Below, in pieces: positions 1-64,000 of a DNA stretch of 64,000 nucleotides (its first letter is position 1; every line of letters starts with the position of its first letter). The translations under genes were made by a program, and so were the position numbers. A model generated the notes under the pieces. It made no database searches. It had not been told where the DNA came from and saw nothing but the letters and a program-made list of their open reading frames with translations. Source of the DNA: Macrostomum lignano (lineage: Eukaryota); NCBI GenBank assembly GCA_002269645.1, contig NIVC01003003.1:30042-94041 (forward strand), read 5' to 3'.

Positions 1-30
1 GGCAGAGCTCAGTTGGTCAGTCGCTCAATT

Positions 31-3000
31 ATGATGTCATCATCGCCGATACACCTGGACTACGAGGAGATTCTGGAGCACATTGGCAGCCTGGGCAGAT
101 ATCAGCTGATGCTATTTAATCTGGTAGCCATATTCATCTGGAAATTTGCCGCCAACATGGTCCTAATCGAATTTCAAATTATTCAGCCACAATTTACCTG
201 TCGCTCGTCGGTGCGCCTGAATAGCGACGAAGATTATGTTAATGAAACAGTTCCAACTTCCATTGTGGAAGTTTTTAATCACTCAACATTGCTCGACAGA
301 TCCAATACTGAGCAGTGCTGGCAAAATGATGGAAATTCTACAGCAGACAAGGTGGCTTGTACGCTCTTTGTGTACGACACCAGCGAATGGTTGCTAACCA
401 TTTCTAGCGAGGTAAAGCCCTATGCTGCACATTATCGTAACTACAATTATAACTAATAAAATACGTAAGTAATTTTTTTCCCTGACCCAACCTTCTTGAC
501 TGAACTCATCCAGTGACCCTCCTGTGATTGAGACCTATCCTCCACTGACTGGGGATACTCACCCTCCACTGACTGGGGATACTCACCCTCCACTGACTGG
601 GGATACCCACCCTCCACTGACTGGGGATACTCACTCTCCACTGACTGGGGATACCCACCCTCCACTGACTGGGGATACCCACCCTCCACTGACTGGGGAT
701 ACTCACCCTCCACTGACTGGGGATACCCACCCTCCACTGACTGGGGATACTCACCCTCCACTGACTGGGGATACTCACCCTTACCCTCCACTGACTGGGG
801 ATACCCACCCTCCACTGACTGGGGATACCCACCCTCCACTGACTGGGGATACCCACCCTCCACTGACTGGGGATACCCACCCTCCACTGACTGGGGATAC
901 CCACCCTCCACTGACTGGGGATACTCACCCTCCACTGACTGGGGATACCCACCCTCCACTGACTGGGGATACTCAACCTCTATCGACTTGAATTTCACTA
1001 ACAATACGCTCGTACAAGCTCACAAGAACACGCAACATAAATTCTAAAGTAAACTCCCACACCTTGATGCTCCCTTCCCCCTGCATTCAGTGGAATCTGG
1101 TGTGCGGCCGAAGCGGCCTGCAGCCATTGGTATTTGCCACTTACGCTCTGGGCTTTGGATTTGGTCTTGTCCTCGGCTTAATGGCCGACAAGTAAGTGGT
1201 CGCTTTTTTTAATGCTATTTTCTGCTTTTACACCAGACGCCAGAGAATATCGAGCGCTATTGATATTGCTATAGATTGACAACTCTCTTTGTGACTATAT
1301 TCTAGTAGAAACCATGGATACTAACTACTTGTAGATGTGTCACACCCCAGAATATACGCTCATTCACTCTTCTTTCAGTAGCAAAATGTTCGTTTTTTTC
1401 CTTTATATAAAAGTAATGTTTACAAAATGCTTAAAGCTTTTAAAGCTGCGACAATCACCGCCTGCTTTCTATACAAGAGGACCCATTGAATTAGCATGAA
1501 GCTGCACCCAAATCCAGTGCGAGTGCATAGCGAGCTTGAGAAGGGGTAGTGCTCCAGTCCCAGCTAGACCGATAAACCGTTTCGCTACCTCTTGCCCGCT
1601 TGTGTTTGACTTTGACCTCTCTCCTTTCTGCTCTCTGATTGGCTGAGCTAGATTGGGCCTGTCCCCTAGGCTGAGTTTCGTCCATCTTTGTGCGTTCACT
1701 TGAGTACATCGAGTTAAATGCTAGCGACTTTCCTTTCTTGAGAAAGGAAAAGAAACTTTAGCTGCCATATAAAATTTTAAGAGACACTGCGCAGACAAAC
1801 TACTGAAAAAGAGTAGATGCTCAAGTTTTTTTCCACAACTTTTAGTACGAGTTACATAACTAGTTATTCTAGTATTTGCTGTATAGGCTTAGACTAGTTA
1901 CTAACAGTAGGCGACAATGTACATCTATTAAACAAATTTCACATCAAAATGCATCTCTCAGATTCGGCCGTCGACCAGTCGTGCTGATCAGCTGCGCTGC
2001 CGAGCTGTCGCTCAGCTTAGCCGAATGTCTCGCCCCGAATCTGCCCGTCTATCTGACGCTGCACTTCTGCCGCGGCATATTCGCCACCGTCGGCCTGTTG
2101 GCCGCCGTCTGCGTCGCCGAATTCGTCGCCTGCCGGCATCGAGCTGCCGTGGCAAACCTGCTGTGGCTGTACTGGTGCTTCGGCTACGTGTCTGTGGCTG
2201 GCTTGGCCTACTTTGTGCGGCACTGGCGCTGGCTGCAGGTGTGCGCCTGCCTGCCCTGCGTCTGCTACGTGGCCAGCTACTTGTAAGCTTGGGGAGAGTG
2301 AGGCTCGCTTTGCTAACTAGAGGCTTCACAAGCTAGGGACTTCACAGAGATATCACAAGCTGGAGATTCCACAAAAGCTTTCAAACAAATTTTCCAGTCT
2401 GCTGGAGGAGTCGCCGCGCTGGCTGATGGCCAACGGGCGCAACTCGGAGGCTCTGCGGGTTTGCCAGCGAATTGCCAAGATCAACCAGAGAAGCATTCCG
2501 ACTGCTACTGTTGAGCTGATGGTGAGGTTTCAGTGGAGGATTTTCCATTGAGAAGAGGGGTTTCATGGTTTTAGGATTCCCGTTGGAGAAATGTTAGGAT
2601 TCCCTTTGGAAGGGTTTTAGGATTCCCCGTTGCAGTGATTTAGGATTCCTCGTGGAGCGGTTTTGGGATTTCCCGTGAGAGTGTTTCCGGGATTCCCCGT
2701 GGGAATGTTTCTGGGATTCCCCTGGAGAGTGTTTCCAGGATTCCCCTTAGGAGTGTTACTGGGATTTCCCGTAAGAGTGTTTCCGGGATTCCCCGTAGGA
2801 ATGTTTCTGGGATTCCCCGGGAGAGTGTTTCCGGGATTCCCCTTAGGAATGTTTCTGGGATTCCCCGGGAGAGTGTTTCCGGGATTCAACGTAGGAGTGT
2901 TTCTGGGATTCCCCGTAGGAGTGTTTCCGGGATTCCCCTTAGGAGTGTTACTGGGATTTCCCGTAAGAGTGTTTCCGGGATTTCAGTAGAAGTTCTAAGT

Positions 3001-5016
3001 TTCTCCACAGTGAGCTCTGGGTTCCCTCAATTAGAAGGTGCATAGTAGGATTAAGTATATTAAAATTGCAACTAATGGAGCTGGAGAATTTTCTATCGAT
3101 GAAAGAGAAAATTTAATGGGCAAAATATTTCGCTTCTACAGACAGCTCAGCGACCGGTGTTCCAGTCTGAGAGCCACATCAAGGAGCTTTTTAATACGCC
3201 CGTGATGCTGCGAAAGACCCTCGTGCTGTTTCTGGCTTGGTGAGCAGGTTTAGTTGTGTCAGAATCTATTAGTGTTAAGTTAAAAGTAATAAGGTATAAT
3301 TAATCGATAAAGATGATTAATCAACTCAATGAACGCGCAGGTTCGCCATCAGCCTCACTTACTACGGCGTCTCGCTGGACTCCGGCTTTGTTGTCGCTAG
3401 CAACGCTTTTGTCAGCACGGCGCTGTCAGGCCTCATCGAGGCACCGGCCTACGTGGCTGCCTGGCTGCTGGCCGACCGACTGGGCCGACGGGTGCCCTCA
3501 ATGGCGATGTACATCGGCCTGGGCGCCTGCCTGGCATTGCTCAACCTGCCTGACCGCGGTAAGGGTTGCTATGGGGGGAGAGGGTTGCTAAAGGAAAAAA
3601 ACGGTTGCTATGAAGGCGGTGGACGGTTGCTATAGTAGGGAAGAGAGTTGCTATGGGGAGGGGATACGGTTGCCACGAGAGGGAACAGGTTGCTATGAAA
3701 AGGGAAAGGGTTGCTATGAGAGGAAAGAGGGTTGCTATGGGAGCGGAGAGGGTTGCTATGGTAGGGAAGCGGGTTGCTATGGTAGGGAAACGGGTTGCTA
3801 TGGTAGGGAAACGGGTTGCTATGGGAGCGGAGAGGGTTGCTATGGTATGGAAAAGTGTTTCTATGGGAGCAGGTGTGAATCAAAATTAGAGTTGCATCAG
3901 TAGAAATTTACTCGTATGAAACTTATTATATTCTAACTATTGACGACTCCGTGCACGAAGCCTAGTTAGTATTCAATTTCTAAAAATCAGCAAACGACCC
4001 CCATTTGCAGACTCGGTAATTTACACGCTAATTGCCCTGACCGCCAAGCTGTTGGTCACCAGCGCATTCTCGGTGCTGATTCACTATACAGCGGAAATCT
4101 GCCCGACCTCTGTGCGCAACGCCGGCCTGTTCGCTTGCAGCGCCGTCGGCCGGGCCGCCTCGGTTGCCGCACCGTTCGTCGTGATGAACGGCGGCGCCGG
4201 CGTCTCCAGGCTGGCCGCCAGCGTCGGTTTCGCCTGCCTGAGCGTCGCCGCCGGCCTTGCGATCGGCGTCGGACTGCCGGAGACCCGCGGCCTGCCGCTG
4301 ATGCAGAGCGTGCAGGAGGCCAACCTGGTCACGCCGTGAGGAGCTGGGGGGTCATTGCCCTCCCCTCCGTGTCTTGTGGATAGTTGGTCATTGCCCTCCC
4401 CTCCGTGTCTTGTGGATAGTTGGTCATTGCCCTCCCCTCCGTGTCTTGTGGATAGTTGGTCATTGCCCTCCCCTCCGTGTCTTGTGGATAGTTGGTCATT
4501 GCCCTCCCCTCCGTGTCTTGTGGATAGTTGGTCATTGTTTCCCCTTTGTGTTTTGTGGGTTTGTTTACCTACATTTGTCATTACCCACTGTCTCACACTG
4601 ATCATTACCCACTGTCTCACACTGGTCATTACCCACTGTCTCACACTGGTCATTACCCACTATCTCACACTGGTCATTACCCACTATCTCACATTCCAAG
4701 ATTCGAACCCATCTGCCCCAATTTCAGCGGCAGGGAGTCGCAATTTTTGGATCTGCTCAAAAAGCGTCGTGACGACATTGCCGTGTACTTTGTCGGTCAA
4801 GGCGGCTCGGCTGTTGCCATTGAAACGGCCAACGCTTCCTCATTCGGTTCCTCTCGCCCAGCCGAGTGGAGCCAGTGGAGCCAGCCGGAGCTCGAACCCG
4901 AGGAAGCGGTGAATTCGCCAGCGCCAGCCGCCGCAGCTGCCTCCGAGCCCGGCTATGATGACGACCCCGCCGTATTCTTCTCGTCGTCCAAGTATCTGAT
5001 CAATCCGTTCGCGTGA
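31..5016 (+). CDS. SLC22-family organic cation/anion transporter (MFS), 8 exons, about 627 aa
   Basis: join(31-411,1091-1191,1962-2282,2398-2521,3142-3239,3341-3558,4011-4335,4701-5016) = 1884 nt; all introns GT-AG and phase-compatible. SLC22 motifs: YEEILEHIGSLGRYQ, SSE|WNLVC, ADKFGRRP, EESPRWL, ADRLGRR, AEICPTSVRN, LPETRG. Confidence 0.92.
537..975. repeat. 24-bp minisatellite (CCTCCACTGACTGGGGATACTCAC), about 18 copies, SLC22 intron 1
   Basis: Direct tandem copies visible. Confidence 0.95.
2566..2985. repeat. 24-bp minisatellite (GGGATTCCCCGTAGGAGTGTTTCC-like), SLC22 intron 4
   Basis: About 17 degenerate copies. Confidence 0.93.
3562..3872. repeat. 21-bp minisatellite (GGGTTGCTATGGGAGCGGAGA-like), SLC22 intron 6
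   Basis: About 15 degenerate copies beginning right at the donor. Confidence 0.92.
4349..4693. repeat. 36-bp (about 5 copies) then 24-bp (about 5 copies) arrays, SLC22 intron 7
   Basis: GGTCATTGCCCTCCCCTCCGTGTCTTGTGGATAGTT at 4349-4536; GTCATTACCCACTGTCTCACACTG at 4577-4693. Confidence 0.93.
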
Positions 5017-5320
5017 TTGGCAGTTCAAGGACTTAGAGATTTACTTATGCTTTTGAGCGTATTGGGTGCCCAAAATAACGGATAAAAGCAGCGTTTTTTA
5101 AAATCGATTTTTGTAGAATGCATCTGATTACTGTTTTTTGACGAGTATATGTTTCTAACGTCTGAATATATACCTGCGAGTGCGAAGTTGACTACTTTTT
5201 TATATATTTCATAAGTAGTCTTGTAAGTACAAATGATAAATACTGACAGCTTTTTATTTCAAAGTCAATAATAATCATTTTAAAAACTGCTTTCCAGTTT
5301 TGTATTTTACCGTTTTCAAT

Positions 5321-5637
5321 GGCTAGATTAGCAATCCATTTGACCTATTTGATAGATTGGCTGGATTAGCAATCCATTTGACCTATTTGATAGATTGGCT
5401 AGATTAGCAATCCATTTGACCTATTTGATAGATTGGCTAGATTAGCAATCCATTTGACCTATTTGATAGATTGGCTAGATTAGCAATCCATTTGACCCAT
5501 TTGATAGATTGGCTGGATTAGCAATCCATTAGACCTATTTGATAGATTGGCTAGATTAGCAATCCATTTGACCCATTTGATAGATTGGCTGGATTAGCAA
5601 TCCATTTGACCTATTTGATAGATTGGCTAGATTATCA
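5321..5637. repeat. 38-bp minisatellite, about 8 copies
   Basis: GATTAGCAATCCATTTGACCTATTTGATAGATTGGCTA. Confidence 0.95.
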
Positions 5638-5815
5638 AGCCATCTTTCATCGAATCAAACTATGAAATAAAAAAAATGACATTAAAACATTTGTTTGATG
5701 ATTTTTTTATAAGAATTTGATAAGCACAAGCGCATATCTCTTAAATCGATTAGAAGGATAGATACAAGTCAATCAATATCAATCAAAGTCAACAAACACA
5801 TCTGCAACGATTTGT

Positions 5816-6085
5816 CTACAGAAACCTGGGCGTTGACTGCCGCATCTCCCAATAGACGGCAACGGCAGCAATCATTATAAATATTGTCGGCATTGCCAAC
5901 AGCAGCACCATCACATCGTCAGTGCTGACGTCTTGAACGGCAATTGAGCGCAGTTTCGATCTAGGCAGGACAATGTACGAGTCCGACTCTTTGTGCTCCA
6001 ATACGTTGCGCCTGCAAGCGGCTACTTGGTCAGGGAGGAGCTGGATGAGGCAGAGCAGCAGCAGCAGAGGCTGGAATAGGGACAT
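5816..6085 (-). CDS. Putative small single-pass membrane protein (89 aa from MSLFQ; signal peptide plus one TM helix)
   Basis: Non-repetitive ORF: hydrophobic N-terminus (LFQPLLLLLCLIQLL...VAA-C), about 35-aa polar segment, TM-like VMVLLLAMPTIFIMIAAVAVYW, short tail. In-frame upstream starts exist (ORF track 6136). No family recognised. Confidence 0.5.
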   Translation of the reverse strand: MSLFQPLLLLLCLIQLLPDQVAACRRNVLEHKESDSYIVLPRSKLRSIAVQDVSTDDVMVLLLAMPTIFIMIAAVAVYWEMRQSTPRFL

Positions 6086-6465
6086 CAGCTGTCGGCTTAC
6101 TTTTACCTTCATAGCTTTTGGTAAAATAACAAACAAGCTCCTTCCTTTGCAAGATGTTTAATTACGAACGCTATCTACGAGTGTATTCTATATACTACTA
6201 GAATGTACTGAGTACTCTGGCCATAGACTACACGGCTTTGGCATCCCCTAAGCTTTTAAAATGATAGCGTTTTATATGTTCTCATATTTCGGGACAGCAA
6301 ACCAGAGAGAGGATTCATTTTTAAAGCTTGCTTTATCTTTATATCTTAAAAAATGTTTTCATTAATTTACATCCTCGAAAGTTAGAATCCTTAACTGTGG
6401 TAATGTAGCTCGCTTTAAAATTAGCAAAAGAGCAAACGTCAAAACAAACATTTAATCTATTTAAA

Positions 6466-6506
6466 CTGCCGACGCGTTTCGTCCAAAGCGGACATCTTCA
6501 GGGCAA
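6466..6506 (-). ncRNA. Minimal type I hammerhead ribozyme, inverted copy
   Basis: Exact reverse complement of 7856-7896 within the left arm. Confidence 0.8.
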
Positions 6507-6671
6507 ACGAACCATCGAAAACACAAACGAGAATGTATTTAAATTATATCGAAAAATATTGAGCGAACAAAAAACAGAAAGAACGAAAAAACATGTACAT
6601 GCTGTAAACTTTTAACTAACAAACCAATCAGTTAAGAGGGTGCACCCACCTCACCACCGCGCACAACGAGA

Positions 6672-6982
6672 TCAAAAAATTCTGAGTTGTTGCTCCATAC
6701 CTTTACTCACAAGCTGAACGTTTAAGCTAGGATTGTACTTCCTAATGTACGTAGCCTCCAACAATTTTAGTTTTCTATCATTGTTACATCCATCCATCAC
6801 CTTGAACAACTGCATAGGCTCACAGTCACAACACGCCTTGCACACGAATAGGTGGTCTTTAATGGCCGAAGACCCAAGCCAGTGCTCCCTCACCCTCTGG
6901 TGCAGATGCCGTTTAGTTTTTCCGATATAGGAAACACCCTGATCAACAGAGCATTGAAATTGATAGACGACACCAGCCTTAA
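6672..6982 (-). pseudogene. Inverted partial copy of the GIY-YIG endonuclease region
   Basis: Reverse complement of 7363-7688 (REHWLGSSAIKDHLFVC...), with a few substitutions and lacking the 15-bp duplication. Confidence 0.88.
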
Positions 6983-7019
6983 CTCAAACGGATAGCCATT
7001 CGATTTAAGGATTCTAGTC

Positions 7020-7688
7020 AGGGCTTATGTTGTTTGCAGTTCTTGGGCGCTCTTCCATCAGGAAGTCAGTTCTCTGACTAGAATCCTTAAATCGAATGGC
7101 TATCCGTTTGAGTTTGTTAGCCGTATTGTTATCCAGTTTATTTCTGAAAAAGTGTCCGGTGTGCAACACGGGAAAGGTTCGGAGACGGACTCTTCGGTAT
7201 CGCTGATGATTTTACCATTTCTTGGATCCGCTTCGATTGATTTTAAAAAGAAGTTAGAAAAGAGGTTTTTTAGATTGCTCAATTGCAAAATTAGAGTTGT
7301 GTTCAGGACTGAAAAGATTGCGCGCTACGCGAGCAGACTCAAATCTAGTGTTCCTCTCCCACTTAAGGCTGGTGTCGTCTATCAATTTCAATGCTCTGTT
7401 GATCAGGGTGTTTCCTATATCGGAAAAACTAAACGGCATCTGCACCAGAGGGTGAGGGAGCACTGGCTTGGGTCTTCGGCCATTAAAAACCACCTATTCG
7501 TGTGCAAGGCGTGTTGTGACTGTGAGCCTATGCAGTTGTTCAAGGTGATGGATGGATGTAACAATGATAGAAAACTAAAATTGTTGGAGGCTACGTACAT
7601 TAGGAAGTACAATCCTAGCTTAAACAATCCTAGCTTAAACGTTCAGCTTGTGAGTAAAGGTATGGAGCGACAACTCGGAATTTTTTGA
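7020..7688 (+). pseudogene. Penelope-like ORF C-terminal fragment (post-RT region plus GIY-YIG endonuclease)
   Basis: Open frame RAYVVCSSWALFHQEVSSLTRILKSNGYP...GVVYQFQCS...YIGKTKRHLHQRVREH...LEATYI..NPSLN; the RT core is absent; in-frame 15-bp duplication at 7611-7640. Confidence 0.88.
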
Positions 7689-7855
7689 TCTCGTTGTGCG
7701 CGGTGGTGAGGTGGGTGGGCACCCTCTTAACTGATTGGTTTGTTAGTTAAAAGTTTACAGCATGTACATGTTTTTTCGTTCTTTCTGTTTTTTGTTCGCT
7801 CAATATTTTTCGATATAATTTAAATACATTCTCGTTTGTGTTTTCGATGGTTCGT

Positions 7856-7896
7856 TTGCCCTGAAGATGTCCGCTTTGGACGAAACGCGTCGGCAG
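7856..7896 (+). ncRNA. Minimal type I hammerhead ribozyme (PLE pLTR type)
   Basis: TTGCC-CTGAAGA-T-GTCC(GCTTT)GGAC-GAAA-CGCG-TC-GGCAG: intact core, 4-bp stem II, palindromic ACGCGT stem III, predicted GUC cleavage after 7891, stem I TTGCC/GGCAG. Confidence 0.8.
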
Positions 7897-7957
7897 TTTA
7901 AATAGATTAAATGTTTGTTTTGACGTTTGCTCTTTTGCTAATTAGAATCCTTAAAGT

Positions 7958-8500
7958 CCTCAAAATGTCACATCCTCAAAATGTCACATCCTCGAAATAT
8001 CACATTTTCGAAATGTCACGTCCTCACAATGTCACGTCCTCAAAATGTCACATCCTCGAAATGTCATGTCCTCATAATGTCACTTCCTCAAAATGTCATG
8101 TCCGCATAATGTCACATCCTCAAAATGTCACATCCTCAAAATGTCACATCCTCGAAATGTCACATCCTCAAAATGTCCCGTCCTTACAATGTCACGTTCT
8201 AAAAATGTCACATCCTCAAAATGTCACATCCTCGAAATTTCACATCCTCACAATGTCACGTCCTCAAAATGTCATGTCCTCAAAATATCACGTCCTCATA
8301 ATTTCACGTCCTAAAAATATCATGTCCTCAAAATGCCACATCCTCAAAATTTCACATCTTCACAATGTCACGTCCTCAAAATTTCACATCCTCAAACTGT
8401 CACATACTCAAATGTTCACATCCTCACAATATCACACCCTCAAAATGTCACAAAATCACAATGTGTCGCATCATGAAAATTTCACAAACTCAAAAATTAC
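7958..8500. repeat. Degenerate 16-bp minisatellite (AAAATGTCACATCCTC)
   Basis: Tandem copies immediately right of the Penelope-like insertion. Confidence 0.92.
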
Positions 8501-9460
8501 ATATCAGAAGTACAAAAGAAAATGACATATTACTATAATTTCTAGTTCATTGTGTAGCAAAACTAAGTAGCAATTAAGTTATTTCAGTCCTAACAAGTTC
8601 GATATCTTAAAAACGTGGACTTTTATAGAATTTTTCACGTTTCTTGAGCATAGCGCAATTGCAACTGGCTACCCTCCACACAAAGAAACTCCACAAGTTG
8701 ACAAAAACAATTGCATTATAACTCGTAGAATCTTATTGTTGTCGACAGTAAAAATCGATAATAACAAGGTGTAGCTAAAATTCATATATAAACTTTTGGA
8801 AGATTAGTTAGTCAGTAGTACGCGCGCGGTTTTACCAACCGTTGGGAGACGAAGGAACTGGGGGGGGGGTGGTGACAAGTCAGCGTGAGTCACACAGTGT
8901 GTTTTGTTGTTCCGGGCTTTTACATTATGAGCTTCTACTTATTGGGAATTGCAGAGTGAATTCCACAAAGCAAAGTTAAGTAGAGAGATTTATATGCATC
9001 TGTAAAATAGTCCCATACAGTACGATACGAAGTTTTGCGCGGGCACTGCATGGAGAGAGAGGGGGGGAACCAGTTGAGTCGGTGGTTTCCTCACGGAAGG
9101 GAAATAATATGCTCGTCTATGCTCAAGTAGACAGAGAGAGAGAGAGGGGGAGGAGTGTATTGGGAAGCGAAATGGGGATATTTGCACAGTCTAATTCCTG
9201 TCGCTGCAAACCACGGAAAATGGGAGTTGGGGCGGCTTTTCGCAAACAACGGAGTGCTGGCGGAGGGTGACAGGAGGGAGAAACGGGACTCCAGTGAGGG
9301 GGGGCTGTTCTCTCTCCATTTTCCTTTTGCCCCATGCTTTCCCGAATTTCCTCAACTCAACTCAATCAGGCTTGGGGGACAGGGACTCCGGTCTAGAATT
9401 CATCTACGGATTGGAAGCTAGTCAAAAAGAAAAAGGGATCGCTTCTAAAACTAACTGAAC

Positions 9461-10672
9461 ATTTCACAAACTGGAGTCCTGGACACTTCACAAACAGGAA
9501 AATTCACAAACTGGACACTTCACAAACTAGACACTTCACAAACTGGACACTTCACAAACAGGAAAATTCACAAACTGGACACTTCACAAACTAGACACTT
9601 CACAAACTGGACACTTCACAAACAGGAAAATTCTCAAACTGGACACTTCACAAACTGGACACTTCACAAACTAGACACTTCACAAACTGGACACTTCACA
9701 AACTGGACACTTCACAAACTAGACACTTCACAAACTGGACACTTCACAAACTGGACACTTCACAAACTGGACACTTCACAAACTAGACACTTCACAAACT
9801 GGACACTTCACAAACTGGACACTTCACAAACAGGAAAATTCACAAACTGGACTCTTCACAAACTGGACACTTCACAAACTGGACACTTCACAAACTGGAC
9901 ACTTCACAAACTGGACACTTCACAAACTGGACACTTTACAAACTGGACACTTCACAAACTGGACACTTCACAAACAGGAAAATTCTCAAACTGGACACTT
10001 CACAAACTGGACACTTCACAAACAGGAAAATTCTCAAACTGGACACTTCACAAACTGGACACTTCACAAACAGGAAAATTCTCAAACTGGACACTTCACA
10101 AACTGGACACTTCACAAACAGGAAAATTCTCAAACTGGACACTTCACAAACTGGACACTTCACAAACTGGACTCTTCACAAACTGGACACTTCACAAACT
10201 GGACACTTCACAAACTGGACTCTTCACAAACTGGACACTTCACAAACTGGACTCTTCACAAACTGGACACTTCACAAACTGGACACTTCACAAACTGGAC
10301 TTCACAAACTGGACACTTCACAAACTGGTCACTTCTTCAAACTGGACACTTCACAAACTGGACACTTCACAAACTGGACTTTCACAAACTGGACACTTCA
10401 CAAACTGGACACTTCACAAACTGGACACTTCACAAACTGGAAAATTCACAAACTGGACTCTTCACAAACTGGACACTTCACAAACTGGACACTTCACAAA
10501 CTGGACACTTCACAAACTGGACACTTCACAAACTGGACACTTCACAAACTGGACACTTTACAAACTGGACACTTCACAAACTGGACACTTCACAAACTGG
10601 ACACTTTACAAACTGGACACTTCACAAACTGGACACTTCACAAACTGGACACTTCACAAACTACAGATTTCA
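9461..10672. repeat. 16-bp minisatellite (ACTTCACAAACTGGAC), about 75 copies
   Basis: Tandem copies with CAGGAAAATT variants. Confidence 0.97.
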
Positions 10673-11427
10673 TAAACTATAGACTTAAAAAAACAGAAAT
10701 TCAACGGAGTTATCAGTATCTATCATCGTCCAGGTGTGTTAGTAGTCCCTGAGGCTGGAGTGTGTCTGACATTCTTTTTAATAGAGAGGGCAGAGCCGAG
10801 ATCGTCAATGATTTGAAACCGCAACAATTTCAATTTGCAGTGTCCGTTGCAGAACTGCATTCAGTCTGATTCTGTCACTGACTCACACTGGGCCTCTCTA
10901 TTCTCTAATTAAATTGTCACTTCAAGATTGCACGACAATTGCGAACGATTCCAGGAAATTTGAATGGGAACCTGGGTGGAAGTGGCTGGAATTGAAAAAT
11001 CGGCGCCCCCCCCAATCCAATTCCCTCTTTGATCCCCTCTTCTGGCTATTTTTCAGCCGGATTTCGAAAGAACTGTGCGACCTCGATTCTGAAAAAAGCA
11101 TAGGTGAGAGGTGATGAGCTCGGATGAAGAAGGAGACTGAGCTCTAATCCTCTGGCGGGCTCTCACTCATTCGCCTATCAGTGTTAGAAATCCCCTTAAC
11201 TCATCACTATAGATTAGAATCCCAACCGTATGAGTGCGCGGCCTGGCTCACCTCCGCAATAGCTCAGCTCATGCTAGATTGAATCCCTAATCCTTTAGCT
11301 GGGGCCAAGATAAATAACCTCAGGGCCTTGAAGGCGTTCTCGAAAACTGAGCGACTGAATTAACACTGTGCCCACATATAAGCTGGGAATCCCGCTGCCA
11401 AGTCATCCGCTGCCGTGACAAGTTTTT

Positions 11428-12395
11428 GTGAAGTTTGGAGATTGTGAAGTTTAGGGATTGCGAAGCTTGGGGATTGTGGATCTTGGGGATTGTGAAGATT
11501 GGAGATTGTGAAGCTAATGGATTGTGAAGCTAATGGATTGTGAAGCTAATGGATTGTGAAGCTAATGGATTGTGAAGCTAATGGATTGTGAAGCTAATGG
11601 ATTGTGAAGCTTGGAGATTGTGAAGATTGGAGATTGTGAAGCTTGGGGATTGTGAAGCTTTGGGATTGTGAAGCTTGGGGATTGTGAAGCTTGGGGATTG
11701 TGAAGCTTGGGGATTGTGAAGCTTGGGGATTGTGAAGCTTGGGGATTGTGAAGCTTGGGGATTGTGAAGCTTGGGGATTGTGAAGCTTGGGGATTGTGAA
11801 GCTTGGGGATTGTGAAGCTTGGGGATTGTGAAGCTTGGGGATTGTGAAGCTTGGGGATTGTGAAGCTTGGGGATTGTGAAGCTTGGGGATTGTGAAGCTT
11901 GGGGATTGTGAAGCTTGGGGATTGTGAAGCTTGGGGATTGTGAAGCTTGGGGATTGTGAAGCTTGGGGATTGTGAAGCTTGGGGATTGTGAAGCTTGGGG
12001 ATTGTGAAGCTTGGGGATTGTGAAGATTGGAGATTATGAAGCTTGGGGATTGTGAAGATTGGGGATTGGGAGGCTTGGAGATTGTGAAGCTTGGGGATTG
12101 TGAAGCTTGGGGATTGTGAAGCTTGGGGATTGTGAAGCTTGGGGATTGTGAAGCTTGGGGATTGTGAAGCTTGGGGATTGTGAAGCTTGGGGATTGTGAA
12201 GCTTGGGGATTGTGAAGCTTGGGGATTGTGAAGCTTGGGGATTGTGAAGATTGGGGATTGGGAGGCTTGGAGATTCTGGAGATTGGTGATTGGGAGGCTT
12301 TGGGATTGTGAAGATTGGGGATTGTGAAGCATGGATTGGGAAGTTTGGGCATTGGTGAAGTTGGATGTCAATGGGGATTGTGAAATCTGGAGAGT
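11428..12395. repeat. 16-bp minisatellite (GCTTGGGGATTGTGAA), about 60 copies
   Basis: Homogeneous core with degenerate edges. Confidence 0.97.
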
Positions 12396-12994
12396 TTGAG
12401 CCAGTTTCACAGCTGGTGACAGTCAGCTTTGCATTTCGATCTTGTAAACAATAATAATAAGCAGAAGCTTTTTCTGTCAGTGCTTACTTCTAAAAGTCAA
12501 AGCAGCAATCAGCAATTTTGTCCGTCAGGCCTCAGCCAGAATTCCAACTACAAAGGCCAATAATTACCGGTCCCAGGTACTCGTAAAAGGGGAGTTTATC
12601 AAACGTGTTTAAGTCAGACAATTTCAAGATCTGTGAAGAAATATTCTGGAAAAAGAAGGTCGACAATGCTCATAATTGCAACATAATCGCACAGTTTATT
12701 GCACCAATTATAGTCCGTAAATTTTGGTTCAGCCGGCTATAGCAAAATCTGCGACAATTATCGCCTAATCTGCAACAAAGGCACTGACGCATCCAATGCC
12801 AAATTTTCTGGCCTTGGACAATTTTCGCAAAATTACAGTAAATTACATAATGCTCCAATTATTTTGTTTGCGGCAATCAGCATCTTCTGCGGGGGATAAA
12901 TTGCTTCTATTTTGCAATTGTTCCAATCATTCTTTTCCTTAGGGGTGACGTCTAAAAGCAAGGAAAGTTGCCTTTTCAATATTGGTCAATGTCC

Positions 12995-13690
12995 AACTGC
13001 CCTAATCTGCTTCTACCTACGTCTCTTCATATCTACCCATTCCTATCAACAATCAACATCTAACTGCCCTAATCTGCTTCTACCTACGTCTCTTCATATC
13101 TACCCATTCCTATCAACAATCAACATCTAACTGCCCTAATCTGCTTCTATCTACCTCTCTTCATATCTACCCATTCCTATCAACAATCAACATCTAACTG
13201 CCCTAATCTGCTTCTATCTACCTCTCTTCATATCTACCCATTCCTATCAACATCTACTCACCTCTAGAAAAATATAAACGCCTCTACAAACATCTACCCA
13301 CCTCTACAAGCATCTACCCACCTCTACAAGCATCTACCCACCTCTACAAACATCTACTTACCTCTATAAGCATCTACCCACCTTTACAAACATCTACCCA
13401 CCTCTACAAACATCTACCCACCTCTACAAACATCTGCCAACCTCTACAAACATCTATTTACCTCTACAAGCATCTACCCACCTCTACAAACATCTATTTA
13501 CCTCTACAAGCATCTACCCACCTCTACAAACATCTATTTACCTCTAAAAACATCTACCCACCTCTACAAACATCTATTTACCTCTACAAACATCTACCCA
13601 CCTCTACAAACATCTATTTACCTCTACAAACATCTACCCACCTCTACAAACATCTACCCACCTCTACAAACATCTACCCATCTCTACCAA
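12995..13690. repeat. 67-bp x4 array followed by 20-bp (CATCTACCCACCTCTACAAA) array
   Basis: AACTGCCCTAATC recurs at 12995, 13062, 13129 and 13196; 20-bp units at 13260-13690. Confidence 0.93.
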
Positions 13691-13972
13691 ATCTGCAGTT
13701 TTGTTCACAGTTGACAAGCTTCAATAATTTTTTATCTTTAATATTTTTTAGCGTATTTTCAGCGTATTTTTGGAATGCATACACTCTAATACATTCCAAA
13801 ACTTTCCAAAATTCTTCCGGCCAGTCAGCCAGTCAGTTGTTAAACTCAATTAAATTAGCCGGCACACTAAGTGAGGCGCACAGCAATAGGCATTGTCCTT
13901 CAGATCCTTCAGTTGGCGAAATCGGAGAACTGTTGGCCCAGCAGAGCTGCTAAGTGGAATCACATTTCGTTT

Positions 13973-13989
13973 CTGTCTCTCTCTCTCTT

Positions 13990-14047
<58 letters not shown>

Positions 14048-14053
14048 CCTCTC
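13973..14053. repeat. (CT)n microsatellite
   Basis: Seen directly. Confidence 0.95.
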
Positions 14054-14369
14054 TGGCGATATATGGTTTGGAAGCTCGGCTTTTCCAACTGGGGTCTGTC
14101 AATTCTCTAAGAAATTTGCCCCCCCCCCCTCTTGGACCCCCCGTTGGCTCAAAAATCCCTTCGCGCTGTTCACTTCTTTGGCGAAAATTTTCCTGGGAAT
14201 AACGTGGAAGTTTCTATTTCTATTTTAACGCATAGGGTTGAATATTTTGTCGACAGGATATTTCCATGAAAGCCAAAAATTGAGTGCACTTACCGGTCGA
14301 GGATCGTAATTGTTTGAGATCCTCATCCCAGATTCTCGTTTTCTTAAGATCCTAAAGAATCTTATTTTT

Positions 14370-14865
14370 TCCAGATCCCTTCCTTTTAGATCCCATCCTT
14401 CTAGATCCCATCCTTCTAGATCCCTTCCTTTTAGATCCCATCCTTTTAGATCCCATCCTTCTAGATCCCATCCTTTTAGATCCCATCCTTCTAGATCCCA
14501 TCCTTCTAGATCCCATCCTTTTAGATCTCATGCTTCTAGATCTCATGCTTCCAGATCCCATCCTTCCAGATCCCATCCGTCCAGATCCCATCCTTCCAGA
14601 TCCCATCCTTCCAGATCCCATCCTTTTAGATATCATGCTTCCAGATCCCATCTTTCCATATCCCATCCGTCCAGATCCCATCCTTCCAGATCCCATCCGT
14701 CTAGATCCCATGCTTTTAGATCCCATCCTTCTGTAGATCCCATCCTTTTAGATCCCATGCTTCTAGATCCCATCCTTCTAGATCCCATCCTTCCAGATCC
14801 CATCCTTCTATATCCCATTCTTCTAGATCCCATTCTTCTAGATCCCATGCATCTAGATTCCATTC
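14370..14865. repeat. 15-bp minisatellite (TTCTAGATCCCATCC)
   Basis: About 33 copies. Confidence 0.95.
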
Positions 14866-15735
14866 GCTAAACAGCTAAAGGAGATGCCATAGCACTGGGC
14901 ACGGCAGGAAGTCTCCACCTAAAAGCCAAAGCCAGCCTTCAAGATGTTGAAGTAATAAAACAATCTCCTCTCAGCCTCTTTTCTCCCCCCGTCTCATCTT
15001 CGCGCCCCAGATCCTTATCACCACCTGAGCTTTAGTACCACCTCTATCTGCTCTTATTAGTCTATAAGTCTCAGGTGTGGAACGCCTTCGCCAAAGTGGT
15101 CCTCTCCAGCATCCTGTTCCGCTGCGGCATCCGGGATGCAGGCACTAATTAAGCCAGGGCCTGTTCCCATAGAATTTGCTTCGCTAATTTTTTCTCTCGC
15201 CATTAGCTGGGAAAAAGAGAGATAGAGGAATAAATGCTTTCGGCCGGCTGCTCGCTGAGCGTGTGCAGAAGCAGACTTATGAGTTGAGAAGCTGCCGCCC
15301 CTGATGCAGGGCACGTTCGGCTCCTCATCCTTCCCCCCTTCTCTCAGTCTCCTTCGATCTCTTCTCTACCTCTCAGAGCTAAAAGCCACATAGAGGGGGG
15401 GGGGCTGAAGACGATTCTAGAAATTGTTGAAGCCTATAATTTTGTGTGCACACACAGGCACTCACACATCCGACCGCTTGGTTAATTGTATGCCTAGAAT
15501 AAGCGAAGGGCTGAGATAATCACTTATAATTAAGGATCGGCGCCCCTGATTTCGCAGCAGAGTCTCTCATTGCCTGGATTTCTCTCGAATCTCGTCATTT
15601 CTTCATCTGAGCTCATCTATAGGCTTGATCCGACAGGCTCAAGTCTGATTCGGGTAGAGTTCCAAGAAACAAAGGGCCTGTATTAAATGGCACTAAAACC
15701 TAAAAAAATGGATAGTTTTGTGAGTAGCTGACACT

Positions 15736-16003
15736 TAGTGTCAGTCAGTGGCTCTAAAATAAGTGTCAGCAGCGCGAAAATGAGTGTCAGTGATGCTAAA
15801 ATGAGTGTCAGCCATGCTCCAATAAGTGTCAGCAGCGCGAAAATGAGTGTCAGCGATGCTTCAATAAGTGTCAGCTGCTTGAAAATAAGTGTCAGCTATG
15901 CTCCAATAAGTGTCAGTGATGTTAAAATAAGTGTCAGCGGCGCTAAAATAAGTGTCAGCGGCGCTAAAATAAGTGTCAGCGGCGCTAAAATGAGTGTCAG
16001 CGG
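15736..16003. repeat. 21-bp minisatellite (AAAATAAGTGTCAGCGGCGCT-like)
   Basis: About 12 degenerate copies. Confidence 0.92.
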
Positions 16004-16828
16004 CACCCAGTTTCGATGTCATCAAGGCTAAAATTGCACCTGAAGCGCCAAACTAAGTTGCCGAATCCCTTTCCCCCAAAAATATGACACCTCCTGCCCG
16101 AAATCCCAATTTGCAATCCTCCCCAGCACTTGGCCCGGGTTTGCAAAACTATGGAAAACGCCGAGCAGCCCCAGAAAGCTCCGCAATGACAGTCAGCAGC
16201 AGCTCTCGGGCCTCTATTGGCTGCCATGGGCTTTTGGCTCTGGGCATCGTCTTTGCAGCAATGGTTTCGCGTCTCTCAACTGTTGGCTGTGGCGCGGGTG
16301 GGGTAGGCAATGGGGGAGGGTGGGTGTTAACCGAAAGCAGGGGGGTGGGGAGAGAGAGGGAAGGATAGAATAGAAAAGGAAGGATCAGCAGCGGCGGCAG
16401 TTCCCCTCAGCTTAAAAAAGCTTAACGCTCATATCAGCGAGGTAAACGACTACTTAAACAACTGCTAGACAAGAGCAGCCCGAGCTACTATAGCAAAAGA
16501 AATCAACTTTCTGCTTGAGCTTGAGTTCACTTAAGTTCGCTTAATTCCCGGAAACTCAATCGTCTTTTGTCCAATATTTTCTGCCATTAGAAGCGGTCCC
16601 TCATCCCAGCATATTTCGCTTCATCTAACTTGGAAGAGTTCTCTCTGTGTTTTGGTGTTCTCCCCAATTGATTAATCCCTTCTTGTCTCTCAGTGAATAA
16701 TCATCTGGATTCCAGGCTCATCCGCTTCTCCGCAGCAGCTTCAACTCCGAACTCAACTTTCATCCATCTAGCGGACTTCACGAACAGGAGGAAGAGGGTA
16801 AGAAAATCCTGACGCGCTGAAGAAATCC

Positions 16829-17245
16829 ATCTGTCTGAGTGCCTGTCTGAGTGTCTGTCTGAGTGTCTGCCTTAGTGTCTGCCTTAGTGTCTGTCCTATT
16901 GTCTGTCCTAGTGCCTGTCTTAGTGTCTGTCCTAGTGCCTGCCTTAGTGTCTGCCTTAGTGTCTGCCTTAGTGTCTGTCTCAGTGCTTGTCTTAGTGCCT
17001 GTCTTAGTGTCTGCCATAGTGTCTGCTTTAGTGTCTGCCATAGTGTCTGCCTTAGTGTCTGCCTTAGTGTCTGTCGTAGTGTCTGCCTTAGTGTCTGCCA
17101 TAGTGCCTGTCTTAGTGTCTGCCATAGTGTCTGCTTTAGTGTCTGCCATAGTGTCTGCCTTAGTGTCTGCCTTAGTGTCTGTCTTACTGTCTGTCTCAGT
17201 GCTTGTCTTGGTCCATGTCTTAATGTCTGCCTTAGTCTCTGTTTT
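16829..17245. repeat. 12-bp minisatellite (CTTAGTGTCTGC)
   Basis: About 34 degenerate copies. Confidence 0.93.
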
Positions 17246-18048
17246 AGTGTGTGCCTATCAGCAGCTTATTTCTTTTTACTGCGAGCATCAGAATCCCTCA
17301 ATGCTAGATCTCATATCGTTTCTCTCTCCCTCTCCCTCTCTCTCTCCTCTCTCCTCTCGCCTCTCGCTCGGTCTCTCAACACTAACACTTTTTACAGATT
17401 TGAACCGCCCCGAATGTTGACTGCAACCGTTTAGGGGGTTCGAGCAGCTGAAGCGGAGCAGAAAAAATAGCGGCTCCCTCTTTCTCGGCTGGTGCATAAG
17501 AAGAAATTATTCAACCATTTCGCTCCCGGAGACTCAGTCGTCATCGTTCCCTCAATCTTACTCAACCCCCCCATCTTTCCAGCATGCCGCCCCGCTCCTC
17601 TCCTCATCCTAGCTCTCGCAGAAGAAGAAAATATTTCCATCCATCCACCCCCCTCATCCATTCCAAGGCGGAATCGTTTTAAACATTCCTTCCGTTGGGG
17701 GTTTTTTACTCTTCGGTTCGTTTCTTCCTCCCCCCGCTCCTGCGCGCGCGATGCTTTAATAAATATTTCCTGGAGGGGAAAAATCCGACTCGACTCCGCG
17801 ACACGGCGAAATCCCCAAGAGGACGCTGCCGTTGCGAGGAACAAACGGCGGAGGTGGGGAAGGAATTATTAATAAAAAGCGGTCTCGCAATCCAACGGCT
17901 TTAATTCCCTTACCGCTTCTTTCTTGCATATTTCTTGAATATTTCTTGCTTTTTGCTTCCAGTAGCAGATGCCAAGAAAGAATAAAATTAAGAGTAGGGT
18001 TTGCAAATTAAATTCTAAATAGTGTTGTGTCCTTCATTTACCCTCCAG

Positions 18049-18110
18049 TTCTGACAGAACCAAAGCAGCTCAACATCAACAGAGAAACCCCACGGGAGCT
18101 ACTCGAGAAG
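18049..18110 (+). other. Candidate upstream exon of the E-protein gene (5' UTR or N-terminal extension)
   Basis: Pyrimidine tract plus ctccag| acceptor and AAG|gtaaac donor; open and in frame with the acceptor at 18808. Confidence 0.4.
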
Positions 18111-18822
18111 GTAAACTGCAAGCAAAAATGTGCCCTAAACGGGCCGTTTTTACGTTTTCACTACTTGGAGCAGGGGACCAGATGAGAGAGTAGATGAGAG
18201 GGGAGAGAAGAGATAAGAGAGAAGCTGAGAAATGACACAAACCTTGAGCTAGCTTACTCCTGACTTAGAGAAAATTCATATTCCAATTCCGACTCATAGC
18301 GGACCCAACAAAATCGGATCGGTCATTGATTTTCCCCTCTCTCCCCCTCTCCCTCTTATCCCTCCTTTACCCTGCTCCCAAACACAAAGGAGGCCACCCA
18401 GGACTAGAAGCACGCACAAGGGGGACCCACGCAAACTTTGACAAGCATTCTGAAGCTTGGTCTGGCCCGCACACTCGCTTCTGATGATTGAGCGAACTGG
18501 CTGGAAGAAACCCTTACTGAGCTTAACTTCCCTAACCCCCAACTCCCCCCCCAACCCTCACTCATCCAGCGATCTTCCTTGTACTCAAGTTCTGCTCAGC
18601 TCTTTGTTTTACTCAAACCGAGCGCCCCCAGTGGGCCATAACACATCGTCCTTAGTAGAAGAGTAAAATAAGAGAGAGAGAGGGGAGGCCCATGAAGCTA
18701 ACATATCAGAGAACCCAACTACTTACTCGAATCCCCAAGTTAGTTGGAAGCCAACATTGCCACTCTACTAAATCTGCAGGCTATTTAAATTCAATCATTT
18801 TTTACAGGAAATCGCGTTGCAC

Positions 18823-20551
18823 ATGCTCAGCGTTAGCAGCAGTCCAGTTAGTCAGCAGGTCAACAGCGCTAACGGTCACCAACAGCAGCAGCAGCAGCAC
18901 AACAACGGCTACCAGCAGCACCCCATGGACAGCCTGACTGGAAATCCTCATCATCAGCATCAGCAGCGGCAGCTGACTGGCCTGCAGCATCAACTCGGAG
19001 CGCACCAGCAGCTGCACAACAACAACATCATGGAGGCCGGCCTGATGAGCTCAGGCGTTGGCTACTATGATCAGCAGCAATTCAGCCATTTTCCCGACTC
19101 AAGCAATCCGTTGGACTACTTTCAGGTTGGGGTCGCTCACGCTGGCAAATTTGCCGAGGTGAGGCAAATTTGATCTTGAGTACTTTGATGACGTCACACC
19201 TTAGTTGATCGCATATAGATAGCATTTCATATGCATCCGACTTGAATATGCAATGGCACCAAACTCATAAGAAAATGGCATCTATCAGTCCGATTGAAAA
19301 TGGCATCCTATTATCAAAAATGACACCCACCCGATTGACAATGGCATCCTATTATCAGAAATGACACCCACCCGATTAAAAATGGCATCCTATTATCAAA
19401 AATAACACCCACCCGATTGACAATGGCATCCTATTATCAAAAATGACACCCACCCGATTGAAAATGGCATCCTATTATCAAAAATAACACCCACCCGATT
19501 GACAATGGCATCCTATTATCAAAAATGACACCCACCCGATTAAAAATGGCATCCTATTATCAAAAATAACACCCACCCGATTGAAAATGGCATCCTATTA
19601 TCAAAAATGACACCCACCCGATTGAAAATCGCATCCTATTATCAAAAATGACACCCACCCGATTGAAAATGGCATCCTATTATCAAAAATGACACCCACC
19701 CGATTGAAAATGGCATCCTATTATCAAAAATGACACCCACCGATTGAAAATGGCATCCTATTATCAAAAATGACACCCACCCGATTGAAAATGGCATCCT
19801 ATTATCAAAAATGACACCCACCCGATTGAAAATGGCATCCTATTATCAAAAATGACACCCACCCGATTGAAAATGGCATCCTATTATCAAAAATGACACC
19901 CACCCGATTGAAAATGGCATCCTATTATCAAAAATGACACCCACCCGATTGAAAATCGCATCCTATTATCAAAAATGACACCCACCCGATTGAAAATGGC
20001 ATCCTATTATCAAAAATGACACCCACCCGATTGAAAATGGCATCCTATTATCAAAAATGACACCCACCCGATTGAAAACGACATCCTAGTAGAATCAACA
20101 ATGGCACTACATCTACATTCGAAAAATGGCATCTTTTATTAAAAACTCTCCCTCAAGATCAAGCCTGACACGCATGAAGAAAATCACCCTGTTTTAGATT
20201 GGGAATCTGAGTCCTTCTCTCTATCTCAATTTTAGTGCAAATATTTTCTATCTTCGCTGCCCAGGTGACTCAGCCAAGCGTTATTATTGAGAGGCCTGTT
20301 CGATGCTCCCCGATTTTATGACCCCAACGGCTTGCAGTAGCCTCTCCCATCTATCGAACTGCCCGACCCGTCCTATCCGGCAGCCGCTTATTTTGAGTTC
20401 TAGAAATGCTCAAGCAAAACCCGCACCTCCCTTCTGCCCTCCTCCCATCTCCTCGCTCTCTCGCTCGCTTGCTACTTTAGCAAATGTTTAACCAAACCGG
20501 GGCTTCTTATCGGACTGAAAGAAAATGGCCAGCATAGGAATTTCTGGATCG

Positions 20552-20609
<58 letters not shown>

Positions 20610-23600
20610 CTCGGTCCAGTCTCTCTCCGTCATCAAGTTGCTAGCTAGTCTGGAGCTGGCTGGCACTATTGCTAGCGTTCGATGACAGTTCGAGTCGAAT
20701 AGAGGTTTGGGGGGAGGGGGGGGGGGCTTTGGAACGAAGCTTCCAGACTGGAGCTGCAGAAATAGATTTCTTTCTTAATCTATCTGCTTCTATAGTAGGC
20801 GGACAAATTGATAACCAGAAGGATAGATATCGACATTAAGACAGGCCCTGAGACATACGGACAGACACACATTAGGCCAATATCCAATATGAAGAGACAC
20901 ACACTAAGCCAATATCAAGAGACACACTAAGCCAATATGGAGAGACACACTAAGCCAATATGGAGAGACACACTAAGCGAATATGGAGAGACACACACTA
21001 AGCCAATATGGAGAGACATACTAAGCCATATGGAGAGACACACTAAGCCAATATGGAGAGACACACTAAGCCAATATCGAGAGACACACTAAGCCAATAT
21101 GGAGAGACATACTAAGCCATATGGAGAGACACACTAAGCCATATGGAGAGACACACATTAAGCCAATATCGAGAGACACACACTAAGCCAATATGAAGAG
21201 ACACACTAAGCCAATATGGAGAGACACACTAAGCCAATATGGAGAGACATACTAAGCCATATGGAGAGACACACTAAGCCAATATGGAGAGACACACTAA
21301 GCCAATATGGAGAGACACACTAAGCCAATATGGAGAGACACACTAAGCCAATATCGAGAGAGACACACTAAGCCAATATCGAGAGACACACTAAGCCAAT
21401 ATCGAGAGACACACTAAGCCAATATGGAGAGACACACTAAGCCAATATCGAGAGACATACTAAGCCATATGGAGAGACACACTAAGCCAATATGGAGAGA
21501 CACACTAAGCCAATATCGAGAGACACACTAAGCCAATATGGAGAGACACACTAAGCCAATATGGAGAGACACACTAAGCCAATATGGAGAGACACACTAA
21601 GCCAATATGGAGAGACACACTAAGCCATATGGAGAGACACACATTAAGCCAATATCGAGAGACACACACTAAGCCAATATGAAGAGACACACTAAGCCAA
21701 TATGGAGAGACACACTAAGCCAATATGGAGAGACACACTAAGCCAATATGGAGAGACACACTAAGCCAATATGGAGAGACACACTAAGCCAATATCGAGA
21801 GAGACACACTAAGCCAATATCGAGAGACACACACTAAACCATATGGAGAGACACACACTAAGCCATATGGAGAGACACACACTAAGCCATATGGAGAGAC
21901 AGGTAGAACAGGATGTAAAGCTTACTGGAGCTGCAGAAAAAGCACTCACCGCTATGAATCCATTTGGTGTCAGCCTCTCAAACGCCCAGGGGTATGCTGT
22001 ACCGTCCAGTCGCTGACAATATCGCAATTTCTCTTTGAATGCATTCGCCAAACATGCAGACTTTGAGGTCCTCTTTGGAGCAGCAGTTCGCTGAGCTGGA
22101 GGAGAGGTTAGGGGGTCGCTAAAGACACAGACACAAGCGCATGGCTTATATGCATAGCTTATGCGCCCTTGCACAGAGCAGCTGGCAGCGGAGGGCCACA
22201 CACATTATCCCCCTCCTGTAACACATGGTGCTAGGCTGCCAGCACATGGTCAATTCCAGCTGGTTCTGCTATCCCTGTACGTTAGCGATTGAAAATACGC
22301 TTTGCAAAGGGCTCAGGGCTTCCATATGACGCCTTCGTTTCCTCGCCCTCTCACCCTCTCTCTCTCTCTCTCTCTCGCTCCTTCTCTTAAGACCTTCTGT
22401 CGCAAGATCTTCCGGGGTCCTATACTTTTTCGTAATCTCTATCTATTGGTGTATTAAAACTTGTTCGTTTTCTTTAGGTCTAGAGATTCATTTCTCCTTT
22501 TTTTAGAATCCACTTTAATTGAAATTTGGGAGGTACTATTGATGATTTTTAGCCTGGTTGAAACTTATTTTTCCAATTGCTCAATCAGCTAAAGGTTTGT
22601 GTGAGAAAAGATTGATAGATCCCTTCTTCCCAGGAGCATAATTCCCTTGCCAGGAGCATATTACCCTTGCCAGGAGCATATTACCCTTGCCAGGAGCATA
22701 TTACCCTTGCCAGGAGCATATTACCCTTGCCAGGAGCATATTACCCTTCCCAGAAGTATATTACCTTTTTCAAAAGCATATTACCCCTTTCCAAGAGTAT
22801 ATTACCCTTCCCGGGAGCCTATTACCCTTCCCGGCAGCATATTACTCCTTTCCAGGAAGACTGAATTACCCTTCCCATGGTAATTATCACTCCTTAATTA
22901 GAATCGTTAATTACCAGACAAATTGCCTGAATTCCTATAAGAATTGCCCATTAAAATTATCGTCCCTTCCTAGAAAACTCCCCACATTATCAACACAATT
23001 CGCCTTATTTTAATCCAATTAATTAAGATCATAGTCTTTTTAACACGTATGTCTGTACACGTTCAACGATATGTACTGTATCATCTACAACTGAAAGTTT
23101 GCCCCCGTATAGTAGCTCGCGCGGCTGGTATGATTCTTCCTTTAACGCCCCCCCCCCGTAGGCGGTAGGCGCTAGCAACAAAAGCTGACAAGTGACACGG
23201 GATGAGGCACAAGATTTGTAGCATTGTACACCGTTCCGATGTTTCTATCTATATATTATAGTTCCCTCAGTGATAAGAGTGGGGGTGGGCAGTTGGGATC
23301 TTCTTTTCTTCGTTTAGTTCCAATGTCCGCTGCAAGCCACCCACTGCGCCGAAATGAAGAACAGGGAACAGGAATATCCCGCAGACACAGTGGCGCCACA
23401 CTCGCTTACAGGATAGCATGAAGAAGCGACAGACACGGGGCAAACTGGTGGGGAGTTAAAAGAAGCAAACTGGGATGGATGCTTTCATCCTGTCTTCGCT
23501 AATGCAAGCCCTAGGATTCTACAGCTTAGACCTATCACACTGAACCCCCCATCCACCCCCCGGAGGGCAGAGAAAGATTCTTGACGCTCCAAGGTGTGAA

Positions 23601-26600
23601 ATCGAGCTGCACAGAATTGCCAATGTGTTTCTAGTTTCTGGGTTCGGCGTGACTTTCAGTTTGAAACATTGTATAACTTGCATTGTTGGGGGTGAAAAGT
23701 TAATATTAACACCATTTGTTTCTAAGTTTCCATTTTAAGCATTGTGCAGTTTAGGGATGCTGCAGCTGGATGCTGCAGTTTAGGGATGCTGCAGTTTAGG
23801 GATGCTGCAGTTTAGGGATGCTGCAGTTTAGGGATGCTGCAGTTTAGGGATGCTGCAGTTTAGGGATGCTGCAGTTTAGGGATGCTGCAGTTTAGGGATG
23901 CTGCAGTTTAGGGATGCTGCAGTTTAGGGATGCTGCAGTTTAGGGATGCTGCAGTTTAGGGATGCTGCAGTTTAGGGATGCTGCAGTTTAGGGATGCTGC
24001 AGTTTAGGGATGCTGCAGTTTAGGGATGCTGCAGTTTAGGGATGCTGCAGTTTAGGGATGCTGCAGTTTAGGGATGCTGCAGTTTAGGGATGCTGCAGTT
24101 TAGGGATGCTGCAGTTTAGGGATGCTGCAGTTTAGGGATGCTGCAGTTTAGGGATGGTGCAGTTTAGGGATGCTGAAGTTTAGGGATGCTGCAGTTTAGG
24201 GATGCTGCAGTTTAGGGATGCTGCAGTTTAGGGATGCTGCAGTTTAGGGATGCTGCAGTTTAGGGATGCTGCAGTTTAGGGATGCTGCAGTTTAGGGATG
24301 GTGCAGTTTAGGGATGCTGCAGTTTAGGGATGCTGCAGTTTAGGGATGCTGCAGTTTAGGGATGCTGCAGTTTAGGGATGCTGCAGTTTAGGGATGCTGC
24401 AGTTTAGAGATGGACAGTTCAACGATCGTTATAGCTGGGCTTGTAAAATTCCAAGATTGTGATTGTTAATCTTGTTGAGTTGAGCCTCAAACAGATGAAG
24501 AAAACAAAGATGCAGCGGCCAGCATCCACAGGCACGTGAAATGAACCACGTCCGATGCCCTGACGGTGTTGAATACTGTTGACAGCAGCTTGCGTGCATT
24601 CAGGCATATTTCGAAACGGCTCAACCAGAGATCAATTGAGCTGCCAAATCAAAAGACAAACATCATCTTTCAAACGGATTATGACTGCCGACCATCTGTC
24701 GCAAAATACGTTTGCGGTTTGCTACAAATTTCGTGGGAAATTGGCGGAAATGCGATCGGGAAAACAGGATTTAGTAAGATTTTAAACTGAATTCTGTACT
24801 CGCCCGTATTCGGCTTGAAATGTAATACACGAAACCGACCCGAAAGCTGCAAGACAGAGAGAGAGCTAGAAAAGAAATCCACCGAAAAAAAACATTTTTG
24901 TTCTCTATTATATAGTCTTCTCCATTTCCAGTGGCTGGCTTGCATCAAGGCCTGCTGCTGCTGCTGGTGGTAGCGAAGAAAAATATGGCCTTCTGACTGG
25001 CGGTTGCTTGACTTCTTGCTTTTGCACAGGCGTGGCTGGGGCTTTTGCAATCGCGGATTGAAACGGGCGAAGAGCCGCCTCGTGACTGACAAGCTGAATA
25101 TTTGCTAGAATATTGCGCTACACAAAATCCAGCTCGTAGGTATCAGAAACGCGTGGGGGAGACACGACCTACATGGTGGATGCTTAGATATTGTATTTCC
25201 TAGATTCTGTGTTGCAGTTCTTGCAAGAGCGAAACGTTTCTGTCACCCTGGCGGCAGTATTTTAATGCTATTATATTTTACTTTCGATTGGCACCATTCA
25301 AATTACAACTCCTGAACAAACTGCTCCTGAACAAACTGCTCCTGAACAAACTCACTCCTGAACAAACTGCTCCTGAACAAACTGCTCCTGAACAAACTGC
25401 TCCTGAACAAACTGCTCCTGAACAAACTGCTCCTGAACAAACTGCTCCTGAACAAACTGCTCCTGAACAAACTGCTCCTGAACAAACTGCTCCTGAAAAA
25501 ACTACTCCTGAACAAACTACTCCTGAACAAACTACTCCTGAACAAACTGCTCCTGAACAAACTGCTCCTTAAAAACTGCTTAAACCCCAATCTACAGTCC
25601 CCAATCTGCAGTCCATAAACTGCACCATCCCTAAACTGCACCATCCCTAAACTGCACCATCCCTAAACTGCAGCATCCCTAAACTGCACCATCCCTAAAC
25701 TGCAGCATCCCTAAACTGCAGCATCCCTAAACTGCAGCATCCCTAAACTGCAGCATCCCTAAACTGCAGCATCCCTAAACTGCAGCATCCCTAAACTGCA
25801 CCATCCCTAAACTGCACCATCCCTAAACTGCAGCATCCCTAAACTGCAGCATCCCTAAACTGCAGCATCCCTAAACTGCAGCATCCCTAAACTGCAGCAT
25901 CCCTAAACTGCAGCATCCCTAAACTGCAGCATCCCTAAACTGCAGCATCCCTAAACTGCAGCATCCCTAAACTGCAGCATCCCTAAACTGCAGCATCCCT
26001 AAACTGCACCATCCCTAAACTGCAACCATCCCTAAACTGCAACCATCCCTAAACTGCACCATCCCTAAACTGCACCATCCCTAAACTGCAACCATCCCTA
26101 AACTGCAGCATTTCTAAACTGCAGCATCCCTAAACTGCACCATCCCTACAAACTGCAGTCCTTTCAACCACATAGCCATGCAAGTCCTCAATATCATTCT
26201 AAGTAACAGCGTTTCAAACTCTCTGCACAGAAAATTCAATGAAACCAAAAGCAATTTGCCAACATCTGTTTTTGGCAGCAACGCGTTCATCTCTTAATCT
26301 TCTTCTCATCAACAAGCGCCCCACCCCTAGTGGTGCACGCACTGAAAGCTCCGTGCACAGCTGAGCATATCTGAGCCAGCCCAGGGATTTGCAGTTATAC
26401 CTTGTGCATCGTATCCTTCTCACCCCGAGGGCAGTGTCCGGCCACTGTCCGACTCCGCGGATGGACAGCACTTCAACACGGTGAACCTTCCCCAGCCCGC
26501 CTCTGGCAATAATGCGAATCGTACAAGTTTCTCCCCCTCTTCTGTTTGCTGCTGTGTAGGCTAACCCTCTCCTAGTAGAACCGATCAGAAATGGATAAGG

Positions 26601-26908
26601 GGTGGGAAGAACCTTGAAGAGCGTGAGTGAGTGTGTGTGCCTTGGGGGGGGGGGCGAGACAGAGTTTCGCGCCCAACGGGCTCAAAATTTTCCTGTGTGT
26701 TTTTCCTCTTCTTTTCTGCTTCTTCTTCTGCTTCTGCTTAGCAGTCTTCTGCTTTTTTCTTCAGCCTACTGTTGGAACGGCGAGAACAGGTTTTCTTCAT
26801 TTCTTGCTGCTTCTCGCTCTCTCTCTCTCTGTCTCTCTTTCTTTTGGCAAATTTAGTGGAAGCAACTTGCTAAGCGTGGAACACAAAAAAATCGATTCGT
26901 CGAAAAGC

Positions 26909-26954
<46 letters not shown>

Positions 26955-29900
26955 TCAACCGGCTCTCCTCAACCCCAGAGGGAAACCAGCCAGCCACCCC
27001 CCATACAGACTTAGTAGAACTTCATTGCTTGCTTTTCCTCCCCATATCTTCTTAGAGACCTCAAACTGCTTTAATTCCTGCATTATTCTCTGCCCCGATC
27101 TCTCGTCTCTGTCTGTCTGTTTGGCTGTGTCTCCGACCCCATTCTCTATCGATAGTCAAGATAGTTTAAGCGGCACTTAGAAGCCCCCCACTCCAACACC
27201 CCGTCTCCACCTCTCCCCCCCACCAACTTCTCAAATGGAGAACCTTCGTCTCACTCAATTTTAATCCTTCCCCTCTTCCCTGGGGTCATTAATTTTTTGT
27301 CTTTGCTCTGCGAGGATATTTAAAATAAGTTTAGATTATACAATATGTATACACATGTGAGGAATCTTTGTTCTGCAAACTAAAATATAGTGTACAAAGA
27401 AAAGATTTAGAACAAAGATTTAGTATATTTAGATTCTCACCTCCCCGTGGGGTCTGTCATAAACAGGACTATTACTTTACTAGTGTTAATAATATTACCT
27501 TAGCAGTTGAAGACTTGGTTGGGGTTAGAAAAATCAGGTGCAGTGACGACACCACCCCGGTTAATGAGGCAACCAATTCTTTCTAAATACCGTTCCGCTA
27601 ATCCCCGATCCCCCGCTGAAAGTGAATTGCTGCCCACAGCCCCCCCCCCCAATTCAGCAGCCTCTTCGTGTTCCCCTGCTCTGTCTCTCTCTCTCTCTTT
27701 TTGTTATTTCTGCTCCTAGGGGCACTAATTGGCTACAGTTCCCTCTCTCCTTCTCTCCGCGCATATATATATATTTCAGGGATTTAGGATTGCAAGGTCT
27801 AGCACAGGAACGGCCCCCAACCAGTCCCGCTGACTGACCCCACCTGTTAATGGTAGGCAGGACTGTGCAGAAGCAGCAGTAGCCACGGGTTAAAGAGAAC
27901 TAATCTCCAACAAGGCTGGAAAACACCCAGCTCCCTCCCCTGCCTCGAATAAGTTAAGAAAATTGACGTCTGAAGGTCTGAAGACCAATCTTTTTTATGA
28001 ATCCTCTTCGCCCACATCCTCATTACTGAAGCGATTAGAGGGGGGGTGCGCCTCTACCCACCATATTTTTGGGTGTGAGATTTTGTGAGGGGATCGTAAC
28101 GGCGAGGCAGTGTTCGAGGTTAAGGGTTTTGTCAATCAACAGTGACACTGCTTCCAATTCTACTTTGCAGCTCTTTTCGCTAAGCAAGGATATGCAAAAT
28201 AATTGATATGCATTCGATAATCCAGGGTTTCTTTATCTAGCTAAATTAATACTTCGATTGCGACTGCTTCTCTCTGCAAACTCTGATACCTATCTCACTC
28301 TATCTCTCCTTATCTCACTCTATCTCTCCCTATCTCACTCTATCTCTCCCTATCTCACTCTATCTCTCCCTATCTCACTCTATCTCTCCCTATCTCACTC
28401 TATCTCTCCCTATCTCACTCTATCTCTCCCTATCTCACTCTATCTCTCCCTATCTCACTCTATCTCTCCCTATCTCACTCTATCTCTCCCTATCTCACTC
28501 TATCTCTCCCTATCTCACTCTATCTCTCCCTATCTCACTCTATCTCTCCCTATCTCACTCTATCTCTCCCTATCTCACTCTATCTTGTGTTTCACTCCAT
28601 CGCTTCGTCTCACTCTCCAAGTCCCTCTCCAACCCGCAGGTCTACGGCCAAGCAGACTCCGGTCCTCCATCGTACCCCGGATCCAGCTCGGCCGTTAGCA
28701 AGCTGCAGATGCAACAGCAGCACCATCATCACCACCATCAGCAGCAGCAGCATCCGCCTCCGCTGTACTCAGCCGAGTCGCATCACTACTTCGGCAGCAT
28801 GGACCATCAGCAGCAGCCGCCGCCGCCCCAGCCCGACCATTTCTATCAAAGCGACGGCGGAGGCGCCGGGGCGTTCTACTCGCACGATCCGCTTGGCGCT
28901 TTCACGGACGCTTATCAGCGCGCGTTCGGCGGCAATGGAGCTTCACCGCCGCCGCCGCCGCCGCCGCCGCCTGCGACAGGCTCAACTGGTGGCGTTAACG
29001 GCGCCGGTGGCTCGTCGCAAGCGTCAACCCCGCAGCCGGTCGGTTATTCGTCTAGCGCAGTTGAGCTGAGCGCAGTGACCGCCGGCGGCCCGGCAGTGCC
29101 GCAGCAGCAGAGAGACGGCTCATCATCGGGCGGCTCGTCTGGCTGGAGCCACTCGTTCGACGGCGCCGGCGGTGGCCATTCGGTAAGATATATAATAGAT
29201 ACCTAGATACCTAGCTAGATACCTAGCGTCTTGAGTCTCTAGATACCTAGCGTCTTGAGTCTCTAGATACCTAGCGTCTTGAGTCTCTAGATACCTAGCG
29301 TCTTGAGTCTCTAGATACCTAGCGTCTTGAGTCTCTAGATACCTTCTGTCTTGAGTCTCTAGATACCTAGTGTCTTGAGTCTCTAGATACCTAGCGTCTT
29401 GAGTCTCTGGATACCTAGCGTCTTGAGTCTCTAGATACCTAGCGTCTTGAGTCTCTAGATACTTAGCGTCTTGAGTCTCTAGATACCTTGTGTATTGAGT
29501 CTCTAGATACCTTGTGTCTTGAGTCTTTAGATACCTAGCGTCTTGAGTCTCTAGATACCTAGCGTCTTGAGTCTCTAGATACCTAGTCTCTAAAATCTCA
29601 AGTTTCTAAACATCTAGCACACCCCGAGACATCTAGCAAAATTGTTCATAGTCAGGATTTGTATAACGATTAATGTCATCAATTGATAAATCCTTGTTTC
29701 CTTTGATCGCTCCTCAGGACTCGCTCGTCGCTTTGAGACCTGACATCTACGGCTATGCGCAGCCTCATCAGATGCTGCCCTATGGAGCCAGCTCCTATCA
29801 GGTGAGACTCAACATACCCGTATACTCACTCACGAAAATATGCTAACCCGGTTCATTTAAACAGCATCATCACTACCCGTGTCCTTATCCAGCATCATCC

Positions 29901-32332
29901 CCACCCGTGTCCTTATCCAGCATCATCACCACCCGTGTCCTTATCCAGCATCATCACCACCCGTGTCCTTATCCAGCATCATCCCCACCCGTGTCCTTAT
30001 CCAGCATCATCACCACCCGTGTCCTTATCCAGCATCATCCCACCCGTGTCCTTATCCAGCATCATCCCCACCCGTTTCCTTATCCAGCATCATCACTACC
30101 CGTGTCCTTATCCAGCATCATCACTACCCGTGTCCTTATCCAGCATCATCACCACCCGTGTCCTTATCCAGCATCATCCCCACCCGTTTCCTTATCCAGC
30201 ATCATCCCCACCCGTGTCCTTATCCAGCATCATCCCACCCGTGTCCTTATCCAGCATCATCCCCACCCGTGTCCTTATCCAGCATCATCCCACCCGTGTC
30301 CTTATCCAGCATCATCCCCACCCGTTTCCTTATCCAGCATCATCCCCACCCGTGTCCTTATCCAGCATCATCACCACCCGTGTCCTTATCCAGCATCATC
30401 CCCACCCGTGTCCTTATCCAGCATCATCCCACCCGTGTCCTTATCCAGCATCATCCCCACCCGTTTCCTTATCCAGCATCATCCCCACCCGTGTCCTTAT
30501 CCAGCATCATCCCCACCCGTGTCCTTATCCAGCATCATCCCCACCCGTGTCCTTATCCAGCATCATCACCACCCGTGTCCTTATCCAGCATCATCACTAC
30601 CCGTGTCCTTATCCAGCATCATCCCCACCCGTTTCCTTATCCAGCATCATCACTACCCGTGTCCTTATCCAGCATCATCACCACCCGTGTCCTTATCCAG
30701 CATCATCCCACCCGTTTCCTTATCCAGCATCATCCCCACCCGTGTCCTTATCCAGCATCATCACCACCCGTGTCCTTATCCAGCATCATCACCACCCGTG
30801 TCCTTATCCAGCATCATCCCCACCCGTGTCCTTATCCAGCATCATCCCACCCGTGTCCTTATCCAGCATCATCCCACCCGTGTCCTTATCCAGCATCATC
30901 CCCACCACCCGTGTCCTTATCCAGCATCATCCCCACCCGTTTCCTTATCCAGCATCATCCCCACCCGTGTCCTTATCCAGCATCATCACCACCCGTGTCC
31001 TTATCCAGCATCATCCCCACCACCCGTGTCCTTATCCAGCATCATCCCCACCCGTTTCCTTATCCAGCATCATCCCCACCCGTGTCCTTATCCAGCATCA
31101 TCCCCACCCGTGTCCTTATCCAGCATCATCACCACCCGTGTCCTTATCCAGCATCATCCCCACCCGTGTCCTTATCCAGCGTCATCCCCACCCGTGTCCT
31201 TATCCAGCATCATCCCACCCGTTTCCTTATCCAGCATCATCCCCACCCGTGTCCTTATCCAGCATCATCACCACCCGTGTCCTTATCCAGCATCATCCCC
31301 ACCCGTGTCCTTATCCAGCATCATCACCACCCGTGTCCTTATCCAGCATCATCCCACCCGTTTCCTTATCCAGCATCATCCCCACCCGTGTCCTTATCCA
31401 GCATCATCACCACCCGTGTCCTTATCCAGCATCATCCCACCCGTGTCCTTATCCAGCATCATCCCCACCCGTGTCCTTATCCAGCATCATCACCACCCGT
31501 GTCCTTATCCAGCATCATCCCCACCCGTTTCCTTATCCAGCATCATCCCCACCCGTGTCCTTATCCATTTGCACGGAAGAAACTCCATCAAGACGAAAAC
31601 TGTGAACCATTTCTCCAACAAAAAATGTCAGACACAAATTCCAATTTCATTTTCTATTGTTGGCTTATGCATAAAAAAGAGTTAATTGACGGCAGGGTCA
31701 ATGCCTCAACTTGACATCCGGTACCCAGATGGTCAGCGGGTCGCTATGCCGCTATTAGGCGGAACCGAATCTTATTAGATGAGGCTGTTAGCTGGGTGGC
31801 CGAGGCAATATTTTTCTCTAAATTTTCCTGGGGATCGATTTCCATTTCTTCTTCCCATTTTCACCTAACCCTCCCGACCAGGAACCCATCCAGTTTTTCA
31901 TTTATCGAAGCCATCCATTCAAGATATCAGCGGCAGTTTTGGGGGCAGTTCGAATTCCCTATGGGAGGCTGGGCGCGAAAATAAACAAGTGCCAATTTGG
32001 ATTTCTTTCGTCATCGAGCGCGCGCGGCGGCGGGGGCAGCGGCGGTGCGGGGTGTCAAGTGGCGATGCCAGATGTCGCGCTTCAATGTCAGTCACTCCCG
32101 CTGGGCGTCACGGGCGGCGGCAGCGGGGGGGGGGCAATGGGGCCGACTGGTTTCGAATAAGATTTTTTTCCTAATTGGCCGCCTTTTCCGCATCAGCTTG
32201 CGTGGCGCGAATGTTCAGGCTCTTCAGAAATCATCAGGGAGGAAGACGGTTGCGCTTTGTGATCCCGACTTAGTTGCTAAGGCTAGGGCTTTTCTCGGCT
32301 TGTCTGTCCTGCTGTCTTTGTTTCTGTCTGGC

Positions 32333-32408
<76 letters not shown>

Positions 32409-35400
32409 AGTGCATCAGTCATTGCAGTCTCCCTATTCTAGAAAAGCCAAACAGGCATACAATAAATCTATCTTCCTCCAAATATCGTGTTGCAGCCGTC
32501 GGCCTGCGCCCCGCATTCCGGTACAAGCATGGCCCAGCATCATCAGCATCATCATCAGCAGCAGCAGCATCAGACTCTGCCGCCAGCCTCGGCTCAGCAG
32601 TCGCAGACTCGATCCTCCGCTCTGCCAGCCAAGCAGGCCAAGCTGCCCCAGTCGGCCGCCGCGATGTCGCAGGCTTCGCCGTCGGCGGCTGTTGACGAAT
32701 TCGACGGCGGCGCCGGTATCGGCGGCGTCACGGCGAAGGGCCTCGCCATGGTGCAGCAGCAGCTCCACGCCCTGTCCGGCATGGCCTCGTCCTCGTCGGA
32801 GAAAAGCGTCGGCCAGGCGGTGAAACGGCGCGGCGGGCCCAGCAGTGCGGCGACGTCGATTAGCGACGACGAGGACGACGACTTCGGGCTGAGCCCGGAG
32901 GAGAAGCAGCAGCGGGAGAAGGCCCGGCGCTATGCCAACAACGCCAGGGAGAGGTGAGCGCGACCTTTTTGTGAGCAGTTTTCGATCTGCTCAAGTTTGA
33001 GTGCGTTTTTATTTAGAACAGTTCAACAGATTTTGAGTGGATCGAATTCGCACAAGTTGATTTTCGGGTAGACTGTGAATAGGTCTGTGTAGATTGTGGG
33101 TATCTGAGTAGATCTGAGTAGATTGTGAGCAGATCTTCGGGTAGATTGTGAGTAGATCTTCGGGTAGATTGTGAGTAGATCTTCGGGTAGATTGGGAGTA
33201 GATGTTCGGATAGATTGTGAGTAGATCTTCGGGTAGATTGTGAGTAGATCTTCGGGTAGATTGGGAGTAGATGTTCGGATAGATTGTGAGTAGATCTTCG
33301 GGTAGATTGTGAGTAGATAGTCGGGTAGATTGTGAGTAGATGTTCGGGTAGATTGTGAGTAGATCTTCGGGTAGATTGGGAGTAGATAGTCGGGTAGATT
33401 GTGAGTAGATGTTCGGGTAGATTGTGAGTAGATCTTCGGGTAGATTGTGAGTAGATCTTCGGATAGATTGTGAGTAGATCTTCGGGTAGATTGTGAGTAG
33501 ATAGTCGGGTAGATTGTGAGTAGATGTTCGGGTAGATTGTGAGTAGATCTTCGGGTAGATTGGGAGTAGATGTTCGGATAGATTGTGAGTAGATCTTCGG
33601 GTAGATTGTGAGTAGATAGTCGGGTAGATTGTGAGTAGATGTTCGGGTAGATTGTGAGTAGATCTTCGGGTAGATTGTGAGTAGATCTTCGGGTAGATTG
33701 TGAGTAGATCTTCGGGTAGATTGGGAGTAGATGTTCGGATAGATTGTGAGTAGATCTTCGGGTAGATTGTGAGTAGATCTTCGGGTAGATTGTGAGTAGA
33801 TCTTCGGGTAGATTGTGAGTAGATAGTCGGGTAGATTGTGAGTAGATGTTCGGATAGATTGTGAGTAGATCTTCGGGTAGATTGTGAGTAGATAGTCGGG
33901 TAGATTGTGAGTAGATGTTCGGGTAGATTGTGAGTAGATCTTCGGGTAGATTGTGAGTAGATCTTCGGGCAAATCTTGACTAGATTGTTGAGCAGATATT
34001 GTATCAGGTGTTCATGTAGTTTGTGGATCTACCTGTGATTGGGTTTGCTAAGAGACTATTAGGCAGACCTGAATCAGAACGCTACAGAACCTCTGCCCGC
34101 TATTCCTGCGTCAAGACTCCGCGTCAAAGACATCAATGACGCCTTCAAGGAGCTCGGGCAGATGGTCGATATGCACACGGGGAACAGCCAGCCCCTGACT
34201 AAGCTGATGGTGCTGCAGCAGGCTGTAGGCATCATCACTGCCTTGGAGCAGCAAGTCAGAGGTGACCAAGCACAGCAGTGGAATTTGCAGTGTCGCATGG
34301 ACTGCGTTTGATCCCTTATCCCAGTTGCTAACCTCTGCTAACAGTGTCTAAAGCTAAGCCTGGAAGTTCCGGGTTCCTCAAAACAGGATACAATACTCGT
34401 ATTTGAATAGAATTGTCTTTTTAAAGTTGAGACTGGCCTAGTTGTAGCCAAGTTATAGCAGAAGAAAAGAATATTTTACAATCACACTGCATGCGCAATA
34501 ATAGGGGAAATATGAGCATTACAGAATTCGGGATATAATCGGTATATTTCTCAACTCCGTGAACTAATTGCCCGACAACTTCCTGGCTAGGGGGAGCAGC
34601 AGATGTTTTTTGCCCCCACGGGAAGCAAAAGTGAAAGCAGAAATCGTGCTAAAAATTGTATAAAAAATTATCCTCCCCCAATCTCCCCAAATATGAAGTC
34701 GTTCCCTCAATTTCCCGCCCGCGTCTGTGTTTGGTGCAACTTTTTTCCCTCAAACAATTGGATAAAATTATCCTCGAGAACAGGGCTTCGTGAAAATTGG
34801 AAAATTATTGGCTGCCAATTTTGTTATAATTGGGCAATTTTTGATAACACCGGCAATTTCCATGCAGGCCCAGTTTTCTTCTGAAGTAGACTCGAGGCAG
34901 CGAGGCGGGCCCAATTATAGGAAATTATCCTTTCAGCCTTTAGTAAAAATTCCTCAAAGTGCCAAGTTGCCATTGCTGCCTTTGTTAACTGCATGCCTAA
35001 CTGTCTTCTTTATGTCCTCCAATCTCAACATACTCTCTCAATCAGATCTCACTCTTTTCTCCAATCTCAGTCCAATCTCAACCTGTCCTTGTCTTTAAGT
35101 CCAATCTCACCCTTCTCTCCTCTCCCAGTCCAATCTCGCTCTCCTATACCAGTCTAATCTTATTCTCCTATCTCACTCCTCTCAGTCCGATCTCACTTTC
35201 CCATCTAAGTCTAATCTCACTCCTCTCAGTCCGATCTCACCCTTAAACTTCCATCGAATCCTATGCATGATTTTTTCTGTTAAATTCAATTGCTTGCAAT
35301 CGTTTGCCGTGTCATAAATCATCTGTCAGAGTTCGAGTTCGGGACATCAACGGAGCATTCAAGGAGCTGGGCCGTATGACCATGATGCACCTGAAAACCG

Positions 35401-38313
35401 AGAAGCCCCAGACTAAACTGGGGGTGCTTCAACAAGCTGTCACCGTGATCACCGCTCTGGAGCAGCAAGTTCGAGGTAGACGATTTTGTTACCAATATCC
35501 CGTGTGTCATTTACGATTTAAGCATGGCTATTTATAGTAGCATCGTGTGCATGCGAAAAATCCAGATCTGCTGGTTTGCTTGCGTGAAAAATTTCGGACT
35601 ATGCGTTTTACGAGTAACTACGAGCTACCGGCTACCTTTTCACAAAACCTTTTCAATGCTTTTCTATCTCTAATCTCACCCTCATTGCTTGAATCTTACA
35701 CTCGCCACTCTAATCTCAGTCTGTACACCGTCTTCGCTGTAATGTCGCCTTAATCGATCAAATATAGCCCTAGTAGCTATAATCTCACCCCATCACTCTC
35801 TAATCTCACCCTCATTGCGCTCTAATCTCACTGTCTGCTCTCTAATCTCACCCCATCACTCTCGAATCTCACCCTCTTTGCTTTCTAATCTCACTGTCTG
35901 CTCTCTAATCTCACCCCATCACTCTCTAATCTCACCCTCATTGCGCTCTAATCTCACTGTCTGCTCTCTAATCTCACCCCATCACTCTCTAATCTCACCC
36001 TCATTGCGCTCTAATCTCACTGTCTGCTCTCTAATCTCACCCCATCACTCTCAAATCTCACACTCTTTGCTTTCTAATCTCACCCTCATTGCTCTATAAT
36101 CTCACCCCATCACTCTCGAATCTCACCCTCTTTGCTTTCTAATCTCACCCTCTTTGCTTTCTAATCTCACCTTCAGCACTCTCTAATCTCACCCCATCTC
36201 TCTTATTTCTCTCTAATTGTCTTCTCTGTAATCTCGCCTTTATAAATCAAATCTCACCCTCAAAACTCTAATCTCACCCTCTCAATCAACTCTCAATCTT
36301 AACAGAGCGCAATTTGAATCCGAAAGCCGCCTGTTTGAAGCGTCGGGAAGAAGAAAAAACTGACCACATGCCGGACCGGATGTGCGGCAGCGGCGGAGGC
36401 GGCAGACTGCAGCATCCCCATCATCACAGCGGCTCCGATAACATGGGGATGGCGACCGCGGCAGCCGCAGCAGCAGCGGCGGCAGCTGCCAGCAGTCAGC
36501 TGCAGTCGGCTTCGTCGCCTGGAGTTCCGGTGTCGATGGGCATGAGTTTGTCCGGGATGCCGGCCGGGCACCATCATCACATGGCTCATTTTGGCGCGGT
36601 CGATTGTAAGGTGAGAAATCTGGGTTGGATAATAAAATAAAGCACAGTAGCATGTGATACTGTACACAGTCTGTACACAGTAGCACTGATGCTTGTACAC
36701 AGTAGCACTGATGCCTGTACACAGTAGCACTGATGCCTGTACACAGTAGCACTGATGCCTGTACACAGTCTGTACACAGTAGCACTGATGCCTGTACACA
36801 GTAGCACTGATGCCTGTACACAGTAGCACTGATGTCTGTACACAGTAGCACTGATGTCTGTACACAGTAGCACTGATGCCTGTACACAGTAGCAGTACGT
36901 CCGACTAGAACTCTGGCCTTCGGTTGGCAGCTATAAAAATACTTGAACTACTTTGCCTTTGCCTGTGTTGCAGTGGTCAATGCGAAATTCTATTGGAACT
37001 TGGTATTTCTGTAGCAAAACAAACAGCTGTCTCTAAATATGTTTTGGTGGCAGGATTTTTCATTGTTTAAATTATTCTCAGTTAATTTTACCAACATAAT
37101 AGAGATAATTGGTGCATGGAAATAATTTTTACTGAGCCTACGCAGCTACTATGGTATTGGCAATTAGCAGCGAATTACTCTGAAATGAAATTATTTTGCA
37201 CGTATTTTTCGGTATCGGATTTGACAACGGATCTACCGGATTTTTCTTCCCCTTTCTCCCTCTCTGTCTCCCTTCTCCCCTCTCTCTCCCTTCTCCCTAA
37301 TTCTCCCCCTCTCTCTCCCTTCTCCCTCTCTCTCCCTTCTCCCTCTCTCTCCCTTCTCCCTCTCTCTCCCTTCTTCCTCTCTCCCTTCTCCCTCTCTCTC
37401 CCTTCTCCCTCTCTCTCCCTTCTCCCTCTCTCTCTCCCTTCTCCCTCTCCCTCCCTTCTCTCTCTCTCTCCCTTCTCCCTCTCTCCCTTCTCCCTCTCTC
37501 CCTTCTCCCTCTCTCTCCCTTCTCCCTCTCTCTCCCTTCTCCTTCTCTCCCTTCTCCCTCTCTCTCCCTTCTCCTTCTCTCCCTTCTCCCCCTCTCCCAT
37601 CTCCCCCTCTCTCCCATCTCCCCCTCTCTCCCATCTCCCCCTCTCTCCCTTCTCCCCCTCTCTCCCTTCTCCCTCTCTTTCAATTCTCCCTCTCTCTAAA
37701 TTCTCCCTCTCTCGCAATTCTCTCCTCTCTCTATTCTCCCCACTCTCTCTCTCTCTCTCTCTCTCCTTTCCCCTTCTCTCTCCCTTCTCTCCTCCTTAAT
37801 GATGATATCCTCCTAACGAATAAAGTGCGCCCCAACTTATATTCCCAATTGGTGTTTTGAAGCAGACGACAAAAAAGCAGCCGACATTCAAACCGATTCT
37901 TCTCAATCAAAACATTTTCAGCCGCCTTCTCACTGATCGGCGGCGGCGTGGAGCAGTCGCAACCCCACCCTGGCGCTTTCTATTCCTCGGCAACGGGCTC
38001 TACGGCGGAGTCTCATCTTCTTCTTCAACAGCAGCAACAGCAACAGAAGCAGCAACAGGAGTTTATTATCTACTATGCGGCGGCAACTAATGATCAGAAT
38101 CAGCAGCAGCAGCAGCAGTTTATCTGTATTGAACCAGCAGGGCAGCAGATCAAAGCGGCTAGCGGCGGCACCAGCTTGGATGAGACAATATCGGCTGTTA
38201 TTCGCGAGAGCTACGATCCGGACGAAGGAGCGGTTGAAGAGCAGTGGCAGCGGAGGGAAGAGCATTTTTACCCGGAGCAATTTCTGCTTCCACCAGAAGA
38301 GTTGCATAGTTAG
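18823..38313 (+). CDS. da: Class I bHLH E-protein (daughterless/E2A/TCF4/HEB family), about 752 aa, with alternative HLH exons
   Basis: join(18823-19158,28640-29182,29718-29801,32496-32953,[34116-34261 or 35330-35475],36306-36605,37922-38313) = 2259 nt, GT-AG and in phase. Diagnostic motifs: [27 protein letters not shown], DINxAFKELG, [32 protein letters not shown]. The start codon and first donor (19125 vs 19158) are less certain. Confidence 0.9.
19290..20087. repeat. 41-bp minisatellite, about 19 copies
   Basis: AAAATGGCATCCTATTATCAAAAATGACACCCACCCGATTG. Confidence 0.96.
20553..20606. repeat. (CT)n microsatellite
   Basis: Seen directly. Confidence 0.95.
20865..21900. repeat. 23-bp minisatellite (AGCCAATATGGAGAGACACACTA), about 44 copies
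   Basis: Tandem copies with small indels. Confidence 0.96.
22635..22880. repeat. 20-bp minisatellite (TTACCCTTGCCAGGAGCATA)
   Basis: About 12 copies decaying rightwards. Confidence 0.92.
23745..26157. mobile_element. Foldback-like structure: inverted 16-bp minisatellite arms around a 1.2-kb core
   Basis: (GTTTAGGGATGCTGCA)n at 23745-24410 is the reverse complement of (TGCAGCATCCCTAAAC)n at 25616-26157; no TSD found, so mobility is unproven. Confidence 0.45.
25309..25569. repeat. 15-bp minisatellite (ACTGCTCCTGAACAA)
   Basis: About 17 copies inside the foldback core. Confidence 0.95.
28290..28584. repeat. 20-bp minisatellite (TATCTCACTCTATCTCTCCC)
   Basis: About 14 near-identical copies ending about 55 nt before an acceptor. 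Confidence 0.96.
29197..29587. repeat. 24-bp minisatellite (TAGATACCTAGCGTCTTGAGTCTC)
   Basis: About 16 copies. Confidence 0.95.
29862..31566. repeat. 27/28-bp minisatellite (CCGTGTCCTTATCCAGCATCATCCCCAC), about 60 copies
   Basis: Stop-free in all three + frames, which explains the three overlapping long ORFs; intronic. Confidence 0.97.
32322..32408. repeat. (GTCT)n microsatellite
   Basis: Seen directly. Confidence 0.93.
33075..33970. repeat. 23-bp minisatellite (TCTTCGGGTAGATTGTGAGTAGA), about 38 copies
   Basis: Lies in the intron preceding HLH exon A. Confidence 0.96.
34116..34261 (+). CDS. da: E-protein HLH exon A ([48 protein letters not shown])
   Basis: Acceptor tcaag|A, donor G|gtgacc; 146 nt, phase 2 in, phase 1 out; no stop. 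Confidence 0.9.
35330..35475 (+). CDS. da: E-protein HLH exon B ([48 protein letters not shown])
   Basis: Acceptor gtcag|A, donor G|gtagac; 146 nt, phase 2 in, phase 1 out; closer to the E-protein consensus than exon A. Confidence 0.92.
35780..36290. repeat. Degenerate CTAATCTCACCC-based array
   Basis: Lies in the intron following HLH exon B and runs up to the acceptor at 36305. Confidence 0.88.
36655..36895. repeat. 22-bp minisatellite (GTACACAGTAGCACTGATGCCT)
   Basis: About 11 copies. Confidence 0.93.
37245..37797. repeat. CT-rich low-complexity array
   Basis: CCCTTCTCCCTCTCT units. Confidence 0.93.
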
Positions 38314-38385
38314 CTTCTCCTAGTAGCAGACTTGCTGGCTTTGCTGCCATAATTAGTAAGATAATCCTGTCAAACGTGGGTCACA

Positions 38386-38724
38386 TCAGAGTCACACCTG
38401 GGTCACACCTGGGTCACACCTGGGTCACACCTGGGTCACACCTTGGTCACACCTGAGTCACGCCTGGGTCACACCTGGGTCACACCTGGATCACAACTGG
38501 GTCATGTCTGGGTCACACCTGGGTCACACCTGGGTCACACCTGGGTCACACCTGGGTCACACCTGGGTCACACCTGGGTCACACCTTGGTCCCACCTGGG
38601 TCACACCTAGGTCACACCTGGGTCACATCAGGGTCACACCTAGGTCACACCTGGGTCATGTCTGAATCACACCTGGGTCACACCTGGGTCACACCTGGGT
38701 CACACCTGGGTCACACCTGGGTCA
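38386..38724. repeat. 11-bp minisatellite (GGGTCACACCT), about 30 copies
   Basis: Begins about 70 nt after the E-protein stop codon. Confidence 0.95.
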
Positions 38725-39527
38725 AACAAACCCGCTTAACTTTGCCGCAGTTGTTACGGGAGGGGAAATGCTTGCAGCTTCTAATCGAAATTTTTCATGT
38801 TTTTAAAACTTTTGCTGACAATAATCTATTACCGATTTCGCATGTAGCTGTGTGTCTGTGTGTTTTCTTATTGTTTGCTCCTTTGCAGCAAAATGGCGTC
38901 TTACATTGTTTCATTTTTGCTTAGATAAATTCGCTTCTCCGATGGTCCCTGTAATGCAGTGATACCTCTGTCCGCCCCTTGCTCGAGAAGAAGCGCAATA
39001 TTGAATGTAAAGTTTCAAGTTATTTTCGCTTTGAGTGTTAACTTCCCAAAGAGTGCTTCATATACTTCGCAAAGCTTATTTTGTGTATTTATCATGCTTT
39101 TTTGTTAAGTTTTCGTTTCTCATTGTTTGCTTGTTGTATAGCATTGAGTTTCTGTTTTGTAGCTCAAATCTATATAATAACTATTGCCGCCACAATGAAA
39201 CCAAGATATAATGATTTTTCCACATTTGTGACTCTAAGAATGGCTGCAAAGAAAAGCTTTATTTATCAACTTAACCAGATTGCAAAACTTGCGTTATTGA
39301 GTATTGTATAGCTAACAGGTCCTGCTTGAATTTGAATAAATAAATCCTACAAATTAATTATTGTAAGTGTTCTGTAAACTAGTAAATTACTGTCGTTAGT
39401 GGTGAAAATCTCGTGTTATTTTTGTTTACTTTATTGAAATTTCACTTATGAAAAAATTCTGACTATGGCCTGAGTGGCGAAGGGGTCCAAGTGTTCCAGT
39501 TTTAATAAGCACGAAAATTTTACGTAG

Positions 39528-40558
39528 CTACAGCATAGAGCATACAGCATACAGCATACAGCTACAGCTACAGCTACAGCATACAGCTACAGTATAGAGC
39601 ATACAGCATACAGCATACAGCATACAGCATACAGCATACAGCATACAGCATACAGTATACAGCTACAGCATACTGCTACAAAATGCAACTACAGCATACA
39701 GCTACAGCATACAGCTACAGCATACAGCTACAGCTACAGCTACAGCATACAGCTACAGCATACAACATGCAACTACAGCATACAGCATACAGCATGCAGC
39801 TACAGCATACAGCATACAGCTACAGTATAGAGCATACAGCATACAGCTACAGTATAGAGCATACAGCATACAGCATACAGCATACAGCATACAGCATACA
39901 GCATACAGCATACAGCATACAGCATACAGCTACAACATGCAACTACAGTATACAGCTACAGCATACAGCATACAGCATACAGCATACAGCATACAGCATA
40001 CAGCATACAGCATACAGCATACAGCATACAGCATACAGCATACAGCATACAGCATACAGCATACAGCATACAGCATGCAGCTACAGCATACAGCATACAG
40101 CATACAGCATACAGCATACAGCATACAGCATACAGTATACAGCTATAGCATACAGCTACAACATGCAACTACAGCATACAGCTACAACATGCAACTACAG
40201 CATACAGCTACAACATGCAACTACAGCATACAGCTACAACATGCAACTACAGCATACAGCTACAACATGCAACTACAGCATACAGCTACAACATGCAACT
40301 ACAGCATACAGCTACAACATGCAACTACAGTATACAGCTACAGCATACAGCATACAGCATACAGCATACAGCATACAGCATACAGTATACAGCTACAGCA
40401 TACAGCTACAACATGCAACTACAGCATACAGCTACAACATGCAACTACAGTATACAGCTACAGTATACAGCTACAGCATACAGCATACAGCATACAGCAT
40501 ACAGCATACAGCATACAGCATACAGCATGCAGCTACAGCATACAGCTACAGCATACAG
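39528..40558. repeat. Compound 6/7-bp satellite (CAGCATA / CAGCTA / CAACATG)
   Basis: Seen directly. Confidence 0.96.
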
Positions 40559-41002
40559 GCATATCAGATACGGCATCTCAGGTGGAACTTCTATTAGCAT
40601 CTGTGTGGGTGCAGCAATAAACAAATGCTAACCAACCCAACGGAGGGAAGCAAAGCCAATTAATCTTTCTCTGTCTCACTCGCACAGAAGCGAACAATGC
40701 CACCCAGTTATAAAAAGGCTGTGAATCTATTCATATCTGTTTTTCTGTCCACAAGTCCAAAATGAATACTCCAACCGGCTCATTCAAGTTCGTCAACAAA
40801 ACACACAAAAAATAAAAAAGAACCTTGATGCTGAAAAGCATTCTGAGATTCTTTGAATGAATAATAGGCAGAAAAAAATATAAATGAGGGAGCACGAACT
40901 TCCACTGCTGTTCGAAAACATTTCTCGGTGAGAAAGAATTTTTAGCTCCAATTAAGCCTCGTGAATATTAGCCGTTTAAAAGAGGATTGCCACATCGAGA
41001 CC

Positions 41003-41542
41003 CTGCATCTAGACACTGCATCTAGACACTGCATCTAGACACTGCATCTAGACACTGCATCTAGACACTGCATCTAGACACTGCATCTAGACACTGCATC
41101 TAGACACTGCATCTAGACACTGCATCTAGACACTGCATCTAGACACTGCATCTAGACACTGCATCTAGACACTGCATCTAGACACTGCATCTAGACACTG
41201 CATCTAGACACTGCATCTAGACACTGCATCTAGACACTGCATCTAGACACTGCATCTAGACACTGCATCTAGACACTGCATCTAGACACTGCATCTAGAC
41301 ACTGCATCTAGACACTGCATCTAGACACTGCATCTAGACACTGCATCTAGACACTGCATCTAGACACTGCATCTAGACACTGCATCTAGACACTGCATCT
41401 AGACACTGCATCTAGACACTGCATCTAGACACTGCATCTAGACACTGCATCTAGACACTGCATCTAGACACTGCATCTAGACACTGCATCTAGACACTGC
41501 ATCTAGACACTGCATCTAGACACTGCATCTAGACACTGCATC
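41003..41542. repeat. Perfect 13-bp array (CTGCATCTAGACA), about 41 copies
   Basis: No variants seen; ends 4 nt before the ATG at 41547. Confidence 0.97.
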
Positions 41543-41546
41543 CACC

Positions 41547-47710
<6,164 letters not shown>

Positions 47711-50174
47711 CCGAACTTATTTTTTCTGTGAATTTGTAATTCTATTATTTACGAGTGTGTGACTGTGTGAGTCAGTCAGTTGCATCAAAACAATCTGTCT
47801 GACTCAGTCCTTAATAAAGTTATTATTTCCTTAAAGTAAATTTTACTTTTTTATATTGACTTCATTGCTTTTTACCTCTAATCAGTTGATCGGTTCTCAA
47901 CCTTCTCAGAGATTTCGCTTTTCAATTCTCCTCTTATAAAGATATATAGATTGGGCCTATCCTTACTTATAAACCGCGATATTAAACAGCAGCAGGCTGC
48001 ACTGCAGAAGCTGCTGATCAATTTCTGGTGACCCAGCCTGGGAAATTAAGGTTGGTCCGCCCCGCCACCACCACCTCCCGCCAGCTTTCGTTTCGGTGAA
48101 ATCCCTCCAAAATATCGGGGAGAGAAGCGAAAGGTTGAGTGAGAGAAAGGGAGAGAGAGAGAGAGATGAGAAGAAGAGGTGCGCCTCCCACCCTGTCCTG
48201 CCTCCCACCCTGCTCAAATCTAACCCTAAGGTGATTGAGAAGATTGCGCTATATAAAGCCTCCCCTTAATTCCTCTCGGGGGTCTCTCCTGACTCTAAGC
48301 CCTATACCGAAAGTCCCTACCGAAAAAATCCTACCAGAGCTGCTAGGCTTGGCATGTACAGCCGATCGCTTAAGGTGGGCGGGCCGGCAGCGACACTTCA
48401 GAGCCCTGCGGGCGCCTCAGCCAGTCTGCGGGGGCTTAACGGAGGAGGTGAATGGCTGGGGTGCCAGGGCATTTCGAAACAGTTTGGCCGGGGCCCATGG
48501 AGAAAATCGCACACCAGATAATCCCCTTCCATCAGCTTCCCGGGTTTTTTCCAGCGATTTGTCATTCTCCGCCTTCCGTCTCTCACTCTCTTTCTCTCTC
48601 TCTCCCCCTTTCTCTGCAAACTTCTCTTTCGAACTTCGGTGAAGCCACGGCGGTCCGAGTGGTTGATGAAGCGCCAATTTAGCGGGCGGCCGGAGGGCAA
48701 GGGCGCTGAGGGTAGGTGGCTTGGCTAGTTAGGACACTATTGAGAAAAATAGACCGCATTGGGGAGGGCCCCTGATAGCTAAGTGGCCTCTTCCGCAACA
48801 CCCATTCCCTGATATTAAGCGTAAGGAATTAACTGCCAATCTGCCACTATTTCCATATTTTCACCCGGAGGATTAACATCTCCCCGGCCGAGCCAATTTG
48901 CCGATTGGCTCAGACCCATCTTATAGCATAAGATTACCTGCGCCCAGCCATATTTTACTCCCGTCTGTTATCTGTTGACTCGGGGAATTAGCGAAGCTTG
49001 AGTCCCTGGCGTGGGTGACTGGGGGGGGGCAATCCACAGAAGAGAGAATTGATGAGGCAAAGGAATCGAGCAGCTGCCGGAGACTTCACAGCTTCACACA
49101 GATCCTGTCTGGAGAATTGGCCGCTTGTTTCAGGATGGAGGGATATTCTGTTGGGGAAAATGGGGATTATGTGGTTAGATAGAACTCGGACCATACTTTG
49201 GTAGTCCGGGGCTCGAGCCAACACCGGCGGTGAACCAAAATCTTTTTATGCTCGAGCGGCGCCGCGGGGCGAAAGCCTCCCTGTATCAGGAGCCGCTCCG
49301 CCTCCATTTCGCTCCATCGCCTCAGCCGAAGTCAGGGCGGGTTTTGCTGGACCACCGACCCCCCCCCCCCCCGCCAAGCAAAGAGCTAGCTTATCGCACC
49401 TTCCTTTCCTTTATTACCCGAAAGCTCTTGATGAAGCTGCCAGACGCCCAATCAGGCGTTTGAGTCCCAGGCCTGAATCTGACAGACGTGCAGCTGATTA
49501 GCTCACTCGCTTCTTTTGAACCGCCAGCCTCCTCCCAAAGGTTGGACGTCTGTCCACTTTCCCTGAGTCCGGCAGGGCTATCGTTTTGTCGCTCTATTAA
49601 TTTGGCATCATCTGAAAATTGGTCTGAGGCCTTCAAACATATATACACAGGAAAATCTTTGCCTGCCTGACCCTTCTCATGTGCCCGTGGGGGGGGGGGT
49701 GACAGGGCTAAGCCTTCTGCTGCATTGGCAGTCACTTTTGCTTTCCCAGACTCGCTCCCCCCTCTCCGACCTCCGCCACCGCCGCCCACTTCCAGCACGT
49801 CTGTCTGTTCAGGTTATTTCGCCGTGTTCAAAGCGCCGTTAAAATGGCCAACAGCAGCAGACTGACGCTTTGGCGGCGGGAGAGAGAGAGAGAGAGCGTG
49901 ACGAATCGATCAGGCTGCTGCTGGAAGAAATATCGATCATACCGTGTGGCGCTTCCTTGCTTATCCTCAAACCCCCAATTGAGCCCCCCTTTGCGCCCCC
50001 ATTTTCCCCTTGCTGACCTTCTTCGGTCTGTCTGACTGTCTGTTCTCATCCCATTCAACTTTCGAACTTGCCTCAGGGGGAGGCGGCGGCCAGGAAGAAA
50101 CCAAATCGGTTCGAATTTTCAACTTTTTCATTTCGGCTGCTTTCAACACTGCATAGGCTGACCCCTTGTAGCCC

Positions 50175-50900
50175 CCCTCCTGACTCCTCTGACTCCTAAC
50201 TCCCCTGACCCCTGACTCCCCTGACCCCTGACTCCCCTGACCCTAGCTGACTCCCCTGACCCCTGACTCCCCTGACCCCTGACTCCCCTGACCCCTGACT
50301 CCCCTGACCCCTGACTCCCCTGACCCCTGACTCCCCTGACCCCTGACTCCCCTGACCCCTGACTCCCTGACCCCTGACTCCCCTGACCCCTGACTCCCCT
50401 GACCCCTGACTCCCCTGACCCCTGACTCCCCTGACCCCTGACTCCCCTGACCCCTGACTCCCCTGACCCCTGACTCCCCTGACCCCTGACTCCCCTGACC
50501 CCTGACTCCCCTGACCCCTGACTCCCCTGACCCCTGACTCCCCTGACCCCTGACTCCCCTGACCCCTGACTCCCTTGACCCCTGACTCCCCTGACCCCTG
50601 ACTCCCCTGACCCCTGACTCCCCTGACCCCTGACTCCCCTGACCCCTGACTCCCCTGACCCCTGACTCCCCTGACCCCTGACTCCCCTGACCCCTGACTC
50701 CCCTGACCCCTGACTCCCCTGACCCCTGACTCCCCTGACCCCTGACTCCCCTGACCCCTGACTCCCCTGACCCCTGACTCCCCTGACCCCTGACTCCCCT
50801 GACCCCTGACTCCCCTGACCCCTGACTCCCCTGACCCCTGACTCCCCTGACCCCTGACTCCCCTGACCCCTGACTCCCCTGACCCCTGACTCCCCTGACC
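50175..50900. repeat. 16-bp minisatellite (CCCTGACCCCTGACTC), about 45 copies
   Basis: Near-perfect copies. Confidence 0.97.
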
Positions 50901-51848
50901 CCTTCTAGCGTCCTGGGTCCCCTGACCCCTTCTAGCGTCTTGGGTCCCCTGACCCCTTCTAGCGTCCTCGGTTATTTAACCCCTTCTAGCGTCCTGGGTC
51001 CCCTGACCCCTTCTAGCGTCCTGGGTCCTCTGACCCCTTCTAGCGTCCTGGGTCCCCTGACCCCTTCTAGCGTCCTGGGTCCTCTGACCCCTTCTAGCGT
51101 CCTGGGTCCCCTGACCCCTTCTTGGGTCCCCTGACCCCTTCTAGCGTCCTGGATCCCCTGACCCCTTCTAGCGTCCTGGGTCCTCTGACCCCTTCTAGCG
51201 TCCTGGGTCCCCTGACCCCTTCTAGCGTCCTGGGTCCTCTGACCCCTTCTAGCGTCCTGGGTCCCCTGACCCCTTCTTGGGTCCCCTGACCCCTTCTAGC
51301 GTCCTGGATCCCCTGACCCCTTCTAGCGTCCTGAGTCCCCTGACCCCTTCTAGCGTCCTGGTCCCCTGACCCCTTCTAGCGTCCTGGGTCCTCTGACCCC
51401 TTCTAGCGTCCTGGGTCCCCTGACCCCTTCTTGGGTGCCCTGACCCCTTCTAGCGTCCTGGGTCCCCTGACCCTTTCTTGGGTCCCCTGACCCCTTCTAG
51501 CGTCCTGGATCCCCTGACCCCTTCTAGCGTCCTGGGTCCCCTGACCCCTTCTAGCGTCCTGGTCCCCTGACCCCTTCTAGCGTCCTGGGTCCTCTGACCC
51601 CTTCTAGCGTCCTGGGTCCCCTGACCCCTTCTAGCGTCCTCGGTCATTTAACCCCTTCTAGCGTCCCGGGTCCCCTGACCCCTTCTAGCGTCCTGGGTCC
51701 TCTGACCCCTTCTAGCGTCCTGGGTCCCCTGACCCCTTCTAGCGTCCTGGTCCCCTGACCCCTTCTAGCGTCCTGGGTCCCCTGATCCCTTCTAGCGTCC
51801 TGGGTCCCCTGACCCCTTCTAGCGTCCTGGGTCCCCTGACCCCTTCTA
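50901..51848. repeat. 27-bp minisatellite (CCCTGACCCCTTCTAGCGTCCTGGGTC), about 35 copies
   Basis: Directly continues the 16-bp array and shares CCCTGACCCC with it. Confidence 0.96.
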
Positions 51849-52852
51849 GATTCCGCAACATCAGTCCACTGAATCCCCGTTCCGAAGACACCAGTTTTCT
51901 ACCGCGCATTCTGTTTGCATAAAAAATGCAGAATCGCAGGCAATCCCTTGCTACGAGAAATGTGTCTGATGAGGTGCGGAGGCACGAACCAATCCATCTA
52001 GCAGTGTAGGTCCCCCCCCCGGTTCTGTACAGTAGTGATATAGCGAAGGAATGAAACTCAATTAGAGTATTGTCTGAGACGTGAGCTTGGCCCGGGAGTT
52101 GCTAATATTTTTTTATTCAAGGAGAACACGGCCGGCGGATGGGATCCCCATCGGTGGAATGGGGGATGGGCGGAGCTGCCGGGAGAGCTCCTGTTGCTGC
52201 TGCTGCTGCTGCTGGTTCGACATACCGGACACAGAGCCAGCTCCCCAAAAACAGGAAGGGAAATAAGAGGAGCATTTTGATACCTTAGCGCTCCGACGCC
52301 AAATCCTTAAATGCCGCTGACAGGGAAAATACATTGCCGCTTCCAACCTCTCCTCCTCATCCCCCCTCCCATGGCCCGGGACGTCTGCTCATTTCATTCA
52401 AACCGAAAGCTCTGGCACGACCGAATAGTGCCCTCCCCTGTGGCTCGTGGAGCTATCCAGGCTACTCAAACACCCCCCTTACCCCAGTTCGATGACTGCC
52501 TGCTTGAGCCTCCAGGCCCGACAGGAATACCCCAGTCTGCCTCGCATATACCTGTTGACTGGTGCGCTTAATCTGATACATCTGGAATAAATTTCTCCCC
52601 CCAATATTCCTATACACACTCACACCGCCTCCCTAAACAGTGACTCTAGAGCTCAGAGGGGCGCCATCTGGAATTGTCGGAACCAATGCACTCCAATAAA
52701 TTGCGGCTTACCAGCGGTTTGAAGGCCGAGTCCAAACCGCTCTCTCCCTTGAGAGTTTGCCGTCCTTTCAGTTTGCTATCTCTGTTGAAATTTATTATTT
52801 CGATGGGTTGCTCCTTACTCTCACACTGACGCTACATGTGTATCTGAGTCAA

Positions 52853-55800
52853 TGACTCAGTGGGGATTCAGGAGATCATGACTCAATAAATAGGATTTAT
52901 TGGGATCATGACTTAATTAGGATTTATTGGGATCATGACTTAATAGGGATTCAGGGGGATCAAGACTCAATAGGGATTCATTGGGATCATGACTCAATGG
53001 GGATTCATGGGGATCATGACTCAATAGGGATTCATTGGGATCATGACTCAATGGGGATTCATTGGGATCATGACTCAATGGGGATTCATTGGGATCATGA
53101 CTCAATGGGGATTCATGGGGATCATGACTCAATGGGGATTCATGGGGATCATGACTCAATGGGGATTCATTGGGATCATGACTCAATGGGGATTCATGTG
53201 GATCATGACTCAATGGGGATTCATGGGGATCATGACTCAATGGGGATTCATTGGAATCATGACTCAATGGGGATTCATGGGGATCATGACTAAATGGGGA
53301 TTCATTGGGATCATGACTCAATGGGGATTCATTGGGATCATTAATCAATGGGGGTTCATTGGGATCATTACTCAATGGGGATTCATTGAAATCATGACTC
53401 AATAGGGGTTCAGGGGGATCATTACTCAATGGGGATTCATTGAAATCATGACTCAATAGGGGTTCAGGGGGATCATGACTCAATGGGGATTCATTGGGAT
53501 TGGGATAGGGATTCATGGGGATTATGACTCAATAGGGATTCATGGGGATTATGACTCAATTGGGATTCATTGGGTTCATGACTCAATGGGGATTCATTGG
53601 GATCATGACTTAATAGGGATTCATTGGGTTCATGACTCAATGGGGATTCATTGGGATCATGACTCAATGGGGATTCATGGGGATCATGACTCAATGGGGA
53701 TTCATTGGGATCATGACTCAATGGGGATTCATGGGGATCATGACTCAATGGGGATTCATTGGGATCATGACTCAATGGGGATTCATGTGGATCATGACTC
53801 AATGGGGATTCATTGGGATCATGACTCAATGGGGATTCATTGGGATCATGACTCAATGGGGATTCATTGGGTTCATGACTCAATGGGGATTCATTGGGAT
53901 CATGACTCAATGGGGATTCATTGGGATCATGACTCAATGGGGATTCATGTGGATCATGACTCAATGGGGATTCATTGGGATTGGGATAGGGATTCATGGG
54001 GATTATGACTCAATGGGGATTCATTGGGTTCATGACTCAATGGGGATTCATTGGGATTGGGATAGGGATTCATGGGGATTATGACTCAATTGGGATTTAT
54101 TGGGTTCATGACTCAATGGGGATTCATGGGGATCATGACTCAATGGGGATTCATTGGGATCATTAATCAATGGGGGTTCATTGGGATCATTACTCAATGG
54201 GGATTCATTGAAATCATGACTCAATAGGGGTTCAGGGGGATCATGACTCAATGGGGATTCATTGGGATTGGGATAGGGATTCATGGGGATTATGACTCAA
54301 TAGGGATTCATGGGGATTATGACTCAATTGGGATTCATTGGGTTCATGACTCAATGGGGATTCATTGGGATTGGAATAGGGATTCATGGGGATTATGACT
54401 CAATTGGGATTCATTGGGTTCATGACTCAATGGGGATTCATTGGGATCATGACTCAATGAGGATTTAGAGGGATCATGACTCAATAAGGATTCATTGGGA
54501 TCATGACTCAATAGGGATTCATTGGGTTCATGACTCAATGGGGATTCATTGGGATCATGACTCAATAGGGATTCATTGGGTTCATGACTCAATGGGGATT
54601 CATTGGGATCATGACTTAATAGGGATTCATTGGGTTCATGACTCAATGGGGATTCATTGGGATCATGACTCAATGGGGATTCATGGGGATCATGACTCAA
54701 TGGGGATTCATTGGGATCATGACTTAATGGGATTCATTGGGTTCATGACTCAATGGGGATTCATTGGGATAATGACTCAATGGGGATTCATGTGGATCAT
54801 GACTCAATGGGGATTCATTGGGATTGGGATAGGGATTCATGGGGATTATGACTCAATGGGGATTCATTGGGTTCATGACTCAATGGGGATTCATTGGGAT
54901 TGGGATAGGGATTCATGGGGATTATGACTCAATTGGGATTTATTGGGTTCATGACTCAATGGGGATTCATGCGGATCATGACTTAATGGGGATTCATTGG
55001 GATCATGACTCAATGGGGATTCATTGGAATCATGACTCAATAGGGATTCATTGGGTTCATGACTCAATGGGGATTCATTGGGATCATGACTTAATAGGGA
55101 TTCATTGGGTTCATGACTCAATGGGGATTCATTGGGATCATGACTCAATGGGGATTCATGGGGATCATGACTCAATGGGGATTCATTGGGATCATGACTT
55201 AATGGGGATTCATTGGGTTCATGACTCAATGGGGATTCATTGGGATAATGACTCAATGGGGATTCATGTGGATCATGACTCAATGGGGATTCATTGGGAT
55301 TGGGATAGGGATTCATGGGGATTATGACTCAATGGGGATTCATTGGGTTCATGACTCAATGGGGATTCATTGGGATTGGGATAGGGATTCATGGGGATTA
55401 TGACTCAATTGGGATTTATTGGGTTCATGACTCAATGGGGATTCATGCGGATCATGACTTAATGGGGATTCATTGGGATCATGACTCAATGGGGATTCAT
55501 TGGAATCATGACTCAATGGGGATTCATGTGGATCATGACTAAATGGGGATTCATTGGGATCATGACTCAATGGGGATTCATTGGGATCATTAATCAATGG
55601 GGGTTCATTGGGATCATTACTCAATGGGGATTCATTGAAATCATGACTCAATAGGGGTTCAGGGGGATCATGACTCAATGGGGATTCATTGGGATTGGGA
55701 TAGGGATTCATGGGGATTATGACTCAATAGGGATTCATGGGGATTATGACTCAATTGGGATTCATTGGGTTCATGACTCAATGGGGATTCATTGGGATTG

Positions 55801-56945
55801 GGATAGGGATTCATGGGGATTATGACTCAATAGGGATTCATGGGGATTATGACTCAATTGGGATTCATTGGGTTCATGACTCAATGGGGATTCATTGGGA
55901 TTGGGATAGGGATTCATGGGGATTATGACTCAATGGGGATTCATTGGGATCATGACTCAATGGGGATTCATTGGGATCATGACACAATGGGGATTCATTG
56001 GGATCATGACACAATGGGGATTCATTGGGATCATGACTCAATGAGGATTTAGAGGGATCATGACTCAATAAGGATTCATTGGGATCATGACTCAATAGGG
56101 ATTCATTGGGTTCATGACTCAATGGGGATTCATTGGGAGCATGACTTAATGGGGATTCATTGGGTTCATGACTCAATGGGGATTCATTGGGTTCATGACT
56201 CAATGGGGATTCATTGGGATCATTAATCAATGGGGGTTCATTGGGATCATGACTCAATGGGGATTCATTGGGATTGGGATAGGGATTCATGGGGATTATG
56301 ACTCAATTGGGATTTATTGGGTTCATGACTCAATGGGGATTCATGCGGATCATGACTTAATGGGGATTCATTGGGATCATGACTCAATGGGGATTCATTG
56401 GGATCATGACTCAATGAGGATTTAGAGGGATCATGACTCAATAAGGATTCATTGGGATCATGACTCAATAGGGATTCATTGGGTTCATGACTCAATGGGG
56501 ATTCATTGGGATCATTAATCAATGGGGGTTCATTGGGATCATGACTCAATGGGGATTCATTGGGATTGGGATAGGGATTCATGGGGATTATGACTCAATT
56601 GGGATTTATTGGGTTCATGACTCAATGGGGATTCATGCGGATCATGACTTAATGGGGATTCATTGGGATCATGACTCAATGGGGATTCATTGGGATCATG
56701 ACTCAATGAGGATTTAGAGGGATCATGACTCAATAAGGATTCATTGGGATCATGACTCAATAGGGATTCATTGGGTTCATGACTCAATGGGGATTCATGG
56801 GGATCATGACTCAATGGGGATTCATTGGGATCATGACTCAATGGGGATTCAGGGGGATCATGACTCAATGGGGATTCATAGGGATTATGACTCAATGGGG
56901 ATTCATTGGGATCATGACTCAATGGGGATTCAGGGGGATCATAAG
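52853..56945. repeat. 27-bp satellite (ATGACTCAATGGGGATTCATTGGGATC), about 150 copies, with higher-order variants
   Basis: 4.1-kb array with recurrent GGGATTGGGATAGGG variant units. Confidence 0.98.
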
Positions 56946-57464
56946 ACAAATGAAGATCACATAAGGGTCACAAAGCCAATTAGTCTTTATGCGCTGGTAT
57001 TCCTATGGAATTCCTAAATCAGCTGTAGTCCCCTATATAGAGGATTAAATGCCCGAATCCGAATAAGGTAAGATAATCTATTTGAGCACTGATATAGAAT
57101 TACCACCTTCGCGCTAATAGCATTACACCGCAGAGCATCCTTTAGCAGAAATTGCTGGGATTAGGCCGATATCCAATTCCTGTTTATTTATGCAGCACGG
57201 CTGCAAGCCTACAAGCCAATCTGTACGGATGTCTTCTGTATAGATGGCTAGTGTAGAGAACAGAGTGCTTAGATTTAGCCTTAGGGCTATTGCCATGGCT
57301 ATTGCCAAGTGTTTAGGTAAATATTAATCAATGGGTGAGAAAGATGATCATATTCTCAGGTGGACACTGTTCTTAAGGTCAGGTGACAGACCCGCTTCGA
57401 AGGCATCGAGGGGGTGCTGTCATCGAGGGGTGCTGTCATCGATAAGAGCGAAAGCTACAGGAGA

Positions 57465-58375
57465 GATCGAGATGAAGAGACCGAGAGAGGAGATGGAGAG
57501 ACCGAGAGAGTTGGAGAGACCGAGAGAGGAGATAGAGAGACCGAGAGAGGAGATGGAGAGACCGAGAGAGTTGGAGAGACCGAGAGAGGAGATAGAGAGA
57601 CCGAGAGAGGAGATGGAGAGACCGAGAGAGTTGGAGAGACCGAGAGAGGAGATGGAGAGACCGAGAGAGGAGATGGAGAGACCGAGAGAAGAGATGGAGA
57701 GACCGAGAGAGGAGATGGAGAGACCGAGAGAAGAGATGGAGAGACCGAGAGAGGAGATGGAGAGACCGAGAGAAGAGATGGAGAGACCGAGAGAGGAGAG
57801 GGAGAGACAGAGAGGGGAGATGGAGAGTCCGAGAGAGATGGAGAGACCGAGAGAGGAGATGGAGAGACCGAGAGAGGAGATGGAGAGACCGAGAGTGGAG
57901 AGGGAGAGACTGAGAGAGGAGATAAAGAGTACGAGAGAGATGGAGAGACCCAGAGAGTAGATGGAGAGACCCAGAGAGTACATGGAGAGACCCAGCGAGT
58001 AGATGGAGAGACCCAGAGAGTAGATGGAGAGACCCAGAGAGTAGATGGAGAGACCCAGAGAGTAGATGGAGAGACCCAGCGAGTAGATGGAGAGACCCAG
58101 CGAGTAGATGGAGAGACCCAGAGAGTAGATGGAGAGACCCAGAGAGTAGATGGAGAGACCCAGAGAGTAGATGGAGAGACCCAGAGAGTAGATGGAGAGA
58201 CCCAGAGAGTAGATGGAGAGACCCAGAGAGTAGATGGAGAGACCTAGCGAGTAGATGGAGAGACCCAGAGAGTAGATGGAGAGACCCAGAGAGTAGATGG
58301 AGAGACCGAGAGAGGAGATGAAGAGACCGAGAGAGGAGATGGAGAAACCGATAGAGAGGCGATGGAGAGACGAGG
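57465..58375. repeat. GA-rich 21-bp arrays (GAGAGACCGAGAGAGGAGATG then GAGAGACCCAGAGAGTAGATG)
   Basis: Seen directly; explains the E/R-rich ORFs. Confidence 0.95.
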
Positions 58376-59371
58376 ACAGAGGTAGGAGAAGCAGGGGAGA
58401 AGAACTGTGGAAAGGAGTGAGAGGGAGACACAGAAAGAGAGGAATCCAAAGTAGACAGAGATAAGAATCAGAGAAGTGAAGGCTTGAACTGGTGATTTAT
58501 TTACAGTCAAACACCGAACTCATAGGTAAGTAATAATGTTGTAAATTCAGCGCATTGCATCTATAATGGGCATCTATCATAGTGAATTATAACCGACCAT
58601 TCTGTCTGACTGGAACTGGACGGCCGGAGTCATAGAACTCAGTGGGTGGTTCTTACGTCTTAGAAATAGCCTCACTTATGTCGTATAGATAACGGCACAA
58701 GTAGAGCCGCTCACCTGCGAAAATAATAATTTCTTATCTTTTCGACTTCCCTTACTAGAGTTTACTGCAATTTTGAGCTGCCAGAGGCCCCCTCCGCCTC
58801 GAAAATCGACTCAATATTGAACACGGGGTTCAGCGGACTTTTGTTGACTGTCTGTGTAGTAGTTAGTGTATGCCATGGGCTCCTTCTGTTCCACCAAGTC
58901 TCTCGTAATGGCATGAGCCGCCCCTTCATATCAATACAATATCACTGAGGCTTTCCAGTGGTGGGGATAAGGGTAATAAAAAAGCTGTTTTGCAACTCCC
59001 AAAGCAGATGGCCAATATTTGCACCTGGGGTTGAGTGAATTGGGGTGGGGCCCGTCTTCTTTCTGTCTCAATTTTACGTAGTTCAGGAAAACAAGAAACA
59101 CGTGGAATAGGTGTCCTTTAGCACCAACAGTTCGTTGTTCTTGTAGGCTCGTAGCTAATAGCCTGTCCTATTCCTATGTTATTTTTGTTATTCTTCATTA
59201 CTTTAAATTTATCGAATATGCCTAAATTATAGGATGTTTTGAAGTAGAATCCGCTTTAATCCATCTTAATAACGTTATGATCATGAATCCCGATAAATTC
59301 TGGAACTCTATAATCCCAGGATTTTGAATCCTGATACATCCTGCAACTCTGTGATCCTGGGATTTTGAATC

Positions 59372-60657
59372 TTGGGATGCCAAAAACCCGTCAATTTTGT
59401 GGAACCGGTTAACCGGTTTTTTTTGGCCAAAACCGGTTTCAAAACCGGTTTACCGATTTTTGCTGCCAGACCACTCAAAAAAATGTCATTTAGCATGCTC
59501 GCACCATAAAAATATGCTTGAAATTGATTTCGTATCATATCTTCTTTCTCTAGTCTAGTGTACTCGTCTATTACCAAATGAAGGTTGCATTTAATTTATT
59601 ATTCTTTCAATCGGAAATTTTGTTAAGGTTGGCAGTTTTCTACCGTGCAAAATGGATAAAGTGGAATAATAACTGGAAAAAGTAAATCTCTGTGCATTAA
59701 TACACCTGCTTTGCTTTCTAGACTGATCTCATTATCTCATTATCAATAGAAACTAACTGTTTAAAAGCTATATAAATAATATTATAATGTACAAGCTGTT
59801 GAAACCCGCGGATTTTGAACCCTGGGAATTATAATCCCCGGAACTATTTTTGCCTGTGTTCTAAAGTCTAAAGTCATACACAAACAAAAACTTGTTAATA
59901 GTTAGAGGTTAATGGACTTGTCAATGAATAGAGGTAAACATACAAGTACAACAGAGTAAATTCGTGTAAAATTAAGATTTAAGGCAAGCATTGATCTCGT
60001 TGGCTGGGATGCTGCGCAGAATATCAGGCAATGTCTGTCTAAAACATGTATTGAAAAAACTCTGACCTCTGCCTCTCTCTCTCTACGTCACTTGGATCCT
60101 TCGAAACTTCTATCTTCGCTTCTGTTTCCTCTCTTCTCTCTCGTCTTTCGTCTCTCCTGTCATCTCTTCTCTTCTTTCCACTCTCCTCTCTCCCCTCTTC
60201 TCTCGTCTCTTTCCCCACCTCTCTTCTCTCTCGTCTTTGCTCTCTCATCAGTCATCTCTCCTTTCTCTTCTTTTATCGAGCTGCTCTTTTACATGTACCT
60301 CTTGACATTTCTCTCTTTTCTCGCCTCTCTCATCTTTCTCAGCACATCTCTTCCCTGTTCTTTCCTCTCTCCTCTTTCCTCACTCTTCTCTCCTCTCCTC
60401 TCCTCTCTCCCCTCTTCTCTCGTCTCTTCCCTCTCCTCTCTCTTCTCTCTCCTCTTAATTGCTGAAAAAAAATAGAAAATTTACTTTCAAGTTTTCAATA
60501 ACATATGTAGTGTACACAACACAGACTTAATAGTTCACAATCAGTTCAAATATAAAAAATATAAAAAAGAAGTGAAAAAACCGGACCGAAACAGGACAAA
60601 AAACCGGGGCCAAAACCGGTTTTTCGGTTAACCGGTTATCCGGAATTCACATCCCTA
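59372..60657. mobile_element. Non-autonomous hAT-type DNA transposon (1286 bp)
   Basis: Ends TTGGGATG...CATCCCTA; 8-bp TSD TTTGAATC at 59364-59371 and 60658-60665; inverted AACCGGTTAACCG at 59403-59415 and 60625-60637; several subterminal AAACCGG repeats; no transposase ORF. Confidence 0.8.
60070..60450. repeat. CT-rich low-complexity tract inside the hAT-type element
   Basis: Seen directly. Confidence 0.88.
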
Positions 60658-63040
60658 TTTGAATCTCGATACATCCTGCAACTCTGTGATCCCGGGATTT
60701 TGAATCCTGATAAATTCTGGAACTCTGTAATTCTGGGATTTTGAATCCCGATACATCCTGCAACTCTGTGATCCCGGGATTTTGAATCCTGATAAATTCT
60801 GGAACTCTGTAATTCTGGGATTTTGAATCCCGATACATCCTGCAACTCTGTGATCCCGGGATTTTGAATCCTGATAAATTCTGGAACTCTGTAATTCTGG
60901 GATTTTGAATCCCGATACATCCTGCAACTCTGTGATCCCGGGATTTTGAATCCCGATACATCCTGCAACTCTGTGATCCCGGGATTTTGAATCCCGATAC
61001 ATCCTGCAACTCTGTGATCCCGGGATTTTGAATCCCGATACATCCTGCAACTCTGTGATCCCGGGATTTTGAATCCTGATAAATTCTGGAACTCTGTGAT
61101 CCCAGGACACTTCCAATCGGGATTCTACATCAATCTCGGCATTTTCTAATCCCATGCTCACGGGATCCCAATCCCTAGTCTCTTATTAACTGTGACAGAA
61201 TGCAAAATGAAGCAAAAGCTTTGGCTGGCCGGAAGGGAAAGCCAAGCCAGCCAAGGGGTTAATAAATGAATGAGTGACCAGTGACCACAGATAGCTGAAA
61301 GCTAAAACAAAAACCTAGTCACTAGAGTGAAGGATATCTGGAGTAGATTCACTCCACACACACAGAGGCTTCCTATCCGATCAGATCCGTGAGCTCTGAT
61401 CGAACCCCTTGCAGCAAGCGGACAACAGACGGAGGGTGGAAGAACAAGGCAGGTGTAATTTTGCACCCACCCCCCAAACTACCACCACAACCAGCCGCCG
61501 CCCCTATTTATGCTCCAACATTTATTTTATTTTATTTAAGCTACCTCGCGAATCCGCCGTGTGTTGCTTGCTGTCTGTGGGAATTTGGAATATGAGCAGA
61601 GGCTTCTGATCCGTGAATTGAAACTCCCCTCCCCCACCAACCCAAACCCTTCCTTCTCAGGTCCTCCCCTATGGTTTGATAGCCAGCCCAACCCCCTCCC
61701 AATGATTTCTACCTTAAGCACAAGTGAGTGGAGTTAGCGGAGGTAAGGTGGGCTCCTGAGATAGGCAGAAGGCTATTCAAAAGCTGATTTGTCCGAGCGC
61801 AAAAACGCTTTTTGGCTGCAGATCTTCCACGCTCAGAGCTGTCCAACCGCCGCCCTCCGCCTCCGAAGGGAGCAAGCAGGTGTCTTTTCCTGGCCCGCGT
61901 CTTCTTCTAGGAGTAAGAATCCTATAACTCTTCGGGGCGCCTCCTCTCCACCACTATAAACTCGCAAACAGGGGGCAGCTCCCTCATTTAGCCAAGCCTT
62001 AGACTTGACACGCTTTGCAACCTGAACCGTCACACTAATCCTGCAGCCTTATTTTTAGCTGTTTTGCCATCTAACCAGCCGTCTAATTAAATCCCGAGAC
62101 AAAAAACAGTTGAAAAGTCCATTTACCCGACTATCTTGTTTATTTAAGCTTCAGACTAGACTTAAGAGTTTTTTATTATAATACGCTCGTATTATACTCA
62201 ATCGAAAGCAAACCAAGGTTCAATCGGCTGTTGCCTTACCGTGTTGTTCGCCCTCCCCCCGCCGCCACGCCAGTTCCTCCTCTCCTCCTGAGAAGAAGTC
62301 AAAGTTAAGCCTTCAACCTTCTCCCTCCCCCCTCCCCGCTGCCCCAACCCCCAACCGCCGCGTCTGCGTTTAAAACCTCTCCTGAAAAAAAACAATTTGA
62401 TTAACCATTCCCAGACTGACTGGTCCTGCCCGCCTAACGTCGCGATATAAAGTAGTTAAGGTTCCTTTTGTTATTTTTAAGACTTAACTTTAAACTCAGT
62501 GAGTTAGTTTTGTCTATGGCCATTGCTGATTAGCTGCTATAGTAAATATACCTGGATTAAACAAAAGTAAAGGATCAGTGTGCATCCGACAGTGTAATCG
62601 GCTCCATCGACCAGATCAACTCGCTGTTTATAAAGTAAGTGAAAGAATGCAACAGGTGCAGATATGATTTTTATTCGAACACAATATTCACACAGATAAC
62701 TCCCTGACAGATTTGTTGCTGCTGCAGGAAGTTCCCCATTTCCCCCTTCATTTCCTAGACTCGGAAGTCTGGCTAGTAGCAGTTTTAAGCCATCCTCATC
62801 CACCCAATCTTCCTGTAACTGCAAGGCTGGACAGACCTCCCAGACCCAACCGATCTTGGATTGGTTCTCTCGCGGCTGGCTCCAACTCTTCCTCCATCAG
62901 GCCAACCCCAAACTCGACCGCCACCTTGCTGATACAATAAATAAGAGATACAAACATTCAGCCTCCCTCCCCCATCCTGTTGTCTGTGCTCTCCGAACTT
63001 GTGCTAGAGACAAAAATTTCCTATTGTCAATCCGCAACAG

Positions 63041-63140
63041 GCGGTGGTGCTGGTGTCTAAAAAGCCGAAGGCCATCTCAAACCATGAGTGCCGTCATACC
63101 GCTGAATCGACGGAAGCAGAAGCGACCGCAAAATCGTCTG
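63041..63140 (+). other. Candidate exon with possible start codon at 63084 (MSAVIPLNRRKQKRPQNRL)
   Basis: caacag| acceptor, accATG, CTG|gtaaga donor; no homology recognised and no downstream exon identified. Confidence 0.25.
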
Positions 63141-64000
63141 GTAAGAAATTAATTGATCATATTTCTATTAATATTGAGCTTCCTGTGTTTTCTTCTCCTA
63201 ATAAAGGCTTTACTTATTCATTGTTTGTTAGGCGAAGAAGCCAACCCTCTCCCTAGTTGTATTTCATAGACTGCAGGTTATAGTGAAAAAAAACAAAAGC
63301 TTTTTTGACTATCGCCACCTGTTTGGATCGGTGCAGCCACTGTATCATGTTGCAGCAATATTTTTATTTAATTTATAGCCATTTCTTACTTGAATTATCG
63401 TTCATATTAGTTAGACACGGTTGAAATTTGCGGCATATTAGTTATGGGGGGGTCTATTTTAATTTATCAAAACTAAACAAAATTGAAAGTGAAACATTAG
63501 AAAAGTTTATTTTTTGACAGTGAAAAATGTCCTGCGCAGTGTTCCTGACCCACTCAATACTTGTGTTAGAGGCTCATTTTCTCTAAAATGAAATTCAGGC
63601 TTCTTTTTGGACCCTCCCAGTACCAGCTAGTGAGTCTCAAATCTCAAAAACTCGTATATTGCGCTAGCGGCGCTATTGTCCAAATCCTAACTTATGTGAT
63701 TTTTGCTAATAGGTAATATCGAGGAAGTCTTTGTCACGGCCAAAAAGCTTTGCATCTTTTTCATGCAGTCTTTGGTTCCTTCAAGTTGACCCAAACTGTG
63801 TCTCGATCTTGAAGTAGGAAAAATGATACGGGCCTTTCTGGGGATTGATCCTAGCTGTTAATAATTCAGAACAGCTAGGCTGGCCCTGTACCAAGTCAGG
63901 GGACCTTTGTCAGTTTGCTTTTTTACCAGAGCACCTCCTTGGTTTCCATTTGGTGTGGTCAGCGGGCAACTCCTGGGACTTGTTCTGGGGTCACATAGTC

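Follow-up and report, generated by a model that had tools for sequence, protein, structure and literature searches.

The window, a stretch of 64,000 nucleotides of the Macrostomum lignano genome (contig NIVC01003003.1), holds a bHLH (basic helix-loop-helix) gene of class I, that is, an E-protein gene orthologous to daughterless and TCF3/4/12, in which a common exon is followed by two tandem HLH exons, A and B, and a common last coding exon (Table 1). The products of both exons match Pfam PF00010 HLH above the cut-off of 20.7 bits (isoform A 46.1 bits, isoform B 39.5 bits), the top PDB matches are E2A (2.9e-33) and TCF4, with TAL1 reaching merely 9e-4, and the database matches are all TCF3/4/12 or da-like. 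The sequence shows the basic region of class I (RR.ANNARER.RVRDIN) and, after helix 2, the extension specific to class I, the latter being the same motif as in nearly all E-proteins retrieved. The Pfam domain, the class I motifs and the best structures bear out the proposal of an earlier note on this DNA that it contains an invertebrate E-protein gene.

The common exon runs from the acceptor ttgcag/CCG at 32496 to the donor AG/gtgagc at 32953 (slashes mark splice junctions) and closes with RRYANNARE and two bases of a split Arg codon (CGC TAT GCC AAC AAC GCC AGG GAG AG/gtgagc). Exons A and B each encode the bHLH from the last part of the basic region through helix 1 and the loop to helix 2, and the last coding exon adds the class I-specific helix 2 extension, a low-complexity tail and a conserved C-terminal KVRNL motif, the motif of this exon being common to all E-proteins retrieved. 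The anatomy of the exon pair given in the earlier note was confirmed base for base, in coordinates, length (146 nt), canonical ag and gt sites and identical phases. Relaxed tblastn over the whole window found no HLH exon besides A and B, and no second basic-region exon was found in it. Low complexity rich in Q, H, P and G is typical of E-protein linker regions and characterizes the probable upstream exon, of which positions 28919-29177 match UniProt A0A1I8JQI8 at 95-100%. For AD1 (LDFS motif) and AD2 (..DDAIHVLR.H..), both present in Owenia and mollusc orthologues, regular expressions and short tblastn gave no convincing match in the window; the N-terminal exons of the gene may lie outside it or have diverged.

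The best-scoring entries are four M. lignano UniProt entries, all imperfect gene models; the protein searches gave no further transcript-derived protein of the species. M. lignano UniProt models match the common exon, and the four use exon A in one case, exon B in two and a fusion of A and B in one (A0A1I8JSA8). The last belongs to a second genomic copy, in which exon A is unchanged and exon B has one substitution. M. lignano also has a second E-protein gene (L007) with a single B-like HLH exon.

Table 1 Features of the E-protein gene in the window and the HLH exon pairs found in other spiralians
Source	Feature	Position	Strand	Details
M. lignano, window	Probable upstream coding exon, same gene	28650..29177 (approximate boundaries)	+	Open frame 28250-29203
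M. lignano, window	Common exon	32496..32953	+	Ser/Ala-rich linker, acidic stretch, basic region to RRYANNARE plus AG of split Arg codon
M. lignano, window	Intron 1	32954..34115	+	1162 nt
M. lignano, window	Exon A, A-type HLH exon	34116..34261	+	146 nt; phase 2 in, 1 out; ag acceptor, gt donor
M. lignano, window	Intron A-B (intron 2)	34262..35329	+	1068 nt
M. lignano, window	Exon B, B-type (canonical da/TCF4-like) HLH exon	35330..35475	+	146 nt; phase 2 in, 1 out; ag acceptor, gt donor
M. lignano, window	Intron 3	35476..36305	+	830 nt
M. lignano, window	Common last coding exon	36306..36641	+	Stop codon ends at 36641
Paragonimus westermani (L008)	Exon A	17697-17842		146 nt; ag/gt
Paragonimus westermani (L008)	Exon B	18100-18245		146 nt; ag/gt
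Heterobilharzia americana (L005)	Exon A, then exon B			A as assembled 145 nt (1-nt deletion in T run); B 146 nt; ag/gt
Capitella teleta (L003)	Exon A	10293-10438		146 nt; ag/gt
Capitella teleta (L003)	Third exon			152 nt
Capitella teleta (L003)	Exon B	11549-11694		146 nt; ag/gt
Helobdella robusta (L004)	Exon A	12065-12210		146 nt; ag/gt
Helobdella robusta (L004)	Exon B	14417-14562		146 nt; ag/gt

Exons A and B are identical at 33 of 48 full codons (35/50 with the split codons) and at 99 of 146 nucleotides (69% of amino acids, 68% of bases), a likeness far beyond chance. The shared residues with differing third codon positions reported earlier were recovered: 16 of the 33 codons that agree in amino acid differ in DNA. 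Between the exons dS is 1.38 (saturated) and dN 0.28, and the dN/dS check proposed in the earlier note gives 0.20, not near 1. An assembly artefact was rejected because A and B differ at 47/146 bases and the layout recurs in five other genomes. At their 3' ends, A and B of M. lignano have ITALEQQVR in common, and those of Capitella ITGLE.

Since 146 nt is 2 mod 3, having both exons in, or both out, shifts the frame. If A and B are spliced in together, the frame runs into a stop codon within exon B, 96 nt upstream of the last junction between coding exons, and such a transcript would probably undergo nonsense-mediated decay; if both are skipped, a stop follows after 9 codons. The frame logic for mutual exclusivity therefore holds, the length of each exon implying one HLH exon per mRNA, and we infer that A and B are used mutually exclusively in M. 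lignano itself and that the choice between them is regulated.

Three means of enforcing the choice were considered and rejected. Steric exclusion fails because the A-B intron is far too long, and a U2/U12 clash because all sites are U2-type GT-AG. RNA structure was considered with the intron repeats: a 23-nt unit (TGAGTAGATCTTCGGGTAGATTG), repeated in tandem about 38 times at 33105-33969, makes up most of intron 1, the A-B intron has CT-rich CCAATCTCA repeats at 35033-35240, and intron 3 has a 63-nt CT-rich tandem array (TAATCTCACCC..., 35780-36194). The GT-rich 23-mer array is able to pair with the CT-rich arrays of introns 2 and 3. Pairing of intron 1 with intron 2 was no better than in dinucleotide shuffles (-129.5 versus -133 +/- 6 kcal/mol), and pairing with intron 3 was better (-171 versus -141 +/- 8 kcal/mol in shuffles). 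Control of exon choice by such structure was dismissed as compositional, because unrelated arrays elsewhere in the window pair equally well per base and comparable arrays are absent from the other species with the exon pair.

Conservation of the exon pair

The layout of common ANNARE exon, A-type exon, B-type exon and ERNLNPK exon, with the same intron positions, was found in two trematodes (Paragonimus and Heterobilharzia) and two annelids (Capitella and Helobdella), in each with the A signature upstream and the B signature downstream, as in the window. The A-type signature is a non-basic residue 16, a non-acidic residue 25, Gln 26, Leu/Met 28 and Met 32, and the upstream exon reads QP[LM]T[KR]LM where the downstream, B-type exon reads KPQTKL; the canonical B-type signature is R/K16, D/E25 and K/R26. 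Window exon A fits the former signature and exon B the latter.

In Owenia fusiformis the annotated isoforms CAH1789442 (A) and CAH1789446 (B) have an identical upstream exon; CAH1789446 is a partial record that stops within exon B and covers the junction into B, that out of B lying beyond its end. Spliced A-only and B-only transcripts are present in various annelids. In gastropods, bivalves and a chiton the A-type is the only HLH exon used, and one mollusc-like contig has two A-type exons. Because the same pair is found in trematodes and annelids, and the A-type alone in molluscs, the duplication would predate the split of flatworms, annelids and molluscs.

Absence of the A-type outside Spiralia is a statement about annotated proteins, among which it is restricted to Mollusca, Annelida and Platyhelminthes. 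The B-type alone was seen in Priapulus, arthropods, echinoderms, a hemichordate, a tunicate, vertebrates and Trichoplax; these include RefSeq isoform sets annotated in depth, those of the hemichordate Ptychodera (15 isoform sequences) and of Antedon (6).

A neighbour-joining tree of 29 exon peptides (49 residues) recovered an A-type clade with a bootstrap of 766/1000. Window exon A groups with the A-type exons of trematodes, annelids and molluscs, and exon B with B-type exons and non-spiralian E-proteins. A support of 77% from 49 residues would not by itself be decisive, but A and B also differ in four alignment columns with disjoint residue sets, and exon A of M. lignano has a mean identity of 74% to other A-type exons and exon B of 75% to B-type exons. 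Sister pairing of A and B was seen in 0/1000 bootstraps for M. lignano and 2/1000 for Capitella. We regard it as extremely unlikely that the pair arose by independent duplications in each phylum, with convergent A-type residues and a lineage-specific pair in Macrostomum. Tandem exon duplication is frequent in the E-protein gene (the third exon of Capitella, the contig with two A-type exons, E12/E47), and the ITALEQQVR of M. lignano and ITGLE of Capitella could reflect exchange between copies. However, the order of A upstream of B in five genomes of two phyla, the four diagnostic columns, the absence of sister pairing and the saturated dS all argue for a single, old duplication.

Selection was gauged between Paragonimus and Heterobilharzia, which differ by 24 synonymous and 3 non-synonymous changes in exon A (pS 0.77, pN 0.027) and by 18.5 and 3.5 in exon B (pS 0.60, pN 0.031). 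Both exons are under strong purifying selection. The low fluke pN and the dN/dS of 0.20 agree with the earlier suggestion of an old duplication with both copies constrained. They bear as well on the idea that one exon is a silent relic in M. lignano, with A or B constitutive and the other copy undecayed. Exon B of the window could be redundant with the single B-like exon of the second E-protein gene, and B can be lost, as molluscs show. Yet the frames of both exons are open, their splice sites canonical and their length exactly the ancestral one, each keeps about three-quarters identity to its own type, the A0A1I8JSA8 copy has left A untouched and B nearly so, and trematode pN is about 0.03 for both at saturated pS; a relic is, in our judgement, quite unlikely.

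What sets the A and B proteins apart lies in the last part of helix 1, the loop and the first part of helix 2, and A-type and B-type differ at positions equivalent to E47 R571, D580, K581, Q583 and L587. In the A-type, the polar network of E47-like domains formed by R571, D580, K581 and Q583 is replaced by neutral or hydrophobic residues, and Met is fixed at 587. The dimer hydrogen-bond residues H576-E600 are kept. So are R556, R558, N563 and K585, which contact DNA in E47 (review PMC8283981, the source for all residue roles used here), in both exons, as the earlier note had said of the DNA-contacting residues. Judged from the E47 structures as reviewed, exchange of A for B would be expected to affect dimerisation and partner choice.

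Comparison with known systems

The vertebrate E12/E47 pair (TCF3/E2A exons 18a/18b) is, to our knowledge, the sole E-protein example of an alternative bHLH in the textbooks. It resembles the window pair in being of the same family, with tandem homologous HLH exons, isoforms differing solely in the bHLH and a like 3' boundary and phase (QQVR/E RNLNPK). The 5' boundary differs. The vertebrate exons begin upstream of RERR(V/M)ANNARER and include the acidic segment together with the entire basic region (..RERRVANNARER.. vs ..RERRMANNARER..), whereas M. lignano keeps both in the common exon and its alternative part begins at the Arg after ANNARE. The earlier note was therefore right that the split is unlike that of E12/E47, with the swap here confined to the part that starts at the Arg of ANNARE-R; of the intron positions it asked to have compared, ANNARE/R also occurs in insects. 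Neither the exon span nor the grouping of the exons with E12 and E47 favours orthology of the two pairs: E12 and E47 are both B-type (columns 16, 25, 26 and 32) and outside the A-type clade, so that neither is an exon A orthologue. Moreover, of three vertebrate paralogues only one has the vertebrate pair, whereas the spiralian pair spans phyla. Of the earlier claim of an independently evolved switch, independence from the vertebrate pair stands; it is not specific to the lineage of M. lignano, since two trematodes and two annelids have the same pair.

A pair older than Spiralia, ancestral to bilaterians, with A lost in Ecdysozoa and Deuterostomia and E12/E47 as its remnant or re-creation, would fit the presence of the ANNARE/R and QQVR/E introns in insects (exon-only open reading frames). 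Against it, every named non-spiralian E-protein retrieved is B-type only, including the Ptychodera and Antedon isoforms, E12 and E47 both have R16, D/E25, K26, Q28 and a residue other than Met at 32, and their exons also include the basic region. We consider such an origin very improbable and place the duplication within the spiralian lineage.

We know of no alternative dimerisation module for Drosophila daughterless or C. elegans HLH-2, which are orthologous single protostome E-protein genes, with the ANNARE/R intron in insects, but have one HLH exon, of the B-type only. Mollusc and Owenia E-protein genes share this intron and an exon duplication that varies one half of the bHLH, but as a mirror image, with a duplicated basic-region exon (..RRQANNDRE, ..RRQANNNRE, ..RRQTNNQRE) and a constant HLH exon, whereas there is just one basic-region exon in Macrostomum, trematodes, Capitella and Helobdella. 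These alternative or cassette basic-region exons were seen in database isoforms, and we found no description of them in the literature; full-text searches likewise turned up no account of an HLH exon switch in an invertebrate E-protein. The E12/E47 exons are spliced mutually exclusively under the control of hnRNP H1/F and PTBP1 (PMC6795145, PMC6120717), and the account of Sun and Baltimore 1991 given in PMC8283981 attributes their DNA-binding difference to the region adjoining the basic region, whereas the A/B difference of M. lignano lies in helix 1, loop and helix 2. In vertebrate COE/EBF, as far as the description in PMC2394523 extends, an HLH-helix exon of a metazoan transcription factor is likewise tandemly duplicated, but the duplicate is included obligatorily rather than alternatively, and the family is another.

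Discussion

Taken together, the M. lignano E-protein gene most probably has ancient tandem HLH exons that are spliced mutually exclusively and give two dimerisation variants. An intron right after ANNARE splits the bHLH coding sequence, and the next exon is present in two tandem copies. Their duplication before flatworms, annelids and molluscs diverged would have yielded a derived A-type in the upstream copy and a canonical B-type in the downstream one, both kept in Macrostomum, trematodes and annelids, and A alone in gastropods, bivalves and chitons. With one copy taken per mRNA, two proteins would share activation regions, base-contacting basic region and C-terminal extension, and the outcome would likely be two hub subunits with unlike affinities in homodimers, for class II partners and for Id/emc.

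E-proteins serve as the shared partner of class II bHLH factors, proneural and myogenic ones included, and are what Id/emc inhibitors act on, and an altered E-protein dimerisation surface would alter the whole bHLH network. As far as sequence comparison can tell, spiralians have had two E-protein versions for hundreds of millions of years. The spiralian switch would be older than E12/E47 and cut differently, with the HLH alone swapped, and flies, nematodes and vertebrates lack an equivalent of its A-type. It also carries a warning, given that the locus is misrepresented by bHLH gene counts from domain matches and in several public gene models, UniProt A0A1I8JSA8 being an example.

On balance, we favour the view that the spiralian A-type HLH is a second, phylum-spanning dimerisation version, a regulated switch in flatworms and annelids and the sole version in most molluscs, and that, together with the basic-region exons of molluscs and Owenia, the ANNARE/R intron divides the bHLH of this universal class I partner into a DNA-binding module and a dimerisation module that can be swapped independently of each other. 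For partner choice, the switch would offer a concrete entry point that can be tested, both in models rich in stem cells (Macrostomum, planarian relatives and schistosomes) and in the neurogenesis of annelids and molluscs. If that view is true, Spiralia would have a class I/class II/Id dimer network wired unlike the fly and vertebrate models.

Results

Reading window positions 32700-36500 and translating them in the correct phase, together with the splice sites, confirmed the tandem pair of 146-nt helix-loop-helix (HLH) exons that the earlier note had described as probably mutually exclusive. Exons A (upstream) and B (downstream, canonical) share 99 of 146 bases and encode the same amino acid in 33 of 48 full codons, 16 of which differ in DNA. 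The proteins of both isoforms pass Pfam HLH. A relaxed tblastn found neither a third HLH exon nor a second basic-region exon in the 64-kb window. Because the nearest solved structures are human E2A and TCF4 and the homologues are all TCF3/4/12- or daughterless-like, the sequence is assigned to a class I bHLH (E-protein) gene. AD1 and AD2 motifs were not found within the window, so that the gene model is provisional in its N-terminal part.

The top database matches are four UniProt entries from the free-living flatworm Macrostomum lignano, all of them imperfect gene models. Exon A appears in the model A0A1I8JQI8 and exon B in A0A1I8IPN2 and A0A1I8FLQ4; A0A1I8JSA8 (P0001) joins A and B in frame via non-canonical boundaries. 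The genomic copy behind this last entry differs slightly, both in the length of its poly-Q and by a G-to-S change; there A is unchanged and B carries one substitution. Fused two-HLH models of this kind also occur for E12/E47 in several vertebrate annotations, among them bird and fish models with both alternative HLH exons (P0004, P0006, P0356, P0002). A second M. lignano E-protein gene (PAA53471.1) has the same intron positions, lacks the A exon and carries a single B-like HLH exon with 84% protein identity to window exon B (dS 0.85).

Positions of the features in the window and in fetched genomic loci (own coordinates)
Feature	Sequence	Position	Strand	Remarks
Common exon, end	window	32953	+	AG of split Arg codon, then gtgagc
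Exon A	window	34116-34261	+	146 nt; ag before, gt after
Exon B	window	35330-35475	+	146 nt; ag before, gt after
Last coding exon	window	36306 (start), 36641 (end of stop codon)	+	begins within (E) split codon
Tandem arrays near or within HLH introns	window	33105-33969, 35033-35240, 35780-36194, 36671-36894, 37254-37500
Further tandem arrays (examples among many)	window	29879-31714, 11562-12410, 57331-58449
ORF, 178 aa	window	7152-7688	+
M. lignano PAA53471.1 gene	L007 (NIVC01003083.1)	11882-12990		HLH exon 12383-12528
Capitella teleta (annelid), A-type	L003	10293-10438		after ANNARE exon
C. teleta, third exon	L003	11141-11292		152 nt
C. teleta, B-type	L003	11549-11694		before ERNLNPK exon
Helobdella robusta (leech), A-type	L004	12065-12210
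H. robusta, B-type	L004	14417-14562
H. robusta, HLH-like stretch	L004	14800-14949		3' of B
Paragonimus westermani (fluke), A-type	L008	17697-17842
P. westermani, B-type	L008	18100-18245
Heterobilharzia americana (schistosomatid), gap in A	L005 (OX104127.1)	~10803		A then B, same order
Elysia crispata, extra basic-region exons	L001	12358-12438, 14686-14769
Tandem A-type exons, mollusc-like genome	L006 (ENA ERZ25069866)	10081-10226, 10274-10419		47-nt intron

The reading in the earlier note could imply a newly evolved pair specific to Macrostomum, which it is not. By tblastn placement and subsequent checking of splice sites, A-type and B-type exons were found in two annelid and two fluke loci, with A upstream of B in every one and the intact exons 146 nt long (one 152) with ag/gt sites. 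The A-type signature carried by exon A, ELG-Q/H/S-M-V/I ... QP-L/M-T-K/R-LM, is also present in mollusc proteins; exon B resembles daughterless and TCF4 (ELGRM...KPQTKL). In Owenia fusiformis, an early-branching annelid, annotated isoforms CAH1789442, 43 and 44 of one gene use A and CAH1789446 uses B after an identical upstream exon; the latter is a partial record that stops within exon B and hence shows the junction into B and not the one out. Only the A-type exon was found in the Lottia gigantea and Elysia loci, and all annotated gastropod, bivalve and chiton proteins retrieved are A-type. In the assembled Heterobilharzia A exon, a run of T is one base short (GCTTTAAAG in place of GCTTTTAAAG), and the frame shifts as a result. 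An assembly error is likelier than decay here, given that the rest of the exon, although saturated with synonymous changes, encodes protein 94% identical to that of the intact Paragonimus copy and that both exons are under strong purifying selection.

Further HLH or HLH-like sequences occur in some loci. The third Capitella exon, between A and B, is intact, with ag/gt sites, a loop extended by two residues (..LHSGMSPEKPLTKLN..) and mixed A/B character. The divergent third stretch in Helobdella has no clean splice sites that we could see, and in the mollusc-like L006 the 47-nt intron may make splicing from one A-type exon to the other sterically impossible.

When 29 exon peptides were joined into a neighbour-joining tree (1000 bootstraps), the A-type exons formed a clade in 766 replicates; Mlig A and Mlig B (the window's exons) are sisters in none, and Capitella A and B in two. 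Residue sets are disjoint in four alignment columns: 16 (B-type R/K, A-type Q/H/S/T), 25 (D/E, neutral), 26 (K/R, Q) and 32 (varied, M). Against the other A exons Mlig A has a mean identity of 74%, against B-type exons one of 63%; for Mlig B the two values are 67% and 75%. B-type states characterize human E12, E47, TCF4 and TCF12, Priapulus, insects, spiders and Trichoplax. Named non-spiralians whose isoforms are deeply annotated, among them Ptychodera (15 isoform sequences), Antedon (6), Diadema, Clavelina, Varroa and Amphibalanus, have no HLH other than a single B-type one, and the same holds for a bryozoan and the cephalopod Argonauta. On the simplest reading of these sequences, the duplication predates the flatworm-annelid-mollusc split, exon A being derived and exon B having disappeared from several classes of molluscs. 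Some ecdysozoan models have odd or doubled HLH segments: Hyalella azteca (P0011) and Darwinula stevensoni (P0376) lack ERNLNPK after an HLH, and in the protein of the tardigrade Hypsibius exemplaris (P0357) the bHLH with its extension is present twice in full. Annotation errors may explain such cases, or else additional duplications of exons or genes.

Between Paragonimus and Heterobilharzia, exon A has 24 synonymous and 3 non-synonymous differences (pS 0.77, pN 0.027) and exon B 18.5 and 3.5 (pS 0.60, pN 0.031). Between Mlig and Paragonimus, pN is 0.14-0.16 for both exons with pS saturated, and between Mlig A and Mlig B dS is 1.38 and dN/dS 0.20. These values bear out the proposed purifying selection, which is strong on both exons.

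The suggestion that the switch swaps the dimerisation module and keeps the DNA-contacting residues also fits (exon position p = E47 residue 555+p). According to a review of its structures, E47 contacts DNA through R548, N551, N552, E555, R556, R558, N563 and K585, and H576-E600 form an inter-subunit hydrogen bond (PMC8283981). Of these contacts the common exon encodes the first four, and A and B agree at R556, R558, N563, K585, H576 and E600. A-type exons replace R571, D580, K581 and Q583 and fix Met at 587. In E47, G570-Q583, Q574-K581 and Q583-Q591 connect helix 1, the loop and helix 2 of one monomer in a network, and E568, salt-bridged to R571, also contacts ID1 R99 (PMC8283981). As a candidate mechanism, A-type proteins would lose this polar network and the Id-facing salt bridge.

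Since 146 = 2 mod 3, inclusion of both exons and skipping of both break the reading frame; the length class is conserved in all species examined. With both exons included, a stop arises 96 nt before the last coding junction, and such transcripts would be likely targets of nonsense-mediated decay; with both skipped, translation stops after 9 codons. As to how joint splicing would be avoided, the A-B intron of 1068 nt rules out steric hindrance, and splice sites that are all GT-AG rule out a U2/U12 clash. Pairing of intron arrays was also rejected: those of introns 1 and 3 are partly complementary in composition, yet pair no better than unrelated arrays, and the compact loci of other species lack such long arrays. 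In TCF3, hnRNP H1/F bind to silencers within the exon, and PTBP1 to an element in the intron (PMC6795145); by analogy, trans-acting regulators are expected to set the A/B choice.

Strand-asymmetric tandem arrays saturate the window and also lie in each of the three introns next to the HLH exons; most of the long ORFs are merely conceptual translations of these repeats. The 178-aa ORF contains a motif (..VVYQFQC...YIGKTKRHLHQRVREH..) that resembles a GIY-YIG nuclease core, as in Penelope-like retroelements.

Discussion

The closest known case, vertebrate E12/E47, shares the gene family, tandem HLH exons and the 3' boundary. However, vertebrate exons bring their own acidic and basic segments, a difference in layout that the earlier note had recognized; neither is A-type, and the pair is confined to one vertebrate paralogue. 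The putative splice switch is independent of the vertebrate pair, as proposed, but its exon pair is ancient and common across Spiralia rather than newly evolved. The ANNARE|R intron, also present in insects, makes an HLH-only swap possible.

In bivalves (P0257, P0263, P0265, P0269), the chiton Liolophura (P0372, P0479-P0487), Elysia and Owenia (P0374) we see the converse of the putative switch in Macrostomum: the same HLH exon receives alternative basic regions (..RRQANNDRE, ..RRQANNNRE, ..RRQTNNQRE) from extra exons between the ANNARE and HLH exons, included or skipped in annotated isoforms. The bHLH of the spiralian E-protein therefore behaves as a pair of modules, each of which can be duplicated independently of the other. 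Published surveys of bHLH genes in lophotrochozoans list one E12/E47 gene in Capitella and two each in Helobdella and Lingula, with no mention of exons or splicing (PMC5381572, PMC1828162); speculatively, the counts of two (PMC5381572, Table 1) might be tandem HLH exons of one gene. The literature searched contained no description of an HLH exon switch in an invertebrate E-protein. An invention confined to one lineage would have been more startling, but the pair has the broader scope, and it is of interest for work on flatworm stem cells, on bHLH networks and on the evo-devo of spiralians.
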